In this document: in pieces, positions 1 through 64,000 of the stretch
How the letters are laid out: the number at the start of each line of letters is the position of its first letter
Numbering within the stretch: position 1 is the first letter of the stretch
Sequence record: PQ287320.1
DNA length: 64,000 bases
Strand: one strand, 5' to 3'
The notes under the pieces: generated by a model
Seen by the model: the letters and a program-made list of their open reading frames with translations, nothing else
The model's database searches: none
What the model was told of the DNA's origin: nothing
Position numbers and translations under genes: made by a program

Positions 1-3000
1 GACCGCCAAGGGCGTCCCCAACGCCGGCGCGATCGCCCGCGACCTGGACACCATCGCCGCCGCCGCCACCCGCGCCTCCAAGGCGATGGCGGACCTCAAG
101 GGCGCGCGCTCGGGCATGGGAGCGATGCGCGGCCCCGGCGGCGGCGGAGGGGTGGTGGGATCACCAGCGGAGCCTCCGGCAACGTCAAGCGCTTCAACGA
201 GGAAGTCTCCAAGGTGAAGGGCCACGCCGAGGCGGCGTCCAAGGGTGTCGACGGGCTGAGCAAGGGCCTGGGCGCCCTGACCGGCCGCTTCAACCTGTCC
301 TATCAGGCGGGCACGCTGTTCTCGGCGATGTTCTCCTCGTTCACCTTCGGCCAACTGGTCAAGGGCATCTACGACACCACGGTCTCGTTCCAGAAGCTGA
401 ACAAGGCCATGCTGTTCGTCACCGGAACCTACGCCGGCGCCAAGGCCGCGACCCAGGACTTCATCGACATTTCGGTCCAGTTGGGCGCGTCGGTCGAGGA
501 CAACGCCGACGCCTACTCGCGCTTCGCCATCTCGTCGGCCGCCGCCGGCCTGAAGCTGGCCGACGTCAACAAAATCTACAAGTCGACCCAACTGGCCCTG
601 ACCGCCGTCGGCGCCAACAGCGAGCAGGTGGGCTACGCCTTCTACGGCCTGTCGCAGGCCATGGCGAAGGGCAAGATTTCGTCCGAAGAGTTCAACCGCC
701 AGATCGGTGAGCAAATCCCCGGCAACGCCCAGGCCGGCGCCCGCGCCCTGTCCAAGCTGACGGGGCAGCAGAAGTCGGTCGCCGACCTGTTCGACGAGAT
801 GCGCAAGGGCACGCTCCAGTCCGCGCCGTTCCTGAAGGCCTGGGCCGACGAGATCAACCGCATGTTCGCGCCCCTCCTCCCGGAGGCTGAGAAGCGCCCT
901 GACTTCCAACTGAACAAGCTCAAGACCGCCTTCTCCCTGTGGAAGAAGGAAGTGGGCCAGTCGCAGTTCATCGGCGCCCTGACCACCCAGTTCAAGAAGC
1001 TCTCGGACATGCTGATCGTGGTCGAGGGCGACCACTATGTCCTGACCGAGCGCGGGCGCAAGCTCGCCGACTCGTTTGGCAAGGGTCTGGCCCAGGCCGT
1101 CAACATCCTCGGCAACGCCCTGGCGTGGCTGGCGGACAATCTCGACAAGGTCGTGGCGGTCGTGAAGGTGATCGGCGCCCTGGCGATCGGCAACGAGTTC
1201 GCCAAGTGGGGCCGGCAGGTCGCCAAGTTCGCCGACAACATGATGGCCGTGAAGACGGCGATCGTCGAGGTCTCGGCCGCCGAGACCGCCGCCCAGGGCA
1301 AGCGCGCCGTCACCAGCAAGGCTGGGGCGGTCAGCGCAGTGTCGAGCGTGGCGGCCGATCGCATGGCGATGGCGACCAACCGCAGCCGTGACGCGGTCAT
1401 GGGCGGAACCTTCGTCGCCAAGGGCGTGGCCCCAGCGATGCGGCAGGCCCCGGCGTTCTCGCAACTGTCCTATCTCACCGGCTCGCCCACCGAGGCCGTG
1501 CGCGGCCGGGCGACGTTCGGCCAGCGCCAGCCCTATCTCGGCAACGCCACCTTCGACGCGCGTCCGAGCGCCCGCGCCGCCGGCGGCCTGCTGGGCGCGA
1601 TGGGCGCGGGCGCGGCGACGGCCGCCACCACCGCGTTCGGCGGCCTGCGCAAGGCCATCAACCTCCTGCCCGGCGTGGCGCTCGGCGCGGCCGTCGCCCT
1701 GGCGATCTTCGGCAACAGCCTGACCAAGCTGAACGACAAGGCCGTCACCTACAACAACATCGCCGCCGGCGCCCTGGGAACGGCGGGCGACGAGGTCGGC
1801 AAGGGCATGACCGGCCTCTTCAACGGCATCCGGGGCCTGCTCGGCGCGCAACAGAAGGCCGGTGGCACCGGCGACTGGCTGGTCGACCTGTCGGCCTCGA
1901 TCATCGTGTTCGGCAAGGCCGTCTTCACCCTGGCCTCGACGATCGGCAAGGTCCTGGGCCTGCTGGTCGCCAACACCATCATCCCCTGGATCGAACTGAG
2001 CCAGAAGATCGCCTCGGGCGACATGAAGGGCGCGCTCGGCAAGGGCGGCGAAATCCTCATGGGGCAGTTCGGCAAGGGCAACCGCGAACGCTGGGGCGAA
2101 CTGGCCAAGGAGATCGGCCAGGACTGGGGCAAGGCCCTGGACTACGCCGGCACCCGTCAGTCGATCGTCAACGGCGCCCTGAAGTCGGCCGAAGGCGACA
2201 GCGCCGCCCAGAAGGGGGCGAACGCCGCCGAGAAGATGACCGAGGCGGCGCTGGCCCAGATGAAGGCCGCCGACCAGCAGGCGCTCGCCGCCGCCGACCT
2301 GAAGGACGCCACGGCGAACTTCAAGAAGGACCTGGAGCCGCTCAACTTCAACGACCTGTTCAAGCGCGCCCAGGCCCTGGCCGACGGCAGCTTCGCGCGC
2401 GCCAACGCCTCGGCCCCGAGCGCCATGAGCGCGCCGCCGGCCATGGCGACCCAGCAGACCGCCGCCGCCGTCAAGGCGACCATCGCCACGATGGGCGATC
2501 GCGTGTACGCGACGGCCGGCCAGCACATTGGCCGGACCGAGGCCAAGGATGCGGCGTCCCTGCAAGCCTATTTCAAGGCCAACGGCGTCACCATCGACCC
2601 CAAGAAGCTGGCGTGGTGCGCGGCGTTCGTCAACGCGGTCCTGGCCCAGAACGGTCTCCAGGGCACCGGCGACCTGCGCGCCTCGTCGTTCAAGGACTAC
2701 GGGTCCGAGGTCTCGCGGGCCGATGCGCGCAAGGGCGACATCGTCGTCCTCAAGCCGGGCACCTCGGGCGGCGGCACCGGGCACGTCGGGTTCCTCGACG
2801 GTTTCGACCGTCACGGCAACGTCCGGGTGCTGGGCGGCAACCAGGGCGACGCGGTCAACGTGTCGACCTTCACCTCCGACCGGGTCGTCTCGTTCCGTCG
2901 CACCGGCTCGGCCGGCGCGTCGGGGGCCGATCCCAGCTTCCTCGGCGGCGCGATCAAGGACGGACAGGGCGACGAGGGCGGCTCGCGCTACGAGCGCCGC

Positions 3001-5863
3001 ATGAACGCCTTCAAGGCGCTCGGCACCATCACCGGTCAAGCCTCGCCGGCGGCCGACGCCCTGGCGGACTATCAAGGCAACCTGGAGAAGCTGCGCGACA
3101 TCATCGTCTCGGAAGAGAAGCTGATGAAGGACGTGGGCGCCGGCGGCGAGTCGTTCTTCAACAAGACCAACCTCGAAGCCCTGGTCGCGGCCCAGAAGAA
3201 GTGGAACCGCTCGATCGTCGAGGCCCTGAACCCGATCGCCAAGGAAGCCCGGACCATGTCCGAGGCCAATGACGTCCTCGATCTGCGGGTCAAGGGTCTG
3301 ACGCAGGAAGCCGACTGGCAAGAGCGGCTGACCGAGCTTCGCAACTCGGGCCTGAACGTTGACCTGATGCAGGACGAGGCCAAGTGGACCCAGTACCTGA
3401 ACGAGTTGAAGAAGCAGGGCCTGGAGATCGACGTCAAGGCGCTGCAACTGAAGCCGGACGAACTGCGCTACCAGCAGGGTCGCACCGAAGCCCTCCAGGC
3501 TGAACTCGATCTGACCAAGGCGCTGAACGACGCCAAGCAGGCGAACATCGCCCGCACCGGCTCCAGCTACGACCGCACCCTGGCGGGGCTGATCGGCGGC
3601 AAGGCCAAGGACGGCGAGTCCTTCGACCAGACGCGTCAGCGGCTGGCCGGCTCGGTCGGCAGCGACGGCCGTAACGCGCTGGAGGCTCTGCAAGAGACCG
3701 CCGGCGTGATGGAAAGCTCGCGCATGGCCGACGTCAAGGCCAACATGAAGTCCCAGCTTGGGATCATGCAGGAGAGCGCGCGCCTCAACAGCACCCAGCG
3801 CGGCATCTACGAGGACTATCGCAACATCCTGGGCGAACTGCTCAACAAGCAGGGCGCGTCGCTGAAGGAACTGCTGGACTCGGCCGACGAGGAGACCAAG
3901 AAGCTCGCCCAGTCGTTCGTCCAGGCCAAGCAGGACTTCGAGAACCCGCCGGGCTTCCAGAAGTGGGCCGACGCCCTGGAGCCGCTGGACAAGCGCCTCC
4001 AGGACATCAAAGCCCAGTTCATGGACGACCTGGGCGGCGGCATCACCGACGCCCTGCTCGGCGAGGACGTCGACTGGCGCGAGATGCTGCACAACACCTT
4101 CAAGAAGCAGCTTCGCGCCCAGGTCGACGAAGGTCTGAAGAACGTCACCTACTGGCTGACCGGTCAGGACCCCAACGCCCAGGCCGCCAAGACCCCGGAG
4201 GCCCAGGCCCTGGTCTCGGCCGCCGATGTCCAGAAGCAGGCCGGCGACACCCTCCAACAGGCCGCCAACGCCCTGCTCCAGGTCACCCAGGGCGGCGCGC
4301 CGGGCATGATGCCGGGCGCTCCGGGAACCATGCCGAACGGCATGCCCTCGGCCGTCACGCCCGGCATGACGCCGCTGCAAGGCCTCGCCGCGCAGGGGAT
4401 CAACAGCGCCGTCCAGGGCGTCGGTTCGCTGATCGGGGGTGATCCGACCCAGCACCAGGGCGCGCGCAGCTTCGGCCAGCGCGTGGGCGGCATCCTGTCG
4501 AGCGTCGGCAGCATGTTTGGCTTCGGCGGCGGCCGTCCCACGGCCATCGCGCCCGGCGGGCTGGGCGCCATCGGTCAGACCCAGACCTCGGGCGGCGTCC
4601 TGGGGCTCTGGGCGCGGCGTTCGGCCTGACCGGCATGCAGAAGACCTCGACCATGGTCGGTGGCACCTCGGCGGCTGGTGGCTCGACGGCGATCTCCGAC
4701 GCCCTCACCATGGGCGGCGACCTGTCGCGCAACGCCGGCATGACCAACGCCTTGCAGATCGGCAGCGCCACCATCTCGGTCGGCAACGCCACGATCAACG
4801 GCGGCGGCATGGGGGTGGTGCGGGCGGTGGAGCCCCGGCGGCATGGCGGGCGGCGGCATGGGGCCATGGGCGGCCCCGGCCTGGGCGGGCTGCTCGGCAA
4901 CCTCAACACCAGCACCGTCGGCGTCGGCGACGCCATGCTGAGCCCCTTCACCATGGACGGCTCGGGCGGTCCCGGCTTCATGCCGGCTGGCTCGGGCCTG
5001 ATGGGGCTGCTGGGTGGTGGCGGCGGCTTTGGCGGCGGCGCGGACCTCTCGGGCCTGACCAACACCGCCGTGGGCCTGCCCGACATGCTGAGCGCCTTCA
5101 CCATGGACGGTTCGGGCGGCCCCGGCTTCCAGGCGGCGGGCGCGGCGCTTCAAGGCCTGAACATCACCCCGTTCGGCGGTGGCGGCGGCCTGGGCGGGTT
5201 CTTCTCCTCGTTCGGCCCGATGTTGCAAGGCGCCATGTCGTTCGCCGGACCGCTGCTGGGCGCGCTGATGACCGGCAAGAAGGGCGGCCCCAAGCCCCGA
5301 CGACCTACCGCACGCCCAACGGCGTCTTCGGTCAGGCCAGCCAGAACACCGTCACCGGTCGCCTGCTTGGCCCGCGCAAGAACATCTTCGGCGAGATCGC
5401 CAACCTCGCCATGCAGTTCTTCACCGGCGGCATGGGCGGCGGCGGGCCGATGGGACTGATGAACATGTTCGGCGGCGCCGGCGGCGGCCCGATGAGCATG
5501 ATGGGCTTCAAGGAAGGCGGCCTGACCGGCTCGCCGGTCAACAGCTACACCGTCTCCTCGCTGGGATCGATGTTCGCCAACGCCCCGCATTATGCTGAAG
5601 GCACGCAGAACACCAAGCTGGCCAACGGCGGCATGCCGGCGATCGTCCACCCGGACGAAGCGGTGATCCCGCTGTCGCGCGGTCGTGAGGTCCCGGTCAA
5701 GCTGAACGGCGCCGCCGGCGGCCACTCGACGACGGTCATCTCCCCGATCACCGTCTACGCCAACGACGCCGACAGCTTCCGCCCGGCCCAGAACCAGATC
5801 GCCCGCAAGCAGAACCGCACCCTGCGCCGCGCGGCCCTCCGGAACGCCCAGGGCGTCGGCTAA
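1..5863 (+). CDS. Tail tape measure protein (5' partial; apparent frameshifts near 155, 4620 and 5300)
   Basis: The 1471-aa Ala/Gly-rich ORF 214-4629 has the tape-measure N-terminal motif (YAFYGLSQAMAKGKISSEEFNRQIGEQIPG) and an internal LAWCAAFV..GHVGF..LGGNQ hydrolase domain. It continues in other frames to a typical TMP C-terminus (FKEGG..AIVHPDEAVIPL) ending at TAA 5863, directly upstream of the distal tail gene. Confidence 0.9.
4934..5129 (+). repeat. 46-nt imperfect direct repeat (150-nt period) in the TMP C-terminal region
   Basis: catgctgagccccttcaccatggacggctcgggcggtcccggcttc (4934-4979) versus catgctgagcgccttcaccatggacggttcgggcggccccggcttc (5084-5129). Confidence 0.85.
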
Positions 5864-5878
5864 GTCACCACGCACGAC

Positions 5879-5895
5879 TGTCGTGAATCTTGACG
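5879..5895 (+). promoter_or_regulatory. Conserved 17-bp pseudo-palindromic operator/-35 element
   Basis: TGTCGTGAATCTTGACG in the gap between the TMP and distal tail genes; the motif recurs more than 10 times in the window. Confidence 0.75.
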
Positions 5896-5946
5896 TCCCT
5901 GGATGAACGTGGCATCCAGGGACACCCCATTCATGGTTAATGCCCG

Positions 5947-6603
5947 ATGCCGAGCTATCCGTTCCACGACGTCCTGTTCCCCGAGACCATCAGCTACGGC
6001 TCCTCGGGCGGCCCGAAGTTCAAGACCACGATCTTCCAGGCCGACAGCGGCTATGAGCAGCGCAACAAGGACTGGAGCGACGTGCGGCACGAGTTCGACG
6101 TCGCCCAGTCGATCCGCTCGACCGAGGACATGGCCGAGCTTCGCGCCTTCTTCATGGCCCGCAACGGCCGCGCCCACGGCTTCCGCTACAAGGACTGGGG
6201 CGACTTCCAGATCAAGAACCAATTGATCGGCGTCGGGGACGGCCTGACCAAGGTGTTCCAGATCGTCAAGACCTACACCAGCGTCGGACAGGGCGGGACC
6301 GAGTTCACCTACACCCGCAACATCCGCAAGCCCAAGTGGGATTCGATCGCCGGCGTCAAGGTCGGGCCGGTCGTCCAGGTCTCGCCGACCAACTACGAGG
6401 TCGACTACGCCACGGGCCTGATGACCTTCGTCACCGCCCCGCCGGCGGACGCCCCGGTGACCATCGGCTACGGCGAGTTCCACGTTCCGGTCCGCTTCGA
6501 CACCGACTTCATGGACGTCACCCAGGAATTCTGGATGCGCGAGACGTGGCCCAACATCCCGATCATCGAAATCCGTGACTGGCAGGAGGTCACCACGCCG
6601 TGA
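5947..6603 (+). CDS. Distal tail protein, GTA-like (DUF2460 / TIGR02217 family)
   Basis: FHDVLFP..ISYGSSGGPKFKTTI..SGYEQRN..W..FF.AR.GRAHGFRYKDW.D..F.VPVRFDTD motifs; position after the TMP. Confidence 0.9.
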   Translation: MPSYPFHDVLFPETISYGSSGGPKFKTTIFQADSGYEQRNKDWSDVRHEFDVAQSIRSTEDMAELRAFFMARNGRAHGFRYKDWGDFQIKNQLIGVGDGLTKVFQIVKTYTSVGQGGTEFTYTRNIRKPKWDSIAGVKVGPVVQVSPTNYEVDYATGLMTFVTAPPADAPVTIGYGEFHVPVRFDTDFMDVTQEFWMRETWPNIPIIEIRDWQEVTTP

Positions 6604-8224
6604 AGAACGTCCCCGAGCAACTGATGGCGCATCTCCAGCAGGAGGTGACGACGCTCGCGACGGTGATCACGATCGTTCGCCAGGACGGCAAGGCGTTCTT
6701 CATGACCGACCATGACCGGCCGATCAAGTTCGAAAACCAGACCTTCGTCCCCTACGACTCCTACCAGCGCACCGCGATCCTGATGTCGTCGGAACTGGAG
6801 GTGGACACCGCCGACATCACCGCCTTCCTGACCTCGGACGGCGTGTCGCGCGACGACGTGGCCTCGGGGCTGTTCGACTACGCCGCGATCAAGGTCCAGT
6901 TGATCAACTACGAAAGCCCCGAGCAGGGCGCGATCCTGCTGCGCAAGGGCACGTTCGGCGAAGTGGTGATGAACCAGGACGAGACCTTCTCGGCCGAAAT
7001 CCGGGGATGACCCAGGTCCTGACCTACCGCGTGGGCGAGTCCTACGCCCCCGAGTGCCGCGCCGACCTGGGCGACAAGCGCTGCAAGATCGGCCTGATGC
7101 CCCAGGAGTGGCAGGGCAACAAGTATTACGCGACCAGCACCTGCGTCCTGGGTGAGGTCGACCCAGCCAATTCGTTCGTCAACCTCGACGTGATCAACTG
7201 GAGCTTCGAGAGCGGCGACCTCAACACCGTGGTCACCGCGCCGGCCGGCTGGGTGGCCTATGGCGATTCGACCAGCCGCTGGGTGTACAAGCACGACTGG
7301 TACAATCTCTCGCGTCCGCAACTGGGCGACAAGTTCATCGCCGCGACCCGCACCTCGATCGACGACAAGCAGGAGGTTGCCGGCATCTTCCAGGACATCA
7401 GCCTCGTCTCGGCCGGCGTCTCCGAAGAGGACCTCGACACCGGGCTCTGCCGCGTGCGCTACAAGTCCTTCGTCGCCTGTCTCAACAACCGCGCCCAATC
7501 GCGCGAGCGCCTGACCTGTATCAAAGCCGACGGCTCGGTCGAGACGATCTGGGACACCGGCGAGAAGAAGTACCCCGAGGATCGCTGGGTCGCGGTCAAC
7601 GCCGACGACGTCCTGATCCCGGCCGGCACGCGCGTCCTGCGCATCGATCTGTGGTCCAAGAAGCGCAACGTCCACGAAGAGGGCGTGGCCTACGACGGGA
7701 TCAAGGCCTCGATCAATCTCCCGGACGGCACCGCCGGCAACGCCGACGTCTACGGCGGCGTGATGTTCAAGTGCATCCAGGCCGGGGTCAGCGGCGACAC
7801 GCCACCGGTCTGGACCAACGAGATCGGCGCCACCTTCACCGACGGGACGGTGATCTGGGAGTGCGTGACCAACTACAAGCGGGTCGGCACGGTCGCGGCG
7901 GTCGATTCCAACAAGTCGTTCACCCCGGACGGGGTGGGCGAGCAGGGCGGCTTCTATGATGGGGGCGTCCTCTACTGGGAGACCGGACGCAACGCCGGCC
8001 GCGCCCAGGAGATCAAGCGCTGGGCCAGCGGGGTCTTCACCCTCTTCCAGCGGACCTACTATCCCATCGAGGAGGGGGACCGCTTCGTCTGCTATCCCGG
8101 CTGCGACAAGCGCCGCACCACCTGCGCCGACAAGTTCAACAACATCCTCAACTTCCGCGCCGAGCCCGACGTGCCCGGCCAGGACATCTACTATCGCACG
8201 CCCAACGCGCCGGAGCAGGAATGA
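6600..8224 (+). CDS. Tail hub/baseplate protein (DUF2163 plus BR0599-type C-terminus; TIGR02218-like); 1-nt break at ~7005
   Basis: N-part TTLATVITIVRQDG..FMTDHDRPI; C-part CRADLGDKRCKI and GCDKRRTTCADKFNNILNFRAEP.VPG. The two ORFs join if one G is added to the gggg run at 7003-7006. Confidence 0.88.
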
Positions 8225-8646
8225 CCCGCGACGACATCGTGACCGAGGCGCGGCGCTACGTCGCGCTCCAGACCCCCTGGCGCCACCGGGGCCGCACCGA
8301 GCGCGGCCTCGACTGCATCGGGCTGGCCGTGATGATCTTCGAGAAGTTCAACCTGGAGTACATGGACCAGGACGGCTACGCCCGCACGCCCGACGGCGAG
8401 AAGTTCGTCGACGTGATCCGCCAGCACATGACGCTGGCCGACCCTACCGCGCTCAAGCCCGGCATGCTCCTGCTGTTCAACGACGACGCCCGGCCCTGCC
8501 ATGTCGGCATCCTGGCCCGCCAGCATGGACGTCTGACCCTGATCCACGCGACCGCCGACAAGAAGCGGACGGTCGAGGAACCCTATGACCGCCGCTATGC
8601 CGCCCGCTTCCGCATGGCCTTCGATTTCCCTGGCGTTGAGGACTAA
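8221..8646 (+). CDS. NlpC/P60 family tail-associated peptidase (TIGR02219-like)
   Basis: TPWRHRGR..GLDCIGL catalytic Cys motif plus HVGI and IHA; canonical position in a GTA-like tail module. Confidence 0.9.
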   Translation: MTRDDIVTEARRYVALQTPWRHRGRTERGLDCIGLAVMIFEKFNLEYMDQDGYARTPDGEKFVDVIRQHMTLADPTALKPGMLLLFNDDARPCHVGILARQHGRLTLIHATADKKRTVEEPYDRRYAARFRMAFDFPGVED

Positions 8647-8648
8647 GT

Positions 8649-11600
8649 ATGGGCGCCGCCATTGCTCTTCCGATCGTCTCGGCCATTGTCAGCACGGCGA
8701 TCAGCTACGTCTTCCCGGACGAAGGTCCGCGCCTGCGCGACGCCAAGGTCTCGGCCTCGACCTACGGCAACGTGATCCCGGAAATCTACGGCACCGCGCG
8801 CGTGGCCGGCAACATGATCTGGTCCAAGCCCTTCACCGAGAAGAAGAAGAAAAAGCGCGCCGGTAAGGGCGGCTCGTACTACAACCAGTACACGTATTTC
8901 TGCGACTTCGCCATGGGGTTCTGCAAGGGGCCGGTGAAGGAAATCCGCCGCCTCTGGGCCGATGGCAAGGTGATCTACGACACCACCGGCGGGTCGGAGG
9001 TGGTCGACAACAACAAGTACCGCTTCCGCTTCTATGCCGGCGACGAGGAGCAGCTTCCCGACAGTCTCGTCTCGGAGGACAAGGGGCTCGACTATGCCCC
9101 GGCCTATCGCGGGCTCTGCTATGTCGTGTTCGACGACTTCGCCCTGGCCGACTTCGGCAACCGCATCCCGCAGATCATGGCCGAGGTCTATGCCGGCGAC
9201 GAGGGTGGCGCGGCGATCATGGACGTCACGCCGCTCTCGGGCGACGTGGCGCCCTCGCCGGTGTCGGGGGCTACCAACTCGATCAGGCGATCATCGACAC
9301 CGACCGGGGCTACTTCTACCTCGTCGACGGCACGGCCGATCCGAAGGGTGGCGTCCTGCGTCGCTTCAAGCTGTCCGACGGCTTCGAGGATCGTCGCGAA
9401 CTCGTCCAGGTCCCGCCGAAAATCTATTCCTTCTACGAGAGTCCCGGCCTGACGGCTGTGCGCGGCCTGACCTCCAAGGGCGAACTCCTCTGCGTGTTCG
9501 GCGGGATCAACAACTACATGCGGATCGAGAAGCTCGATCCCTACTCCTGGGCCTCGCTTGGCTCGCTGGGCGTCAGCCACCCGTTTGGCACCACGCCTGA
9601 AGACAGCCTCCAGTTTTCCAACACGAATTTCAAGACCGGGCGCGACGACAAGGGCAACTACTATACCCTGACGCTGGGCGTGTTCGGCGAGTACAACATC
9701 TTCGACCCCACGACGATGTCGTACATGGGGAAGGGCCAGATGGCGGGCTGGAACGGTCCCGCCACCCCGATGTTCATCACCGCGCGCCAAGGCGGCCCGC
9801 CTACCGCGCGCCGCTTCTACCACGTCACCTATGACGGCGGCCCGACCCTGTCGGTGTGCAGCTTGGGCGAGACGCTCTACAACCACCCGCTGCCGGCCCC
9901 GGCACGCCGGGCGTGACCGGCTGGTGCTTCTGGGACGAAGGCGACCCTGGGGTGGTCTTCTTCTTCTCCGACGCCAACCAGGATCGCTACATCGCCAAGT
10001 GGTCGGAGACCACCGGAACCCTGGCTTGGCAGACCAAGCTCAGCAACGCGCCTTACTGCGGCTACCCCGTCTGGGGCATGGAAGCGCGGATCAAGGACAA
10101 CGAACTCCACTGGGTCTGGGACCAGCGCCTGTTCTCGATCAACACCTCGACGGGCAAGTGGATCGATCGCACCTTCGACCAGGACTTCTACAAGAGCGAC
10201 AACGACAAGACGGCCGATCAGGTCAATGACGGCGAGAAGGGCCTGGAGCTTCCTCGCGTGATCAACGACGACTACATCATCTACGATCCGCGCCGCAACA
10301 TCGTCATCGGCCTGGGAAGCCCGCAGGTCGAAAACGGCATCGTTCACGTCGGCGCCTATACCGGTCAGCGGACCAGCGTCGGGCGCATCGTCGAGCAGCT
10401 TCTGCGCACTACCGGCCAGATGACCTCCAGCGACTTCGACCTGACGCCGCTCTACGACATCCCGGTGCGCGGCTACGGTTACGCGACCTCGACCGACGTC
10501 AAGTCGATCATCTCTGAGTTGCGCAACCTCTTCATGTTCGACCTCGTGGAAAGCGACGGCAAGCTGGTCGCCCGCGTGCGCGGTGATGAGGTCGCCGACG
10601 TCGAAATCCCCTGGCAGATGCTGGGCTCCCAGGGCGGCCCAGCGACGACAAGGCCGATTACTGGAAGGAGACGCGGATGTCGGAATCCGATCTCCCGTCG
10701 GCGATCGACCTGACCTACATGAACATCGACGACGACTACAACCCGTCGACGGCCAAGTCCAAGCGCATCTCCGCCCCGGTGGCGACCATGCTGTCGCGCC
10801 AGCAGGTCAAGACCGAGTGCAACCTCGTCATGGACGCGACGGAGGCCAAGAACCGGGTCAACGTCATGCTCTACACCCAGTGGGACGAGCGCACCCAGCA
10901 CAACACCGCCCTGCCCTGGCGCTACGCCCACCTCGACGCTTCCGACCTGATCTCGGTCACCATGGAGGACGGCCGCAACTATTTCGACCGGATCGGTTCG
11001 ATCGAGTTCGGCGCCGACTTCTCTTCGCGCCTGGAGACCTACGGGACCGACAGCGGCGCCTACCTCTCCGAGAAGGTCGGCGACGGTGGCGGCGCGGGGC
11101 GCCCGACCGTGGTCAACGCCCCCAAGCCGGTCGTGGGCTTCATCATGAACACCCGCTGCTGCGTGACACCCACGACAGCGGCGGCAACTATTCCAACTGG
11201 TATAGCGCCATTGGCGCCGGCGCGCCCGGTCAGTTCTTCGGCGGCACGCTCTACAAGTCCGCCAACAGCCAGGACTATGTCGACCTCTACCAGGAGACCG
11301 AGTCGGCCGAATGGGGCACGGTGATCGGCATCGTCCCGCCGGCCTCGCACGGCTGGTTCGCCCTCGACTGGGAGACCAAGATCACCATCGTGCCGGCGGT
11401 CAGCTTCTTCGAACTGGAGTCGATCACCGACGACGAACTCTGGGAGGGCCAGAACGCCATCATCGTCGGCGAGGAGATCATGCAGTTCCGCGACGCGGTC
11501 GAGAACCCCGACGGGTCCTGGACGATCTGGAACCTGCTGCGCGGCCGGCGCGGGACGCAATATGCCTGCGATACGCACGTCGCCGGCGAGAAGTTCATCT

Positions 11601-12120
11601 TCCTCGACGAGCGGTCGATCGAATTCCAGGCCGAGAACCTCGACACCGCCGGGCTCAACCGCTGGTACAAGGCGGTCGGTTCGGGCATGTCGCTGTTCGA
11701 GGCCGACGCGATCCAGCGCAACTACCAGCCCGCGACCTCATGCCCTACCGCCCGGCCGACATCCGCCGCACGATCGCCGGCGGCGACGTCACGGTGACCT
11801 GGAAGCGCCGCACGCGCTTCACCGCCACCCTGAAGGACGGAACCGGTGAAGTCCCGGTCAACGAAGGGACTGAAGCCTACGAGGCCTATGTGCTGGCCGC
11901 GCCCTTCTCCGGCGACGCATCCCGCCAGGACCCGCCGGCTGCATACCGGCGGAAATACGACCTGACGAGCCCTACGTTCACCTACACGGCGGCCGAGCAG
12001 GCGGCCGACGGATATGACGTGAATCTTGACACTCTCCACGTCGTGATCTATCAGTTGAGTTCGGTTGTCGGTCGGGGCTTCCCCGGCGCGCGCTCGATTG
12101 AGTCCTGGCAGGACTTCTAA
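8649..12120 (+). CDS. Central tail fibre / host-specificity protein (GTA-like tip attachment); several 1-nt breaks
   Basis: STYGNVIPEIYGTARVAGNMIW, PAYRGLCYVVFDDF.LADFGNRIP, FMFDLVESDGKL, GEEIMQF..NLLRGRRGT and TWKRRTR motifs distributed over ORFs 8649-9452, 9458-9916, 9856-10713, 10677-11160, ~11160-11750 and ~11740-12120. Confidence 0.85.
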
Positions 12121-12190
12121 GTCCCCTTTCCACAAATCCGCGATCCTGGCTCCGGCCGGGATCGCCCCTTGTCATAAAAGCCGTGGAACG

Positions 12191-13030
12191 ATGAGCAACA
12201 CGCCGATCCTGAGCATCCCCCAAGTCGCGCCCAACCAGAACCAAAAAGAAGACACCATCAACACCGGCTTCGCGATCCTGGAGGCGGCGCAGAACGACGA
12301 CGTCCAGATCACCGTGACGTCCGGCAACTATAGCGTGACGGCCGACCAGTTCACCAAGGCCTTCGTCCACCGCTACTCGGGTCACGCCGACGCCACCGTG
12401 GTCGCGGTGATCCCCAACACCGCCCGATGGTTCGCCCTCTCGAACGAAGGGGGTTTCGCCATGGGGCTGAAGGTCTTCGGGCAGGTTCCGGTCGTGACCA
12501 TCCAGCCGGGCAAGATCGTCCTCTTCCAGTCGGACGGCACGACGCTGCGGGCGGTGTCCGAGGGCGTCAGCCGCATCTTCGACCTCTCCGACGTCGATGG
12601 CTCCGACACCCCGTCCAACGGGCAGACCCTGGTCTGGAACAGCACCGCCGGCCAGTTCGAGCCGGCCGACCTGCCCGCCGACGTCGACTTCTGGACCACG
12701 GGCACGACGCCTAGCAACGGCGTCGTCCTGCGCAAGCTCTTCCTGCGCCCGGTCCGCTTCCTGGCTGATTTCCTGGGCTCGATCGCCAAGGCGGGTGTCG
12801 CCGCCACGGGATCGGCGGCCTTCACGGTCAAGAAGACCACCGGCGTCACCACCACCACGGTCGGGACCATCACCTTCACCGGGACCACCGCCACCTTCTC
12901 GACCGACGTCGGAGCCGGTGCGGTGACCGTCAACTTCGGGGTCGGCGACATCATGACCATCACCGGCCCGGCCTCCTCCAACTCCGTCGCTGACATCGCT
13001 GCTTCCCTCAAGGGCGTCATCCTGCAATGA
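12191..13030 (+). CDS. Tail fibre protein 1 (DUF2793-like N-terminus)
   Basis: ATG 12191 gives MSNTPILSIPQVAPNQNQKEDTINTGFAILE; contains a fibre-type LFDLSDV..GQTLVWN repeat; translationally coupled (ATGA) to the next gene. Confidence 0.8.
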   Translation: MSNTPILSIPQVAPNQNQKEDTINTGFAILEAAQNDDVQITVTSGNYSVTADQFTKAFVHRYSGHADATVVAVIPNTARWFALSNEGGFAMGLKVFGQVPVVTIQPGKIVLFQSDGTTLRAVSEGVSRIFDLSDVDGSDTPSNGQTLVWNSTAGQFEPADLPADVDFWTTGTTPSNGVVLRKLFLRPVRFLADFLGSIAKAGVAATGSAAFTVKKTTGVTTTTVGTITFTGTTATFSTDVGAGAVTVNFGVGDIMTITGPASSNSVADIAASLKGVILQ

Positions 13031-16000
13031 CCGATTACACGCCGATCCTGCATCTCCCCGAGGTCGCGCCCAACCAGAACCAGAAGGAAGACACGATCAA
13101 CACCGCGCTCGCCATCCTGGAGAGCGCGATGAACAATGTGAAGCCCTACACCCTCTCGGGCGCGGGGCCGTTCGCCCTGACCGAAGACGACCACACCCGT
13201 TATTTCCTGCACCGCTTTTCGGGCCAGACCGCCGCCTATGAGATCACCGTGCCGGCCGGCCAGCCCCGCTGGTTCGCGGTCGAGAACGCCGGCGACTACG
13301 CCATCACCCTGCGCTGCGCGGGCGTCACCGGCGGCCTGCCGTTCGAGGTCCCGCCCGGCAAGATCGGCCTCGTCGTCTCCGATGGCGCCGACCTGCGGAC
13401 CATCGTCCCGCAGTCGGGCATGGGCCTGCTCCAGGACCTCTCGGACGTCTCGGGCGTGCCGATCGACAAGCAGGTCCTGCGCTACGACGCCGCCTCCAGC
13501 CTTTGGAAGCCGTCGACCTTCACCCTCACCTTCACCAATCTGACCGACACGCCCAGCAACTACCTGGGGTCGAACGGAAAGATCGTCGCGGTCAACGCCG
13601 ACGGCACGGGCCTGGAATTCATCTCCTCGGCCGCCAACGTCAACTCGTTTGTCGACCTCGACGACACCCCTAGCAGCTATTCGGGCGCGGCGGGGCTGAC
13701 CGTCAAGGTCTCCTCGGGCGGCACGGGCCTGATCTTCGCCCGCCCTACCTTCCTGGAGGCCTCCGACACCCCTAGCAGCTACAGCGGTCAGGCCAAGAAG
13801 TTTCCGCGTGTCAAGTCCGACATGTCGGGCCTGGAGTTCGACAGCGTCCGTCTGACCGACCTGTCCGACGGGCCGGGGACCTTTTCGGGCGCGGCCGGCA
13901 TGTTCCTGCGGGTCAAGAACGACGGCACCGGCTTTGAGTTCAACACCGGCTCGGGCGGCCCCGACAATTTCCTGGACCTGACCGACACGCCGAACGCGTA
14001 CACGGGTCAGGGAAACAAGGCCGTGCGCGTCAAGACCGACGTCAGCGGCCTGGAGTTCTACACCCCGACCCTGGTGGGCCTGGGCGATACGCCGGCCAAT
14101 TACACCGGCGCGGCCAACAAGGTCCTGCGCGTCAACGGGTCGGGCAACGCGGTCATCTTCAGCACCCTGGCCTTCCAGGACCTCTCCAACGTCGCCGCTG
14201 GCGAGGCCAACAAGTGGCTGCGCTGGAACCCGAACGGCAACGGGATCATCAACGACATCCCGACCTTCCTGGGGCTGGCCGACACGCCCAACGCCTATGC
14301 TGGCAACGAGGGCAAGTTCATCTATGTCAAGGGGACGGTTCGGGCCTGGGCTTCTCGGCCTCGTCGGTCAACCTTTCGTACCTGGAACTGAACGACACCA
14401 CCGATACGAGCTACAGCGGCAAGACCGACATGGCCCCGATCGTGACGATCGTGGCCGGAACGCCGGTCCTGCAACTGGGCTTCCACAAGTTCAGCAAGCT
14501 CTCGGGCGTCAGCCTGTCCTCGCCGGCCGACGGCCAAATCCTCGGCTACAACGCCGCTCTGGACATCTGGACCAACATCGACGCCCCTGAGGGCGGGGGC
14601 GGCGGTTCGATCGGCGTGCCCTCGTTCGGCCCGCATACCTACTGGCGCCTGCTCCTGCACACCACGGATGGCTCGACCGTCCAGTACGGCATCCAGGAAA
14701 TCCAGTTCAAGCACTCCAAGACCGGCCCGGACTTGGCCAATGGCGGCACCGCCTCGGCCAGCAGCGACGAGTTCGGCACCGTCACGGGCGCCTTCGACAA
14801 CGTGATCAGCGGGGCGTGGTTCTCCACGTCCGCCGCCGACGGGGAGTGGATCAAGTACCAGTTCCCGGCCCGGCCGACGTCCGCTACATGACCATCCAGG
14901 GCTCGCAATCGCAGCCCACGACCTCGCCGGCCTCGTTCTCGGTCCAATACAGCGACGACAACTCGGCCTGGACCACCGCCTGGGAAGTGACCGGACAGAC
15001 CGGCTGGGCGCCGGGGCAAATCCGCGAATTCCACGCCCCGATCGACCTCTTCTTCACCGATCTGGCCGACGCGCCGCCGAGCTACATCGGCCAAGGTCTC
15101 AAGGCCTTGCGCGTCAATTCCGGTGAGACGGCCCTGGAGTTCTTCACCTTCCCGACGATCCCGACGTCGCTGAACGATCTGACCGATGTCACGATTTCCG
15201 GGACCCCGACCGACGGGCAGGTCCTGGCCTATGACGCGGACGCGGCGGTGTTCAAGCCGACCTCGGTCCCCGGCGTCACCCCGACCGCCTTCACCGACCT
15301 GACCGACGCCCCGACCAGCTACGCCGGCGAGGGCGGCAATGCCGTGCGGGTCAAGATGACCGAGGACGGCCTGGAGTTCTACACCCCCGGCACGGGCGGC
15401 GGTGGCGGGGCGGCTGGCGCGGCGCCTGGGCGGCGGGGGCCGAGCAGGTCACGCTCAATTTCGAGACCGCTTCGCTCAACCCGGCCTTCACCTACGATGC
15501 GGCGGGCTTTGCGGCCGTCGTTCAGCCGGACGCCACGGCCGGGACGACCTACGCTTTGAAGTTCCGCCCGATCGGCAACGGCGGGCTCTGCTACTGCGAA
15601 CTTCCGATCGCGGACGTCCTCGCCGTCGCCAGTCTGAAGGTCCGCTACAAGGTCTCCTCGGAAGGCCCGGACTACTTCCGAATCCTCCAGGATGGCTCGC
15701 AGGTTCTCCAGGACAGCGGCACCGGGGGCGGCTGGGAGGAATTCTCGCTGGCCACGACCGGCGATCATACCCTGCGGTTCCAGTACAGCAAGGACGGCTC
15801 GCTGGCGGTCGGGGACGACACCGTCTACATCTCCCAGATCGTCTACTTCAAGACGCTCGACAACCCCTACGTCTACGGCGACACGGTCTCCTACCAGGGA
15901 TCGTACTGGTTCTGCCGTCAGCCGGGGACCACGAGTGAGCCGGGCGACGGCGATGACTGGATCAGGCTCCCGGAGGGGCTGGCCAACCTCGATGACGTCG

Positions 16001-17769
16001 ATTTCTCTTCGCCGCCTGAAAACGGGCAGGCCCTGATCTACGATGCCCTGTCGAACAAGTTCAAGCCCGGCGACGTCGCCTCCGGCGGTGGATCGGGCGG
16101 CAACACCTACTATGTGGGTCTGCCGCCGCGCACGCGCCTCCACCGCGTGGCGACCCAGGCGGTCGCGACCGCGACCTGGACCGCCGTTCAGTGGGACACC
16201 GAGGTCGAGGACGCCGTCAACGCCTTCACCAGCGGCGCCAACACCCGTGTCACCGTGCCCGTCGGCGTCACCAAGGCGCGGGTGACGGGCTATGTCACCT
16301 GGGCCTCGAACCTGACCGGCGCCAGCATCGTCGGGGCGGCCCTGCGACGCAACGGCGTCGAGACGGGCAGCACCGGCGGCTCCCGGATCGTCGCCTCGCG
16401 CTCGGGTCAGTATGAGTCTCATCTCAACCTGACGTCGGAGTGGTTCAGCGTCACGCCGGGTGATTATTACGAACTCTTCGTCCTTCAGCAGTCGGGCGTT
16501 TCCGCAAATCTGAACGGGCCGGTCTCCAATTTCGGCGAGAACACCTATCTCCAGTTCGAGTGGGATGACGGCACGCCGCTCACCGCGATTGAGGCGGGCG
16601 ACAACCACGCCCCGCACCAGGGCTGGCGTATGCTCGTTCTGGAGAGCCAGACTGACACCTATGCGACCATTTCGGAACTGAAGTTCTACGATCGTTCGGG
16701 GGTGCAGGTCCCGACCACGGGCGGCAAGCTTTACGACACCTACTCCCACGCCTCCTATCCGGTCCAGAACGCCTTCGACGGCAACACCTCCACCTACTGG
16801 TCCTCGACCCAGCCCACCTCGACGGGGCCGATCGCCGGCCCCGGCTACATCTTCTCTGCGGGCGTCGATGTCGGGTCGGTCAAGATCACCTCGACGGGCA
16901 CGGACTTCAACGCCACCAACTCGCCCAAGAACTTCGTCATCCAGTACAGCGATGATCGAGGGGCGACTTGGACGACCTATAAGACCTTCACGGGTCAGAC
17001 CGGATGGGGGGACAAGGAAGAGCGGACCTTCGTTCTGCCGACGGTTGGCGACGCGCGCGTTGCCGGAGCCCGGACCCTGGACGAGTTGCGCGATGTTTCG
17101 ATCGGGACGCCCAAGCATGGCGATCTCCTGGCCTACGACATCGCCTCGGGGACCTGGAAGCAGAAGACCGTGTTCGGCTGGGGGCCGCCCGTGGCCAGCG
17201 ATTTCCCGACGGCGGTCGGGGCGGTTGCGCTGACCCTGGCCAACGATGCCGACGCCGGCCTGACCGTGGATTGCGGCGCCGCCGCCTCGGGAGACGTCCA
17301 GCGGGCGGTTCTCAAGAGCTTGCCGGCATCGGGCGACTGGATGGTGACCGCCAAGATCGTCGATCACCTCTCGCCGGTCTATTACAACGCCGTGGGCCTG
17401 ATGCTGCGGGAATCGTCCACCGGTAAGCTGGTGCTGTTCGGCTGCGAGATCGCCGGGTCGGCCTATCCGGTTCCGATGCGGCAGGTGCGCTATTCGCGTC
17501 TGCCCGGTCTTTCCGGATTCACGGCGAACGACTATGGCCGCGCCTCGCCCTCGATGCCTCAGTGGTATCGCCTCACCTTCAATGCCGCGACGTCGACTCT
17601 GAAGGCGGAGGTCTCCACCGACGGCAAGTTCTGGCGGACGGTCGTTTCCCAGGCCGTGACCACCGGCTTTACGACCGCACCGAACCAGATCGGCTTGGGC
17701 TGCTCGTTGAACTACTCCGACACCCAGAACGCCATGTTCTCGGTTCCCTACTGGTCGCAAAGCTGGTAG
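13027..17769 (+). CDS. Long tail fibre / receptor-binding protein with ~10 DTP repeats and two F5/8-type-C-like domains; breaks near 14335, 14870 and 15425
   Basis: N-terminus is paralogous to the previous gene. It has repeats of F.DL.DTP..Y.G...K..RV.....GLEF, discoidin-like segments (AFD....YWSS; FSVQYSDD...WTT) and a beta-rich C-terminus ending TAG 17769. Confidence 0.82.
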
Positions 17770-17772
17770 GAG

Positions 17773-17812
17773 TGTCGTGAATCTTGACATCCACATATTC
17801 CGGGGGCATAGT
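17773..17812 (+). promoter_or_regulatory. Lysis promoter: operator motif plus TTGACA-N17-CATAGT
   Basis: TGTCGTGAATCTTGACA at 17773-17789; -35 TTGACA 17784-17789; -10-like CATAGT 17807-17812, upstream of the endolysin. Confidence 0.65.
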
Positions 17813-17847
17813 CAAGCCCTGATTTCGAAGCTTCCCGGAACCCCGAC

Positions 17848-18486
17848 ATGCGTGTCTCCGACGCCGGCCTCAAACTGATCCAGGCCTGGGAGGGTCTTGG
17901 TGACGGTAATCCCGCCACCGTCGATCTCGAACCCTATATCTGCCCGGCTAAAGTCTGGACCGTCGGCTGGGGCCACGCCCTGAAAACGCCCACCGGCCAG
18001 ATCATCGACGTGGACGTTTTCGGCGCCGCCAGGGCCAAGGCCCTGGCGGCTGAATCCATGCAGCGCAAGTTCGGCAAGGGCGCGATCACCAAGGATCAGG
18101 CCCTGGCCCTGCTGCGCGAGGACGTGACCTTCTTCGAGCGTCAGGTCGAGAAGATCACCAACGCCAGCGCCGCCCAGGCCGAGTTCGACGCCCTGGTGTC
18201 GTTCGCCTATAACTGCGGCGTCGCCAACCTCCAGTCCTCGACCCTGCTGCGGATGCACAACGCCGGCAAGCGCCGCGTGGGCGACGTCTCGCTGACCGAT
18301 CTCTGCCAGAAGAGCAAGCTGTCGACGCCGATCGACAACGTCGCCGTCGCCTTCGTCCGCTGGAACAAGTTCAACGGCAAGTGGGCGCTGGGGCTCTTCC
18401 GCCGCCGCCTGTCGGAGGCCCTGGTGTACGGCGGCCACAACGTCGACGAGGCGGTCAAGGCCGCCCAGGGCTTCAAGGGCTGCTGA
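17848..18486 (+). CDS. Endolysin, GH24 phage lysozyme
   Basis: IQAWEG..PYICPAKVWTVGWGH (E..C/D..T catalytic triad) and FDALVSFAYNCG, SSTLLR, GLFRRR. Confidence 0.92.
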   Translation: MRVSDAGLKLIQAWEGLGDGNPATVDLEPYICPAKVWTVGWGHALKTPTGQIIDVDVFGAARAKALAAESMQRKFGKGAITKDQALALLREDVTFFERQVEKITNASAAQAEFDALVSFAYNCGVANLQSSTLLRMHNAGKRRVGDVSLTDLCQKSKLSTPIDNVAVAFVRWNKFNGKWALGLFRRRLSEALVYGGHNVDEAVKAAQGFKGC

Positions 18487-18488
18487 TC

Positions 18489-18976
18489 ATGAGCCTGTTC
18501 GGCATCATCGCCCTGGCCTGGAAGTTCTTCCTCAACCCGGCGGTCATGGGCGTCGTGTTCGCGGCGATCGCGGCCCTGAGCGGACTGTGGTTCCTCGGCG
18601 GCCCGGCGCTCTTCTGGAAGGTGATCCGCGACGCGCGCCTGTGGCTCCTGGTCGCCGTGGCGTCCGTGGTCTTCGGCTACGGCCATCTCCAGGCCAAGCT
18701 CGAACAGACCGAGAAGCGCCTGGAGCAGGTCGAGAACCAGAAGCGGTCCCACGACGACGGCCAGGAGGTCGTCAAGAACAACATCAAAAAGCAGGTCAGG
18801 CGCGCCAAGCAGGCGGCCAAGTACCAAGAGGTTATCCACGATGCCCGACTGGCGAAAAGCTCGACGCGCTCCTCGACGAGTTCGCGCGCGAGCAAGGCGT
18901 TCCTGATCCCCGCCCTGCTGACGCTCAGCCTGACTCTGGCGGCGTGTCAAAGCGTCCCGGTCGGATTCTCCCCTGA
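18489..18976 (+). CDS. Inner-membrane spanin (Rz-like); 1-nt break at ~18845
   Basis: N-terminal transmembrane segments followed by a coiled coil. Adding one C to atgcccga (18841) carries the frame through PTGEKLDALLDEF.. to TGA 18976. Confidence 0.78.
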
Positions 18977-19229
18977 CGACCTCTACCCCAAGGAACTGCG
19001 GACCTGCACCGCTGATCCCAAGGTCCCGCTGCGCCCGGCGCCCGCCCTGCCGCGCGCCGAGGACGACCAGACCGGCTACGTCAAGAACCTGAAGCTCGCC
19101 GCCGCCGACTGCCGCGACAAGGTGGAGTCCTGGAACGAACGCGCGGTCAAGTACGAAGCCCAGTACAAGGACATGAACGCCAGCCCGGTCAGCAAGCTGT
19201 TCGGCCGGCTCAAGGGCAAGAAGCAGTGA
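18841..19229 (+). CDS. Outer-membrane lipoprotein spanin (Rz1-like), overlapping the i-spanin
   Basis: With the same +1 C correction, ATG 18841 gives MPRLAKSSTRSSTSSRASKAFLIPALLTLSLTLAA-C, a signal peptide with lipobox LAAC, followed by a Pro/Cys-containing periplasmic region. Confidence 0.8.
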
Positions 19230-19725
19230 CCGTCCGCGCCTCCAACTTGCCGCCGTGGGTGGCGGCTCCGCTGCGCGTCTGCGGCAACTTCTTCCGCTGG
19301 GTCCGCGAGACCCTGGACATGCTCTGCGACCGTCCCGACCACCTCCAGCGGCTGGCGATCATCGGGGCGGGCATGTCGCTGTTCCCCATGGTCGCGATCA
19401 TGGTCTGGATCGTCTGGAAGGGCTTTGGCGAGCGCCCCGAACTGATGTCCCAGCAACTGGGAATTCTCGGCAACGCCCTCTATGGCGTGCTGGGCCTGTT
19501 CGCCATCGCGATCATCGCGCTCCTTGGCATCGTGCGCGGCATCCGCGTCAGCGGGCCGGGCGGCGTCAACTTCGAGGTCGAGACCACCGCCGGCAACGAT
19601 GACGGCCCCAGCCTCTCCCCGGTGAACAACACCACGATCGTCGAGCGGGGTCGTCGCTACGGCCGCGATCACGATTGCGACCCCAATCCCCTGCCGGCTC
19701 TGGCGCCGGCGCTATCACGGAGTAG
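19226..19725 (+). CDS. Putative holin (two transmembrane segments); 1-nt break at ~19690
   Basis: Two hydrophobic helices and a charged C-terminus, directly after endolysin and spanins. The corrected frame ends at TAG 19723-19725. Confidence 0.55.
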
Positions 19726-19730
19726 GGACC

Positions 19731-19892
19731 ATGCGCGAAGGCTTCATGCTGGAAGGCTATGGCGGTCTGAAGATCGGCGACGGCGGCTCGAACGGCCTCG
19801 TCGACGGTCTGATCGGCGGCATCCTGCCGATCAAGGACGACATCTCCGGCGACGGCGGGACCGAGATCATCTCCCGCGACGACTACGGCTAG
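19731..19892 (+). CDS. 53-aa Gly/Asp-rich small protein (absent from the ORF track)
   Basis: RBS ggagtaggga then ATG; MREGFMLEGYGGLKIGDGGSNGLVDGLIGGILPIKDDISGDGGTEIISRDDYG*; strong GC3 codon bias matching neighbouring genes. Confidence 0.65.
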   Translation: MREGFMLEGYGGLKIGDGGSNGLVDGLIGGILPIKDDISGDGGTEIISRDDYG

Positions 19893-19915
19893 ACCCTCTG
19901 CGACATACGGTCGCA

Positions 19916-19955
19916 TGTCGTGATCCTTGACAGATCAGCGTTCTTAGAGTATGGT
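19916..19955 (+). promoter_or_regulatory. Sigma70-type promoter TTGACA-N17-TATGGT with overlapping operator
   Basis: TGTCGTGATCCTTGACA 19916-19932; -35 at 19927-19932; -10 at 19950-19955. Confidence 0.75.
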
Positions 19956-19961
19956 TCGCGC

Positions 19962-20259
19962 CACTTGACGGCATCCCACCGTCCCCCATGGCTCGCGGCC
20001 CACCGTTCGCAGGGACACGTTCGCGACCAAAGCGGTAGCCGGAACGACGCTAGGCCGTAAGGTCAAAGCCTCCGGAACACGCGGTAGCCGGCTGGAACGC
20101 TAGGCCTCCTCGTCCAAACGGGGTCATAGTCTGTGAGGCGCAAGCCAAAAGGCCCCACCACCCGACAAGGGTTCACGCGTGATGCGGAAGACGGGCGTCA
20201 GCCCTGAAGAGTCTCAGATACAGGAAGACCCGCCGGAGCGATCCGGCGGGTTTTCTTTT
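19962..20259 (+). ncRNA. Unassigned structured non-coding RNA candidate (~290 nt)
   Basis: Bounded by a strong promoter and an intrinsic terminator; no ORF with an RBS; GNRA hairpins (ggcc-GTAA-ggtc, ggc-GCAA-gcc); duplicated module GCGGTAGCCGG..ACGCTAGGCC. Confidence 0.6.
20224..20259 (+). terminator. Intrinsic terminator (probably bidirectional)
   Basis: gaagacccgccgga-GCGA-tccggcgggttttc followed by tttt, between converging transcription units. Confidence 0.85.
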
Positions 20260-20279
20260 GCCAGGACGGAGGAGATCGC

Positions 20280-21059
20280 CTAGCGCTTGGCCTTGGACAG
20301 GGTCGGGGACAGGTCGCCGATCTTGCCGACCACCTTGCCGAGGATCGCGATCTTCTTGGGATCGACGTCGACGTGGTCCTTCAGGTCCGCGTCGTAGACC
20401 CGGTAGGGACCGGTCTTGATCGGGCGGGTGATGTGGGCGACCCGCATGACCTTGTCCATCCCGTAGACGAACTCGCCGCCGGCCGTGTTGGGCTCGACGT
20501 CGCGGCGCACCACCGCCATGTCGCCCGGCTTGAGCGACGGGGTGAAATCGTTGATGATCGCCAGGGCCAGTTCCGTCGCGTCGGCCTCGAAGCGCTCATA
20601 GAGCCAGTCGGGGTCGAGGTTCCAGGTCCGCAGGCGGGTGAACTCGCCGGTCCGGCCCTTGAAGGCGACTTCCTCGATCGGGTTCTGCGGACCGACGCCA
20701 AACGCGATATATTCGGGCGTGGTCTTCAGGACGTGGGCGATCTGCTCCAGCACGTCGATGTGCGGCTTGACGCTGTCGGTCTCGTACATGATGTACGCAG
20801 TGCGGGCCATCGGCCGACGCTCGCCGGCTTGGCGCGGCGCCCAGCCCGGCTTGGTGCTGTTGTCCTTGCGGGACGTGCTTTGCTGGGTGAGGTAGACCAT
20901 GTTGGCGACCTGGACCTGCGTCAGGTCGAGGGCCTTGCGGCAGGCGGCGATGCGCTGACCGATGGTCTGAGGATGCTCCAAATCCGCATCCTTGTGGATC
21001 AGGGAACGAGCGCGGTGGGCCGTTCGGTCCATCGGCTTCAGTTCAGCCACGGCTTGCAT
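20280..21059 (-). CDS. XRE-family HTH transcriptional regulator with S24-like C-terminal domain (phage repressor-like)
   Basis: TIGQRIAACRKALDLTQVQVA..YIMYETDSVKPHIDVLEQIAHVL..EYIAFG HTH; C-terminal P.LKPGD.AVV..ILGKVVG; RBS ggaggag before ATG 21059. Confidence 0.8.
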   Translation of the reverse strand: MQAVAELKPMDRTAHRARSLIHKDADLEHPQTIGQRIAACRKALDLTQVQVANMVYLTQQSTSRKDNSTKPGWAPRQAGERRPMARTAYIMYETDSVKPHIDVLEQIAHVLKTTPEYIAFGVGPQNPIEEVAFKGRTGEFTRLRTWNLDPDWLYERFEADATELALAIINDFTPSLKPGDMAVVRRDVEPNTAGGEFVYGMDKVMRVAHITRPIKTGPYRVYDADLKDHVDVDPKKIAILGKVVGKIGDLSPTLSKAKR

Positions 21060-21259
21060 ATTCGTTTCTCCTCCGTCCGTCGAGAACCGCGTCATCAGGT
21101 GTCTGTGTAACCCGTGACATTCGCGATGGTTCCGCGACGCAACGTAACCTGTCGATATTGACAAATCGGGGTGTACACCCTCTTTGGCAACACATCAAGG
21201 CCAACATCGTAAAAATGTTGCGGAGGCGACTTAGCGCCCTGGAGGAGGGTCCGGGGCCT

Positions 21260-21943
21260 TTAAGCCCCGGTCGATCCGAACCCCCCGGCGCCCCGTTCGG
21301 TCTCGGTCAGGCTGTCGACCTCGACCACCGGCGCGATCAGGCACTGCTCAAGGATGATCTGGGCGATGCGGTCGCCCGGATTGATCACCACGTTCTCGCC
21401 CATGAAGGGCGCGCCGAAGATGTCGTTCTGGATGCCATGGTGGGTCAGGATCACCTTGACCTCGCCGGTGTAGTCGGCGTCCACCACGCCGGCCAGGACG
21501 CCCAGGCCCTTGACGCCCAGCCCCGAGCGGGGGGCGACGCGGGCGTAGGTCCCTTCGGGCGCGGTGATCGCCAGCCCGGTCGGCAGCAAGGCGCGCTGGC
21601 CCGGTCGCAGGGTGACCGGCTCGGCCCCGTCATAATAGACGTCGAGGCCGGCGGCCTTCGGCGACCCGCGCGTCGGGAGCTTGGCGGTTTCGGTCAGACG
21701 CTTGACCAACAGGACAGGGCCGTCGTGCTTCACCTTGGTCAACTCCCTCGCCTCATCCCAGGACAGGTACTTCAGATCGCGCGTGAACCGGCCATAGATC
21801 GCGACGTTCTGGCCAGCGCCCGAACAGACGTCCGCCTCGATGCCGGCGCCCCGAAGGGCGTCGGCGAGGCCGTAAGCCTGTTCGGCTTGCGCGGTCCGTT
21901 GATAGAAGACGGTAGCTCGGCCGTAAAGGGTGCTCGGGGACAT
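21260..21943 (-). CDS. dut: dUTPase (trimeric) with ~70-aa N-terminal extension
   Basis: AAGLDV, RVAPRSGL, GVVDADYTGEV, GDRIAQII and RGAGGFGSTG (motifs I-V). Confidence 0.93.
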   Translation of the reverse strand: MSPSTLYGRATVFYQRTAQAEQAYGLADALRGAGIEADVCSGAGQNVAIYGRFTRDLKYLSWDEARELTKVKHDGPVLLVKRLTETAKLPTRGSPKAAGLDVYYDGAEPVTLRPGQRALLPTGLAITAPEGTYARVAPRSGLGVKGLGVLAGVVDADYTGEVKVILTHHGIQNDIFGAPFMGENVVINPGDRIAQIILEQCLIAPVVEVDSLTETERGAGGFGSTGA

Positions 21944-21959
21944 TTTTGCAGGCCTCTGG

Positions 21960-23393
21960 TTAACGGGGGATGTCGAGATGGTCGGCCAGATCGTCGGCGC
22001 CGCCGATGAAGGCTTCCTCCTCGCCGGCCGCGTCCAGCAGGAAGACCATCGGCGAGGAGTTCCAGGCCGGGTGGCCCCAGTTCTGGCGCACGTCCTCGAA
22101 CTTGGCGCGGCGGTCCTCGTCGCTCGGCTGGATCGCCTCGAACGGGATGTCCTGGTCGGTCAGATAGGCCTTGGCCCGGTCGCAGTGCGGGCAGTTGACC
22201 TTGGTGTAGACGCGGTAGGCGGGCGCGCCCGCCGGCGCGGTGACCGCCATCTCGTCGAGGCGCTTGACCGACCAGTAGCGCGGCGTCTCGGGGATCGCGC
22301 AGACGCCGTCCTCGGCGCAGCCATCCTCGTCCGCCGGCGGGGTCCAGACCGGGCGCTGGAGGAAGTTGAACGCCCGCTCCCAGCCGGGAATCTCACCCTT
22401 GCCGTACTCCGTCGAGCGCTGCTCGAAGAAGTTGGTGTGGGTCGGGGCGTTCATGATCCAGTCGAGCCAGTCGAACGGGTTGATCTTGACGCCGTAGTTC
22501 GGCTTCAGCCCCAGTTGGAGCAGGCGGCGGTCGGCGATGTAGCGGATGTACTGCTTGGTGTCCTCGGGCGTCACGCCCTCGATCTGGAGCTTGCGGAACT
22601 GCCCCGAGCGACGCTCGGCCCGGTTCTTCGCCGCCGGCTTGGCCTCGGCCATGTCCGGGGCGATGGCGAAGGCTTGATCGATGAAGGCGTCCTCCAGGGC
22701 GACCATGGCGCGGCAGGCGTCGTAGATGCGCTTCTTGGTCTCGTCGTTCCAGGCGCGCGGGTGTTCCTTGATCAACTCGTGCAGGAGCTTGATCATCGAC
22801 TCGACGTGGTGGCTCTCGTCGCGAATCGACCACTCGACGATCGTGGTCATGCCCTTCATGCGGTTGCGGCGCTGGAAGGACATCAGGAGGGCGAAGGACG
22901 AGAAAAGCTGCATCCCTTCGCCGAAGGCCGAGAAGACGGCGATGTCGACCATCAGGTCGGCGATCGAATGGCCGCTCTCGCGCTCGAACATGTACTCGTG
23001 CTTCTCGCGCATCGCCTGATAGTCCAGGAAGGCGCGGAACTCGACCTCGGGCAGGCCCAGGGTGTCGATCAGCGTCGAATAGGCGTCGATGTGGTTGGCC
23101 TCGGCGGCGATGAACGCGCCCAGCATCATCCGGACTTCCGGGTGCGGGAAGCGCGGGCCGTACTTTTCGAAGTAGCCGCGCGCCACGTCGACGTCAGCCT
23201 GGGTGAAGAAGCGGAAGAGTTGCGTCAGCAGGACGCGCTCGTCCGGCGTGAGCTTCTCATTCCAGTCCTGGATGTCCTGGTCCATCGGGGCTTCGTGGGG
23301 AAGCCAGTGCATGGCCTGCATCGTCTTGTAGGCCTCGTAGGCCCAGGGGTAGTGGAACGGCTTGTAGTAGTCGCGGGACTTCAGGAGGGACAT
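21960..23393 (-). CDS. nrdB: Ribonucleotide reductase beta subunit fused to a C-terminal glutaredoxin-like domain
   Basis: FRFFTQADVDVA, EANHIDAYS, EGMQLFSSF, WSIRDESHH and NFFEQRSTEY; C-terminal YTKVNCPHCDRAK..SSPMVF (CPHC). Confidence 0.92.
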   Translation of the reverse strand: MSLLKSRDYYKPFHYPWAYEAYKTMQAMHWLPHEAPMDQDIQDWNEKLTPDERVLLTQLFRFFTQADVDVARGYFEKYGPRFPHPEVRMMLGAFIAAEANHIDAYSTLIDTLGLPEVEFRAFLDYQAMREKHEYMFERESGHSIADLMVDIAVFSAFGEGMQLFSSFALLMSFQRRNRMKGMTTIVEWSIRDESHHVESMIKLLHELIKEHPRAWNDETKKRIYDACRAMVALEDAFIDQAFAIAPDMAEAKPAAKNRAERRSGQFRKLQIEGVTPEDTKQYIRYIADRRLLQLGLKPNYGVKINPFDWLDWIMNAPTHTNFFEQRSTEYGKGEIPGWERAFNFLQRPVWTPPADEDGCAEDGVCAIPETPRYWSVKRLDEMAVTAPAGAPAYRVYTKVNCPHCDRAKAYLTDQDIPFEAIQPSDEDRRAKFEDVRQNWGHPAWNSSPMVFLLDAAGEEEAFIGGADDLADHLDIPR

Positions 23394-23445
23394 GGCGGTC
23401 TCGGAAATGGAGGGCAGGGGAGGTGCAGGGAGGCCAGCGGCCTCC

Positions 23446-26253
23446 CTAGCCCTCGCAGGCGAGGCAGTCGGACGACGCGGTCGGGTTGAGCGCCAGCATG
23501 GCGGCTTCCTCGGCCGAGCCCTCGGTGACGGGCTCCTCGGCGATGTCGATCTTCTTGCGCTCGATCTTGTTGTTGGTGTTCTCGGCCCGCTTGGGGGTCG
23601 ACGAGCGCAGATAGTAGAAGGACTTGACGCCGGCGCCCTCGCCCCAGCCCAGGAAGTGGAGTTCCGAGAGGTACTCGGCGTCCGCATCGTGGGGCACGAA
23701 GACGTTCAGCGACTGGCCCTGGCAGATCGACTTGGAGCGGTCGACTCCGAAGGTCACGACCCAGCGCTGGTCCATCTCGCGGGCGGTCTTGTAGACCTTC
23801 AGGAGATGCAGGCGGTCCTTCTCCGGCATGGTCACGCCATGCTCGGCCAGGAACTCGACCGTGAAGTGCTGGATCGAGCCCTCGGCCGCGACGATCGACT
23901 TCCAGACCGCCTCGGTGTCCAGGCCCAGGGCCGCCAGCTTCTGCTTCAGCCAGCGGTTCTTGACCGCGAACGAGCCCGACAGGGTCTTGTGCAGGAAGGT
24001 GTTGGCCGGGATCGGCTCGATCGACGGCGAGGTCCCGCCGCAGAGGATCGACGAGGAGGCGTTGGGCGCCACGGCCAGCTTGTGGGCGAAGCGCTCGCCC
24101 GTGCCTTCCATGTCCGGGGCCTCGCCGCGCTCCTTGCCGAGCCGCAGGGAGGCCACGTCGGCGTGCTTGCGCAGGTGGACGAACAGTTCCAGGTTCAGCT
24201 TGCGGGCCGCGTTGCTCTCGAACGGGATGTCGAGCATCTGGAGCAGCGAATGGAAGCCCAGCAGACCCAGGCCCACCGAGCGCTCGCGCATCGCGCTATA
24301 GACGGCCCGGTGCATCTCGTCCGGCGCGTTGTCGATAAAGACCTGGAGGCAGTTGTCGAGCATCCGCATGAGGTCTTCGATGAAGGTCGGGTGGTCCTTC
24401 CACTCCAGCCACTTCTCGGCGTTGACCGACGACAGGCAGCAGACGGCGGTCCGCATCTTGTTGAAGATGTCGCGCCCCGAGGCCAGCATGATCTCCGAGC
24501 AGTTGCCCGTCAGGTAGCCGTTGAAGACCAGACGGTTGCGCAGCGGCTCGGTGGCGCAGAAGACGTCGGCCTTGTGCGCCAGCGGATGGACGTCGGCGAC
24601 CGTCGCCGCCAGGATCGCGGCCACGCCGATCGCCGCGTCGCGCGGCTCGACCGTGTTGGCCAGGATGAAGCTGCGTTCCGACAGGTAGGCCACGTCCCAC
24701 TCGGCGAGCGAGAAGGCGTTGACGGTGTCGGTCAGGCGGATGCGCGGGTGCAGGCCCGACTCGATGGCCATGAGGCGCATCTGGCGGATCAGGTCGACGT
24801 CCGTCGAGCCCACGGTGAGCCAGCGCACCCCGTCGATCTCGATCCACTCGCCGGCCGCGTCCAGCGCGCCACCCAGCCACGTCAGGCGCCGGTCGACGTT
24901 CCAGGGAAACGGGACGACGCCGGGCGACAGGGTCAGGGGGTCGAAGCGCAGGGTCGTGCCGTGCTCGTCGCCTTCCAGGTTCAGCGACAGGGCCGACAGG
25001 CGCTTGAGCACCGCGTCGGGCGTGTTGACCGGCACGAAGGCCGACAGGCGGTGCTTGTCGTCGAAGCCGGCGAAGGTCGTCCAGCCGGCCGCGTAGGCGT
25101 GCTCGACCGGCGGGGTGCGCTCGGACACGCCCTCGATCACCGGCGCCTGGGCCTTGGCCAGGACCGTGCCGTTCTTCAGTTCGCCGGCCCGGACTTCCTT
25201 GCCGTCCTGGGTGTAGAACTTGTGGTAGGGCGTGCAGTCGATGTAGTCGCCGTCCTCGAACCAGACGCGCACCAACGAGGCCTTCTCGTCGGTGGGGTTG
25301 GTCTGGTGGATCAGCACGCGGCTGAACTCCTCGCCGTTCCAGACGTCGTGGTACTCGCCCTTCAGGGCCTCGATCGGGAGGTGACCGCTGCGGGTCAGGA
25401 TTTCGGTCTCGCCGACGACGCAGAGGTTCGACTGCTTGACCTTCAGGCCGAGCTTCTTCTGGGCCTCGGGGAAGTGGCGGTTGGAGGTGTCGATGAAGTG
25501 GATGTAGGGCTCGCCCGTCTGCATCCGCGTCTCCATCAGGAGGCGCCACAGTTCGCGCGCCCGCTCCACTCGGATCACCTCGCCCGTCTTGGGCGAGCGC
25601 AGGGCGAAGTCGGTGTCGTCGCGCACCGCGATCATGAACTCGTCGGTCACGTTGACCGCGTTGTGGAGGTTCGTGATCTTGCGGTTCTGGTCGCCGCCCG
25701 TGGGCTTGCGCGCGGTGATGAACTCGCGGATTTCCGGGTGGTTGATGTCGAGGTAGACGGCGTTGGAGCCCCGGCGCGTGCCGCCTTGGCTGACGGCCAG
25801 GATCAGGCGGTCGTCCACCGCCATGAACGGGATCACGCCGGTCGACTGCGAGCCCTTGGAGGTCTTCTCGCCCAGGCCGCGCAGGGCGCCGTAATAGGAG
25901 CCGATGCCGCCGCCCATCGACGAGAGCCAGATGATCTCGTCGTAGTGCTCGGAGATCGATTCGCGGCTGTCCTCGATCGCGGTGAGGAAGCAGGAGATCG
26001 GCAGGCCACGGGCCGAGCCGCCGTTCGACAGCAGGGGCGTGGCGAACATGAACCAGAGGTTCGAGACGTAGTCGTAGAGCCGCTGGCCATGCTCGGCGTC
26101 ATCCGCGAAGGCCGCACTCGCGCGCGCGAAGGCCTCCTGGGGCGAGCTTTCCCCAGGCAGCAGGTAGCGTTCACGGAGGGTCTGAAGGGTGAAGTCGTCG
26201 AGCAGGGCGTCGCGGGCAAGATCAATCTTGATTTCGGAGGGTGCGACAGCCAT
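23446..26253 (-). CDS. nrdA: Class I ribonucleotide reductase alpha subunit with an intein
   Basis: FATPLLSNGG, PISCFL, SQGGTRRGS, QSNL/CSEI, TAVCCLSS, LAVAPNASSS, CQGQSLN, KSFYYLRS and C-terminal CLACEG; no ATP cone. Confidence 0.95.
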   Translation of the reverse strand: MAVAPSEIKIDLARDALLDDFTLQTLRERYLLPGESSPQEAFARASAAFADDAEHGQRLYDYVSNLWFMFATPLLSNGGSARGLPISCFLTAIEDSRESISEHYDEIIWLSSMGGGIGSYYGALRGLGEKTSKGSQSTGVIPFMAVDDRLILAVSQGGTRRGSNAVYLDINHPEIREFITARKPTGGDQNRKITNLHNAVNVTDEFMIAVRDDTDFALRSPKTGEVIRVERARELWRLLMETRMQTGEPYIHFIDTSNRHFPEAQKKLGLKVKQSNLCVVGETEILTRSGHLPIEALKGEYHDVWNGEEFSRVLIHQTNPTDEKASLVRVWFEDGDYIDCTPYHKFYTQDGKEVRAGELKNGTVLAKAQAPVIEGVSERTPPVEHAYAAGWTTFAGFDDKHRLSAFVPVNTPDAVLKRLSALSLNLEGDEHGTTLRFDPLTLSPGVVPFPWNVDRRLTWLGGALDAAGEWIEIDGVRWLTVGSTDVDLIRQMRLMAIESGLHPRIRLTDTVNAFSLAEWDVAYLSERSFILANTVEPRDAAIGVAAILAATVADVHPLAHKADVFCATEPLRNRLVFNGYLTGNCSEIMLASGRDIFNKMRTAVCCLSSVNAEKWLEWKDHPTFIEDLMRMLDNCLQVFIDNAPDEMHRAVYSAMRERSVGLGLLGFHSLLQMLDIPFESNAARKLNLELFVHLRKHADVASLRLGKERGEAPDMEGTGERFAHKLAVAPNASSSILCGGTSPSIEPIPANTFLHKTLSGSFAVKNRWLKQKLAALGLDTEAVWKSIVAAEGSIQHFTVEFLAEHGVTMPEKDRLHLLKVYKTAREMDQRWVVTFGVDRSKSICQGQSLNVFVPHDADAEYLSELHFLGWGEGAGVKSFYYLRSSTPKRAENTNNKIERKKIDIAEEPVTEGSAEEAAMLALNPTASSDCLACEG
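24502..25422 (-). mobile_element. Intein (307 aa) inserted just before the RNR active-site cysteine
   Basis: QSNL|CVVGETEILT...VFNGYLTGN|CSEI: Cys1, terminal Asn and +1 Cys; degenerate LAGLIDADG-like blocks (YAAGWTTFAG, WLGGALDAAG). Confidence 0.92.
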
Positions 26254-26329
26254 GGGGTCTCGTTCTCGCATCAGGGCACGATGCGTTAAAAAGCCCTGCG
26301 AAATCAGGGCCTTAAGTTGACAGCAAAGG

Positions 26330-26374
26330 ATGGTTAAGATAGCCTGAGGGTCCCGAAAGTCAAGATTCACGACA
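26330..26374 (-). promoter_or_regulatory. nrdA promoter: operator/-35 (TTGACT), GCTATCTT -10, TTAACCAT box
   Basis: Reverse complement reads TGTCGTGAATCTTGACT-ttcgggaccctcag-GCTATC-TTAACCAT. Confidence 0.65.
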
Positions 26375-26414
26375 CTCGCGAACCCCTCAAAGATTCCTTG
26401 ACAGCCCTTCGGAT

Positions 26415-26654
26415 TTACTCGTCCGCGAACTTCATTCCGGCCGCCTTCAGGATGTCCTTGGTATTGCAAGGCTTTCCATCCAGGAGGAAGCTCATCTTGG
26501 TTTCGCGGACGCGATCCCCCAAGGCGGCGATCGCCCGTTCGAGGACCGTCATGCCGTCGCCGAGCGGCGCGATCAGGGCGCCCGTTTCGCGCGGAAGGCG
26601 AGGACCGCTGGTGCTCGCCTTCTCCTCGGCCGGCTTGCGACGCTTACCGGACAA
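26415..26654 (-). CDS. Hypothetical protein
   Basis: 79-aa ORF with phage-like codon usage in the - strand operon; start codon uncertain. Confidence 0.5.
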   Translation of the reverse strand: MSGKRRKPAEEKASTSGPRLPRETGALIAPLGDGMTVLERAIAALGDRVRETKMSFLLDGKPCNTKDILKAAGMKFADE

Positions 26655-26987
26655 CGCCAGCCACCCCGACCACCGCCTGGAACTCGGCCAGGGCTTCGTC
26701 GACGTCGTAGCCGGCGGCGATCTTGGCCGACAGGTCCGAGACGGCCGTGTTGACGCGATCCAGTTCCGCCTTGAAGAAGTCCGGGGTCTCCTTCAGGATG
26801 TTGATCAGCGCCAGGGTGACGATGTCCACCACCGGGATGCGGATGTTCTCGCCGTCGGCTTCGTTGAACGAGGCCAGCGACAGCCCGATCGTGAAGCCGC
26901 TCGGGTTGTTGGGCGATTCCGTCAGGGCGATGACGGATTGGGCCAGGACCGGTTCTTCCTGGAGTTGGGGGTGTCAGTGGAGGTCAT
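26644..26987 (-). CDS. Hypothetical protein (1-nt break at ~26960)
   Basis: The corrected frame MTSTDTP-QLQEEPVLAQSVIALTE..VDIVTLALINILK.. is continuous. Confidence 0.5.
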
Positions 26988-27276
26988 TGGACGCCTGCTG
27001 GAGGAGGATGTTGATGCGGTTGACGGCGTCGACCTCGCTGATCGGCCCCTGCTTGAGGAGGGCGTCGATCGTGTCGCCGATCACCCCCTTCTCGTCGAGG
27101 ATCATGATCGCGAGGCCGTAGAGCAGCGCCTGGGAGGCGTGACGCCGGATGCTCGGGGTGGTGTGGTGGATGATCAGGTCGGCCTCGCCGCGATCACCGT
27201 CGGCGGGGACGAAGGCCGAAAGCGAGAATTCCGGGGCCAGATCGTCGGGGATGTCGAAGGTCTCGGGGAGGGACAT
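26974..27276 (-). CDS. Hypothetical protein
   Basis: ATG 27276, 100 aa, downstream of an operator copy at 27315-27331. Confidence 0.6.
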   Translation of the reverse strand: MSLPETFDIPDDLAPEFSLSAFVPADGDRGEADLIIHHTTPSIRRHASQALLYGLAIMILDEKGVIGDTIDALLKQGPISEVDAVNRINILLQQASNDLH

Positions 27277-27361
27277 AAGCGGCTCCGGGGGATGTCGTGT
27301 CTCCCGACTATGAATGTCAGGATTCACGACATCGGTCAACGTGGTTAATTCGCCGCAGCGG

Positions 27362-28291
27362 CTACCAGACCGCTTCGCCGGGGACGAACTTGCGGAACTG
27401 CTGGAAGCCCCGGAAATTGCCCTGGAACTGGCTGTTCAAGCCGGCGGCGCGGGCTTGGTGCTCCAGCGGCGAGGCGTGGACCGGCTGGGAGCCGGCCAGC
27501 TTCAGGAAGGTCCCGACGTCGCGCTCGATGGTGGCCTTGGAGCCGTCGAAGTCGCGATAGCTGGCGCGGGCGCAGCGGGCCGCCGAGGAGACGATCAGCA
27601 GGCGGTCCTTCAGGAACACCTCGGGGAGGTTCACGAAGGCGAAAGCGACTTGGTCATTCAGGTGATAGTAGAGGTCGCTTTGATCGGTTTGCAGGCGCTC
27701 AACGGCCTCGCGATCCTCCTCCAGGTCGACGAACGGCAGGTGCCAATCGGACTTGCCGAGCAGACGCGGGGTCTGGGCGTACAGGTCGGCCTTGACCCGG
27801 CGGGCCAGGACCTGGATTTCATCCTGGGCGCCTTCGTCGTCGCGCAGGGTCAGGAAGTTGATCCAGTCGGTGGCCGAGACCACGACCGAGATGTAGCCGA
27901 ACCACTCGGTGGCGCGGTTCACCCATTGCTTGTGGATGTTGAGGCCGCCTTCCTCGCGCGGCAGACCCAGCTTGGCGACGCCGGCGCGCACCGCGTCCGC
28001 CATCTCCATCCAGATCGCCTCGGCCGCTTCCTGGTCGGCGTTCGAGAGGTAGGCGCCCGGCTGCATCCCCGGCTTGTTCTCGCGGAACAGCGGCACGTAG
28101 GGCTCGTCCAGAAGCATCTTCTTGAGCGGGATCGCCCGGCTCGACGAGGCGTTGCGGCTGAAGACCCGATGGGTCATGAAGTCGGCATGCACCATGCGGG
28201 GGTAGCGCAGGAGCAGGCTGTCCAGGCGCTTGCCGTCCTGGGTGATCGACGACGCCAGGGGCGTCATCTGCACGAAATCGAGGGTCGGCAT
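27362..28291 (-). CDS. thyX: Flavin-dependent thymidylate synthase (ThyX/Thy1 family)
   Basis: HADFMTHRVFSRNASSSRAIP, F.LR....AQ.EI..LA, SAARCARASY and HASPLEHQA. Confidence 0.9.
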   Translation of the reverse strand: MPTLDFVQMTPLASSITQDGKRLDSLLLRYPRMVHADFMTHRVFSRNASSSRAIPLKKMLLDEPYVPLFRENKPGMQPGAYLSNADQEAAEAIWMEMADAVRAGVAKLGLPREEGGLNIHKQWVNRATEWFGYISVVVSATDWINFLTLRDDEGAQDEIQVLARRVKADLYAQTPRLLGKSDWHLPFVDLEEDREAVERLQTDQSDLYYHLNDQVAFAFVNLPEVFLKDRLLIVSSAARCARASYRDFDGSKATIERDVGTFLKLAGSQPVHASPLEHQARAAGLNSQFQGNFRGFQQFRKFVPGEAVW

Positions 28292-28292
28292 G

Positions 28293-28868
28293 TCAGTCCT
28301 TGTCGAAGACGATCATTTCGATCGCGTTGTGGAGGTCGGCGATCGCGCGGTCGTTGGTGATCGACCAGTCCGGGACGATCTTGGCCATCTCGGTCTCGGA
28401 GGCGTGCTGGGAGGCCGCGTCGGCGGTGTGCTTGCGCGGGTCCTGGACCCGGATGATGGCGCCGCCCATGGCGCGCACGGCCGCCGCCTCGTTCAGGAAC
28501 CGGCAGTCCGAGCAGACCACGCCTTCGACCACCCGCACGCCGCCAAAGCCGTTGGCGACCTTGCCGTCGAGATAGGCCTTGGCCTTGTTCGCCCAGGCCT
28601 GGACCCAGGTGTCGTCGACGTAGTTGCGGAACATGTCCGTTCCGATGTGCTGGAGGATTTCGCGCGGGCTCTTGAAGGGCCAGCGATCCAGCTTGGTCTC
28701 CTTCAGGACCGGGTCCAGCATCTCCTTCATCGTCAGGCCGTAGGCGATCTTGGCGATCTCCCGCAGCGGGTCGGCGAAGTTGAGATGGACATAGCCCCGC
28801 GCTTCCAGGGCGGCGGCGGCCGTGGATTTTCCGTGTCCACGGGGGCCGGTGATGGCGACGATCTTCAT
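28293..28868 (-). CDS. Deoxynucleoside monophosphate kinase
   Basis: IVAITGPRGHGKST, FADPLREI, PREILQHIGTD, VCSDCRF.NEA and HASE. Confidence 0.9.
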   Translation of the reverse strand: MKIVAITGPRGHGKSTAAAALEARGYVHLNFADPLREIAKIAYGLTMKEMLDPVLKETKLDRWPFKSPREILQHIGTDMFRNYVDDTWVQAWANKAKAYLDGKVANGFGGVRVVEGVVCSDCRFLNEAAAVRAMGGAIIRVQDPRKHTADAASQHASETEMAKIVPDWSITNDRAIADLHNAIEMIVFDKD

Positions 28869-28876
28869 GGGGTCTC

Positions 28877-30211
28877 CTATCGAAGGACGGTGAGGGTCTT
28901 GGCCGCGCGGGTGACGGCGGTGTAGAGCCAGTTGTTTTCCTCGGCGCGGAAGCAGCCGCTTTCGTCGATCACCACGACGTCGTCCCACTGCGAGCCCTGG
29001 GAGGAATGGCAGGTGATCGCGTAGGCCCAGTCGGCGACGATGGAGTTCTTCAGCGCCCGCCACGCGGTCTTCTCCGGCGCGGTGTAGCCCTTGTTGGTGC
29101 GCGAGAAGTGCTCCTCGAACATCCCCTGGAACATCGTCTTGTCGTGGTATTCGACGCCGTTCTCGTCTCGGAAGGAGCCCTGGAAGGTGGCGTCCCCGCG
29201 CACGAACTCGGTCGAGGACAGCGCCGTGACCTCGGTCCCGTTGGTCAGGTCCGGGTTGTCCTTGACGTTCTTGCGGATCAGCATGGGCTCGCCCTTCTGG
29301 GGTCCCACGCGCTCGCCGGCGTATTCGACGTAGCCGAACTCCTCCCGGAGTTGCTGGTTGATGTTCCAGCGCGTCTTGTTGCGGCCGACGATGAACTGCG
29401 GGCGATCCTCGAAGTCGAAGATGCCGTCGTACTCCTTGCGGCGAACCACGCGCACGCCGCTCCCATAGTCGCGGAAGGGAAGCTCCTTGCCTTCGCGCGA
29501 CAGGGTGGCGAGATGGATGATCGGGTTGTCTTGGGCCTGACGGTGGACCTCCGACAGGAAGAAGTCGGGATCGTTCGCCAAGAGGCCCGGTTCGTCCTCG
29601 ACCGGGCGAAGCTGGCCAGGATCGCCCATGGCGAAGACCGGGACGCCGAAGTCCATCAGGTCGGTCGCCATCCGCAGACCCACCATGGACGCTTCGTCGA
29701 CCACGATCAGGCCGGCGGTCTGGATCGCGCTGTCGGGATTGAGTTGGAAATTGACCTTGTCCTCGCGGTAGGCTTGGCTGAGTTCCTGCTCCAGGCGGTG
29801 GATCAGCTTGCGTTCCGTGATGATGTGCTGGTCCTTGTCGGGATCGCCGCCCTCCAGCGCCAGGAGGTACATCGCTTCCGAGAGAGCCTCCCGGTGGTTG
29901 TGGAGGTCGTCTTCCAGTTGGGCGATCGGCGCCGGCTTGGCGCGGTAGATCGCCGAGTGGATCGTGCCGGCGTTGGAATTGGGATAGCCCTGGGCCTTCA
30001 GCTTGGACCGCATGACCTTGGCGGCCTTGCCCGTCGGGGCGACGAAGGCCACGGTCTCGGGAACGATCCCGAGCTTGTCGAGGATGAAGGGCAGGATGGT
30101 CGACTTGCCAGAGCCCGCGTAGCCCGTCATCGTGGTCAGGGGCTGGCCGTCCTTGATCTTGTCGACGACGACCTTGAGGGCCGTTTCCTGTTGTGCGCTG
30201 AGCGTCGTCAT
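28877..30211 (-). CDS. RecD/Dda-like SF1B helicase
   Basis: GYAGSGKST (Walker A), APTGKAA, TIHSAIY, VVDEASM (Walker B), GDPGQL.PV, EVHRQ and YAITCHSSQGSQW. Confidence 0.92.
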   Translation of the reverse strand: MTTLSAQQETALKVVVDKIKDGQPLTTMTGYAGSGKSTILPFILDKLGIVPETVAFVAPTGKAAKVMRSKLKAQGYPNSNAGTIHSAIYRAKPAPIAQLEDDLHNHREALSEAMYLLALEGGDPDKDQHIITERKLIHRLEQELSQAYREDKVNFQLNPDSAIQTAGLIVVDEASMVGLRMATDLMDFGVPVFAMGDPGQLRPVEDEPGLLANDPDFFLSEVHRQAQDNPIIHLATLSREGKELPFRDYGSGVRVVRRKEYDGIFDFEDRPQFIVGRNKTRWNINQQLREEFGYVEYAGERVGPQKGEPMLIRKNVKDNPDLTNGTEVTALSSTEFVRGDATFQGSFRDENGVEYHDKTMFQGMFEEHFSRTNKGYTAPEKTAWRALKNSIVADWAYAITCHSSQGSQWDDVVVIDESGCFRAEENNWLYTAVTRAAKTLTVLR

Positions 30212-30282
30212 CGGGTGACTTTCGGGCAGAGACGAAGGACCCGCCCAGCTAGGCCGGGCGGGTTGGTGGAGATCAGGGATGC

Positions 30283-31386
30283 TTAGAAGCGGCCCCGGCC
30301 ACGCGAGGTACGCTCGGTGCGCTCCTCGCCTTCATCATCGTCGCGACCACGGCCGCGCGCCGGGCGCTCTTCACGCTCGTCCTCGTCGTCGCGGCTGCGA
30401 CCACGGGCCGGACGTTCTTCGCGCTCGTCTTCGTCACGGCTGCGGCGGGCCGGACGGTCTTCGTCGCGGTCGTCACGATCCGAACGGCGAGCCGGACGCT
30501 CCTCGTCCTCGTCGCGCGAGCGGCGGGCCGGGCGGTCTTCGTCACGCTCGTCGCGGTCGTCGTCGCGGCTGCGACCACGGGCCGGACGCTCGTCCTCGTC
30601 GTCGCGCGAACGACGGCTCGAACGCTCTTCGCGCTCTTCACGGTCGTCGTCGCGGCCCCGGCGGCTCGAACGGCTGTCGCGCTCGTCTTCGTCGCGGTCA
30701 CGGCGCGAGCCGCCGCGCTTGTCTTCCAGCGCCTTGCCGCCCTTGTCGTAGTCGTCCGGCGAGCCTTCCAGGAGGGCGGCCAGATCGGTCTCCGACATCC
30801 AGCGGACGATCTTCAGCTTCGGGGCGTACTTGGTGACCTTACGGCCGCCCTTGGTCTTGCCCTCGAACTCGTTGGAGTCCAGCGCGATGATCGGCACTTC
30901 GCCGGGGTGGTTGCGGAAGCTGTTGCCGAAGTCCTTCAGGAACGCGGCCAGCGCGCGGCGCTTGGACACGTTGTTGGCCTGGAAGACCATCTCGACGTAG
31001 GGCTCGTCGATCAGGCGCAGGTCCATCGTGTACTGCTCGACCGGGCCGTCTTCGTCGCCGTAGGGGCCGTGGTCGGGCAGCGAGCCCTTGGTCGGCTGGG
31101 GGCCTTCCTTGATGCCGACCATCTCCTCGTAGACGACCTTGCCGTCCTTCCAGATGACCCAGCCGCGCTTGTAGGAGAGCAGGTTGGCGGCCATCTCCGT
31201 GCCGAGCTTCAGCGGCTCGTCTTCGGCGCCGTAGGAGAACGTGCCGTCGTTGCCGTCGAACTTCATGAAGGCCTTGCCGTCGCCGCCGCCCTTCAGGTTG
31301 TTCGCTTCCTGAGCGATCAGGTTGTAGAAGTCGTCGTTGTTCGTCAGGTAACCGCCGGACGAACGGGTGGTGAGATCATTTCCCAT
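30283..31386 (-). CDS. Putative single-stranded DNA-binding/annealing protein with a ~150-aa Arg/Asp/Glu repeat tail
   Basis: Globular N-domain (FMKF..GTFSYG..GWVIWKDG..KYAPKLKIVRW) like phage SSB-type proteins; located between helicase and nuclease genes; low-complexity tail. Confidence 0.55.
   Translation of the reverse strand: MGNDLTTRSSGGYLTNNDDFYNLIAQEANNLKGGGDGKAFMKFDGNDGTFSYGAEDEPLKLGTEMAANLLSYKRGWVIWKDGKVVYEEMVGIKEGPQPTKGSLPDHGPYGDEDGPVEQYTMDLRLIDEPYVEMVFQANNVSKRRALAAFLKDFGNSFRNHPGEVPIIALDSNEFEGKTKGGRKVTKYAPKLKIVRWMSETDLAALLEGSPDDYDKGGKALEDKRGGSRRDRDEDERDSRSSRRGRDDDREEREERSSRRSRDDEDERPARGRSRDDDRDERDEDRPARRSRDEDEERPARRSDRDDRDEDRPARRSRDEDEREERPARGRSRDDEDEREERPARGRGRDDDEGEERTERTSRGRGRF
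30290..30720 (-). repeat. Tandem degenerate repeats encoding RPARRSRDEDE(ER) units
   Basis: Repeated gtcgtcgcggctgcgaccacgggccggacg and related units. Confidence 0.85.
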
Positions 31387-31488
31387 AATGCTGATGCCTA
31401 TTTCTTGGGAGTTACCCGGAGGCGTGATGCCTCCGGGGCTATTACTGAGACTAGGAGCTAAGACTGATGGAAGACTTCGTGAGTACAG

Positions 31489-32622
31489 CTATTCCTCGTC
31501 CGCCTTCTGAGCGCCCTTTTCAGAGATACTCAGGCGACCGTGGCCTTCACCTTCTTTCATGTAGTCTTCGATATTGAGGCCGTGTTCAGCGAGAGCTTCA
31601 CGAACGGCGCTCTGATCCAGGGTCTTGCGACCCTTGATCCAGGAGATGGAGACCTTGGTCTTTCCGTCCGTCGACTTCGCGACCCGGACTCCAGTCTTGT
31701 GGAACCACGACTTCAGAGCCTCCGAAGCCGTCTTGTGTCCCACTTCGGCCGCCTTCTTCGCGGCCGAAGCGCACCGCTCCTCGGCCACAAGGCGTTCGAA
31801 CTCTTCGAGGATGGCGGGCGGCGTCGTCTTGGAGTTCGCCTCGCCAGTCGTCGGGGTGATGGCCTTCGTGGTCCGCGCGCAGGCGACCTTGAAGGGGCAA
31901 TAGGTGCAGGAGCCGTCGTACTTGCCCTCGGCCTCGACCTCGCCAGCCGTGGCCGAGTCGTAGACCACGCGCGAGCGCAGCTTGGCGACCTCGAACGTCT
32001 TGTGGTCGTAAGGAACCACGAAGATTTCGATGTCGTCGAAGAAGGAAGCGTCAATATAGATGATGACGGCGTAGTTGGGTTTCCAGAACGAGTTCTCGCG
32101 GGTAAGTCCCATTTGAATAATCGTCTGGCCTCTATGGATGGCCTTTTCCTCTTTCAAGTTCACGCGCGGGTCGATGGACTTGATTTCGAGGTTGAAGCAG
32201 GCATGAGGACTGTCGGGATCGCCCTTGGTCCCCAGGCTGGCGATGCCGTACTCGGCCAGGGCGTCGTCGTCGGCATAGATCATCAGGCCGTCGGGCGTGG
32301 CCGTCAGCGGCGCGTCCTTCGAGGCGAGCGTCTTCTGGTTGGCGCCGCCCCAGATCAGTTGGGCGTCGCGGGTCAGGTTCTCGGCGATCCACGCGACCGC
32401 CGGCTCGACGAAGTGGTTCTCGATCAGGTCCCCGCGCTGGAGCGCGCCCCAGGACTGTTCGTAGTCCGGGTCCTTCTCGGCGTCGTGCTTGGCGAACCAG
32501 ACCTTGCGCAGGCACCCGAAGGCCTCGGAGGCGCCGACGGTCTTGCTGCGGTCGTGCTTCCAGACCTTCTGGTGCGCGGCGACGAACTTGTCGAAGCCCT
32601 GCTTGAAGTCGATGGCGGCCAT
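31489..32622 (-). CDS. Cas4-like PD-(D/E)XK exonuclease with Fe-S cysteine motif
   Basis: GASEAFGCLRKVWF (Cys1), RGDLIE, ATPDG, LEIKS, Q..MG and CTYCPFKVAC (CxxCx5C). Confidence 0.85.
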   Translation of the reverse strand: MAAIDFKQGFDKFVAAHQKVWKHDRSKTVGASEAFGCLRKVWFAKHDAEKDPDYEQSWGALQRGDLIENHFVEPAVAWIAENLTRDAQLIWGGANQKTLASKDAPLTATPDGLMIYADDDALAEYGIASLGTKGDPDSPHACFNLEIKSIDPRVNLKEEKAIHRGQTIIQMGLTRENSFWKPNYAVIIYIDASFFDDIEIFVVPYDHKTFEVAKLRSRVVYDSATAGEVEAEGKYDGSCTYCPFKVACARTTKAITPTTGEANSKTTPPAILEEFERLVAEERCASAAKKAAEVGHKTASEALKSWFHKTGVRVAKSTDGKTKVSISWIKGRKTLDQSAVREALAEHGLNIEDYMKEGEGHGRLSISEKGAQKADEE

Positions 32623-32775
32623 AGGGAGTCCGAGGTCATAAAACTAGGGTTTCGTGACAAGGGTCCATCCAGGTCACGGGCGGCTGGGGTCTCGACGTTT
32701 AGGGGCGGTCGAGCTTATTCCGCAGCCAGATGAGGAAGGCGATGCCGATGAAGCCCGCCGAGGTCCAGAAGAGGG

Positions 32776-33400
32776 TCACGCGGCTTGCTCCTGCTTCTTG
32801 GCGGCGACCATGTCCTCCATGGCGTAGAAGCACCGGCGGGTCGCCAGGACGTCGGCGATCGCGGTGTGGGCGTCTTCGAAGCCCTCGCCGGTCAGGTGCT
32901 TGTGGAGGTCGATCAGCTTGGGCTTTCGAAAGCCGCCCTGCCGGGCCGGCAGGCGCATCAGCGGCATGCCCGCCAGGATCGTGTCGAACATCGCCTTGCC
33001 GGCGAACGGATCGGCGTCGGGCCGGCGCAGGACGCGGCGCACGACGTTGGTCATGATCTTGTTGTCGAACGAGACGTGGTTGTGCCCGACGATGACGTCG
33101 GCGACGGCGACCAGATCGAGAAACGCCTCGACCGCGATGTCCTCGGTGATCCCGATCGCCTCGGAGAGGTCGGGGCTGATCCCGTGGATCGAGGCCGCGC
33201 CCGGCTTGGCCGGCGTGCCGACCCAGCTATCCATCACGTTCGGGGGACTTCGCCGACCCGCAGAATCATGTCAAGACGCTGCATCTCGCGGCGGTCCGGA
33301 TTGGCCAGGATCGCCCCAGTTGGACCACGCGCGGCTGCTCGTGGAGGGGGCGCTTGCTGTCCGGGAAGCCGGTCGTTTCGGTGTCGTAGAAAAGGATCAT
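32776..33400 (-). CDS. DEDDh 3'-5' exonuclease (DnaQ-like); 1-nt break at ~33243
   Basis: MILFYDTETTG, VVQLGAI, IHGIS, VGHNH.SFD and AHTAIADV.ATRRC. Confidence 0.85.
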
Positions 33401-33447
33401 CGGGCGATCTCGTTCGGGAGTGTCTTGTTAACCAAGTTCCGGATGGG

Positions 33448-33464
33448 TGTCAAGATTCACGACA
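33448..33464 (-). promoter_or_regulatory. Operator/-35 motif (perfect copy)
   Basis: Reverse complement TGTCGTGAATCTTGACA upstream of the exonuclease gene, with TTAACCAA at 33428-33435. Confidence 0.7.
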
Positions 33465-33471
33465 TCAAAAG

Positions 33472-34137
33472 TCACGAAGGACGACGATGGGCCTTCACGA
33501 TCTCGTAGATGCGCTGGGGCGAGAGGTCGTAGTCCTCGGCCACCACGGCGACCGGCGCGCCCGCCTCGACCTGGGCGGCGATCTCGGCGTAGAAGCGCTT
33601 CTTGGTCTCCTCCCGCTTGGCCTTGGACGCCGGCGCGTGACGGTCGATGAAGCGGTAGATCGCGATGCGGCTCACGCCGTGTTCCTGGGCGATCAGGGGC
33701 ACGGGGGCGAAGCTCTCGTACATCGAGATGATGTGGTCGGCGTTGTCGGCGAGGGCCATGTCGGTCTCCAGGAGGTCGAGGGCGCGGTCGATCACCACCG
33801 CCGCGCGCTTGGAAGGGTTTTTGGTCAGGAAGCCGCAAGGGCGGCCGGCGGCGTAGGGTGGCTCCAGCCCCTCGCAGAGGTACTGCTCGGCGGTCGGGTC
33901 CAGGCGCCCGCCCTCACGCGTGCAGAGCCACCAGTGCGTGCCGCCCTCCGGATCGGGGGCCACCATGCCGCGCCAGAGGCCGTCCCGCCCGTCGAGCAGA
34001 TGCCAGAGCGCCTCGGAGGCGACATAGCAATGCCCGGCGGTCGGATTGCGTGCCGTGTACGCGGAACGATAGGGCTCGCGCAGAAGCTCGGGTGTGAGGC
34101 TGGCCTGAACCGCGACAAGGGAGGCGTGAATATCCAT
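33472..34137 (-). CDS. Hypothetical protein with a possible C-terminal HTH
   Basis: 221-aa ORF; C-terminal IAQEHGVSRIAIYRF and VAEDYDLSPQRIYEI resemble helix-turn-helix motifs. Confidence 0.55.
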   Translation of the reverse strand: MDIHASLVAVQASLTPELLREPYRSAYTARNPTAGHCYVASEALWHLLDGRDGLWRGMVAPDPEGGTHWWLCTREGGRLDPTAEQYLCEGLEPPYAAGRPCGFLTKNPSKRAAVVIDRALDLLETDMALADNADHIISMYESFAPVPLIAQEHGVSRIAIYRFIDRHAPASKAKREETKKRFYAEIAAQVEAGAPVAVVAEDYDLSPQRIYEIVKAHRRPS

Positions 34138-34138
34138 C

Positions 34139-36383
34139 CTAGTGCGTCTCGGCCCAGGTGCGGCCCCACTTCACGTCGACGTCGACCGGCAGGCGGAAGT
34201 CGAACCGATGTCCGGCTTCCTTGGCGGCGTCGATGATGTTGCGGCGGCAGATTTCCTTGACCCGGTCGTCGTCGCGCACGGCGACCTGCATTTCGTCGTG
34301 GACCCAGGCCAGGACCGCATAGTCCCCATGCCAGCCGTGAACGAGCCCGTCGTCTTCGTTGAAGGTCTCGAAGTTGACGCACCAGCCCTTGGCGATCGTG
34401 GCCCCGGCGCCCTGGAGCTTGGTGTTGAGCGCCGAGTGCTTGGCCCGCACGTAGAGGAGGCGTCCATCCAGGGCGTCGACATAGCCGCGCTTGGCCTCGC
34501 GCTGGACGGACTTGACGACCTGTTGCAGGGCGGGGATGCGCGTCATGATCCGCCGGCGCATTTCGGCGCCCAGGGCCTTGGCCTTGGCCACGTGCATCGC
34601 CAGCGACGGATCGACCGTCACCCCCAGCTTGTAGTCCTGGGCGCCGTAGATCATGGCGTAGATGAAGGTCTTGGCGGTGTCGCGCGACTCCATCTCCATG
34701 GCGGCTTGGTGGACGCCGTGAACGTCGCCGTCGAGCACGATCTTGCCGTACTGCCCGTTGTCGAACTCGGCCATGAAGTGGGCCAGACAGCGCAGTTCGA
34801 TACCCGCTTGGTCGGCGCCCATCAGGACCCAGCCGTCGGGGACGTAGAAGAGGTTGCGGCAGTCCCAGCCGTGATCGCCGTCGCGGCCCTTCATCAGGAC
34901 CTTCTTGGTGACCACCTCGCCCTTTTCGTTCAGGGTGAACTCGCCTTCCGGCGTGAGGACCGGCCGGCCCCGGATTTGCTGGCCGTCGGGACCCAGCAGC
35001 GGGATCGTCTTGGCCTCGTCCTTCCACTGGGCGGGGACTTGAAGACGACGCGGGGACCTGGGCGATGTTGGGGTTGGAGTGCGAGGCGCGGTTGGTCACC
35101 GTGCCGCCGACGTTGACGCGGCCGTGAATCTTGCCGTCGCCGTTCCACTCCTCGCACTTGACCAGCCAGCCGTTCTTGCCGTCGACCAACTGCCCCAGGC
35201 GCTTCTTGTAGTAGAAGATTTCCGCCAGGGTTTCGCAGATCGGGATCACCAGCTTGCCGGTGTTCTCGTCCTCGGCCTTGGCCAGATCGCGCAGCACCTC
35301 GTCGTCCACCACGGGGGCGTTGTTCTCGGTGAACTCCTGCGGCTCCCAGCCGTAGACCTTGGTCAGGCGGTCGATGATCTGTGGGCGCGAGTTGGGGTTG
35401 AACTCGGTCAGCTTGATCGGGCAGAAGGCCGCGCCCGCCGTGCGATCGGCGACCATCGGGTCCTTGTATTTGATGTCGCGCGACGGGACCGACACCTCCG
35501 CCCAGTGCTCGCGGCTGTCGTCCTCGCCAAACTCGGGGCGCGGCTTGAAGCTGGGCTGTTCCTTCTCGGGCTTGCCGGTGACGGGCGAGATGTAGGAGGT
35601 CGTCTTGCCCTTCTTGAGCCACTTGCCCGGCACCCACCAGGAGCCGAAGTGCTCGATCGCGGCCTCGGACATCTTGGTGTGGGTCGTGCGAAGCTCTTCC
35701 TCCAGGGCGCGCGCGCGCTCGCGGTGGAACGGGAAGCCGTTGCGCTGGACCCGCTCCATCATGTCGTGGATCATGTGTTCGAGCGTGATCGCGGTCTTGG
35801 ACCACGGCCGGCTCTCGATCTTGCGCCACAGGGCCTCGGTGACCTCGACGTCTTGGATCGCGTAGTCCTCCATGTCCTGGTTCCAGGACCCCCAGACGTA
35901 CTTGCTGATCTCGGCCTTGTCGGTGATCCCCTTGGCCTTGGCCTCCTCCTCGGCGACGTCGGCATAGTCGCCCTTGGGGAAGCCCAGGCGCTGGCCCCAG
36001 GCGCCCAGTTCGTGCGAGCCGATGTAGCCGCCATAGAGGTCGCCGCGCTTCCACATGCGGAAGTCGTCTTCCTTGACGTCGGCGAACAGCATCCGGGTCA
36101 TCACCAGGGTGTCGCGGATGATCCCCTGGGGATTGAACTTGTCGCCGTAGACCTTCCACAGGGCCTCGCAGTCGAAGCCGATGATGTTGTGGCCGATCAG
36201 CATGTCGGCGTCGTTCAGCATCGCGACGCCTTCGAGGATGTTGTCCTCGCGCTTGTTGCGGTGGAAGACCCAGCGCTGACGGGTGTCGGCGTCCTTGATC
36301 ACCAGGATGTGGATGCGCGTCAGTTGCAGCAGCAGCCCATCGGTTTCCAAGTCGAAGAGCAGGCGGCGCTTACGGAGCTTCAT
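34139..36383 (-). CDS. Family A DNA polymerase, T7 gp5-like (3'-5' exonuclease plus polymerase); breaks at ~35035-35055
   Basis: LFDLETDG, GHNIIGFD, DTLVMTR, YAIQDV, TVTNRASHSNPNIAQVP, MGADQAGIELRCLAH, AKTFIYAMIYGA, LNTKLQGAGA and WVHDE. Confidence 0.95.
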
Positions 36384-37440
36384 GGAGAGCCTTCACGATC
36401 TGGTCGCCGATCCAGTCCACCATCGGGACGATCAGGCTGTTGCCGACGATGGTCCGGCGTTCGGTGTCCGAGAGGCCTTCGATGTCGGTGTGCCCCACGG
36501 GCATCCCCATCAGCCGTTCGTACTCGGACACGGTGTGATTGCGCAGCCGCCAGTGCTCGCCTTCCTTGACGAGCAACATCCCGATGCTCGAACCGCCACC
36601 GGCGGTCCGCAGGCAGTTGGCGATTACGCCGCGCTCTTCGAGTTGCTGATCGGGGCGTCCGCGAACAGCGACGGATCGAGCCCGTGCGACAAGGCCGCCC
36701 GCAATTCCGGGGACAAGGTCCGGCCCGTCCGGATCGCATTGTTCAGGAGGGTCAAACGCCGGGAGGGGCTCATGTACAATCCGTCGGGGATCGATGCCGG
36801 AGCGTCGAGTACACGCGACAAGCACAATCCGGGGTCTAGACTGCGGGATTCCGAATTCGGGGCCGTCGAAGACCGTCCAGGCGATCGCGCGACGCGGTCC
36901 CAGCACGTAACCAGAGTCCGGCCACCGACACCCTGCCGGCTTTCGAACACCGTCGGGGCTTTCTTCGGGCTTTCCGAAGGGGTAGAGGGGCTCTCGCTCG
37001 CCGGCGAGGCGGCCGAGGAATTGTCCAAAGGCGTTGTCCTTGTTGGAGAGGAGCTTGACCACGTTCTCGAAGCAGAAGATCGGCGGGTCGATCTCGTCGA
37101 CCACCCGCAGCCCCGACAGCGTCAGCCGCCCGCGCGGGTCGGCCAGACCCAGACCCTTGCCGGCTTCGCTCCAGGCCTGACACGGGAAGGAGGCCCACAG
37201 GGCGTCGACCTCTCCCTCGTGCTGGGTCCCGTCGATCTGTTCGAGGTCGCCCAGGTTGGGAACCGTCTTCCAGCGCGTCGCCAGAAGACGAATGGGGGCC
37301 GAGGCAATTTCGCTGAAGAAGCGGGCCTTGCCGCCCTTCTTCTCCCACGCCACCGAGGGGACGTCGGCGCCGGAGCAAAGGGTCGCAAAGACCCACGGCG
37401 TGACGCCGGTGGCGTCCGCAGGGGAGGGGTTCGGGGACAT
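36370..37440 (-). CDS. C5-cytosine DNA methyltransferase
   Basis: Motif I variant TLCSGA, motif IV SFPCQAWS.AG, motif VI FENV, QSRPRI and motif X GNS. Confidence 0.85.
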   Translation of the reverse strand: MSPNPSPADATGVTPWVFATLCSGADVPSVAWEKKGGKARFFSEIASAPIRLLATRWKTVPNLGDLEQIDGTQHEGEVDALWASFPCQAWSEAGKGLGLADPRGRLTLSGLRVVDEIDPPIFCFENVVKLLSNKDNAFGQFLGRLAGEREPLYPFGKPEESPDGVRKPAGCRWPDSGYVLGPRRAIAWTVFDGPEFGIPQSRPRIVLVACTRRSGIDPRRIVHEPLPAFDPPEQCDPDGPDLVPGIAGGLVARARSVAVRGRPDQQLEERGVIANCLRTAGGGSSIGMLLVKEGEHWRLRNHTVSEYERLMGMPVGHTDIEGLSDTERRTIVGNSLIVPMVDWIGDQIVKALHEAP

Positions 37441-37495
37441 GGCTCTATGGTTAACGGATGTCGTGAATCACGTCAAGAAATGTCGACAGCGACGA

Positions 37496-38251
37496 CTACA
37501 GGCCGGCTTCGAGCTTCTTGACCTCGGCGTCCGACAGGGGCCGGCGATCGGTGGTCCGCACCTCGCCGCGCCACACCTTGTCGGCCAGCTTCAGGAACGC
37601 CTTGGCGACGTTCTGCTTGTCCGTATGGGCGATGAAGCGCTTGAAGGTGTGAGGCCAGCGCGGCGGCAGGGCGAAGAAGTTCAGCAGCCCAGGCCGCGTC
37701 CAGGTGTCGACGGCGAAGTCGCCGGCCGCGCGCTTGCCGATCGCGAACGACTGGTCGCCCAGGATGGCGGTGTTGGTGTCGTCGTAATAGCCAAGACCGA
37801 TCCTGATCTTGTCGATCGTGCCGTCGTAGGACAGCCAGACGCAGCGCCCGTCGCCCAGGTCGACCTTCTCGACCTCCCAGTCCAGGGGATGGCCCCAGAC
37901 CTCGTCATGCGCCATGCGGATGGCCTCGGCCAGCAGCTTGGTGATGGTCTGGGTCCCCTCCAGGTTGATGAACATGTGGGGGTTGATCTCCAAGGTCTTG
38001 TCGACCCCGAAGAACGGCGCCAGCTTGCCGGCCTTGAACACGAAGCCCTCGCGCTCGATCTGGTCGGCGACCTCGTAGGCGAAGCCCGGCTTGAGGTTCA
38101 TCGTCATGACGTGGGTCACGTTGAGCCCCGAGACGGATTCGTGTCCGAGGCCCACCTGGATCGAGTTGGTTTCGGTGGTCACCAGGGCGTACAGGAAGCC
38201 GCCTTTGGGACGGGTCGGGTAGAAGACCCGACGGGAGACGAGAAGGGTCAT
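37496..38251 (-). CDS. Hypothetical protein (two loosely similar halves)
   Basis: 251-aa ORF with phage codon bias; NSIQVGLG and DKIRIGLG segments suggest an internal duplication. Confidence 0.6.
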   Translation of the reverse strand: MTLLVSRRVFYPTRPKGGFLYALVTTETNSIQVGLGHESVSGLNVTHVMTMNLKPGFAYEVADQIEREGFVFKAGKLAPFFGVDKTLEINPHMFINLEGTQTITKLLAEAIRMAHDEVWGHPLDWEVEKVDLGDGRCVWLSYDGTIDKIRIGLGYYDDTNTAILGDQSFAIGKRAAGDFAVDTWTRPGLLNFFALPPRWPHTFKRFIAHTDKQNVAKAFLKLADKVWRGEVRTTDRRPLSDAEVKKLEAGL

Positions 38252-38693
38252 GATTGCTCCTGGAGGCTTTCGTAGAAGGTCAGCAAGGCCTTAAGGTCTT
38301 GGAGGCTTCCGCTGTTCTTGAGTCGATTGGCTTTCCAACTGACGACCACGACATTGCCGGGGACATATCCCAGCGCGTTGTCGATGCGGTCGAGAGACGG
38401 AGAATGGTCGTGCATCTTGCCGGAGCCGGCGATGAGTGGAATTCCGAGTGCCGGACAGACCGTAGGGATTGTGAGATCACCGGGCGTCAAGGAGAACGGA
38501 ATTCCTGCCTGTTTGGCGCGTCCTCGTGCAGTAGACAGGAGAGTTGAGGTAAAGCCTCCCCTGCATACCTAAGTCGACGCGCACCAGAGCGGCACGTAGA
38601 GCAAGTCCTGCGGAGACCGTTATTACGGGACCGGTCCTTGGAGAACTGGTCGAGGCTTTTTAGGTCCCCGCAGGAATTACACCGCTGCATCAT
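38248..38693 (-). CDS. Free-standing His-Me finger (HNH-like) endonuclease; 1-nt break at ~38540
   Basis: N-terminal CxxC..CxxC (CNSC, CSTC), then ARGRAKQAGIPFSLT..CPALGIPL..SPSLDRIDNALGYVPGNVVVVSWKANRLKN; lower GC3 than its neighbours. Confidence 0.8.
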
Positions 38694-40395
38694 CACAGGC
38701 GCCAATGACGACCCTGGAAGGTGATCAGCGCCCTCTTGCCGTTCGGGTACTGAACGCAGTGGGTGTGAGCCCAGGACGAGGGACCCACGTTGTAACCCAT
38801 GTCGAGCTTCGAGGTCGTCCCGGTGTTGTAGGCGCTCTCGAAGATGCCCGGCGAGTGGGTGTGCCCGAACGTCGTCTTCGGCCCGATCTTGGCGAACTGC
38901 TGGATGTTGCCGCGCGCGCCGTTGGCCCCGTTGTGGCCGTGGTTGGAGTGCTCGACCCCGCCCACGACGCAGCTTTCGTCCTCGCGCAGGAACTTGACGC
39001 CGGTGCAGTTCCAGACGTCGAACGCATTGTTCATCACGTCCTGGAAGATCGAGAAGTTCTTCTCGCCGGTGCGGATGGCGGCGTAGACCGACCGCTGGCA
39101 GGACAGGAAGAACTCGGCGTTGACCGGGTCGGTGCGGTAGTCGGCGGTCTTGAGCCACTTGTTGAGCGCCAGATCGTGGTTGCTCTCGACCACCGTCACC
39201 TGAGCGTCCTTGGCTTGGCGAGCCAGGATCGTCAGGAACATCGCCACCTCGCGCAGTTCGTGCTCGACGCTCTCGGTCCCCTTGACGTAGAGACGGAAGC
39301 GATCGTGCGGATCGGCGATGTTGTGGTGGTTGCGCGCCCGGAAGTCGGAGACGTCGTGGACGAAGATATGCTCGGGGCGCAGGACGTCGATCATCGACGG
39401 CGTCGCCACGCTGGCCCAGACGCGGCTCCCGTCGGCCGAACGCTGCTCGGTCGGGTGGAAGCCGAAGGTCGCGGCCGAGACCTCGGGGTCGATCTGCGCC
39501 ACGTGGACGTCGCCCGGCGTGATGCAGGCCACGCGGTGACCCTCGGTCACCACGCCATTCTGGACGAAGACGTCCAGGTCGTAGAACGAGCCGTCGAGAT
39601 CGCCCAGCAGGTGGCGGCAGAAGAACTTGCCGTCCTCGTCGACCTCAACCAGGACCGCGCCCAGTTGGTGGTGGAAGCTGGCCTTGATCCCGGCCTTCTT
39701 GGGGACGTAGTTGGGCTTGGTGACCGCGCCCGTCGTCATGATCTGCTTGGACGGGGTGTGCTTCATCGTCGGGACGCTGACGAGTTGCACCTTGGCGTGC
39801 GGGAAAATCCCCCAGCGCTCGCGGGTGTAGGAGTGGAAGCCCGACAGCGGGTTCTCGGCCGTGGGGAGGGTGTTCATCTCGCCGCAGAAGTCGATGCGGT
39901 CGGCGATCCGGACCCGCTCGGCGACGAGATATTCCATGACCCGCTTGTGGAAGAAGGCCGCGTGCTTGGCGTGGTCCTCGAACAGGCGCTTGGAGTAGGT
40001 GAAGCCGGCGATCATGATCTCGCACGGCGCGTCCTTGCGCAGGTGCTCGGCATAGGCCTCCAGGTTGTCGACGAACCCCTCGTGGATGTGGGTCGAGTCC
40101 TGGGCCGAGGACAGGATGAAGCGCCGGCGCCCGGTGGTCTCGTCCACCGTCACGGTCCGCGCGGCCGGGGCCGGACGGTGCGACAGCGGGTCCTTGCGCA
40201 TCGAGTAGAGGCGGTTCTGGAGGGTCGTGCGCTTGACGCTGTACTTGCGCGAGAACGCCCGCTGGCCGCCGGCCTTCTTGACCATCGCGTTCAGTTCCTC
40301 GGGGTCACCGAATAGATGTCGAAGGGACCCTCGGCCGGCAGCGTCGTCTTGGGCTTCTTGCCCGCGCTGGAGGCGTGTTCGAACTCAGCCGGCAT
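38693..40395 (-). CDS. T5 A1-like protein, calcineurin-like metallophosphoesterase/nuclease; 1-nt break at ~40300
   Basis: SSAQD.T..H..F..NL..Y, GDVH, HD..D...RNHH, VESNHD, HGH.G.NGARG, GHTHSP and GYN.GPSSW. Corrected start ATG 40395 overlaps the MTase stop. Confidence 0.75.
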
Positions 40396-41067
40396 AGAGC
40401 AACTCCGGTTTGGCGCTGACGGGCTTGGACCAGTCCCAGACGAACCACGCATAGGCGAAGCGCGGCGCGCCCTTGGTTCCGGCGATCCAGCGGGGGCGAT
40501 GGCGAAGGGTGACCTTCGCGGCGAAGGCGGGGTGGTCGAACAGGTCCTTGCGCGAGCGCGCGGCGTCCCATTCGTGGCGGCAGAGGAAGGCGACCAGCCC
40601 GTGATCTTCCTTCATCAATTCCAGGGCGTGGCGGGCGGCGCGCTCGGCGTCCTTCCCGTAGGGCGGGTTGGTGATGATCGCGTCGGGCCGCTCGGGCATC
40701 GGGGTCGCCGGCCGGGTCTCGCCTCGATCGTCGAGCATGGTCGCGGGCCGGGCCTTCAGCGCCCCAGGCGGTCCAGGTCCGCCGTGGTCAGCTTGAAGAA
40801 GTCCTCGACCGCGTCGACGTCGAAACCCTCGTAGCGATGGATGTCCGTCGAGAGGACGTCCTGCACGTAGGGCTTGAGCGGCACGGCGATCGCCCCATTG
40901 CCGGCGAAGGGTTCCCAGGCCAGATAGGGCGCGAAGTTGTCGCCCAGGGCCTCGATCAGCGCGTCGAACGCCGGACGAGGGGTCGGATAAAAGTCCAAGG
41001 GGTTCCTGGCGTAGCCCGAGGTTCCCAGCATGGAGGGGTCTTTGCGACCAGCATCGGAGAGAGACAT
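40385..41067 (-). CDS. N6-adenine DNA methyltransferase; 1-nt break at ~40760
   Basis: DFYPTP, WEPFAGNGAI (motif I), DFF and IITNPPY (motif IV), AWFVW. Confidence 0.85.
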
Positions 41068-41083
41068 GGTCGTGAGGGATGTC

Positions 41084-41115
41084 ATGGTTAACGAAGGGTG
41101 TCAAGATTCACGACA
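41084..41115 (-). promoter_or_regulatory. Operator/-35 plus TTAACCAT box upstream of the N6-MTase
   Basis: Reverse complement TGTCGTGAATCTTGACA-cccttcg-TTAACCAT. Confidence 0.7.
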
Positions 41116-41144
41116 TTGACTGTCGTGAGCGTCCACGCTAGAAG
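41116..41144 (+). promoter_or_regulatory. Caulobacter-type sigma70 promoter TTGACT-N15-GCTAGAAG
   Basis: Matches the TTGAC..GCTANAWC consensus; divergent from the MTase gene. Confidence 0.55.
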
Positions 41145-41412
41145 GCTGGGGACGGGGCGGCCTGCTGCGTCAGCCCCGCGTCGCCGGACATCCACGGCGG
41201 CGCGGGGCCGGGTCGTCTTGCTGTCGTGGAAGGTCGAGGCAGCGGCTGGAAGCGAGAACGTGGGAGTTCGGTGTTGGCGCGGATGCCTTGCCTTCGATAC
41301 CACCCCCAGGGTTACAGCGTTGCCGACCACGCGTTGAACCCCGCCCGCGCCTGTGCGATGGCGCGTTGAGGCCCCGCCCGGCCGAGAAATGGAAACGGGC
41401 GACGGCGGGAGC

Positions 41413-41441
41413 TTGACGGCTCCCGCCACCTCCCCTATCAT
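41413..41441 (+). promoter_or_regulatory. Sigma70 promoter TTGACG-N17-TATCAT
   Basis: Near-consensus hexamers with ideal spacing; no protein gene downstream. Confidence 0.7.
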
Positions 41442-41447
41442 GCAGCC

Positions 41448-41755
41448 CTATCCTAGGCGCAGCACTGCTTCGGGCTACTCAGGCATCGTGACCTGGGTCC
41501 TCGGCTATGAAGCCTGAGATCGGGGAGTGGACTGCTATCCTCGATCACGACCGGAGGGCGCGTAGTCCCTCCTGAGGTGAACGCCGGCCAAGATAAGGCG
41601 ACGAGGCGTGACGCTGGGGAGAGGACCCAGGCTTGTCGTAGGCGTCGGGCAGTCTGAAGCCGGGTGTCCTATCCCGTGCCCGGCGTCTACGACAGGCGAA
41701 AGCCGACGATCTCCTTGAGCGGAGGGCGGGATTGGCCGATCGGGGCCTTTTTTGA
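41448..41755 (+). ncRNA. Unassigned highly structured RNA candidate (~300 nt, possibly extending to 41889)
   Basis: 20-bp helix 41631-41650/41677-41696 with 3 G-U pairs (which fixes the + strand); crossed helices ctcaggc/gcctgag and tcgtg/cacga; GGCGTGAC-GAGA module; TGTCCTAT loop. Confidence 0.55.
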
Positions 41756-41854
41756 GAGCCAAGGACATCCCGTCATAGGTCCTGGCCCGGCTACGAGGTA
41801 GGCAGGCCGGTAAACCGGAACCTCTGAGGCGCGTCGCCAAGATACAGCAGACGC

Positions 41855-41889
41855 AAAGAAGGCCCCGATCTGGCGATCGGGCCTTCTTC
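41855..41889. terminator. Bidirectional intrinsic terminator
   Basis: aaagaaggccccgatc-tggc-gatcgggccttctt with A and T tracts on either side, between converging RNA units. Confidence 0.75.
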
Positions 41890-42020
41890 ACATCCTGGTG
41901 GTCGGCTAATAGCCTCGACAGGCCTAAGTCCTCCAGGTCAAGCCTGGAACCACCCGGCCTTGCGGGGTCCAAAAGGACCCATCACCATGCGCCTTGCACC
42001 CGAAGGCTCGGGGCGCGAAT

Positions 42021-42109
42021 TGGAGCTTCGGGAGGGACTCGAACCCTCATAGGTGTCACCACCAGCAGAGCTTTGCAGGCCCGCGCCTAACCTCTCGGAC
42101 CACCGAAGC
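42021..42109 (-). tRNA. tRNA-Cys(GCA) with a long variable arm
   Basis: GCUUCGG/CCGAAGC acceptor, U73, encoded CCA, loop CU-GCA-AA, T arm GAGGG-UUCGAGU-CCCUC, variable arm GGUG-GUGA-CACC. Confidence 0.85.
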
Positions 42110-42292
42110 ACAAAAGGACCTCGACGCCCGAAGGCCCGAGGTCCGATCCGTAACCAGGGGAGGGCCGTAGCTGTCCCTGACCCTGAACGACAGGTGGCGG
42201 GCTTGGTCGTCATCCCGTCAGGCTCGCGGCGCCGCTCGCCTGAACCGCCGATATGCCACGAGGGCAGTGATCCGCAGGTCCCCACAAATAGC

Positions 42293-42326
42293 AAAAAGGC
42301 CACGATCGCGAGGACCGTGGCCTTTT
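42293..42326 (-). terminator. Intrinsic terminator downstream of the GOLLD-like RNA
   Basis: aaaaggccacggtc-ctcgc-gatcgtggccttttt on the - strand. Confidence 0.8.
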
Positions 42327-42329
42327 CGT

Positions 42330-43205
42330 TTTCCGATGGGCTGAGACTACACCCATCAGCAATCCCGCTTCGAGGATTATTCCCCAGGTGCGACCCCAGG
42401 TATTCCCTCGACGTCCACCAGACCCCTTGCGGTAGTCCAGTCCGAGATCATCGCCGCCGTTCTTGCGCACCCCGAAGGGATTGCGGGTCTGGCGTTTGAC
42501 CCATCATGGCGAACTACTCGACAGTTCCTTCCCCGCTGGGCTTGCGACCCACTCACCGGCGCTAACCGGCTGACGAAGCTCTTCCTATCGACACCTCGCG
42601 GGCTTGCGACCCTTGAGATGACTCCGTTACCCGAAGGCCGGAGCATTTGGCGACTTACGTCCGCCACTGGACCAGTCTTTGCGTTTTTCATCGAAGCGGG
42701 GATTGAACCCGCGACCGACAGCTAGGATGGCTGTTGCACTACCACTGTGCTATTCGCAAACCCACCAAGACGTGCTGGTCCAGTTGTTTCCAGGGCTTTT
42801 GACCCCAGAAATGCAACACGCCTCATGTCTTTCGCCTTGCGGGCTACTCGACTGTCCTTCGGGACCTCTGTCTCATCCAACCCTTCGGCCAGACTGCCCA
42901 GCACCCCTTGGACTGAAGCAAAGCTCTTCACCGCGAAGTGTCGAACCCTGCAACCCAAACGGTTATCCGTACTCCTTGGATCGAGTTGCGTGGGTAGTCC
43001 GGTGGCGCCGGACTGGTGGTTAAAGCCTCAGAGTTACCCAGGCCCCACCTTGTCTCCCTCGATCTTCAGGTCTATCCCCTTTTGCAAGAGGCGGCCAGCT
43101 TCCCAGCCCGGACCCGTCGGCTTCCTCTGTCCTCTTGCGAGGTCGGGCGGCCTATGGGAGACCGTCCCTGTCACCCCGTCGCCGGGGCTTTCGTCGGAAG
43201 CGACG
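42330..43205 (-). ncRNA. GOLLD-like giant ornate RNA (~870 nt)
   Basis: - strand motifs match the GOLLD consensus as I recall it, in the expected order: GAGUAGCCCGCAAGGCGAAAG (42829-42849), GUGUUGCAUUUCUG (42806-42819), AGCACGUCUU, CCGGUUAGCGCCGG (42556-42569), CCGCAAUCCCUUCGGGGUG (42466-42486) and GUAGUCUCAGCCCA (42337-42350). Many GNRA and UUCG hairpins; own promoter and terminator; phage tRNA-cluster context. Confidence 0.8.
42688..42759 (-). pseudogene. Degenerate tRNA-like domain (UCC, Gly-like) embedded in the GOLLD-like RNA
   Basis: Intact D arm GCAC-AGUGGUA-GUGC, anticodon stem ACAGC/GCUGU and T arm GCGGG-UUCAAUC-CCCGC, but A33, a broken acceptor stem and no CCA. Confidence 0.7.
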
Positions 43206-43211
43206 ATCAGG

Positions 43212-43240
43212 GTTGTAGCCGGGCCGGATGTCGTCGTCAA
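43212..43240 (-). promoter_or_regulatory. Promoter of the GOLLD-like RNA: TTGACG-N15-GCTACAAC
   Basis: The -10 matches the Caulobacter housekeeping consensus GCTANAWC exactly; -35 is TTGACG. Confidence 0.8.
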
Positions 43241-43363
43241 CGACTTTTTCGTCCTTGATCGAACTTTTTCGACACTATCGCGCCAAGTGGTTGATTTCCG
43301 TGAAGCTTCCATCAGGGCCTCGCCTACGCGCGAAAGGAATGTCGTCCGTCGTGACGTTTTTTC

Positions 43364-43393
43364 TTGACAGCGGGCCAAAGGCTCTGCTAGAGG
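43364..43393 (+). promoter_or_regulatory. tmRNA operon promoter TTGACA-N16-GCTAGAGG
   Basis: Caulobacter-type -35/-10 directly upstream of the tmRNA acceptor piece. Confidence 0.7.
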
Positions 43394-43399
43394 AGGGGC

Positions 43400-43770
43400 A
43401 TCGTTGTAATTCGGACAACGGAACTGGCGGCAAGACAGGGGTGCGAATCCCCTCGCCTCCACCATCGACGCCCGGCGCTGGGAGTACGCGACTCCTGGGC
43501 AGGGAGTGTTACCCTGGCGGGCTGCGGCCCGAGCCAAAGGTAGCCGGGCGTCGTTGATGGGGGCGACTAGCTTTCGATTGGCGCTCGGGTCTGGAAGACG
43601 CAACGGTGGGTGACCTCCACATCGGCTTGCCGGTGATCGGGTCAGGCAACATTAAATGTCGCCGCCAATGACAACGACGTCGTGGCTTTCGCCTCGGCTC
43701 GTGAAGCCATCGCCGCCTAATAAGCGGTAGAGGAGCCCGCCGGGAGCTTGGCAACAGAATCCCGGCACCT
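43400..43770 (+). ncRNA. ssrA: Permuted two-piece (alphaproteobacterial-type) tmRNA
   Basis: Acceptor piece ends AGGGG-UGCGAAU-CCCCU-CGCCUCC-ACCA (43464). Coding piece starts GGGGGCG at 43559, giving a G3-U70 Ala identity pair. Tag ORF (V-A-)ANDNDVVAFASAREAIAA** at 43658/43664-43723. 3' GGGAGCUUGGCAACAGAAUCCC motif; helix-2 complementarity between the pieces. Confidence 0.95.
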
Positions 43771-43776
43771 TCTTGT

Positions 43777-43849
43777 GGGCGTCGCACCGTGATTTTCACC
43801 CGGTGTCCTAGCCGGTGGGCCTAGCCCTGGCGCGGCGCGACGCTCTCCA
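43777..43849 (+). other. 73-nt tRNA-sized element ending in UCCA (pseudo-tRNA or tRNA-like RNA)
   Basis: GGGCGUCGC/GCGACGCUC 9-bp closing stem, then U-CCA; internal hairpins; no canonical T loop. Confidence 0.45.
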
Positions 43850-43991
43850 AGACCCCTTTCGCAGGTGGGGACACGAAATAGGCGATCTGTCGGGAAAACC
43901 GATCACCAACCCCCGTGTCCCCATCTTCGAAAGGCGGTCTGGCCCTCCCCTCCTTTGGTGTCCTATCCAAGGGGCCGGGCCGCCTTCAGAA

Positions 43992-44070
43992 CGCGGGGTA
44001 GAGGAGTCCGGTTGTCCTCGTCTGGCTCATAACCAGAAGATCGTGGGTTCAAATCCCATCTCCGCACCCA
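43992..44070 (+). tRNA. tRNA-Met(CAU), initiator type
   Basis: CGCGGGG 5' end with a C1xA72 mismatch, UCUGG-CUCAUAA-CCAGA anticodon arm, GUGGG-UUCAAAU-CCCAU T arm, encoded CCA. Confidence 0.92.
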
Positions 44071-44530
44071 GGACCCGAACGCCGGGGGACACATCAGAAC
44101 GATGGCGTGACAAGCCCGGAGAGAACGGGCACTCCAGTCCGGGGTATGAGGCCGGACTAGCGGACGCCGTAGTGATAGCAGGCGTGACACCCGGAGATAG
44201 CGGGACCGATTTTCCAGGCTTCATGCCCGGCGTATAAGACCGCAGGCCTCGGCCATCGGGCAGTGTCAGGGGATGAGGCTAGTCCTCGGCCAACCACCTA
44301 GCGGTGGGGCCAGGGCATGGAGCTTGGAAAGTCGGTTCGGTACGGTGGCTCGACAGGTAAGGCATCGGCCTCATAAGCCGAGGGGCTCGTCCCCAATACT
44401 GGTTCAAATCCAGTTCGTACCTCCAAGCTCCAGAAGTGCGCTACGTCCGTATAGCTCGGCCAGTTCGTGCTCCGGGGTGCTTCAAGAAGGGTATGGCCAG
44501 AAATGGTATGTAATAAGCCCTCGCTTCTGT
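44071..44530 (+). ncRNA. Unassigned structured RNA region enclosing the CAU class-II tRNA
   Basis: Two copies of the ACGCC..GGCGTGAC-stem-GAGA module; hairpins agtccgg/ccggact and tgcccgg/tcgggca; an 11-bp inverted repeat clamping the tRNA; no credible ORF. Confidence 0.5.
44339..44425 (+). tRNA. tRNA(CAU) (Met or Ile2) with a long variable arm and U73
   Basis: GGUACGG/UCGUACC acceptor, UCGGC-CUCAUAA-GCCGA anticodon arm, variable arm GGGG-CUCGU-CCCC, T arm ACUGG-UUCAAAU-CCAGU, then U-CCA. Confidence 0.85.
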
Positions 44531-44545
44531 GACACAATATGACGC

Positions 44546-44573
44546 TTGACCGCCGGCGGTGGCTTGCTAAGCT
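44546..44573 (+). promoter_or_regulatory. Putative promoter TTGACC-N14-GCTAAGCT
   Basis: Caulobacter-like hexamers about 35 nt upstream of a terminator. Confidence 0.45.
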
Positions 44574-44604
44574 CTCCTCGTCGGGATCGTCCCGCGTCCT
44601 TCCC

Positions 44605-44640
44605 AAAAGAAAGCCCCGCAGTTCGCTGCGGGGGCTTTTC
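44605..44640. terminator. Bidirectional intrinsic terminator closing the RNA island
   Basis: aaaagaaagccccgcag-TTCG-ctgcgggggcttttc. Confidence 0.85.
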
Positions 44641-45012
44641 TCATTCTCCGATCACCCGGAGCTTCTTGGCTTCCCTGGCGCGGATCATCGCCGCGTAGCG
44701 CGACACATCCTGGAGGTGGGCTTTGGCGATCAGGTCGGGCGCGCCGACCGGACGGAAGGGGACGTGCGGGGCGATCTCGGTATAGCGCCGCAGGAGCGGT
44801 TCGAACTCCAGGTCCCGGCTCTTGGCGATCCGGGCCAGGGCGCCGGCGACGATCGCCACCACGAGTACATTGGTCGGCGTGTCCTTGGTCAGGTTCCATA
44901 TGCCGGGGATCGTCTGCCCCGGATGCAACGCCTGTCGGGAGACGTCATCGGCGGCGGCGCGGAAGAGGTTCTCGTAGGGCACGTTTTGGTACATGCCGGG
45001 CACAATACCCAT
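44641..45012 (-). CDS. Hypothetical protein
   Basis: 123-aa ORF ending at the terminator; phage codon bias. Confidence 0.6.
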   Translation of the reverse strand: MGIVPGMYQNVPYENLFRAAADDVSRQALHPGQTIPGIWNLTKDTPTNVLVVAIVAGALARIAKSRDLEFEPLLRRYTEIAPHVPFRPVGAPDLIAKAHLQDVSRYAAMIRAREAKKLRVIGE

Positions 45013-45078
45013 TTCCCGTTGACTGTCTATCGGGTACGCCTGACACTAGAAAAGTCGGCAATACAACAATGGGGCGTA

Positions 45079-45471
45079 TTAGAGCCGCCCGCCATAGTAG
45101 TCTCGCCACATTCCTTCCCAGTATTCGATGTGGAACTCCGTGCAATCGGGGCAGAGCCGAAGCGGGCCGTTCGGGTCCCGGCCCTTGCCGTCCCAGTGGT
45201 AGCAGGTCAGCACCGGAGCCAAGCCCAGGCGCCAGAACGAGCCGCACCGCTCGCAGCCGCCCAGGGCGATCTTCTGCATCGTCCGGTGACCATTCCACTT
45301 CGCCAGCGGCCGGCTCCAGACTTGATCGACCACCGCGTGGCGCAGGCTCCCGTACTGGGTGAGCCCGATCTGGACGACCTTGCGCTTACCCGTCCGCCGG
45401 GACACGCCGCCCATGAACCGGTAGGCGTCGGTGTAATAGATGCGGACCTTTGGGATGCGGAACTTCTTCAC
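45079..45471 (-). CDS. Hypothetical protein, possible Zn-binding (CERC..CPDC)
   Basis: 130-aa ORF coupled to the helicase stop (GTGA overlap). Confidence 0.6.
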   Translation of the reverse strand: MKKFRIPKVRIYYTDAYRFMGGVSRRTGKRKVVQIGLTQYGSLRHAVVDQVWSRPLAKWNGHRTMQKIALGGCERCGSFWRLGLAPVLTCYHWDGKGRDPNGPLRLCPDCTEFHIEYWEGMWRDYYGGRL

Positions 45472-47392
45472 GTGTCCATGACCTTGTTGATGTTGTCCTC
45501 TTTTTCCTTGGCGGCCTGGGCGATGCGCGCGTCCAGCGAGCCGTTCGCCACCAGGAAGAAGCTCATGATCTTCTCGGCCGTCTGTCCGATCCGGCAGGCG
45601 CGGTCCTCGGCCTGCTCGATCAGGGTCGGCGTCCAGTCCCCCTCGGCGAACGCGACGTCATGCGCGCGCGTCATGGTGAAGCCTACACCGGCGGCCTGGA
45701 GGTTGCAAACGATGACCCGACAGGTCTCGTCCTCCTGGAACTTGTCGACCTGAAGCTGGCGCCTGTGGACGGGGGTCCCGCCATAGATCATCGCCGGGTT
45801 GTAGTCGGACAGCGCCTCGGCCAGGGCCTTGACGACATCGGAGTGGTAGGCGAACAGGATCAGCTTCTCGCCGGCGTCGAGGAAATCCTTGACCCACGGA
45901 ATGATCGCCGGGAGCTTGGCCATCCCCAGTTCGCGCCGGACCTGGGCGATCTCCTCGAACAGCACCGCCACGGCCGGCGGAGCAAGGCCTAGGACGGCGG
46001 CGGCGTAGTCGAGGTCGAGCGCCCGCGAGTTGGGCTTGTCGGGGTCGCCGTCCGGTCCCACGGCCTTGTGGAAGCCGTACTTGTAGGCGGTGTCGAGGAT
46101 CGACAGCCCCAGGCGGATGTCGCGCTCGTCCTCGGTCTCGTTCTCAGGCTTGAGGACGTTGCTCTCGTAGAGCTTCAGCGCCTCGGCCAGTTCATCCTCG
46201 CGGGCGACGACCTCGCGGATTTCCGGGCTGTCGAGGAGGACGATCTGGCGGAACTTGGGCGGAAGCTCGGGCAGGACCTCGCGCTTGTTGCGCCGGACCA
46301 TGAAGGTCGAGCGCAGCCTGTAGCCCAGTTCCTCCTCGTTGCTCGACCCGGTGAAGTCGTAGGAGCCCTGAGGCCCGCGCATGTTGTCGAACCAGCCGGC
46401 GCAGTAGCGGTAGCCGTACTCTTTCCAGTCCTTCCCCAGGCCGTCGGGATCGAAGGCCTTGACGATCGACCACAACTCCAGCGGCCGGTTCATCATCGGC
46501 GTACCGGAGAGGAACACGCGGCGCTTGGCGTCGACCGGATTGAACCAGACGTCGTGCGGGGTGTCGCCCGGCTTGAGCTTGGCGTTCAGGTCCTTGCGGC
46601 GCTTGCGCAGCCGGGCCTTCTGGCGCGCGTCCATCTGCTCGCCCCGAGGACGAACACGGTCCGGCCGCTGTCGGGCGTCTTGAGGGCGTGGCACTCATCG
46701 CAGATCAGCAGGTCCCACGGCTGGGCGTGGATTTCCTTGGAGAACCGCTCCAGGATGTCGTAGTTGATGATCACGACGTCGGTGCTGGGCCACCAGCGCT
46801 TGTGGACCACCGAGCGGAACCGGGGCTTGCCGTTCTTGTAGAAGCCGTCCTGGAACTGCTCGCGGTGGTGGGTGCTGGCGACCCCGACCGACAGGCCCTT
46901 GGCGCACCACAGGAGCCATTCGCGCCGCCAGTTCTCCTTCAGCGAGGCGGGCACCACCACCAGGACCCGGCGGATTTTCTTCAGGGTGTTGGAGACCCCG
47001 ATCGCCTGGATGGTCTTGCCGAGCCCCGGCGGATCGGCGATCAGGACGTCGCGACGGCCGGGCAGGGTGGCAAAGTCGATCCCCGCCCGCTGGAAGGGCT
47101 TATAGTCCCAGCCCTTGGCCTCGACCGCCTTGGAGAGCGGCGGCCAGAAGTCGCAATCGGCCTTGTAGGAGAGCGCGCGAGAGAGCTTGGCGATTTCCAG
47201 GCGGTGGTCGATCTCGGCGATCGCTCGGTCCTTCCAGACCACGCCCTTGACCGCCTGGGCGGCCGACAGCTTGTTGGTGATCAGCGCCCCGCGCGCCGGG
47301 CTCCAGGTGAAGCCGGCCTCCTGGAACCGCTTGCGGTCTTCCCAGGGCGTGACGGCCCAGAAGTAGCCGTCGTGATAGTCGATATAGGCCAT
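45468..47392 (-). CDS. SNF2/SF2 helicase (HARP/SMARCAL1-like); 1-nt break at ~46650
   Basis: LIADPPGLGKTIQAI, VVVPASLKENW, IINYD, ICDECH, LSGTPMMNRP.ELW, LILFAYH, AAGVGFTMT and QAEDRACRIGQ. Confidence 0.92.
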
Positions 47393-47419
47393 GAATCCGG
47401 ACGTGGTTAACGCCCGGAG

Positions 47420-47477
47420 TGTCGTCGATCATGACGTCGAGGTCAAGATTCATGACTTGACCTGCGGCGTTAACCAT
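47420..47477. promoter_or_regulatory. Divergent promoter region with two operator copies and TTAACCAT
   Basis: TGTCGTCGATCATGACG 47420-47436; GGTCAAGATTCATGACT 47441-47457; TTGACC 47457-47462; TTAACCAT 47470-47477; GTGGTTAA 47403-47410. Confidence 0.6.
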
Positions 47478-47528
47478 GTCAGGTTTGCCGCACGGCCGAG
47501 AGATCGGCCGGTTACAAGGAGAACTATC

Positions 47529-47828
47529 ATGACCCTGATCGTCAAGATCATGTCGGGCGAAGACTTGCCCGACACCGCGCCCGAAAAGCGCTTCACCCTC
47601 CACGCCGGCGTCAAGTCCTTCCATCCGGTGGTCCAGCCGCCGGAGGCCCCTGGCGGCCAGCCCTACTGCTATGTCCGGCTCTACATCGCCGACCCGGTCA
47701 AGACCGCCGCCGTGCCCGGCTTCGTCGAGCATGAGGTCACGGTCGAGGCGCCGGGCAACGTCTACGTGATGAACGAGGCCGGCAAGACCATCGCCACCTG
47801 GACCCCGCCCTGCGGCAGGCCGAACTAG
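47529..47828 (+). CDS. Hypothetical protein
   Basis: RBS aaggag before ATG 47529; VYVMNEAGKTI motif typical of small phage proteins. Confidence 0.7.
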   Translation: MTLIVKIMSGEDLPDTAPEKRFTLHAGVKSFHPVVQPPEAPGGQPYCYVRLYIADPVKTAAVPGFVEHEVTVEAPGNVYVMNEAGKTIATWTPPCGRPN

Positions 47829-48064
47829 GTTTCGCCAGCTTCCGAACCCGGTGCGTCATCCCAGGCCGCCGGGTTCTTCTGCCAGCCCATCCGCTCCAGG
47901 ACGGCTTGACAGTTCAGAGGCGCACTACCGTCCTTGGGCTCGTCCCCCAGGACCAGGAAGACGAACCGCCGTCCCTTGGGGGCTCGGTAACGCAAGCGCA
48001 GGTCCCCGTCCTCCGAGACGATCTCGCAAGACGTCATATTGACGACTTCACCAGCACGCATCAC
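47825..48064 (-). CDS. Hypothetical protein
   Basis: 79-aa ORF coupled to the upstream glycosylase gene. Confidence 0.5.
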   Translation of the reverse strand: MMRAGEVVNMTSCEIVSEDGDLRLRYRAPKGRRFVFLVLGDEPKDGSAPLNCQAVLERMGWQKNPAAWDDAPGSEAGET

Positions 48065-48633
48065 GCAGCTTCCTTGATTTCCCGAGCCCGCTCGGTCCAG
48101 ATCATCAGGTCGTAGTCGGCCGGGCTCATCCCGGCGGCGTCGGCAAGGCCCAGGAAGGCATCTTCCAGGCGACGATAGACCTTGGGGTTGCCCGGCGTGA
48201 CCTTGGGGGTCTCAACGCCCTTCTCGGCCAAATGCGCCAGGATGTGGGTGTCGAGCGCCGAGAGGCGCTGGTCGGGCCGCGAGTGGAGCAGGAAGAACCG
48301 GGCGGTCTTGGGGCCGACGCCGTGGATGGCCTCGAACTTCTCGATCGGGTCGCGCCGCAGGTCCAGCCCCCGGACGCTCTGGGTGAAGCAGGCCTCCAGG
48401 CGGGCGTACTGCCCGATCCCGAACATCTCCATGTAGCGCCGCAGCTTACCCTCGTAGATCGCGCAGCGCAGCTTGTCGAACGGCGAGCCGCCGACCATCG
48501 CATAGAGCATGCGTTCGAGCTTGGCGGCCTGGATGTCAGCAGTCTTGCCCGCGACGATGCAGCAGAACAGCCACCACTCTTCGAGTTCCGCGTCGGTGCG
48601 GTCGAACTTGGTGACGTCGCGGGGGTCGATCAT
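48061..48633 (-). CDS. HhH-GPD DNA glycosylase/AP lyase (8-oxoguanine glycosylase, Ogg-like)
   Basis: HhH motif IHGVGPKTARFFL with the catalytic Lys, and ALDTHIL with the catalytic Asp; Y..LE.AF. Confidence 0.75.
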   Translation of the reverse strand: MIDPRDVTKFDRTDAELEEWWLFCCIVAGKTADIQAAKLERMLYAMVGGSPFDKLRCAIYEGKLRRYMEMFGIGQYARLEACFTQSVRGLDLRRDPIEKFEAIHGVGPKTARFFLLHSRPDQRLSALDTHILAHLAEKGVETPKVTPGNPKVYRRLEDAFLGLADAAGMSPADYDLMIWTERAREIKEAA

Positions 48634-49103
48634 CTGGAGTGGTCCTTGAATTCCTGGTAGGTCCGGGCGTGCCGGGCTCCCTGCCACGTGATCTTGTAGC
48701 CGTCGACCTTGGCCCAGCCGCTACAGCAGGCCGCGCCGCAGGTGCAGCGCTTGTGGGCCTTCTGGACATGGTGGCGCTCCAGCAGCTTCTCCATGGCCGA
48801 GCCCTTGAACGGGACCGGCTCGGGGAAGGCCTCCTCGCTCCGCAGCGCCATTTCGATCAGCAGCCACTTGGGGCCGGCGACCTCGCACTTCTTGCAGAGA
48901 TGGGGCTCCAGGGCCAGCCGTTCGGCCTCGGCCTCGGCTTCCCTGTCGACCAGGGCCTCGAACTCCTCGTGGGTGTAGGCGCCGGTCAGGAAGCGCTCGA
49001 CGGTGACGTCCCGTTTGAGCTTGCGATTGCACTGCGAGCAGTTACACGAATAGGTGTAGGTCGACACGAACCGATCGATGTCGTCGAGGTTGCGAGACCT
49101 CAC
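48630..49103 (-). CDS. Hypothetical Cys-rich protein
   Basis: GTG 49103 overlaps the upstream stop; CNCSQC, CKKC and CTCGAACCS clusters. Confidence 0.6.
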   Translation of the reverse strand: MRSRNLDDIDRFVSTYTYSCNCSQCNRKLKRDVTVERFLTGAYTHEEFEALVDREAEAEAERLALEPHLCKKCEVAGPKWLLIEMALRSEEAFPEPVPFKGSAMEKLLERHHVQKAHKRCTCGAACCSGWAKVDGYKITWQGARHARTYQEFKDHSR

Positions 49104-49549
49104 AGGTGGGGCTCCGCTTCTTTGGCCATCCGGTCCAGTTCGCCGCGCGCGTGGAGCTTGCCGACCCGCATCAGGGCGATGACCTTCTGCTCGATATAGG
49201 CGGCCGTGGCGGGCGAGCGCACCGGAAGCTCCGACAGGCCGGTCCCGATCCCCTCGGAGGGCCAGATCACGATGCCGCCCTTGCGGACGTGCTCGAACAG
49301 CGGGCGCATGTCCTCGTCGATGATCCGGCACTGGGCGTCGACCGAGACCGGATCGTTGTCGAAGAAGTCGCTGGCGTGCATGCCCGGCGCGCGTTTGGTC
49401 GCCACGCCCACGGCGTTCGGCTCGCCGCGCATGTGGCCGGCCTGCCCGCCCATTCCCAGGCGCACGAGGTTGTCCCCGAAGACGTAGAGGACCTCGCGGT
49501 TGCGGTTGAGGTCTTCGCGGTAGATGCGGTGCTGGAACAGAACGGGCAT
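49100..49549 (-). CDS. Conserved phage hypothetical protein (VFGDN..GGQA..RGEPNA.G..TK motif)
   Basis: Recognisable widespread phage motif set; GIGTGLS loop. Confidence 0.7.
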   Translation of the reverse strand: MPVLFQHRIYREDLNRNREVLYVFGDNLVRLGMGGQAGHMRGEPNAVGVATKRAPGMHASDFFDNDPVSVDAQCRIIDEDMRPLFEHVRKGGIVIWPSEGIGTGLSELPVRSPATAAYIEQKVIALMRVGKLHARGELDRMAKEAEPHL

Positions 49550-49608
49550 GGTCTCGATCCTTGAAGGGTGAGGGGCCGGCGGGCCGGCCCCTCGGGTGCG
49601 GGTGAGGC

Positions 49609-51300
49609 TTACGACTTGGCCTGGAACGTCGCCACGTAGGCGGCGGCATAGGCTTGGTCGTAGAGGGCGATGGCGCTGTCCTCGGTGAGGTCCACGCCGC
49701 CGTCCTTGACGCCGTCGATGTCCAGGTTCTCGATGTCGTAGCGGCTGTCGCCGTTCTCGACGTTGAGATTGAACAAGCCGTCGTTCGTCGCGTCCGCCGC
49801 GCCTTCGGCCGCGCCCAGGGCCTTGATCGCGGCCACATACTGGCCCTTGACCTCGGTCATGAACGCGTCGTCATAGGCCGTGATGAACGACTCCTCGCTG
49901 AAGTCCAGGTCTTCCTCGATCTGCGAGTCGCTGACGTGATCGCGGCGGGCGCCGGCGTACTCGTCCAGTTCGATGATGTCCTTGGGCTTGCCGGCGATCT
50001 TGGCGAGTTCGGCCTGGGCGTCTTCGGCGCCCCAGGTCTTGGCGAGGTGCAGCGCCATCACCTTGTCCTGGGTCGGGAAGCCGTTGGCGTCCAGTTCCGG
50101 GGCCTGCGACGAGTCGCTGGCATCCGTCTGGTCGTCTTCGTCGCCGGCCGCCTGTTCGTCGTCAGCCTCGGCGTCGTCCCGCGATTGCGTGAAGCCCGCG
50201 CCGTAGCCCTTCACATACCCCTCGGAGTAGGCTTGCCGGGCCGAATCGGGGCCGTCGTTCAGTTCGTCCGGCATCATGAAAGACGCGTCGTACTCGTAGC
50301 CGTTCTGTTGGTCGCTTTCGCCGTCCTTGTAGCCGGCAGCCTCGCCCAGCGCCTTCCAGTCGGGCGTGACGGCGCCGGCCTCGGTGGTGTCGACCGGGGC
50401 ATTGACCTCGGCCGCGCCCGAGGCCTCGGCTTCCGGCGCCGTGGCCGTCACGGTGACGCCGTCGGCGACCGTGGCGTCGGTGGCGTCCTCGGGATCGTCC
50501 TGGACTTCGCTGGCGGTGTCAGCCTTGTCCTGCTCGGCAAAGCGCCGGTCGACGGCCGACGAGAAGAACTTCTCGGCGTCGGCTTCGGGGATGACGCCGT
50601 GGACGAACATCTTGCAGCAGCGCAGCTTGGCTTGGTTGTAGTCCACCGGGATGGCGGTGACGTCCTGGGGGTTGATCTCGACGATGATGATCTTGCCCCG
50701 GCCGCCGTGGAAGGCGCGCAGATAGTCGAACGAGCAGGCGTGCAGGCCCGACGAGCAGGTCTGGTTGCGGTTGGTGTCGCACTTGGCGCGGTCCATCTCG
50801 ACCGTCGAGCCGACCTTGTACTCCACGGTGTGGGAGTGAAGGTCGAAGAAGTCCTCGCCCACGCGCTTGAAGGCGTGGAAGTTGCCGTCCGGGGTCAGGG
50901 GCAGGTTGCCCTTCTCCAGGAAGGCGTAGAGGTCGGCGGCGATCGACTTGTCCGGGTTGAGGTGAACTTTCTCGATGAACTTGGTCAGCGGCTCGATGTC
51001 GAAGCCTTCGGCCAGGACGCGCTTGAAGGTCTCGGCCGCGATGTAGTCGACCACGTGCCCGTCCAGGCGCAGGCGATCGCGATCATCGATGATCACGCGG
51101 CCGAAGGACTGGGCCGCGACATAGGCGGCGACGTCGGCGATCAGGCGGATTTCGTCGAGGTCCTGCGGCTTGCGCTTGACGGCCTCTTCGAGCTTCTTGC
51201 CCTGTCCCGAGTTACGCGGGAAGGAGCGGTAGCGCCCGTCCAGCGTGATCGAGATGCGGTCTCCGGTGATAGTCGCCGAGACCCGAGATTGGGTGGACAT
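49609..51300 (-). CDS. rIIB: rIIB-like lysis-inhibition protein with an acidic C-terminal extension
   Basis: LYAFLE..LPLTPDGNFHAFKRV..D.HS..GSTVEM.R..CD.N....CSSGLHACS..YL..F..INPQDVTAIP.DY..KLRCC; adjacent to rIIA. Confidence 0.9.
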   Translation of the reverse strand: MSTQSRVSATITGDRISITLDGRYRSFPRNSGQGKKLEEAVKRKPQDLDEIRLIADVAAYVAAQSFGRVIIDDRDRLRLDGHVVDYIAAETFKRVLAEGFDIEPLTKFIEKVHLNPDKSIAADLYAFLEKGNLPLTPDGNFHAFKRVGEDFFDLHSHTVEYKVGSTVEMDRAKCDTNRNQTCSSGLHACSFDYLRAFHGGRGKIIIVEINPQDVTAIPVDYNQAKLRCCKMFVHGVIPEADAEKFFSSAVDRRFAEQDKADTASEVQDDPEDATDATVADGVTVTATAPEAEASGAAEVNAPVDTTEAGAVTPDWKALGEAAGYKDGESDQQNGYEYDASFMMPDELNDGPDSARQAYSEGYVKGYGAGFTQSRDDAEADDEQAAGDEDDQTDASDSSQAPELDANGFPTQDKVMALHLAKTWGAEDAQAELAKIAGKPKDIIELDEYAGARRDHVSDSQIEEDLDFSEESFITAYDDAFMTEVKGQYVAAIKALGAAEGAADATNDGLFNLNVENGDSRYDIENLDIDGVKDGGVDLTEDSAIALYDQAYAAAYVATFQAKS

Positions 51301-51321
51301 GGACGTCTCCTTGCAGCGGCT

Positions 51322-53432
51322 TTAGTGGCCGAACGTCATGGTGAGGGGAATGGCCCGCAGGAGGCCCGCCAGAGCCTTGGTGCAGGCCTCGACCTGCTCC
51401 TTGCTGTTGGCGTTCGACAGGTTCTCGACGAACTTGCGAATGGGGTGATTGTAGCTCTTGAAGAGCAGGTTGTAGCCCTCCTCGAAGGCCACGCAGGCGG
51501 CCGACTTCGGCGGCGCCTGGAAGTTCCCGTCGACGTCGTAGAGCGAGCGGATATAGGTGCGCTCACGCTCGTTCCAGCCGTGGACCTTGGCCACCAGGAA
51601 GGGCTTCATCGCCACGAAATAGCTGGCGAGCCCGGACTTCATCCGGCCCAGGGCGTCGAAGTCGGCCTCGCACTGCTCGATCGCGCGCCCGAAGAAGGAC
51701 ATGCCGGTCGAGGACGACGACAGCTTGCCCGCCAGATTGACGATGTCGTCCAGCGAGACCTTGTGCTCGTCCGCCAGCTTGCCGGCGATCGCGTCCTTCA
51801 GCGAGGGAATCTTGGCGTCCTCGACGTGCTTGAGCGCGGTCGGCGAGGCGATGTAGACCTGCTTGATCCCGAACTTGCTGGCCACGACGAAGGTGTCTTC
51901 CGGGCGCCGGCGGTACTGGTCCGACGACACCCAGGCGGTCTCAGGCGCGAACGCAACCTCGGTCACGGCCTTCTGCTCGCCGGCGCGCTTGGCCAGGGCC
52001 AGCCCCCGGATCGGCGGGACGTAGACGGTCTTGGAACCCTTGGGCGGGGCGGCGCGCGGCACGTTGCCCCGCAGATCGTCGATCGGGAGTTCGATGAAGG
52101 TCGCCTTGGGGAGGGTGGCGTCCCAGAAGGCCTTGGGCTTGTCGAAGGCCAGGAGGAATTCGCCGCGCTTGAGCTTCTTGCTCTCCAGGTAGAGCCGGAA
52201 GAGCCGGGCCAGACGGCGGGTCTCGCTCTGGGAGAACTCCTTCTTGGACTGGTCGTCGCGGGAGGGATCGAGCAGTTCGCTGATGTCGCGGACGACGTAG
52301 AACGAGCGTTCGGTCTTGCTCCGCAGGTCGATGGTGTTCTCGATCCGGTAGCCCCAGCGCTCGCGGTAGTCGTCCATGCTGGCGCTGTAGACGCAGGCGA
52401 TGTCGGGCAGCGAGATGGTGGTTCCGCTCAGGCCCGTCAGCGGGTGGGTCACCGTCTTGAAAAGGAAGTGCGGCTTGATCTTGTTGTAGGTGTCGAAGAA
52501 CTCGACCACCGATTCGATGTCCTTGACCTTGTCCCAGATCACGTCCTCGACCTCGGCGACGATGGCGGCGATCTTGTCGTTGAGGAGTTGGACCGTCTCG
52601 GGCGGTACTGGATTTCTTCGCGCGACGGGACCGGCTCGACCGAGCCGATCGGCACGGTGATCAGCCACTTGCGGCCGGAATCGTTCTGGAGGGCAAGGCC
52701 GCTCTTGGAGGCCAGGGGGTAGATGACGCAGCCTTGGCGGATGTTCCAGGTCGCCGGCAGGGCCGAGCCCTCATAGGCGGCCCAGGTGCCGTCCTTGCCC
52801 TCGAACTGCGCCGTGCCGAGGCCCGCCAGTTCGATGTTGCTGTCGAACATCGGCTCAAAGCCCAGGGCGATGTTGCGCACGGCCTTCTCGAAGGCCTGAA
52901 AGTCCTTGGGCTCGACCGCCACGGTGACGCGCACGCCGCGCGGCTCGGCGCAGTCCTCGGTCCCCTGGAGCATGATCTTGGGGGTCCCATTGACCCCGAT
53001 GGCGGCGGTGTAGTGGCGCACCCGCTCGCCGTCATAGCACGAGAGCGAGAACTGGTCGGCATAGGCGAACGGGCTCTTGGACCCCAGGCCGAACGCCCCG
53101 ACCAGATCGTCGGTCTCGTCCTTGTCCGACTCGAACAGGGTCGAGTAGAGGTGCATGACCTTGGCGTGGTCCATCCCGACGCCGTAGTCGCGAACGTAGA
53201 ATTCCGGGCGCGTCATGTTCGGGACGTTGATGTAGAACGTCCCGTCGTAGCAGGCCGACAGTTGGCTGTCGTAGGCGTTGGTCGCAAGCTCGCGCACCAT
53301 CGAGCCGATCTTGTCCGAGTAGAGGCCGTCGATCAGCATCCGGAAGGCCTTGGCGTTGGCCTTGATCTTGAAATCCTGTTCCTCCTCGACGCCGATGGTT
53401 TCGAGGTGCTTGGCTTCGCTAGACAGACGCAT
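51322..53432 (-). CDS. rIIA: rIIA-like protein (GHKL ATPase N-domain); 1-nt break at ~52625
   Basis: KAFRMLIDGLYSDKI..VRELATNAYD, VRDYGVGM, GAFGLGSKSPFAY.DQF and GVRVTV. Confidence 0.9.
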
Positions 53433-53531
53433 CAGACGCTCCGGAGGCAGGGACGCAAAGGGTTAAGAGGAACTTGACGGCCTTCGTAGCGAGGGCTTCC
53501 GGTTCTGTCAACACACTGCGGCCGGATTTTT

Positions 53532-53570
53532 GGTCGTGAATCTTGACGCTCGGAGGTGATCCGGTACAAT
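53532..53570 (+). promoter_or_regulatory. Operator plus promoter TTGACG-N16-TACAAT
   Basis: GGTCGTGAATCTTGACG 53532-53548; TACAAT 53565-53570. Confidence 0.75.
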
Positions 53571-53576
53571 TTGATC

Positions 53577-53810
53577 ATGCGCAACATCACGGCTGAAGCC
53601 AGCCATACGATTCGGAAATGCACCTCCGAGGACTACCCGTGGCCCGAACGCGGCTCGGAAGGGTGCGACTGCCGCGAGCCGTCGAGCAACCCGGCCCGCG
53701 ACTTCATGCTCCTGGTCGACACGCGCAACGTAGTTCAATGGTACGCGAGGATGACATGCCCGATCCACGGCCCGAAGATCACGGACGTCGAAACAAAATC
53801 CACGACCTGA
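53577..53810 (+). CDS. Hypothetical small Cys-containing protein
   Basis: ATG downstream of the promoter; CDC and CPIHG motifs. Confidence 0.5.
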   Translation: MRNITAEASHTIRKCTSEDYPWPERGSEGCDCREPSSNPARDFMLLVDTRNVVQWYARMTCPIHGPKITDVETKSTT

Positions 53811-54157
53811 TCATCGCCGATCCCCGCGCGGACGAGCGCTACACCCGCAAGCTGAGCAACCGCGACAAGGCCGCCTTCGTCTGCGGCGTCATCGGCCATC
53901 CCCCCGCCGCCTTCGATCTTGATCTCCCCTTCCCGGTCGAGGACTGGATCGCCTCGGACGACAACTCCCTGGTGGTCGCCGGCCTCTACCTGTCGGACCT
54001 GCGGGTCCAGTTCTACGAGGCCCTGGAGGTCAAGCCCGACGACGAGGCCGGCTTCGTCCGCCAGGGCGAGGCCGAGTTCTGGTATCACGGCTTCAACGTC
54101 ATGGTCGAGCGGCGCGCCCACGGCGTCCTGGTCACCGACGGGCGCGTGCTCCATTGA
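53756..54157 (+). CDS. Hypothetical protein
   Basis: ATG 53756 after gaggat; strong GC3 bias. Confidence 0.6.
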   Translation: MPDPRPEDHGRRNKIHDLIIADPRADERYTRKLSNRDKAAFVCGVIGHPPAAFDLDLPFPVEDWIASDDNSLVVAGLYLSDLRVQFYEALEVKPDDEAGFVRQGEAEFWYHGFNVMVERRAHGVLVTDGRVLH

Positions 54158-54528
54158 CCACGATCCTGGTTCACGGCGTCCTGGAAGGCAACTGTGTCGG
54201 CCGCTTCGTGCGCGCCGGCCTGACCTTCGACCTCATCCGACCCGGCTTCGATTCGCAGGGGAACAAGAAGCAGACCTGGACCCAGGTCTTGCATGAAGGC
54301 GTTCCGATCTACGAGGCCAAGGTCCGCACCGAGGTCGAGAACGTCATTGATCGGTTTGACGATCTCTGGGAGGTCCATATCGGCGAGGACGAGGACCTCC
54401 TGAAGAAGGCCCTGGCCGCCGTCAAGAAGGAGCGGGCCTCCAAGTTCATGGACGGCAAATCCGGCGTCGCCCCCGCGCCGGCCCTGGCGCATGACGAGCG
54501 CCCGGCGCCTAAAACCTACGTCGGATAA
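54154..54528 (+). CDS. Hypothetical protein
   Basis: Coupled start overlapping the upstream stop; 124 aa. Confidence 0.6.
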   Translation: MTTILVHGVLEGNCVGRFVRAGLTFDLIRPGFDSQGNKKQTWTQVLHEGVPIYEAKVRTEVENVIDRFDDLWEVHIGEDEDLLKKALAAVKKERASKFMDGKSGVAPAPALAHDERPAPKTYVG

Positions 54529-54548
54529 TGTTGGCGTTAGAGGGTTGA

Positions 54549-55629
<1,081 letters not shown>

Positions 55630-55633
<4 letters not shown>

Positions 55634-55890
55634 AGGAGTACCGTTTGACCCCTGCTTCCGAAAAGCCCGCCTACGCCCTCCGCCACCAGGGTCACCTCTT
55701 CGAGGTCTACAAGGCCCCGGAGGGACACACCCACCAGTTCGTCGGCTACTGCGACGGCGAACTGAGCGTCAGCGCCAACCGCGTCGACGTGGCGATCCGT
55801 GCGCTGGCCCTGAAGCATGAGCCGACCGCCGAGGTGATCGACTTCACTGCCTACCGCCTTCAGCGCCTGGGGGAAGCCCTCTCGGCCTAG
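55630..55890 (+). CDS. Hypothetical protein
   Basis: GTGA-coupled 86-aa ORF. Confidence 0.6.
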
Positions 55891-55905
55891 GCCGTGATTT
55901 ATGAC

Positions 55906-55946
55906 TGTCATGAATCTTGACACCTGTCGGGATCGCGGGCTAGATG
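55906..55946 (+). promoter_or_regulatory. Operator plus promoter for the primase gene
   Basis: TGTCATGAATCTTGACA 55906-55922; GCTAGATG 55939-55946. Confidence 0.65.
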
Positions 55947-55980
55947 GCTCCCGCCTTTCACCCCCGTCCCGACAGGCTTC

Positions 55981-58900
55981 ATGTCCAACTCTTTCGATTT
56001 CCTCGCCGCGCTGTTCGCGGCGCATGAAGGCCCGATCGCCTTCGAGCACGACAACAAGACCGTCAAGACCCGCGACCCCGATTTCGTCGTGGATCACGCC
56101 GGCGCCCTTTACGTCTCCCCGTCCACGCCGGACGGCCGTGTCGCCTTCGTCTTCGGCTCTGACCAGGACGTCGACGCCGACACCTGGAAGGACTTCCGCC
56201 TCGAACCGACCGCTGTCCTCTACAAGGACAAGACCGGCGACCTGATCGTCTGCTGGGCCTTCGAGGAAACCCAGGAGCCCGACGATGTGCGCGCCCTGGC
56301 CTCGGCGCTCGGCATGGCCGACCTGGAGGAGCCCGTGCCGCTGCCGGGCACCAACGGCTGGGCTCTGGTCCACGCCGACGAGGGAATCTACTACCAGACC
56401 GACGAACTCGAACGCGTGTACGCGCCGACCAAGAAGGTTGGCTATCCCGACGCGCCGAAGAACCGGCAGGATGACCGGCAAAAACCCGACACGAAAGCGG
56501 CGCAAGGCTCGGAAAAGGCTGGGAAAAAGGCCACTTCCAAGACCGGCAAAAAGACCGGCGCCGATGATCCCCCGTGGGATGAGGACCTGGGCTCCTACGC
56601 CGATGCCAAGGTCATCACCCGCTACGACGAGAACGACCCGGTCCTGGCCCAGGACCTGATCGTCTCGGTCGGGGCCAACAGCAAGTCGATGAACTGGCAA
56701 CCCAAGACCATGCCCCTCGGGGCGTTCGTCGCCCAGTTCTGCCAGCACCGCGAGGGCGCCAAGGACGGCGTCTCCTTCGTGCTGGGCGACATGGTCCCCG
56801 GCCAGCGCAAGAAGACCTCGATCAAGGCCCTCTACGCGGTGGGCCTGGACGTCGACGTCGGCATGTCCTCGGCGGCGATCGACGCGGCGCTGAAGAAGTT
56901 CGGCCGCATGGCGATCCGCTACACCACCCACTCGCACCTGAAGGCCATGACGGACGTCAAGAAGGACGTCCTGGTCAAGTGGTGCGACCAGGAAGCCGAC
57001 GGCGCCGACTTCGAGGACGACGCCATCCTCCAGCGCTACTTCCTGGAGCGCGAACTGATGTCGCCCGAGATCGCCTCGACCGTGACGTTCCATGACGTGG
57101 AGCACAAGGACGGCGGCATCATGGTCACCGTCAAGCACGCCCCGATCCCCAAGCACCGGATCATCGTCCCGCTGGCGGCGGCCTTCGACATCTCCAAGGT
57201 CGCCCCGACCCAGAAGGAGGCGATGGACAAGTGGGCCAAGGTTCCCACCGCCCTGGCGCGGGAACTGAACGTCCCGCTCGACAAGTCGTGCCTGGACCCC
57301 TCGCGCCTCTTCTATCTCCCCCGCCACGCCAAGGGCAAGCCGTTCGAGATCAGCCTGTTCGGCGGCGATCTGTTCGACTGGACGACCCTGACCCTGGACG
57401 ATCCGTTCGAGGCCGAGATCGCCAAGCTGACCAAGGGGACCTCCAAGTCCAAGACCGAGGCCGGCCGCGCCCTGGGCCGTTGGTCGATGAAGGCCGCCCA
57501 CGGCTTCCAGGTCGTCCAGGTCCTGGAAGAGCACGCCTCCGATAAGCTGCGCCACCAAGTGTCGGCCGGCTATGAGATCGAGTGCCCGTTCGACGAGCTT
57601 CACTCCAACGCCGGCGACACCGAGGACCGGGCCTGCTTGGCGGTCAACGCCGGCGATGGTCCCAGCGAGTGGTTCACCGTCCGCTGCCAGCACGAGTCCT
57701 GCCGCGAGTTCACCAACCTCGACATGCTCGGGAAGATGGTCGAGGACGGCTGGTTCGATCGCGCCGTCCTGGACGACGAGTCCTACAACATCGTCGAGGT
57801 CGAGAACGCGCCCAACCCCGAGGCCGCCAAGAAGATCGTCAAGGAGGACAAGGCCAAGGAAGCCTACATGCAGGCGATCTTTGACCTCCCCGAGAAGGAC
57901 TTCACCGACGCCGACGTCGAGCGCGTCCTCAAGGTCTGCTGCGAGGCCAACCTCGGGACCCTGGCCGAGAACAAGGCCAAGGAAGCCCTGAAGGCGCGCC
58001 TGGGGGTCAACGGGACCGTCATCAACAAGATGTTCAAGGACATGAAGGCGCAGATCGCCCGTGAACAGAACACCGAGGGCAACGTCAAGGACCCGCTGGG
58101 CCGGAGCGTGTTCTCCTACACCGGCGAGTTCAACTTCGACGAGGCCTTTTCCTGCTGCTTCCGCGCCCTGACCAACACCAACCGCGAGAAGGACCAGCCG
58201 ATCTTCTCGTGCTTGCAGGACAAGCCCATGCGGATGGCCATGGAGGAGGACGGGCGCCTGAAGTTCACCGAGATCGGGGCCTCGGCCGCGATGAACGCCG
58301 AACTGAACGAACTGGTGACCTTCGTGCGCAAGAACGAGCAGGGCCAGGGCGCGCGCGGCCGGGTTCCTGACGACGTGGCCCGCCACGTCTACGAGAAGGC
58401 CTACACGCGCCTGCCGCGCACGCCGGAGATCATGTACACCCCGATCTACACCGCCGACGGCAAGCTGATCCGCAAGCCCGGCTGGTATCAGGACCTCGAC
58501 ATCATGATGGCCGACATCGGCTTCGACGTCCCCAAGGTCTACAGCGATCCCTCGCCCGAGGAGGTCGAGGACGCGGTGAGGCTTCTGACCGACGAGGTCC
58601 TGGTCGACTTCCCGTTCCTGGACTACGATCTGGCCGGCGAGGAGCGGCGCGAGCCGTCGATGGCCAACGCCATGGCGATGCTGATCACCCCGTTCATGCG
58701 CCGCATGATCGATAGCTGCACGCCGGTCTTCTTCGTCTCCAAGCCGACCCCTGGCACGGGCGGGACCTTCCTGGGGATGGTTCCGATCATCCTGTTCGAT
58801 GGCGAAGAGCCGGCTCCGATCCGCTATACTCAGAACGAAGAAGAAATGCAGAAGGCTCTGTTGGCCTCTCTGATGAATTCGAAAGCCTATCTTTTCTTCG

Positions 58901-59640
58901 ATGACGTCAAAGAATTTAACAACAGAGTGCTTTTGATGGCGATTACTTCCCGCTATATTGGCGGGCGGGTGCTGGGCTCCTCGAAGAATATCGAGATGCC
59001 TAACAACTCGATCTGGATCGCCACTGGGAACAACCCGCTGATCTCGTCGGAAATGGCGCGGCGGGTGGTCGACATCCGTCTCAACGCCAAGACCTCGGAC
59101 ATCCAGAAGCGGACCTACAAGCACCCCGACTACGTCCAGTGGCTCAAGGCCAATCGCGGCGAGATCGTCCACGCGATCCTGACCCTGATCGCCCACTGGA
59201 TCAACTGCGGGATGCCGAAGTTCACCAAGCGCAAGCGCGCCTCGTTCGAGGACTGGTCGGAGAAGGTCGGCGGCGTGCTGATGTGCGCCAACATCGACGG
59301 TTTCCTCGACAACCGCCGCTCGGTGGCCGCCGACATGGACGAGGCCGCGATCAAGCAGTTCGTCCGCGACTGGCTCCTGAAGTGGGGCGAGAAGACCCCG
59401 GTCCGCATCGCCGAACTGTGGAGCTACGCCTTCGACATGGAACTCGACATCGTCTCTGGCGCGAACGACGACCAGAAGAAGTCGCGCTTCATGCGGATTC
59501 TCCCGACGCTGGACGGCCGGACCTTCAAGCTCCCCAAGGGGGACTGCATGGTTCGCGCCGGCGCCGACAGCGACGGTAACGTGACCTACCAACTGGAGCG
59601 GCTGACCGTTCCGGAGGAGGAGGGCCTGGAGATCGCCTGA
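55981..59640 (+). CDS. Large primase-helicase-like replication protein
   Basis: Prim-pol-type LDVD..YTTHSH..HRIIVPL..D.S....SRLFYLP; Zn-binding CPF..H..C.H..C; P-loop region KPTPGTGGT and Walker-B-like LFFDD; IATGNN..RR. Confidence 0.75.
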   Translation: MSNSFDFLAALFAAHEGPIAFEHDNKTVKTRDPDFVVDHAGALYVSPSTPDGRVAFVFGSDQDVDADTWKDFRLEPTAVLYKDKTGDLIVCWAFEETQEPDDVRALASALGMADLEEPVPLPGTNGWALVHADEGIYYQTDELERVYAPTKKVGYPDAPKNRQDDRQKPDTKAAQGSEKAGKKATSKTGKKTGADDPPWDEDLGSYADAKVITRYDENDPVLAQDLIVSVGANSKSMNWQPKTMPLGAFVAQFCQHREGAKDGVSFVLGDMVPGQRKKTSIKALYAVGLDVDVGMSSAAIDAALKKFGRMAIRYTTHSHLKAMTDVKKDVLVKWCDQEADGADFEDDAILQRYFLERELMSPEIASTVTFHDVEHKDGGIMVTVKHAPIPKHRIIVPLAAAFDISKVAPTQKEAMDKWAKVPTALARELNVPLDKSCLDPSRLFYLPRHAKGKPFEISLFGGDLFDWTTLTLDDPFEAEIAKLTKGTSKSKTEAGRALGRWSMKAAHGFQVVQVLEEHASDKLRHQVSAGYEIECPFDELHSNAGDTEDRACLAVNAGDGPSEWFTVRCQHESCREFTNLDMLGKMVEDGWFDRAVLDDESYNIVEVENAPNPEAAKKIVKEDKAKEAYMQAIFDLPEKDFTDADVERVLKVCCEANLGTLAENKAKEALKARLGVNGTVINKMFKDMKAQIAREQNTEGNVKDPLGRSVFSYTGEFNFDEAFSCCFRALTNTNREKDQPIFSCLQDKPMRMAMEEDGRLKFTEIGASAAMNAELNELVTFVRKNEQGQGARGRVPDDVARHVYEKAYTRLPRTPEIMYTPIYTADGKLIRKPGWYQDLDIMMADIGFDVPKVYSDPSPEEVEDAVRLLTDEVLVDFPFLDYDLAGEERREPSMANAMAMLITPFMRRMIDSCTPVFFVSKPTPGTGGTFLGMVPIILFDGEEPAPIRYTQNEEEMQKALLASLMNSKAYLFFDDVKEFNNRVLLMAITSRYIGGRVLGSSKNIEMPNNSIWIATGNNPLISSEMARRVVDIRLNAKTSDIQKRTYKHPDYVQWLKANRGEIVHAILTLIAHWINCGMPKFTKRKRASFEDWSEKVGGVLMCANIDGFLDNRRSVAADMDEAAIKQFVRDWLLKWGEKTPVRIAELWSYAFDMELDIVSGANDDQKKSRFMRILPTLDGRTFKLPKGDCMVRAGADSDGNVTYQLERLTVPEEEGLEIA

Positions 59641-59667
59641 CGGGGGTGGGTCTCCAGAACCTACGAG

Positions 59668-59698
59668 AAAGGCCCCAGGAGCGATCCTGGGGCCTTTT
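59668..59698. terminator. Bidirectional intrinsic terminator
   Basis: aaaggccccagga-GCGA-tcctggggcctttt. Confidence 0.85.
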
Positions 59699-59708
59699 GA
59701 GTGAGCGC

Positions 59709-60026
59709 CTAGAGCCAGACGACCTGGGGAGGTTTCCCCTTCTTCCTGACGATCCTGACGAGCCCCTCGTCGACGAGCTTGCCGTACATTCTGTCGAGGG
59801 AGGCGGTCTTGCCCCGGCCCTTCTCCCCGGCCTGGGCCGCGCGGCGGGCCTTGCGGGACAGAGGCTCGCCAGTCTCCGAGGTCCCGACGATGGAGCGAAG
59901 CTCCTCGCCCGAGAGCTTGTCGCTGACCAGCATCTGGCTGGCCATCTCGGGGCCGGCCTTCTCTTCCAGGAGCCGCCGCATCTCCGCCTCGTCCGGGGTC
60001 TCCCGGATGTCGATCGGCTCGGACAT
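59709..60026 (-). CDS. Hypothetical protein
   Basis: ATG 60026 (GTGATG overlap); 105 aa. Confidence 0.55.
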   Translation of the reverse strand: MSEPIDIRETPDEAEMRRLLEEKAGPEMASQMLVSDKLSGEELRSIVGTSETGEPLSRKARRAAQAGEKGRGKTASLDRMYGKLVDEGLVRIVRKKGKPPQVVWL

Positions 60027-60250
60027 CACTTCTTGTCCCGGCTCGCGGCCATGGCGATGGCGCCGCCGAAGATGCCGAGCAGGAGCAGGAGCTTGATCAC
60101 GAAGACCACCGCCCAGATGTAGAACGGGATCAGGACAGCGGCCCAGCCGGCGGTGACCACGCCCACCAGCTTGAGGACGACGGCGATAGCGCCGAGGAGC
60201 AGCAGGACCCCGCTCAGGGTGATCTTGCTGGCGGATTTGGTGTCGGACAT
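60026..60250 (-). CDS. Small membrane protein
   Basis: Two hydrophobic segments (LLLLGAIAVVLKLVGVV..W..V.IPFYIW). Confidence 0.65.
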   Translation of the reverse strand: MSDTKSASKITLSGVLLLLGAIAVVLKLVGVVTAGWAAVLIPFYIWAVVFVIKLLLLLGIFGGAIAMAASRDKK

Positions 60251-60342
60251 CAGGGTCTCCAAAATGGGGATGTCGTGCATCATGACACACCCCCGCCAAG
60301 ACGTAAAGTGTTGACAGACGACACCCGGACTGGGTATGACCC

Positions 60343-60966
60343 ATGCTGTACGGTAAGGAAACCCGGATGATCGACGATGATTCGGACTGGGACGACGGCG
60401 AACTTAACGCGCCGCGCGCCCCGATCACGACGAAGGACTTGAACGATGTCGCCCAAGGCGTCGCCGGCGGAAGGCTGGCGGCCATGCGGGCGGCGGGCGA
60501 GGAGCATCGTCGTGAGTTTCTGATGCTGCGGGGGCCGCTGGGCGTTGTCCGGCTGTCGCTCGCGCATACCCCGGTCCTGCATGCGCTCTGGCGCGTCTGG
60601 TCCCGAAAGCGCCTGGAGCGAGTCGAGGACCCTGGCGCCAGTCTTGCAGAGATCGGCCAGGAGATGGGGCAGGAGGCCGAAGCGGTTCGCGCCGTGATCG
60701 CCAGCCTGCTCAAGAACCAGCTTGTCCGCTCGCGTCGCAGTCACGTGGGCTGGCAGGGCAACCGAGCGACCTATTATCCGTCGGAGATCGCCGTCCAGGC
60801 CCTGGCCTTGGCGGAGGTCCTCGGTCCGGGCCATGCGGTTCAGGTGGGGCGAAACGCCTCGGCCTGGGCCAATCGCAGCCAGACCGAACCCGGCACCCTG
60901 TTCCAACACGCCGCCCTGTTGCGCGGCGGGGCTCAACCTCGGGCCTTCGACACGGAGTATTCATGA
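60343..60966 (+). CDS. Hypothetical protein, possible winged helix
   Basis: Downstream of TTGACA (60311)..TATGAC and the operator copy at 60271-60287; SLAEIGQEMG..VRAVIASLLKNQLV. Confidence 0.6.
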   Translation: MLYGKETRMIDDDSDWDDGELNAPRAPITTKDLNDVAQGVAGGRLAAMRAAGEEHRREFLMLRGPLGVVRLSLAHTPVLHALWRVWSRKRLERVEDPGASLAEIGQEMGQEAEAVRAVIASLLKNQLVRSRRSHVGWQGNRATYYPSEIAVQALALAEVLGPGHAVQVGRNASAWANRSQTEPGTLFQHAALLRGGAQPRAFDTEYS

Positions 60967-60967
60967 G

Positions 60968-61384
60968 ATGCCGAAAGCCAAGGAAGGACCCGCCACCCGG
61001 ACCGCCACCCCTGGGGCTCCGGGAGAGCCGCAGTCTGGAGGTCCTCAAGGCGCGGCTCCCGAGGGCGCGGTACTTCTGAGCAAGGAAGCGATCGGCGAGA
61101 TCGGCGAGGCGATCGGGGGGCGTACCCACTGGCAGGCCTCCGCCGCCCGCCGCGTCGGGGTCTCCAAGTCCCAGATGACCCGTTACCTGAACGGGGATCG
61201 CACGCCCAACACCGCCCTGGCCGACGCCTTCCATGACCTGATGCTCGACAACATCGCCGAACTCGGCGACCTGATGAGCACACCGGGCCTGCCGCATGCC
61301 GACGAGCCCATCGTCGCCGAAGCCCAGGCCCTGATCAAAAAGGCCGTCTACATGATGCGCTACGGCCATCGCCCCAAGGACTGA
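60968..61384 (+). CDS. HTH (Cro/CI-like) protein
   Basis: WQASAARRVGVSKSQMTRYLNGDRTP. Confidence 0.7.
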   Translation: MPKAKEGPATRTATPGAPGEPQSGGPQGAAPEGAVLLSKEAIGEIGEAIGGRTHWQASAARRVGVSKSQMTRYLNGDRTPNTALADAFHDLMLDNIAELGDLMSTPGLPHADEPIVAEAQALIKKAVYMMRYGHRPKD

Positions 61385-61386
61385 CC

Positions 61387-61856
61387 ATGACCCTGCTGGA
61401 AAAGCTCCAAAACGACGCCCTGGCCGCCCGCAAGGCGGCGATGAAGAAGGAAGAAGGCGGCGAGCACGCCGTGCTGCTGGCGACCGTCGCGGCGGACGCG
61501 GCGATGATCGCCAAGAGCGACCGCGCCAATCCCAGCCGTCCGGTGACCGACGCCGACGTCGTCTCGGCCCTGAAGAAGCACATCGCCGGCATCGACACCA
61601 CCCTGGCGGAGATGATCAAGCGCGACCGCCCGAAGGCGAACTCTCGCGCTACCACGTCGAGCGCCGGCGCCTGGAGGGCTACCTCCCGCAGTTCCTGTCG
61701 GGCGGCCATCTGACCGACGCGATCGCGGTGTCCCTGGAGAAGCTGGGCCTCAAGCGTGAAGCCAAGAGCATCAAGCCGGTGGTCGCCGATCTGCAAGAAA
61801 CCCATCCTGGCCTGATTGATCCGGCCCTGGTTTCGAGCTATCTTCGCAACGTCTGA
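61387..61856 (+). CDS. GatB/YqeY-domain protein; 1-nt break at ~61640
   Basis: LLEKLQNDALAARKA..VLL..V..D..D.DVV..LKK.I..YLPQ.L..MKP pattern; ends TGA 61856. Confidence 0.7.
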
Positions 61857-61883
61857 TCCCAGACGAAATCCCAACCAGAACTC

Positions 61884-61915
61884 AAAAGGCCCGGATCGCT
61901 CCGGGGCCTTTTCTT
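61884..61915. terminator. Bidirectional intrinsic terminator
   Basis: aaaaggcccggatcgctccggggccttttctt. Confidence 0.8.
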
Positions 61916-62232
61916 CAGAAGTGGTGATCGATCCTCAAGGGAACGACCTCGTAGTCTTCGAGCCGCCGGCCGACGTCCTCGCGCGCCAGCTTGAAGGTCC
62001 GGAGGACTGGTCCACTGGCGAGCAGGCTGTTGTTGGCGTCCTTGGCGACGACGATCCGACCCTTGACGTAGTGACGCAGGGCTTTCCAGGCGCCGGCCTC
62101 GGTCGGCCACATCTGGGGCGGCTCCTTCTCGGCCGGCTCGGCGTGGGCGAGGCACATGGAACGCTCCCGCCAACGCTTGGCCTGCGGGAGGTACCAGCCG
62201 GTCTTCTTCTGGCGGATGCCGTAGAAGATCAT
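61915..62232 (-). CDS. Hypothetical protein
   Basis: ATGA-coupled to the ligase stop; MIFYGIRQKKTGWYLP.. Confidence 0.6.
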   Translation of the reverse strand: MIFYGIRQKKTGWYLPQAKRWRERSMCLAHAEPAEKEPPQMWPTEAGAWKALRHYVKGRIVVAKDANNSLLASGPVLRTFKLAREDVGRRLEDYEVVPLRIDHHF

Positions 62233-63284
62233 TGCCGCCCCAGGGAGGCGAAGAGTTCCCGCAGGAGGATGACGCGGGTCTGGTCCATGTCGTCGGGATC
62301 GCGGATGCCCTCGAACACCCCGTGGCGCGGGAGTTCGTAGTCGCCGGCCAGGGCGTAGCTCATCTTGACGAACTGCCCGATCGGCGGGTTCTCGTAGAAC
62401 TCGGCCTTCTGCTTGGCGTTGAGCCCCGAGGCGACTCTGGCGAGCTTGCCCGGCCATTCGGGGAACGCCACCAGGAGGCCGCCGGCGATCCCCTTGGCGA
62501 CCTTGCCGGCCTTGTGGGTCGAGCGCTTGGTGTAGCCGCGCTCGTCGATCGTGGCCGCGTTGGTGTTGGCCTTCTCCTCGTAGACCCCGACGCAGACGCC
62601 CTCCAGGTCGGCCTTGTCCTTGGCCTTGACATAGTAGCCCTCCAGCACCGTCGAGCGGTTGGGCTTGTAGGGGCCGTCGATCGCCGAGAAGATCAGGCCT
62701 TCGTCCTCGTTGGCCAGCGCCTCCAGGTACATCGCCATGGCTTCCTCGGCGTTGTTCAGCAGACGATGCTCCAGGAGGATCGCCCACGGCGGAAGGTCCA
62801 TCTCCAGGCTTCGCAGGGCCGACAGGCGCTCGCCCTTGCCACCCGGCGCCAGGAAGTGGTCGAAGACGTAGAAGCGGATGTCCGGCTCGCCTTCCTGGGT
62901 CATCACCGCCGAGGTCGAGCCCCGGAAGTTCAGCTTGCCGTCGGTGAGGATGCCGATCTCGCCGTCCAGGCCGTGAGGCAGGGTTGACAGGAGCCTGCGG
63001 ACGTGGAGGTTGGGAATGTACTTGAGCGACCGGGTGATCGCGTGCCCGACCATGTCGGCGTGATCGCGCTCGACGACCCAGCCGGCCTCGGTGTGGGTGA
63101 AGGCGTGTTCGATCAGGTCAGGGTGGACCGGCGAGACGGCGGCCCGCACCCCGTCCTTCTTGAACGAGCCGTAGCACGGGAACTGGATGCGGGTGGCGAA
63201 CTCGCTCGGCTTGACCGAGTCGGTGTCGGCCAGGGCGATCCGGAACCGCTTGTAGGGCTTGAACGGCTTGGGCTTCTTGGTCAT
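62229..63284 (-). CDS. ATP-dependent DNA ligase
   Basis: Motif I KKDGVR, LDGEI, FYVFD, EGLI, YVKAK and OB-fold V.SG..ELPRH.VF..IR. Confidence 0.9.
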   Translation of the reverse strand: MTKKPKPFKPYKRFRIALADTDSVKPSEFATRIQFPCYGSFKKDGVRAAVSPVHPDLIEHAFTHTEAGWVVERDHADMVGHAITRSLKYIPNLHVRRLLSTLPHGLDGEIGILTDGKLNFRGSTSAVMTQEGEPDIRFYVFDHFLAPGGKGERLSALRSLEMDLPPWAILLEHRLLNNAEEAMAMYLEALANEDEGLIFSAIDGPYKPNRSTVLEGYYVKAKDKADLEGVCVGVYEEKANTNAATIDERGYTKRSTHKAGKVAKGIAGGLLVAFPEWPGKLARVASGLNAKQKAEFYENPPIGQFVKMSYALAGDYELPRHGVFEGIRDPDDMDQTRVILLRELFASLGRQ

Positions 63285-63733
63285 CGCAGCTTCCCCTCGA
63301 TGAGCTTGAGACCGGGTTGATCCCGATCCATCTGGTGGACGACATAGCGGTCGCCCTCGAACTCCACGCTGTAGACCGTCATGCCGGCCTCTAGGCACTG
63401 CATCCACATGTCCCGCGTCCCCGGCCCGCCGGGGAAGGCCACGCAGACGTCGGCGCGGCTCTCGACCCGCATGCGGGTGTTGCGGTTCTTGGGCGCGTCG
63501 TCGCCCTCGCCATCCAGCGCCGGGTCGACCTTGTAGACCTCGGTCGGAAAGCCCCACTTCTCGGCCCAGGCGCGTGAGAGCTTGTCGTAGCCCTCGGCGT
63601 CGCCGTCGACGAACACCGTCGTCCGGGGCCAGCGCAGCGCCGAGACCAGGGCCGAGAGGACGAGGCGCGGGGCCTGCTCGACGACACCGACCCGGCCGCC
63701 GCAGACCACCGCCTTGAAGACCTCAGGCTTCAT
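63281..63733 (-). CDS. YspA/SLOG-family (DUF2493-like) protein
   Basis: VVCGGR, VDGDAEGYD.L...WA, RN..M and VAFPGG.GT.DM. Confidence 0.8.
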   Translation of the reverse strand: MKPEVFKAVVCGGRVGVVEQAPRLVLSALVSALRWPRTTVFVDGDAEGYDKLSRAWAEKWGFPTEVYKVDPALDGEGDDAPKNRNTRMRVESRADVCVAFPGGPGTRDMWMQCLEAGMTVYSVEFEGDRYVVHQMDRDQPGLKLIEGKLR

Positions 63734-64000
63734 CGAAAATCTCCGGATCGAGGATGTCTTCTTCCATGTCGGTGTAGCCGCTGGTGCTGACCCCGCCGGT
63801 CTTGGAGACGTACTCCATGGCGATCTTGCGGTCGCTCCAGCCGTCATCCAGGTCATAGATGTGGTGGTGTCCGCGCCGCGTGCGCTCCAGGCCCAGCAGG
63901 TCGCCGTAGCGATCATAGCCGCCCTTATCGAGATCGCGCTCCTTGAGCATGGCCCTGAAGGCGTCGTAGCGGCCTTGCTGGATGGTCGCGGCCGTCTGGG
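63723..64000 (-). CDS. Hypothetical protein (5' end outside the window)
   Basis: The open frame continues off the window edge with phage codon bias. Confidence 0.5.
   Translation of the reverse strand, partial: QTAATIQQGRYDAFRAMLKERDLDKGGYDRYGDLLGLERTRRGHHHIYDLDDGWSDRKIAMEYVSKTGGVSTSGYTDMEEDILDPEIFDEA

Follow-up and report, generated by a model that had tools for sequence, protein, structure and literature searches.

A tRNA-like domain with a reduced acceptor stem in the linker of the GOLLD RNA of Caulobacter phage BL57

GOLLD RNAs are among the largest non-coding RNAs of bacteria and phages, and their cage structure has been solved recently, but to our knowledge they have no known function. 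The tRNAs embedded in some of them have been discussed as possible cargo or as "stored" tRNAs. The GOLLD RNA of Caulobacter phage BL57, a phiCbK-like phage, raises the question of whether such an insert is a tRNA gene that happens to be transcribed within a larger RNA or a permanent part of that RNA. An earlier note on this locus had taken the second view, and had suggested that the domain could act as a decoy. To address this question we analyzed a window of 64,000 nucleotides (sequence record PQ287320.1), which is 100% identical to BL57; all coordinates of GOLLD and of the tRNA-like domain refer to the minus strand.

The BL57 GOLLD RNA and its expression

The Rfam GOLLD model (RF02032) matched positions 42824..42338 (-) with 169.7 bits (gathering score 150), covering model positions 1-416 without truncation, and the GOLLD RNAs of six other phiCbK-group phages scored 165-171 bits with the same model. 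This match corresponds to the conserved 3' domain (42338..42824). The Rfam match, the spans of the RNA-seq contigs and the terminator placed the whole transcript approximately at 42293..43191, in the order 5' variable domain, linker with the tRNA-like domain, conserved 3' domain and terminator; its 5' end is approximate, being set by RNA-seq contig ends alone. The terminator was read from the sequence as a hairpin (GGCCACG...CGUGGCC) followed by a U run (42322-42293). According to ARAGORN, a tRNA-Cys gene, a permuted tmRNA and two tRNA-Met genes lie less than 2 kb from GOLLD. Rfam also gave a sub-threshold mascRNA match in the window, which is the neighboring tRNA-Cys and not the tRNA-like domain. 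The Rfam analysis in the 2012 phiCbK genome paper yielded only tRNAs as RNA elements (PMC3556154). Assembly into multimeric cages has been observed by cryo-EM of other GOLLD members (bioRxiv 10.1101/2024.12.08.627333; PMC12990946).

The RNA is expressed during infection which, together with its phage location beside tRNA genes, is characteristic of GOLLD. In the assembled contigs of two RNA-seq runs (X1 and X2) it was covered from 42020 to 43191 and from 42025 to 43177 at depths of 4759 and 3942, respectively, whereas a neighboring contig of the same phage reached 173 and 163, and this ratio rules out contaminating DNA as the source of the signal. Both junctions of the tRNA-like domain were crossed uninterrupted by these contigs, which are blind to RNA ends and to local depth. 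The GOLLD contig extends into tRNA-Cys, which is presumably processed. Two further runs of raw reads (X22 and X24) contained no phage reads.

A covarying tRNA fold occupies the J13/15 linker

The tRNA-like domain spans 71 nt (42689..42759), as delimited by ARAGORN, Rfam, stem covariation and acceptor statistics. The Rfam tRNA model (RF00005) matched 42756..42692 (-) with 42.9 bits (gathering score 29; E value 8.7e-6) but only over model positions 4-67, a cut that is unique among the 22 Rfam tRNA matches in the BL57 genome, whose tRNA set was taken from its GenBank record. ARAGORN called tRNA-Gly(UCC) at 42760..42687 (-). The D arm (GCAC/AGUGGUA/GUGC), the anticodon stem (ACAGC/GCUGU), the variable loop (CGGUC) and the T arm (GCGGG/UUCAAUC/CCCGC) can all be read from the sequence, as can the nucleotides of the tertiary core, i.e. 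U8, A14, G18 and G19, G15/C48 and the T loop UUCAAUC, so that the domain displays the cloverleaf and core of a canonical tRNA. Over 47 homologous GOLLD inserts, the D, anticodon and T stems were paired in 99.5%, 95.7% and 98.7% of the cells, respectively, with two-sided changes in 12 of their 14 pairs, a level of covariation that none of 500 shuffles reached. The tRNA-like fold exceeds chance. The earlier note had described the three arms as intact, which both the sequence and the covariation bear out, and had named neutral decay without stem covariation as the counter-case; the stems of the 47 inserts do covary.

The domain is located in the J13/15 linker, within a loop whose closing helix of 9 bp covaries. 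Its tRNA match starts 64-67 nt past the start of the Rfam GOLLD model in BL57 (64 nt), Mesorhizobium phage Cp1R7A-A1 and Sinorhizobium phage Phosso, and the BL57 fold is flanked by the first 3'-domain hairpin on one side and by the conserved AAAGCAAAAG motif on the other. The same linker is the reported site of embedded tRNAs (PMC12990946; bioRxiv 10.1101/2024.12.08.627333), and embedded tRNAs and pseudo-tRNAs in J13/15 go back to Weinberg et al. 2009 (via bioRxiv 10.1101/2024.12.08.627333), in agreement with the previous statement that some GOLLD RNAs carry tRNAs in their variable region. The closing helix is formed by CUGGACCAG (42775..42783) and CUGGUCCAG (42667..42675), and it was 93.1% paired over the 47 sequences, with two-sided changes in 7 of its 9 pairs. 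The 3' strand of the first GOLLD hairpin, CACGUCUU (42767..42774; partner GAGGCGUG in the Rfam alignment), is followed by a conserved spacer, GGUGGGU (42760..42766; family consensus UAGGUU), which leads into the domain and whose columns G43 G44 T45 T46 in alignment A2 are at least 90% conserved. Directly 3' of the acceptor strand, at the place of N-CCA in a tRNA, stands the linker motif A-AAAACGCAAAGA (42676..42688), which is invariant in alignment A2 and agrees with the Rfam consensus AAAGCAAAAGUCU.

The earlier note had continued the acceptor stem into three host helices, which fared differently. The closing helix CUGGACCAG/CUGGUCCAG is the one that covaries. The second helix pairs UUUGCG (42755..42760) with CGCAAA (42683-42678) and overlaps the acceptor remnant CGAA/UUCG by two bases, so that the two complete helices are mutually exclusive. 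The minimum-energy fold takes UUUGCG/CGCAAA over the covariation-backed CGAA/UUCG, with z = -1.94 for the 117-nt linker, and thermodynamic folding of this region was not considered decisive. Among the 47 homologues, pairing in this register extended to 5 bp or beyond only in the alphaproteobacterial-phage clade and contig L045; contig L013 showed a 5-bp match with the register shifted by two bases, and in the remaining 39 the best match of this type did not exceed the shuffled expectation. The third helix, GUCUU/AAGAC, was rejected: the Rfam alignment assigns GUCUU, as 3' strand, to the conserved hairpin GAGGCGUG/CACGUCUU, the first of GOLLD, and homologues have AUCGC or similar there.

The acceptor end has been lost throughout the clade

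The 5' acceptor strand UUGCGAA (42759-42753), followed by U8 and A9, faces the 3' strand UUCGAUG (42695-42689). Pairs 4-69, 5-68, 6-67 and 7-66 (CGAA/UUCG) are formed, as well as a U1-G72 wobble, but positions 2-71 (U-U) and 3-70 (G-A) are mismatched, and the stem falls short of the canonical 7 bp. The 3' strand runs directly into AAAAACGCAAAGAC and not into CCA, whereas CCA is encoded in 26 of the 27 BL57 tRNAs called by ARAGORN, the embedded domain being the exception. Thus, the reduction of the acceptor stem to four Watson-Crick pairs and the absence of CCA, both claimed from the sequence previously, were corroborated.

These losses are not peculiar to BL57. In 43 distinct embedded copies, acceptor positions 4-7 were paired in 91-95%, whereas positions 1, 2 and 3 were paired in 44%, 40% and 53%, respectively, close to the 37.5% expected by chance; a full 7/7 acceptor was present in a single copy and CCA in none. 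By comparison, 532 free tRNAs of the same contigs were paired in 95-98% at each acceptor position. Complete embedded tRNAs with a 7-bp acceptor and CCA do occur at the same spot, but in other GOLLD clades (contigs L082, L104 and L116). Moreover, the free tRNAs of BL57 include a canonical tRNA-Gly(UCC), complete with CCA, a 7-bp acceptor and the loop CUUCCAA, and a free tRNA with the anticodon of the embedded copy was found in 7 of the 10 contigs that carry at least 20 free tRNAs. The domain keeps the L-shaped tRNA core but has lost its three outermost acceptor pairs and an encoded 3' CCA, features on which maturation and charging depend.

Alleles of the anticodon loop

The anticodon loop (42723..42729) reads C32 A33 U34 C35 C36 U37 A38, with positions 33-37 at 42728-42724. 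As the earlier note had observed, it carries A33 and U37, and it therefore departs from the canonical 7-nt loop, in which U33 precedes the anticodon and a purine occupies position 37; the BL57 copy has thus lost these two features in addition to the acceptor end. The comparison with related phages that the same note had proposed revealed anticodon variation. About 190 nt are nearly identical in seven phiCbK-group phages (alignment A1), and positions 33-37 are the only variable block: AUCCU in BL57, GUCCU in phiCbK and Ccr10, and UCUUA, i.e. a canonical U-CUU-A, in Karma, Magneto, Swift and RBC57. The Karma-type copy, with the canonical loop C-U-CUU-A-A, scores 56.1 bits. Four other variable columns exist in the remainder of the 487-nt 3' domain, and a search for a partner of the loop within GOLLD gave no other column of the alignment of about 1.4 kb that matched the partition of the loop alleles; the closest one, 42337 (A/G), places BL57 with the Karma type. 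Further loop alleles on a phiCbK-type body were also sought: the exact-body pattern matched no metagenome contig and, in IMG/VR, only Karma, and a looser pattern for the alphaproteobacterial clade retrieved one metagenome contig, a Phosso relative with the same UCU loop, and no genome contigs.

In the wider family, 26 out of 39 embedded copies had NUU (Lys/Asn-type) anticodons, as compared with 40 out of 517 free tRNAs, a contrast whose P value is inflated by the relatedness of the copies. C32, U33, A37 and A38 are kept in most embedded copies; U33 together with a purine at 37 was found in 33 of 43 of them and in 95.6% of 517 free phage tRNAs. The idea of a family-wide hypervariability of the loop had to be rejected, since at 80-90% body identity the loop showed 0.037 differences per site and the body 0.164; outside the phiCbK group, therefore, the loop evolves more slowly than the body. 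U37 is also found in the free tRNA-Asp and tRNA-His of BL57, and it is thus by itself a weak sign of non-function; more generally, odd loops do not prove non-function because some free BL57 tRNAs carry U37 or C33. Free tRNA-Lys(CUU) is absent from the main tRNA cluster of BL57.

Because GOLLD cages use self-kissing loops, homotypic kissing through palindromic anticodon loops (CUUAAG in Karma, CUAG in BL57 and phiCbK, UUAA in NUU-AA loops) was also considered. It was set aside: the loops of the Mesorhizobium (UUCAGGA) and Sinorhizobium (CUUCUAA) phages lack such a palindrome, and the presence of UUAA cannot be separated from Lys/Asn identity.

Interpretation of the embedded domain

The unique 4-67 cut, the lack of CCA, the family-wide loss of the acceptor and the redundancy with a free tRNA-Gly(UCC) provide comparative, if indirect, evidence against an ordinary tRNA gene, and we consider it probable that this region is a tRNA-derived structural domain that forms a permanent part of the BL57 GOLLD RNA. 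The earlier claim that it cannot be released as a functional tRNA stood as far as the ordinary tRNA gene is concerned, on the basis of the acceptor loss in 43 homologues, the absence of CCA and the redundant tRNA-Gly(UCC), but the domain might still be excised; such an excision would be structurally tolerable because the closing helix could hold both halves of GOLLD together after a two-sided cut. Among the observations that run against our reading are the complete tRNAs of L082, L104 and L116, according to which release may be the ancestral mode, and the perfectly canonical Lys(CUU) loop of the Karma type, seen together with the lack of a free tRNA-Lys(CUU) in the main BL57 cluster.

Were the domain a genuine tRNA precursor, RNase P and the 3' processing machinery would release it from GOLLD, CCA would be added, and translation would use it (as Lys-CUU in the Karma group); the allele of BL57 and phiCbK would then be a variant or a copy inactivated recently. 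Its annotation in GenBank as tRNA-Gly or tRNA-Lys, the high score and canonical loop of the Karma-type copy, the complete CCA-bearing tRNAs at the same position in other GOLLD clades and the lack of tRNA-Lys(CUU) in the main BL57 cluster agree with such a role, and CUU in GC-rich phages versus UUU in AT-rich contigs would suit codon usage. We nevertheless regard it as unlikely in view of acceptor pairs 1-3 that are at chance and CCA that is missing from all 43 homologues while free tRNAs are 95-98% paired, of the CCA encoded by all 26 other BL57 tRNA calls, of the conserved GOLLD spacer (GGUU) that includes the first acceptor bases, and of the free tRNA-Gly(UCC) that makes the embedded one redundant. 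Furthermore, A33 or G33 combined with U37 violates two near-universal rules of anticodon loops. A fold that acts instead as a processing signal appears very unlikely; it would attract RNase P (with RNase Z or E) for a cut in the linker and thereby separate 5' and 3' GOLLD domains that are still joined by the closing helix, the excised piece being a by-product. A 4-bp acceptor without CCA should be a poor substrate of bacterial RNase P, a pure cleavage signal would not need the conserved Lys/Asn-type anticodon loop, many GOLLD RNAs, e.g. that of phage DSS3P8, lack a linker tRNA, and the RNA-seq contigs are unbroken through the domain; these points have to be set against the full conservation of the elbow and T arm, the main determinants of RNase P recognition, and against the ability of CUGGACCAG/CUGGUCCAG to keep the halves joined after cleavage. 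The separate folding of the 5' and 3' domains in the solved cage also fits a processing signal (bioRxiv 10.1101/2024.12.08.627333). A point against the precursor, and a precedent for our reading, is the "pseudo tRNA gene" in the GOLLD of Mycobacterium aubagnense, for which Northern blots revealed no product of its own (PMC6582537).

It is also unlikely that the domain is an architectural module or a relic with no partner in trans, i.e. a captured tRNA that fills or organizes the linker and whose loop differences reflect drift or hitch-hiking. The slow evolution of the loop in the wider family (0.037 against 0.164 differences per site) and the loop swap without a covarying position elsewhere in GOLLD would be compatible with it, as would the cryo-EM maps, which leave the linker unresolved (bioRxiv 10.1101/2024.12.08.627333). 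But the loop has changed less than the body, most members retain C32, U33, A37 and A38, and NUU makes up two thirds of the anticodons, all of which points to a sequence-specific constraint rather than to a passive spacer; five of five adjacent positions have changed in an otherwise unchanged tRNA-like domain, unlike drift by point mutation; and the existence of GOLLD RNAs without an insert indicates that it is not required for the cage as such.

If the domain is indeed a permanent part of the RNA, most copies would remain covalently attached to GOLLD and, to judge from the homologous cages whose structures are solved, the interior of each cage would house about 10-14 tRNA elbows with their anticodon stem-loops. 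The prevalence of NUU in most members and the block swap between otherwise identical phiCbK-group phages suggest that the working surface would be the anticodon loop, read by some anticodon-recognizing partner, for which a host tRNA-cleaving defense nuclease, a tRNA-modifying enzyme and an aminoacyl-tRNA synthetase are candidates, and the domain might then act as bait, decoy or cargo tether. A decoy function, at which the NUU bias and the loop swap hint indirectly, is a plausible hypothesis. Published cryo-EM work puts the linker inside the cage (bioRxiv 10.1101/2024.12.08.627333), a location that complicates a simple "display" of the domain by limiting access to it. In a more specific version, put forward tentatively and with a rather low probability of being correct, the clade would carry a hard-wired tRNA mimic that cannot be released, and its Lys/Asn-type anticodon stem-loop would serve the cage as bait to capture or neutralize an anticodon-reading host factor (e.g. 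a tRNA-Lys/Asn-cleaving defense nuclease or a class IIb synthetase); the 33-37 swap would then represent either an adaptive change of target or a variant that resists cleavage.

The literature on GOLLD in which we searched yielded no description of a clade-wide truncation of the acceptor, of a mostly Lys/Asn-type loop or of the non-canonical BL57/phiCbK loop allele. The systematic loss of the maturation and charging end with retention of the elbow in one large GOLLD clade appears to be new, as do the mostly Lys/Asn-type loop of this clade and the frequent presence of a free tRNA that shares the anticodon of the domain and makes it redundant. The question thereby moves from which tRNA is delivered by GOLLD to what reads its anticodon loop, and the family-wide pattern offers a testable handle on the role of this RNA; if the bait reading were true, it would provide the first molecular function for GOLLD. 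The clade includes genetically tractable phiCbK-type phages of Caulobacter crescentus, with a natural pair of alleles (Karma type and phiCbK type). On the practical side, the "tRNA-Gly" and "tRNA-Lys" labels at this locus in about 18 phage genomes of GenBank probably inflate the decoding repertoire of these phages.

Comparison with known systems

The BL57 domain shares with the known embedded GOLLD tRNAs the RNA family, the site between the first 3'-domain hairpin and a AAAGCAAAAGUC-type motif, and the context of a phage or tRNA island, but it belongs to an alphaproteobacterial phage group. A tRNA-Phe has been reported inside a Mycolicibacterium GOLLD (PMC12990946), and the mycobacterial case resembles that of BL57 in being called a pseudo-tRNA with no separate transcript. 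The embedded tRNAs of the IMG/VR contigs L082, L104 and L116 have the same linker position, with the tRNA 3' end abutting the same conserved motif, but they possess a 7/7 acceptor, a discriminator base and CCA (…G-CCA-AAAGCAAAAGUC) and look releasable, whereas the BL57 clade has 4-5 bp and no CCA.

Altered anticodon loops in phage tRNAs have reportedly been proposed by van den Berg et al. (eLife, 2023) as an escape from host tRNA-cleaving defenses. Changes in the anticodon loop of a tRNA-shaped phage RNA are common to both situations; however, the escape tRNAs are free and chargeable and replace cleaved host tRNAs, while the BL57 domain is tethered to a cage-forming RNA and, as it stands, would be unchargeable. 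Finally, the tRNA-like domain of tmRNA, the 3' tRNA-like structures (TLS) of plant viruses and mascRNA also reuse the tRNA fold within or at the end of a larger RNA. These RNAs mimic the acceptor/T-arm half, with a CCA end or excision by RNase P, whereas the domain of the BL57 GOLLD RNA keeps the opposite half, i.e. the elbow and the anticodon.

The tRNA-like domain in the GOLLD RNA of BL57

The 2.6-kb region around the tRNA-like domain matches Caulobacter phage BL57 (PQ287320) at 100% identity and 17 further phiCbK-group phage records at 92-93%. It harbors an RNA island composed of a tRNA-Cys, a GOLLD RNA with the embedded domain, a permuted tmRNA and two tRNA-Met genes. The GOLLD RNA (RF02032; 42824-42338, minus strand) matched the full Rfam model with 169.7 bits (gathering score, 150). 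The tRNA match inside it (minus strand, 42.9 bits) is local and covers model positions 4-67, whereas the other 21 Rfam tRNA matches in BL57 all span positions 1-71; ARAGORN calls the domain a tRNA-Gly(UCC) (42760-42687, minus strand). The GOLLD terminator hairpin (window 42293-42322, minus strand) is followed after about 180 nt by the 89-nt tRNA-Cys(GCA) (window 42021-42109, minus strand), which has a long extra arm, a low Rfam score (35.1 bits) and a sub-threshold mascRNA-menRNA match (28.4 bits).

Direct reading of the minus strand bore out the earlier note, which had described three arms, an acceptor stem reduced to CGAA/UUCG, no CCA and the anticodon loop C-A-UCC-U-A. Pairing is perfect in the D (GCAC/GUGC), anticodon (ACAGC/GCUGU) and T (GCGGG/CCCGC) arms, and the tertiary-core nucleotides (U8, A14, G18 G19, G15/C48 and the T loop UUCAAUC) are all there. 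Pairing of the acceptor strands UUGCGAA and UUCGAUG is limited to CGAA/UUCG plus a U1-G72 wobble, and the 3' strand continues directly into AAAAACGCAAAGAC, where N-CCA is absent. N-CCA follows 26 of the 27 ARAGORN calls in BL57, the embedded domain being the sole exception. BL57 has a normal free tRNA-Gly(UCC) (acceptor GCGGGUA/UAUCCGC, loop CUUCCAA, U-CCA), which makes the embedded "Gly" copy redundant as a decoder; in 7 of the 10 contigs having at least 20 free tRNAs, the anticodon of the embedded copy recurs on a free tRNA.

The three helices that the same note had proposed around the domain fared differently. The CUGGACCAG/CUGGUCCAG helix (42783-42775 with 42675-42667) is real, since it is 93.1% paired in 47 homologues with both sides changed in 7 of 9 pairs, and its pairing turns the linker into a closed loop containing the tRNA-like domain. 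UUUGCG/CGCAAA was chosen in the minimum-energy fold and, as it shares two bases with CGAA/UUCG, competes with that helix. With 5 bp or more in this register, it was confined to the alphaproteobacterial-phage clade and a single further contig; in all other homologues the match was no better than in shuffled sequence. GUCUU/AAGAC found no support, because GUCUU is part of the conserved first hairpin and this GUCUU segment itself varies among homologues.

Acceptor truncation across the family

The insert recurs, equally far from the start of the GOLLD model, in Mesorhizobium phage Cp1R7A-A1 (loop UU-CAG-GA) and Sinorhizobium phage Phosso (loop CU-UCU-AA), with compensatory changes in all three stems. 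An IMG/VR pattern scan provided 65 contigs and, together with the cultured phages, 43 distinct embedded domains. Acceptor positions 4-7 were paired in 93%, 91%, 93% and 95% of them and covaried, whereas positions 1-3 were paired in just 44%, 40% and 53% (chance, 37.5%); seven acceptor pairs occurred in a single domain and CCA in none of the 43. In the control set of 532 free tRNAs encoded on those contigs, each acceptor position was 95-98% paired and 454 had seven pairs. The first bases of the embedded 5' strand belong to the conserved GOLLD spacer GGUU. These statistics indicate that the truncated acceptor is a stable inherited trait of this GOLLD clade; as judged by sequence comparison, it is not a decay specific to BL57.

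A second scan with the Lactobacillales-type motif, which reached other GOLLD clades, revealed a range of insert states at the same linker spot. Three contigs (L082, L104 and L116) contain complete embedded tRNAs in which all 7 acceptor pairs form and CCA runs directly into the motif, and L087, L089, L100 and the L077 group have acceptors of 5-6 bp. CCA is fused to AAAGCAAAAGUC in the L116:3545-3579 and L082:3937-3972 regions, whose loops are non-canonical (UGUAUCA, with G33 and C37, and CCUCUAA, with C33, respectively). The BL57 clade seems to occupy the hard-wired extreme of a series that starts with a releasable tRNA and ends with a built-in tRNA-like domain. The GOLLD RNA of Roseobacter phage DSS3P8 (L010, 1238-1671; 150.7 bits, barely over threshold) has two small hairpins and no tRNA in its linker, and, like that of BL57, adjoins a permuted tmRNA of the alpha type.

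The anticodon loop

NUU anticodons (UUU, CUU, GUU and even AUU) account for two thirds (26/39) of the embedded domains with 7-nt loops and for 40 of 517 free tRNAs, and U33 with a purine at 37 is kept in 33/43 and 494/517, respectively, although the embedded copies are mutually related and Fisher P values therefore overstate independence. Four embedded domains have 8-nt loops. Loop evolution beyond the phiCbK group is slower than that of the domain body, and the loop is therefore constrained rather than free. U37 alone is no proof of non-function, because the free tRNA-Asp and tRNA-His of BL57 also have it. Stop-codon-reading anticodons occur in the embedded domains L019:5482-5628 (UUA, ochre) and L050:5293-5435 (UCA, opal or Sec-like), both on the minus strand.

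Several free BL57 tRNAs of the cluster at about 49.9-54.2 kb of the record (L133, L140, L128) have non-canonical loops, namely Asp(GUC) (CUGUCUC) and His(GUG) (UUGUGUC), both with U37, and one copy of Ile(GAU) (CCGAUAA, C33); an Ile(AAU) occurs too, and CCA is encoded in every one of them. In a 90-nt tRNA (record 51697-51783; L140:1221-1310), the Lys loop CU-UUU-AA is combined with a long variable arm of the Leu/Ser type, an acceptor of 7 bp and CCA. This tRNA resembles a type-II body bearing a Lys anticodon, which is unusual and may be relevant to the Lys theme of the GOLLD inserts.

Comparison of related phages for anticodon variation, a check suggested earlier, revealed such variation. In an alignment of about 190 nt from seven phiCbK-group phages, the domain, the regions flanking it and the closing helix show no differences outside loop positions 33-37, which read A-UCC-U in BL57, G-UCC-U in phiCbK and Ccr10, and U-CUU-A in Karma, Magneto, Swift and RBC57. 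The last allele corresponds to the textbook loop of a tRNA-Lys(CUU) and lifts the Rfam score to 56.1 bits. Only four other columns vary in the whole 487-nt 3' domain, and no columns covarying with the loop swap were found elsewhere in the transcript in the seven-phage alignment. The alleles are out of step with the other polymorphisms, since Swift shares the phiCbK and Ccr10 states at 42879 and 42635 yet has the Karma-type loop, so that they have been shuffled by recombination or have multiple origins. The related Caulobacter phage RBC8 (L011, PV231354 100537-104877) lacks GOLLD altogether but retains the tRNA-Cys, both tRNA-Met genes and the permuted tmRNA, and so offers a natural comparison without GOLLD on the same host.

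Expression and interpretation

A phiCbK-type phage with the G33 allele was present in two public RNA-seq runs, each yielding one unbroken contig of about 1.16-1.18 kb (42020/42025 to 43191/43177). Mean depth was 4759 and 3942, versus 173 and 163 for the neighboring tmRNA/tRNA-Met contig of the same phage; this ratio of about 25:1 between adjacent parts of one genome is not attributable to DNA, and GOLLD is therefore highly expressed, with molecules present that extend across both domain junctions. As RNA ends and local depth are not visible in assembled contigs, partial excision may nevertheless take place. The contigs stop near the CCA end of tRNA-Cys (42020 and 42025), and their continuity over the terminator suggests read-through or a shared precursor.

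The most likely reading, which we favor with some confidence, is that the element is a tRNA-derived domain retained within GOLLD. That it is a true tRNA excised from the RNA is quite unlikely, and so is an architectural relic; a signal for RNase P nicking is very unlikely.

The retained domain would present its elbow and anticodon stem-loop inside the cage. From the bias towards NUU, the conservation of the loop and its swap as a block, we infer that the loop is the working surface, recognized by an anticodon-specific partner. The earlier interpretation is partly supported; the specific decoy function that it proposed is plausible but rather unlikely.

The 2012 phiCbK genome paper reported no RNA elements beyond tRNAs from its Rfam analysis (PMC3556154). 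That GOLLD linkers can carry embedded tRNAs is established, and this linker, unresolved in cryo-EM maps, was assigned to the cage interior (bioRxiv 10.1101/2024.12.08.627333). "Inhibited storage" was proposed in a review for an embedded tRNA-Phe (PMC12990946), and Northern blots revealed no separate product of the "pseudo tRNA gene" inside the M. aubagnense GOLLD (PMC6582537). The GOLLD literature consulted for comparison contained no description of the family-level regularities of the embedded domains, which open GOLLD function to testing in the Caulobacter/phiCbK system. The BL57 case itself belongs to a known class, that of GOLLD RNAs with an embedded tRNA or pseudo-tRNA.

Follow-up and report, generated by a model that had tools for sequence, protein, structure and literature searches.

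The 268-nt spacer that separates two methionine-type CAU tRNA genes in Caulobacter phage BL57 (PQ287320.1), a phiCbK-like phage of the Dolichocephalovirinae, is made up of two new motifs that are confined to this phage group: a small two-hairpin element, which we call the M module, and a larger junction domain, LH. The conservation, structure, strand, modularity and positions of the spacer are observed directly in the genomes compared. From them we infer a transcription unit, the nucleases that would act on its product and any role for a module, and we judge it evenly balanced whether the spacer (44071–44338) is a modular processing and leader spacer of a polycistronic tmRNA–tRNA operon. Positions are those of the window, the whole 64,000-nt stretch of DNA that was analysed, which matches BL57 at 100% identity; the BL57 record coordinate is the window position + 62000. 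Work on Caulobacter biology uses phiCbK-like phages as standard tools; the stable-RNA island of these phages contains, besides GOLLD and the two-piece tmRNA, these two further conserved RNA motifs.

The stable-RNA island of BL57

The spacer lies among the following elements.

42021–42109, − strand: tRNA-Cys(GCA), a member of the stable-RNA island
42338–42824, − strand: GOLLD RNA with an embedded tRNA-Gly (Rfam, 169.7 bits against a gathering score of 150)
43372–43811, + strand: permuted two-piece tmRNA (ARAGORN, Rfam)
43992–44070, + strand: initiator-like tRNA (CAU) with a C1xA72 mismatch (ARAGORN; Rfam tRNA, 51.9 bits; sequence)
44071–44338, + strand: structured spacer, 268 nt, between the two methionine-type CAU tRNAs
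44339–44425, + strand: tRNA2, CAU, 87 nt, with a type-II-like long variable arm, discriminator U73 and encoded CCA (ARAGORN, Rfam, fold)
44614–44640, + strand: intrinsic terminator ending the + strand stable-RNA unit

The initiator-like tRNA forms the upstream border of the structured spacer. The tRNA2 cloverleaf matches the tRNA model RF00005 at 48.2 bits (gathering score 29), and ARAGORN calls it tRNA-Met(CAU). The gene order tmRNA, tRNA-CAU, spacer, tRNA-CAU, helicase genes is kept across the Dolichocephalovirinae, in a comparison that covered Shapiro-, Poindexter-, Colossus- and Bertelyvirus together with Brevundimonas phages; the length of the spacer between the CAU tRNAs ranges from 134 to 498 nt in the phages compared. 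Between BL57 and its relatives the spacer is 78–89% identical, which is similar to the adjoining helicase genes (81–84%) and well above the whole-genome identity of 62.6% quoted for phiCbK and Rogue (PMC3556154).

Several features of the island deserve mention in their own right. tRNA-Cys(GCA), on the − strand, and tRNA2, on the + strand, have a common type-II-like scaffold: their D arms are similar, their variable arms are long, and each has U73. The long form of the two tRNAs occurs in Shapiro-, Poindexter- and Colossusvirus, in the Brevundimonas phages and in UViG1629 (an IMG/VR contig); in Bertelyvirus each has the normal length of 77 nt. GOLLD was seen in the scanned Shapirovirus-type loci (phiCbK, Swift and Ccr10) and in BL57, and has an embedded tRNA-Lys in Karma, Swift and Magneto; it is missing from the scanned Poindexter- and Colossusvirus and Brevundimonas loci. 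Downstream of tRNA2, a sigma73-like promoter (TTGACC-N14-GCTAAGCT) at 44546–44573 (+) is followed by a hairpin and then by the terminator, an arrangement kept in the phiCbK group; 44546–44640 (+) could encode a small RNA of ~60 nt, and the terminator could serve the converging − strand gene too. At the other end of the island, 41413–41756 (+) contains a promoter-like site (41413–41441), a third M module, a long hairpin and a terminator-like GGCCGAUCGGGGCC-U6 near 41735–41756. It may be a non-coding transcript of ~300 nt, and it overlaps a doubtful annotated ORF of 42 codons. Outside the window (record 139541–140827), BL57 encodes an annotated RtcB-type RNA 2′,3′-phosphate:5′-OH ligase, a possible partner in tRNA or tmRNA repair or processing.

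We searched the spacer against known RNA families. Rfam 15 (4227 models, including ROOL and the other large RNAs that an earlier note, made from the BL57 sequence alone, had wished to see scanned) gave no match in 44071–44338 at E<=10 in a permissive scan of 41500–45000, so that the note was right to assign the region to no family. It had also likened the layout to the tRNA domain of GOLLD; here the GOLLD model (RF02032) found no match in 44071–44530 even at E<=10, and tRNA2 adjoins the structured RNA instead of being embedded in it. We found neither phiCbK transcriptomes nor earlier accounts of LH or M elements in the literature, and the 2012 genome paper on phiCbK-like phages reported no functional RNAs beyond tRNAs (PMC3556154).

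M modules, hairpin P3 and the LH domain

The spacer elements, and the third M module, are as follows.

41581–41630, + strand: third M module (descriptor scan; syntenic in all relatives)
44079–44130, + strand: M1, hairpin ACGCCG..UGGCGU, GAC-AA, hairpin GCCCG-GAGAGAA-CGGGC (descriptor scan)
44137–44157, + strand: P3, GUCCGG-GGUAUGAGG-CCGGAC (covariation among relatives)
44164–44204, + strand: M2, hairpin ACGCC..GGCGU, GAC-A, hairpin CCCG-GAGAUAG-CGGG (descriptor scan)
44204–44338, + strand: LH domain (fold, covariance model, covariation)
44229–44267, + strand: LH hairpin B, variable
44269–44287, + strand: LH hairpin C, with the invariant 9-nt loop UGAGGCUAG (loop 44274–44282)
44288–44311, + strand: LH hairpin D, variable

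An M module consists of a hairpin ACGCC..GGCGU, a linker made of GAC and 1–2 nt more, and a hairpin of 4–6 bp with a purine loop (GAGAGAA or GAGAUAG; AGA elsewhere). The two 'GGCGUGAC-GAGA' modules that had been remarked on previously are real (GGCGTGAC at 44104–44112 and 44181–44189), and prove to be copies of this dispersed motif. MAFFT misaligned the second hairpin when the copies were aligned, and we therefore scanned with a structure descriptor and not with a covariance model. The descriptor finds three copies in the window, all on the + strand, against 0.26 expected, and zero in 100 kb scanned elsewhere in BL57. Seven copies are packed into ~3 kb of PW, five of them found by descriptor and the other two, M1 and M3, by pattern; an 8-kb stretch of UViG1629 contains seven as well. 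In both, M copies lie 8–17 nt 5′ of tRNA-Cys, and others lie in leaders just upstream of start codons. M modules are confined to the stable-RNA region of the phage group, and in IMG/VR the motif occurs in this group only; the IMG/VR scans as a whole returned the same phages and one new contig. A two-module pattern matched at least 120 loci in metagenomes, all of those listed being chance matches by nhmmer, and the pattern is too loose.

Pairing is retained in M copies as the stems change. First-hairpin stems include ACGCC/GGCGU, ACGUC/GACGU and ACGCG/UGCGU; second-hairpin stems include GCCCG, GCUCG, CUGGG, GUGGG, GGGGCC, ACAGCC and GUAGCC, among others. All copies have the same GUGAC linker, and purines predominate in the loop of the second hairpin (GAGAG-type or AGA). 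Within the spacer, the second hairpin of M1 has one compensatory pair (C-G to U-A), its stem varying among copies and lineages with the loop retained, and the first hairpin of M2 has one as well (ACGUC/GACGU in BL10). Because complementarity rather than sequence is kept, we rejected a transcription-factor palindrome. A T7/SP6-type promoter, suggested by the resemblance of AGGYGUGACAC to SP6, was also set aside: both hairpins covary, and no phage RNA polymerase is reported. Layout and positions would suit an antitermination signal of the nut or boxA–boxB kind, a linear element followed by a short purine-loop hairpin, on the transcribed strand and in leaders, though the sequence has no similarity to known boxA or boxB. 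To guess from its position, the M module most likely serves as a leader and spacer signal on nascent RNA, where some factor binds or processing takes place.

Hairpin P3 covaries: its stem, GUCCGG/CCGGAC in BL57, is replaced by AUCCGG/CCGGAU in PW and by GGUCCA/UGGACC in UViG1629. It corresponds to agtccgg/ccggact in the earlier list of hairpins, from which ccac/gtgg is likewise present; tgcccgg/tcgggca and gagg/cctc, from the same list, are not pairings backed by covariation. The P3 loop and 3′ strand, UAUGAGGCCG (44145–44154), are fully complementary to the anticodon arm of tRNA2, CGGCCUCAUA (44366–44375). In seven phages this complement is perfect over 10–11 nt (shuffle P 0–0.015); it is interrupted in Rogue and RBC8, and Bertelyvirus and UViG1629 lack it. 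Either a working anticodon trap or what is left of an inverted tRNA fragment could account for it. The LH loop has AUGAGGC in common with the P3 complement.

In LH, a 24-bp stem (44205–44228 with 44313–44336) closes a four-way junction. Folded alone, the domain has a minimum free energy of −81.8 kcal/mol (z −7.9). The stem is 98% paired among nine close relatives, with 5 compensatory pairs. In an alignment of 15 sequences from at least five lineages, which was fitted to the covariance model and whose pairing counts are consequently somewhat inflated, 97.7% of cells are paired, 23 of the 36 pairs have changed on both sides, and 19 of the 22 stem pairs are compensatory. No shuffle in 500 scored as high for pairing, and no slid register came near. 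A separate MAFFT/RNAalifold alignment gave compensatory changes at 16 of 36 pairs. The loop UGAGGCUAG is invariant in 15/15 sequences, and its closing pair varies (A-U, U-G, C-G and U-A). Covariance model R1 scores the BL57 domain at 118.6 bits on the + strand versus 36.1 on the − strand; throughout, it gives one match per locus, at 84–125 bits on the + strand versus 33–43 on the − strand. G-U pairs on the + strand become A-C mismatches on the − strand, and together with the asymmetry of the model this identifies LH as a + strand RNA.

The same evidence bears on the suggestion that what is conserved here is not an RNA but either a small protein gene or an element that acts as DNA (a cruciform, a packaging site or a protein-binding site). 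ORFs of 65–140 codons do overlap the region on both strands, and one database record annotates a CDS in the LH domain. However, these ORFs run through the tRNA genes, neither they nor the neighbouring ORFs match Pfam, and the indels in the region among relatives are not multiples of three. The stems vary yet pair, with G-U pairs on the + strand only, and the model score is strongly strand-asymmetric; we consider a DNA or protein explanation highly improbable.

LH occupies more than one position in the relatives. A gap of 1–2 nt separates its paired stem from the start of the tRNA in BL57 (2 nt), RBC8, Rogue, BL10 and Bertelyvirus, and in the Bertelyvirus members CcrBL9, CcrSC and RB23 LH lies directly 5′ of a tRNA-CAU of normal length (profile search, E 1e-14 to 2e-12). 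In phiCbK, Karma, Swift, Magneto, Ccr10 and RBC57, 100–145 nt intervene between LH and tRNA2, and in UViG1629, where LH is flanked by the tmRNA and tRNA-fMet, the nearest tRNA is ~270 nt away from it; contact with the RNase P site is therefore not obligatory. The permuted tmRNA of the Brevundimonas phages Kikimora and Bajun carries LH within its intervening segment (E 1.4e-7 and 2e-6 by nhmmer; R1 85.3 and 84 bits). PW retains only an imperfect hairpin of ~22 bp at the LH site, the cap having been lost, which makes the stem the most persistent part. The LH model found no match in the Domovoi locus examined, and an LH hairpin pattern gave 0 matches in 185,579 bacterial genomes. In UViG1629, M1-P3-M2 adjoins tRNA2 with LH elsewhere, and in Bertelyvirus LH adjoins tRNA2 with no M1-P3-M2; the 5′ unit and LH are thus separable modules and not one fold.

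The intervening segment of the BL57 tmRNA itself (about 43466–43557) has an outer stem of 11 bp without a mismatch (CGACGCCCGGC), inside which lie three hairpins. Its layout is LH-like and its sequence differs, and the LH model finds no match there. tRNA-like fragments separate LH from tRNA2 in phiCbK (positions 2745–2847 of the locus analysed), Karma, Ccr10 and RBC57; among them are a T-arm (GCCGGUUCGAGUCCGGC) and the 5′ half of a tRNA (GGCCUUAGCUCAGUCGGUAGAGCGC). T-arm-like minihelices occur in the spacers of PW, Colossus, Domovoi and Kikimora. The spacer locus is a hot spot for tRNA-derived rearrangements.

The 11-bp complement around tRNA2

The earlier note had proposed a single RNA of ~450 nt (44071–44530) that holds tRNA2 at the tip of an 11-bp helix, sequesters its UCCA end, and displays or conditionally releases the tRNA. 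Three features are involved.

44318–44328, + strand: 5′ arm of the 11-bp helix, within the 3′ strand of the LH stem
44422–44432, + strand: 3′ arm, tRNA2 UCCA plus 7 nt of trailer; pairs with the 5′ arm in BL57 only
44426–44533, + strand: trailer insertion, 108 nt, bordered by CAGAAG..CUUCUG (locus comparison)

In the sequence, the complementarity between TGGAGCTTGGA and TCCAAGCTCCA is exact and does include the UCCA end. If perfect inverted repeats of 11 bp or more are counted, with loops no longer than 150 nt, the window however contains 18, and ~5 such repeats are expected by chance under a first-order Markov model. In the nine relatives, the helix is missing: the homologous leader and tRNA trailer retain just 3–5 contiguous pairs. 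What nucleotides 44318–44328 do instead is pair with the upstream strand of the LH stem, in 10/10 phages (with one non-pairing position in Ccr10 and RBC57), and this pairing covaries, as in UCCAGGCUUCA, UCCGAGCCGCA and UCCAGGCCGCA, each of which fits its own partner. The minimum-energy fold of 44071–44530 contains the upstream pairing. In the ensemble of 44071–44540, the clamp has a pair probability of ~0 and the competing stem one of 0.95–1.0, and forcing the clamp costs 10.7 kcal/mol. The clamp does appear in the predicted fold of an RNA begun at 44229, from which the upstream strand has been removed, but the competing stem is transcribed first.

The trailer follows directly on the tRNA2 CCA, and was found only in BL57 and in RBC8, RBC63 and RBC11. 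Since it folds no better than shuffles (z +0.5) and is restricted to the BL57/RBC8 group, it is not part of the conserved RNA, and we discarded 44426–44540 as a structured RNA candidate, with its z of +0.5 and its two lineages only. Homolog search and covariation, among the checks suggested with the original proposal, divide the region: 44071–44338 is conserved and covarying, and neither the clamp nor the trailer (44426–44533) is. We conclude that the clamp, absent in relatives, with a probability of ~0 and outcompeted by the LH stem, is a BL57-specific coincidence that arose from the first bases of the trailer insertion. The idea of a novel structured RNA beside a tRNA survives, in that the spacer is conserved, covaries and belongs to no database family. 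That of one 450-nt RNA clamping or displaying a tRNA does not, as the structure stops 2 nt before tRNA2, the trailer is a lineage-specific insertion, the 5′ modules and LH are separable, and GOLLD, ROOL and T-box models give no match at E<=10; we give it next to no credence. Helices around tRNAs that are seen in a single genome may be accidents, as the BL57 clamp cautions.

Proposed function and comparison with known systems

We propose that transcription would start at a sigma73-like promoter near 43364 and proceed through the permuted tmRNA, the initiator-like tRNA, the spacer and tRNA-CAU to the terminator at 44614–44640. The spacer would be carried in this transcript as two separable units, the 5′ unit (44079–44204; two 'GUGAC' modules and P3) and the LH domain (44204–44338). 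By pairing RNA on either side of the junction, the LH stem would create an RNase III-type site for double-stranded cutting. An RNase III substrate needs about two turns of double-stranded helix, and LH provides a near-continuous helix of the kind expected (at least ~20 bp), with 24 pairs at probability 0.95–1.0 in at least five lineages. A cut in this stem, by host RNase III or a similar double-strand nuclease, would release tRNA2 from the RNAs upstream of it. The next cut would be made by RNase P at 44338/44339, 2 nt past the paired stem, with exonucleases trimming back the 3′ end of the upstream RNA. In the Brevundimonas phages, LH would be the segment to be excised to yield the two-piece tmRNA. 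We read LH as a processing stalk because the elements are always on the transcribed strand of one untranslated operon and take interchangeable positions between tRNA-like units, because the stem is the most persistent part, and because in two phages LH coincides exactly with the piece that has to leave the tmRNA precursor for it to be split.

Some observations fit a cutting site less well. LH is found at a distance from tRNA2 in the phiCbK group and in UViG1629, it is missing from the Domovoi locus, and the pairing counts carry the inflation of a model-fitted alignment. The invariant 9-nt loop and the conserved junction exceed the needs of a cutting site, and the main rival is therefore a trans-acting role, which we regard as a serious though less probable reading: the spacer or the LH cap would be a stable non-coding RNA, freed by the flanking tRNA-processing enzymes and binding a phage or host partner. 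The partner might be a protein that recognises the UGAGGCUAG loop; it might also be CAU tRNAs, whose anticodon loops the (U)AUGAG loops would contact. Constancy of the loop while its closing pair changes would suit such an RNA, as would the keeping of the fold in three operon positions, which is expected of a unit freed by tRNA-type processing, the anticodon-arm complement in P3, and a spacer as conserved as the helicase gene. Yet PW has only the stem and no cap, the anticodon complement is broken or absent in several of the relatives, and the base before UGAG is set by stem pairing and not by pairing with U36. A more adventurous version, which we think unlikely, makes LH a new RNA class of phiCbK-like phages that directs its own excision, by a dedicated nuclease or by self-cleavage, or that acts with P3 in capturing CAU tRNAs via (A)UGAG loops, with the RtcB-type ligase as a candidate partner. 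If true, self-directed excision of LH would supply the step still missing for the splitting of permuted tmRNA precursors and the separation of the tRNAs.

A T-box-like leader was also weighed, in which an AUG 'specifier' loop would pair with the CAU anticodon and UGGA with the tRNA UCCA. BL57 resembles a T-box in that its loops complement the anticodon, with AUGAG in two of them, and UGGA complements NCCA, the UUGGA in the LH 3′ strand being complementary to UCCAA. Unlike a T-box, it has no match to the model at E<=10, no expression platform with a competing terminator and no regulated gene downstream. The UUGGA is buried in the fully paired 24-bp stem, the A of AUG varies in the LH loop, and the complementarity is not conserved. 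We rejected a T-box riboswitch on these grounds and consider the T-box-like reading very improbable.

The reading of the spacer as a processing and leader element can be set beside known systems. A true GOLLD RNA with its tRNA-Gly lies 1.2 kb off, on the other strand, and GOLLD typically occurs near phage tRNA islands (10.1101/2024.12.08.627333). The BL57 spacer differs from GOLLD in being ~270 nt long and modular, with its tRNA adjoining instead of embedded, and in having no match to the GOLLD model. The tRNA cluster of phage T4 contains small stable structured RNAs, species 1 and 2, that are released by tRNA-processing enzymes. The spacer would be like them as a structured RNA co-transcribed with phage tRNAs and possibly released by tRNA-processing enzymes; sequence, fold and host clade are unrelated, and we draw the likeness with no claim of homology.

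Bacterial rRNA operons combine processing stems with boxA in leader and spacer. By analogy, the BL57 unit may be viewed as an untranslated stable-RNA operon with a long stem around a cut-out segment, spacer tRNAs, and signals repeated in leader and spacer; we found no sequence similarity, and the BL57 stem encloses a small junction domain and not a mature RNA. Another close counterpart is the permuted tmRNA intervening segment of Kikimora and Bajun, to which BL57 LH is homologous in sequence and structure, with the same outer stem, three hairpins and UGAGGCUAG loop. In BL57, by contrast, LH lies between M2 and a complete tRNA, outside the tmRNA of the phage (43372–43811). The occurrence of LH both as a tRNA leader and as a tmRNA intervening segment offers a handle on the cutting of permuted tmRNA precursors and of phage tRNA operons.
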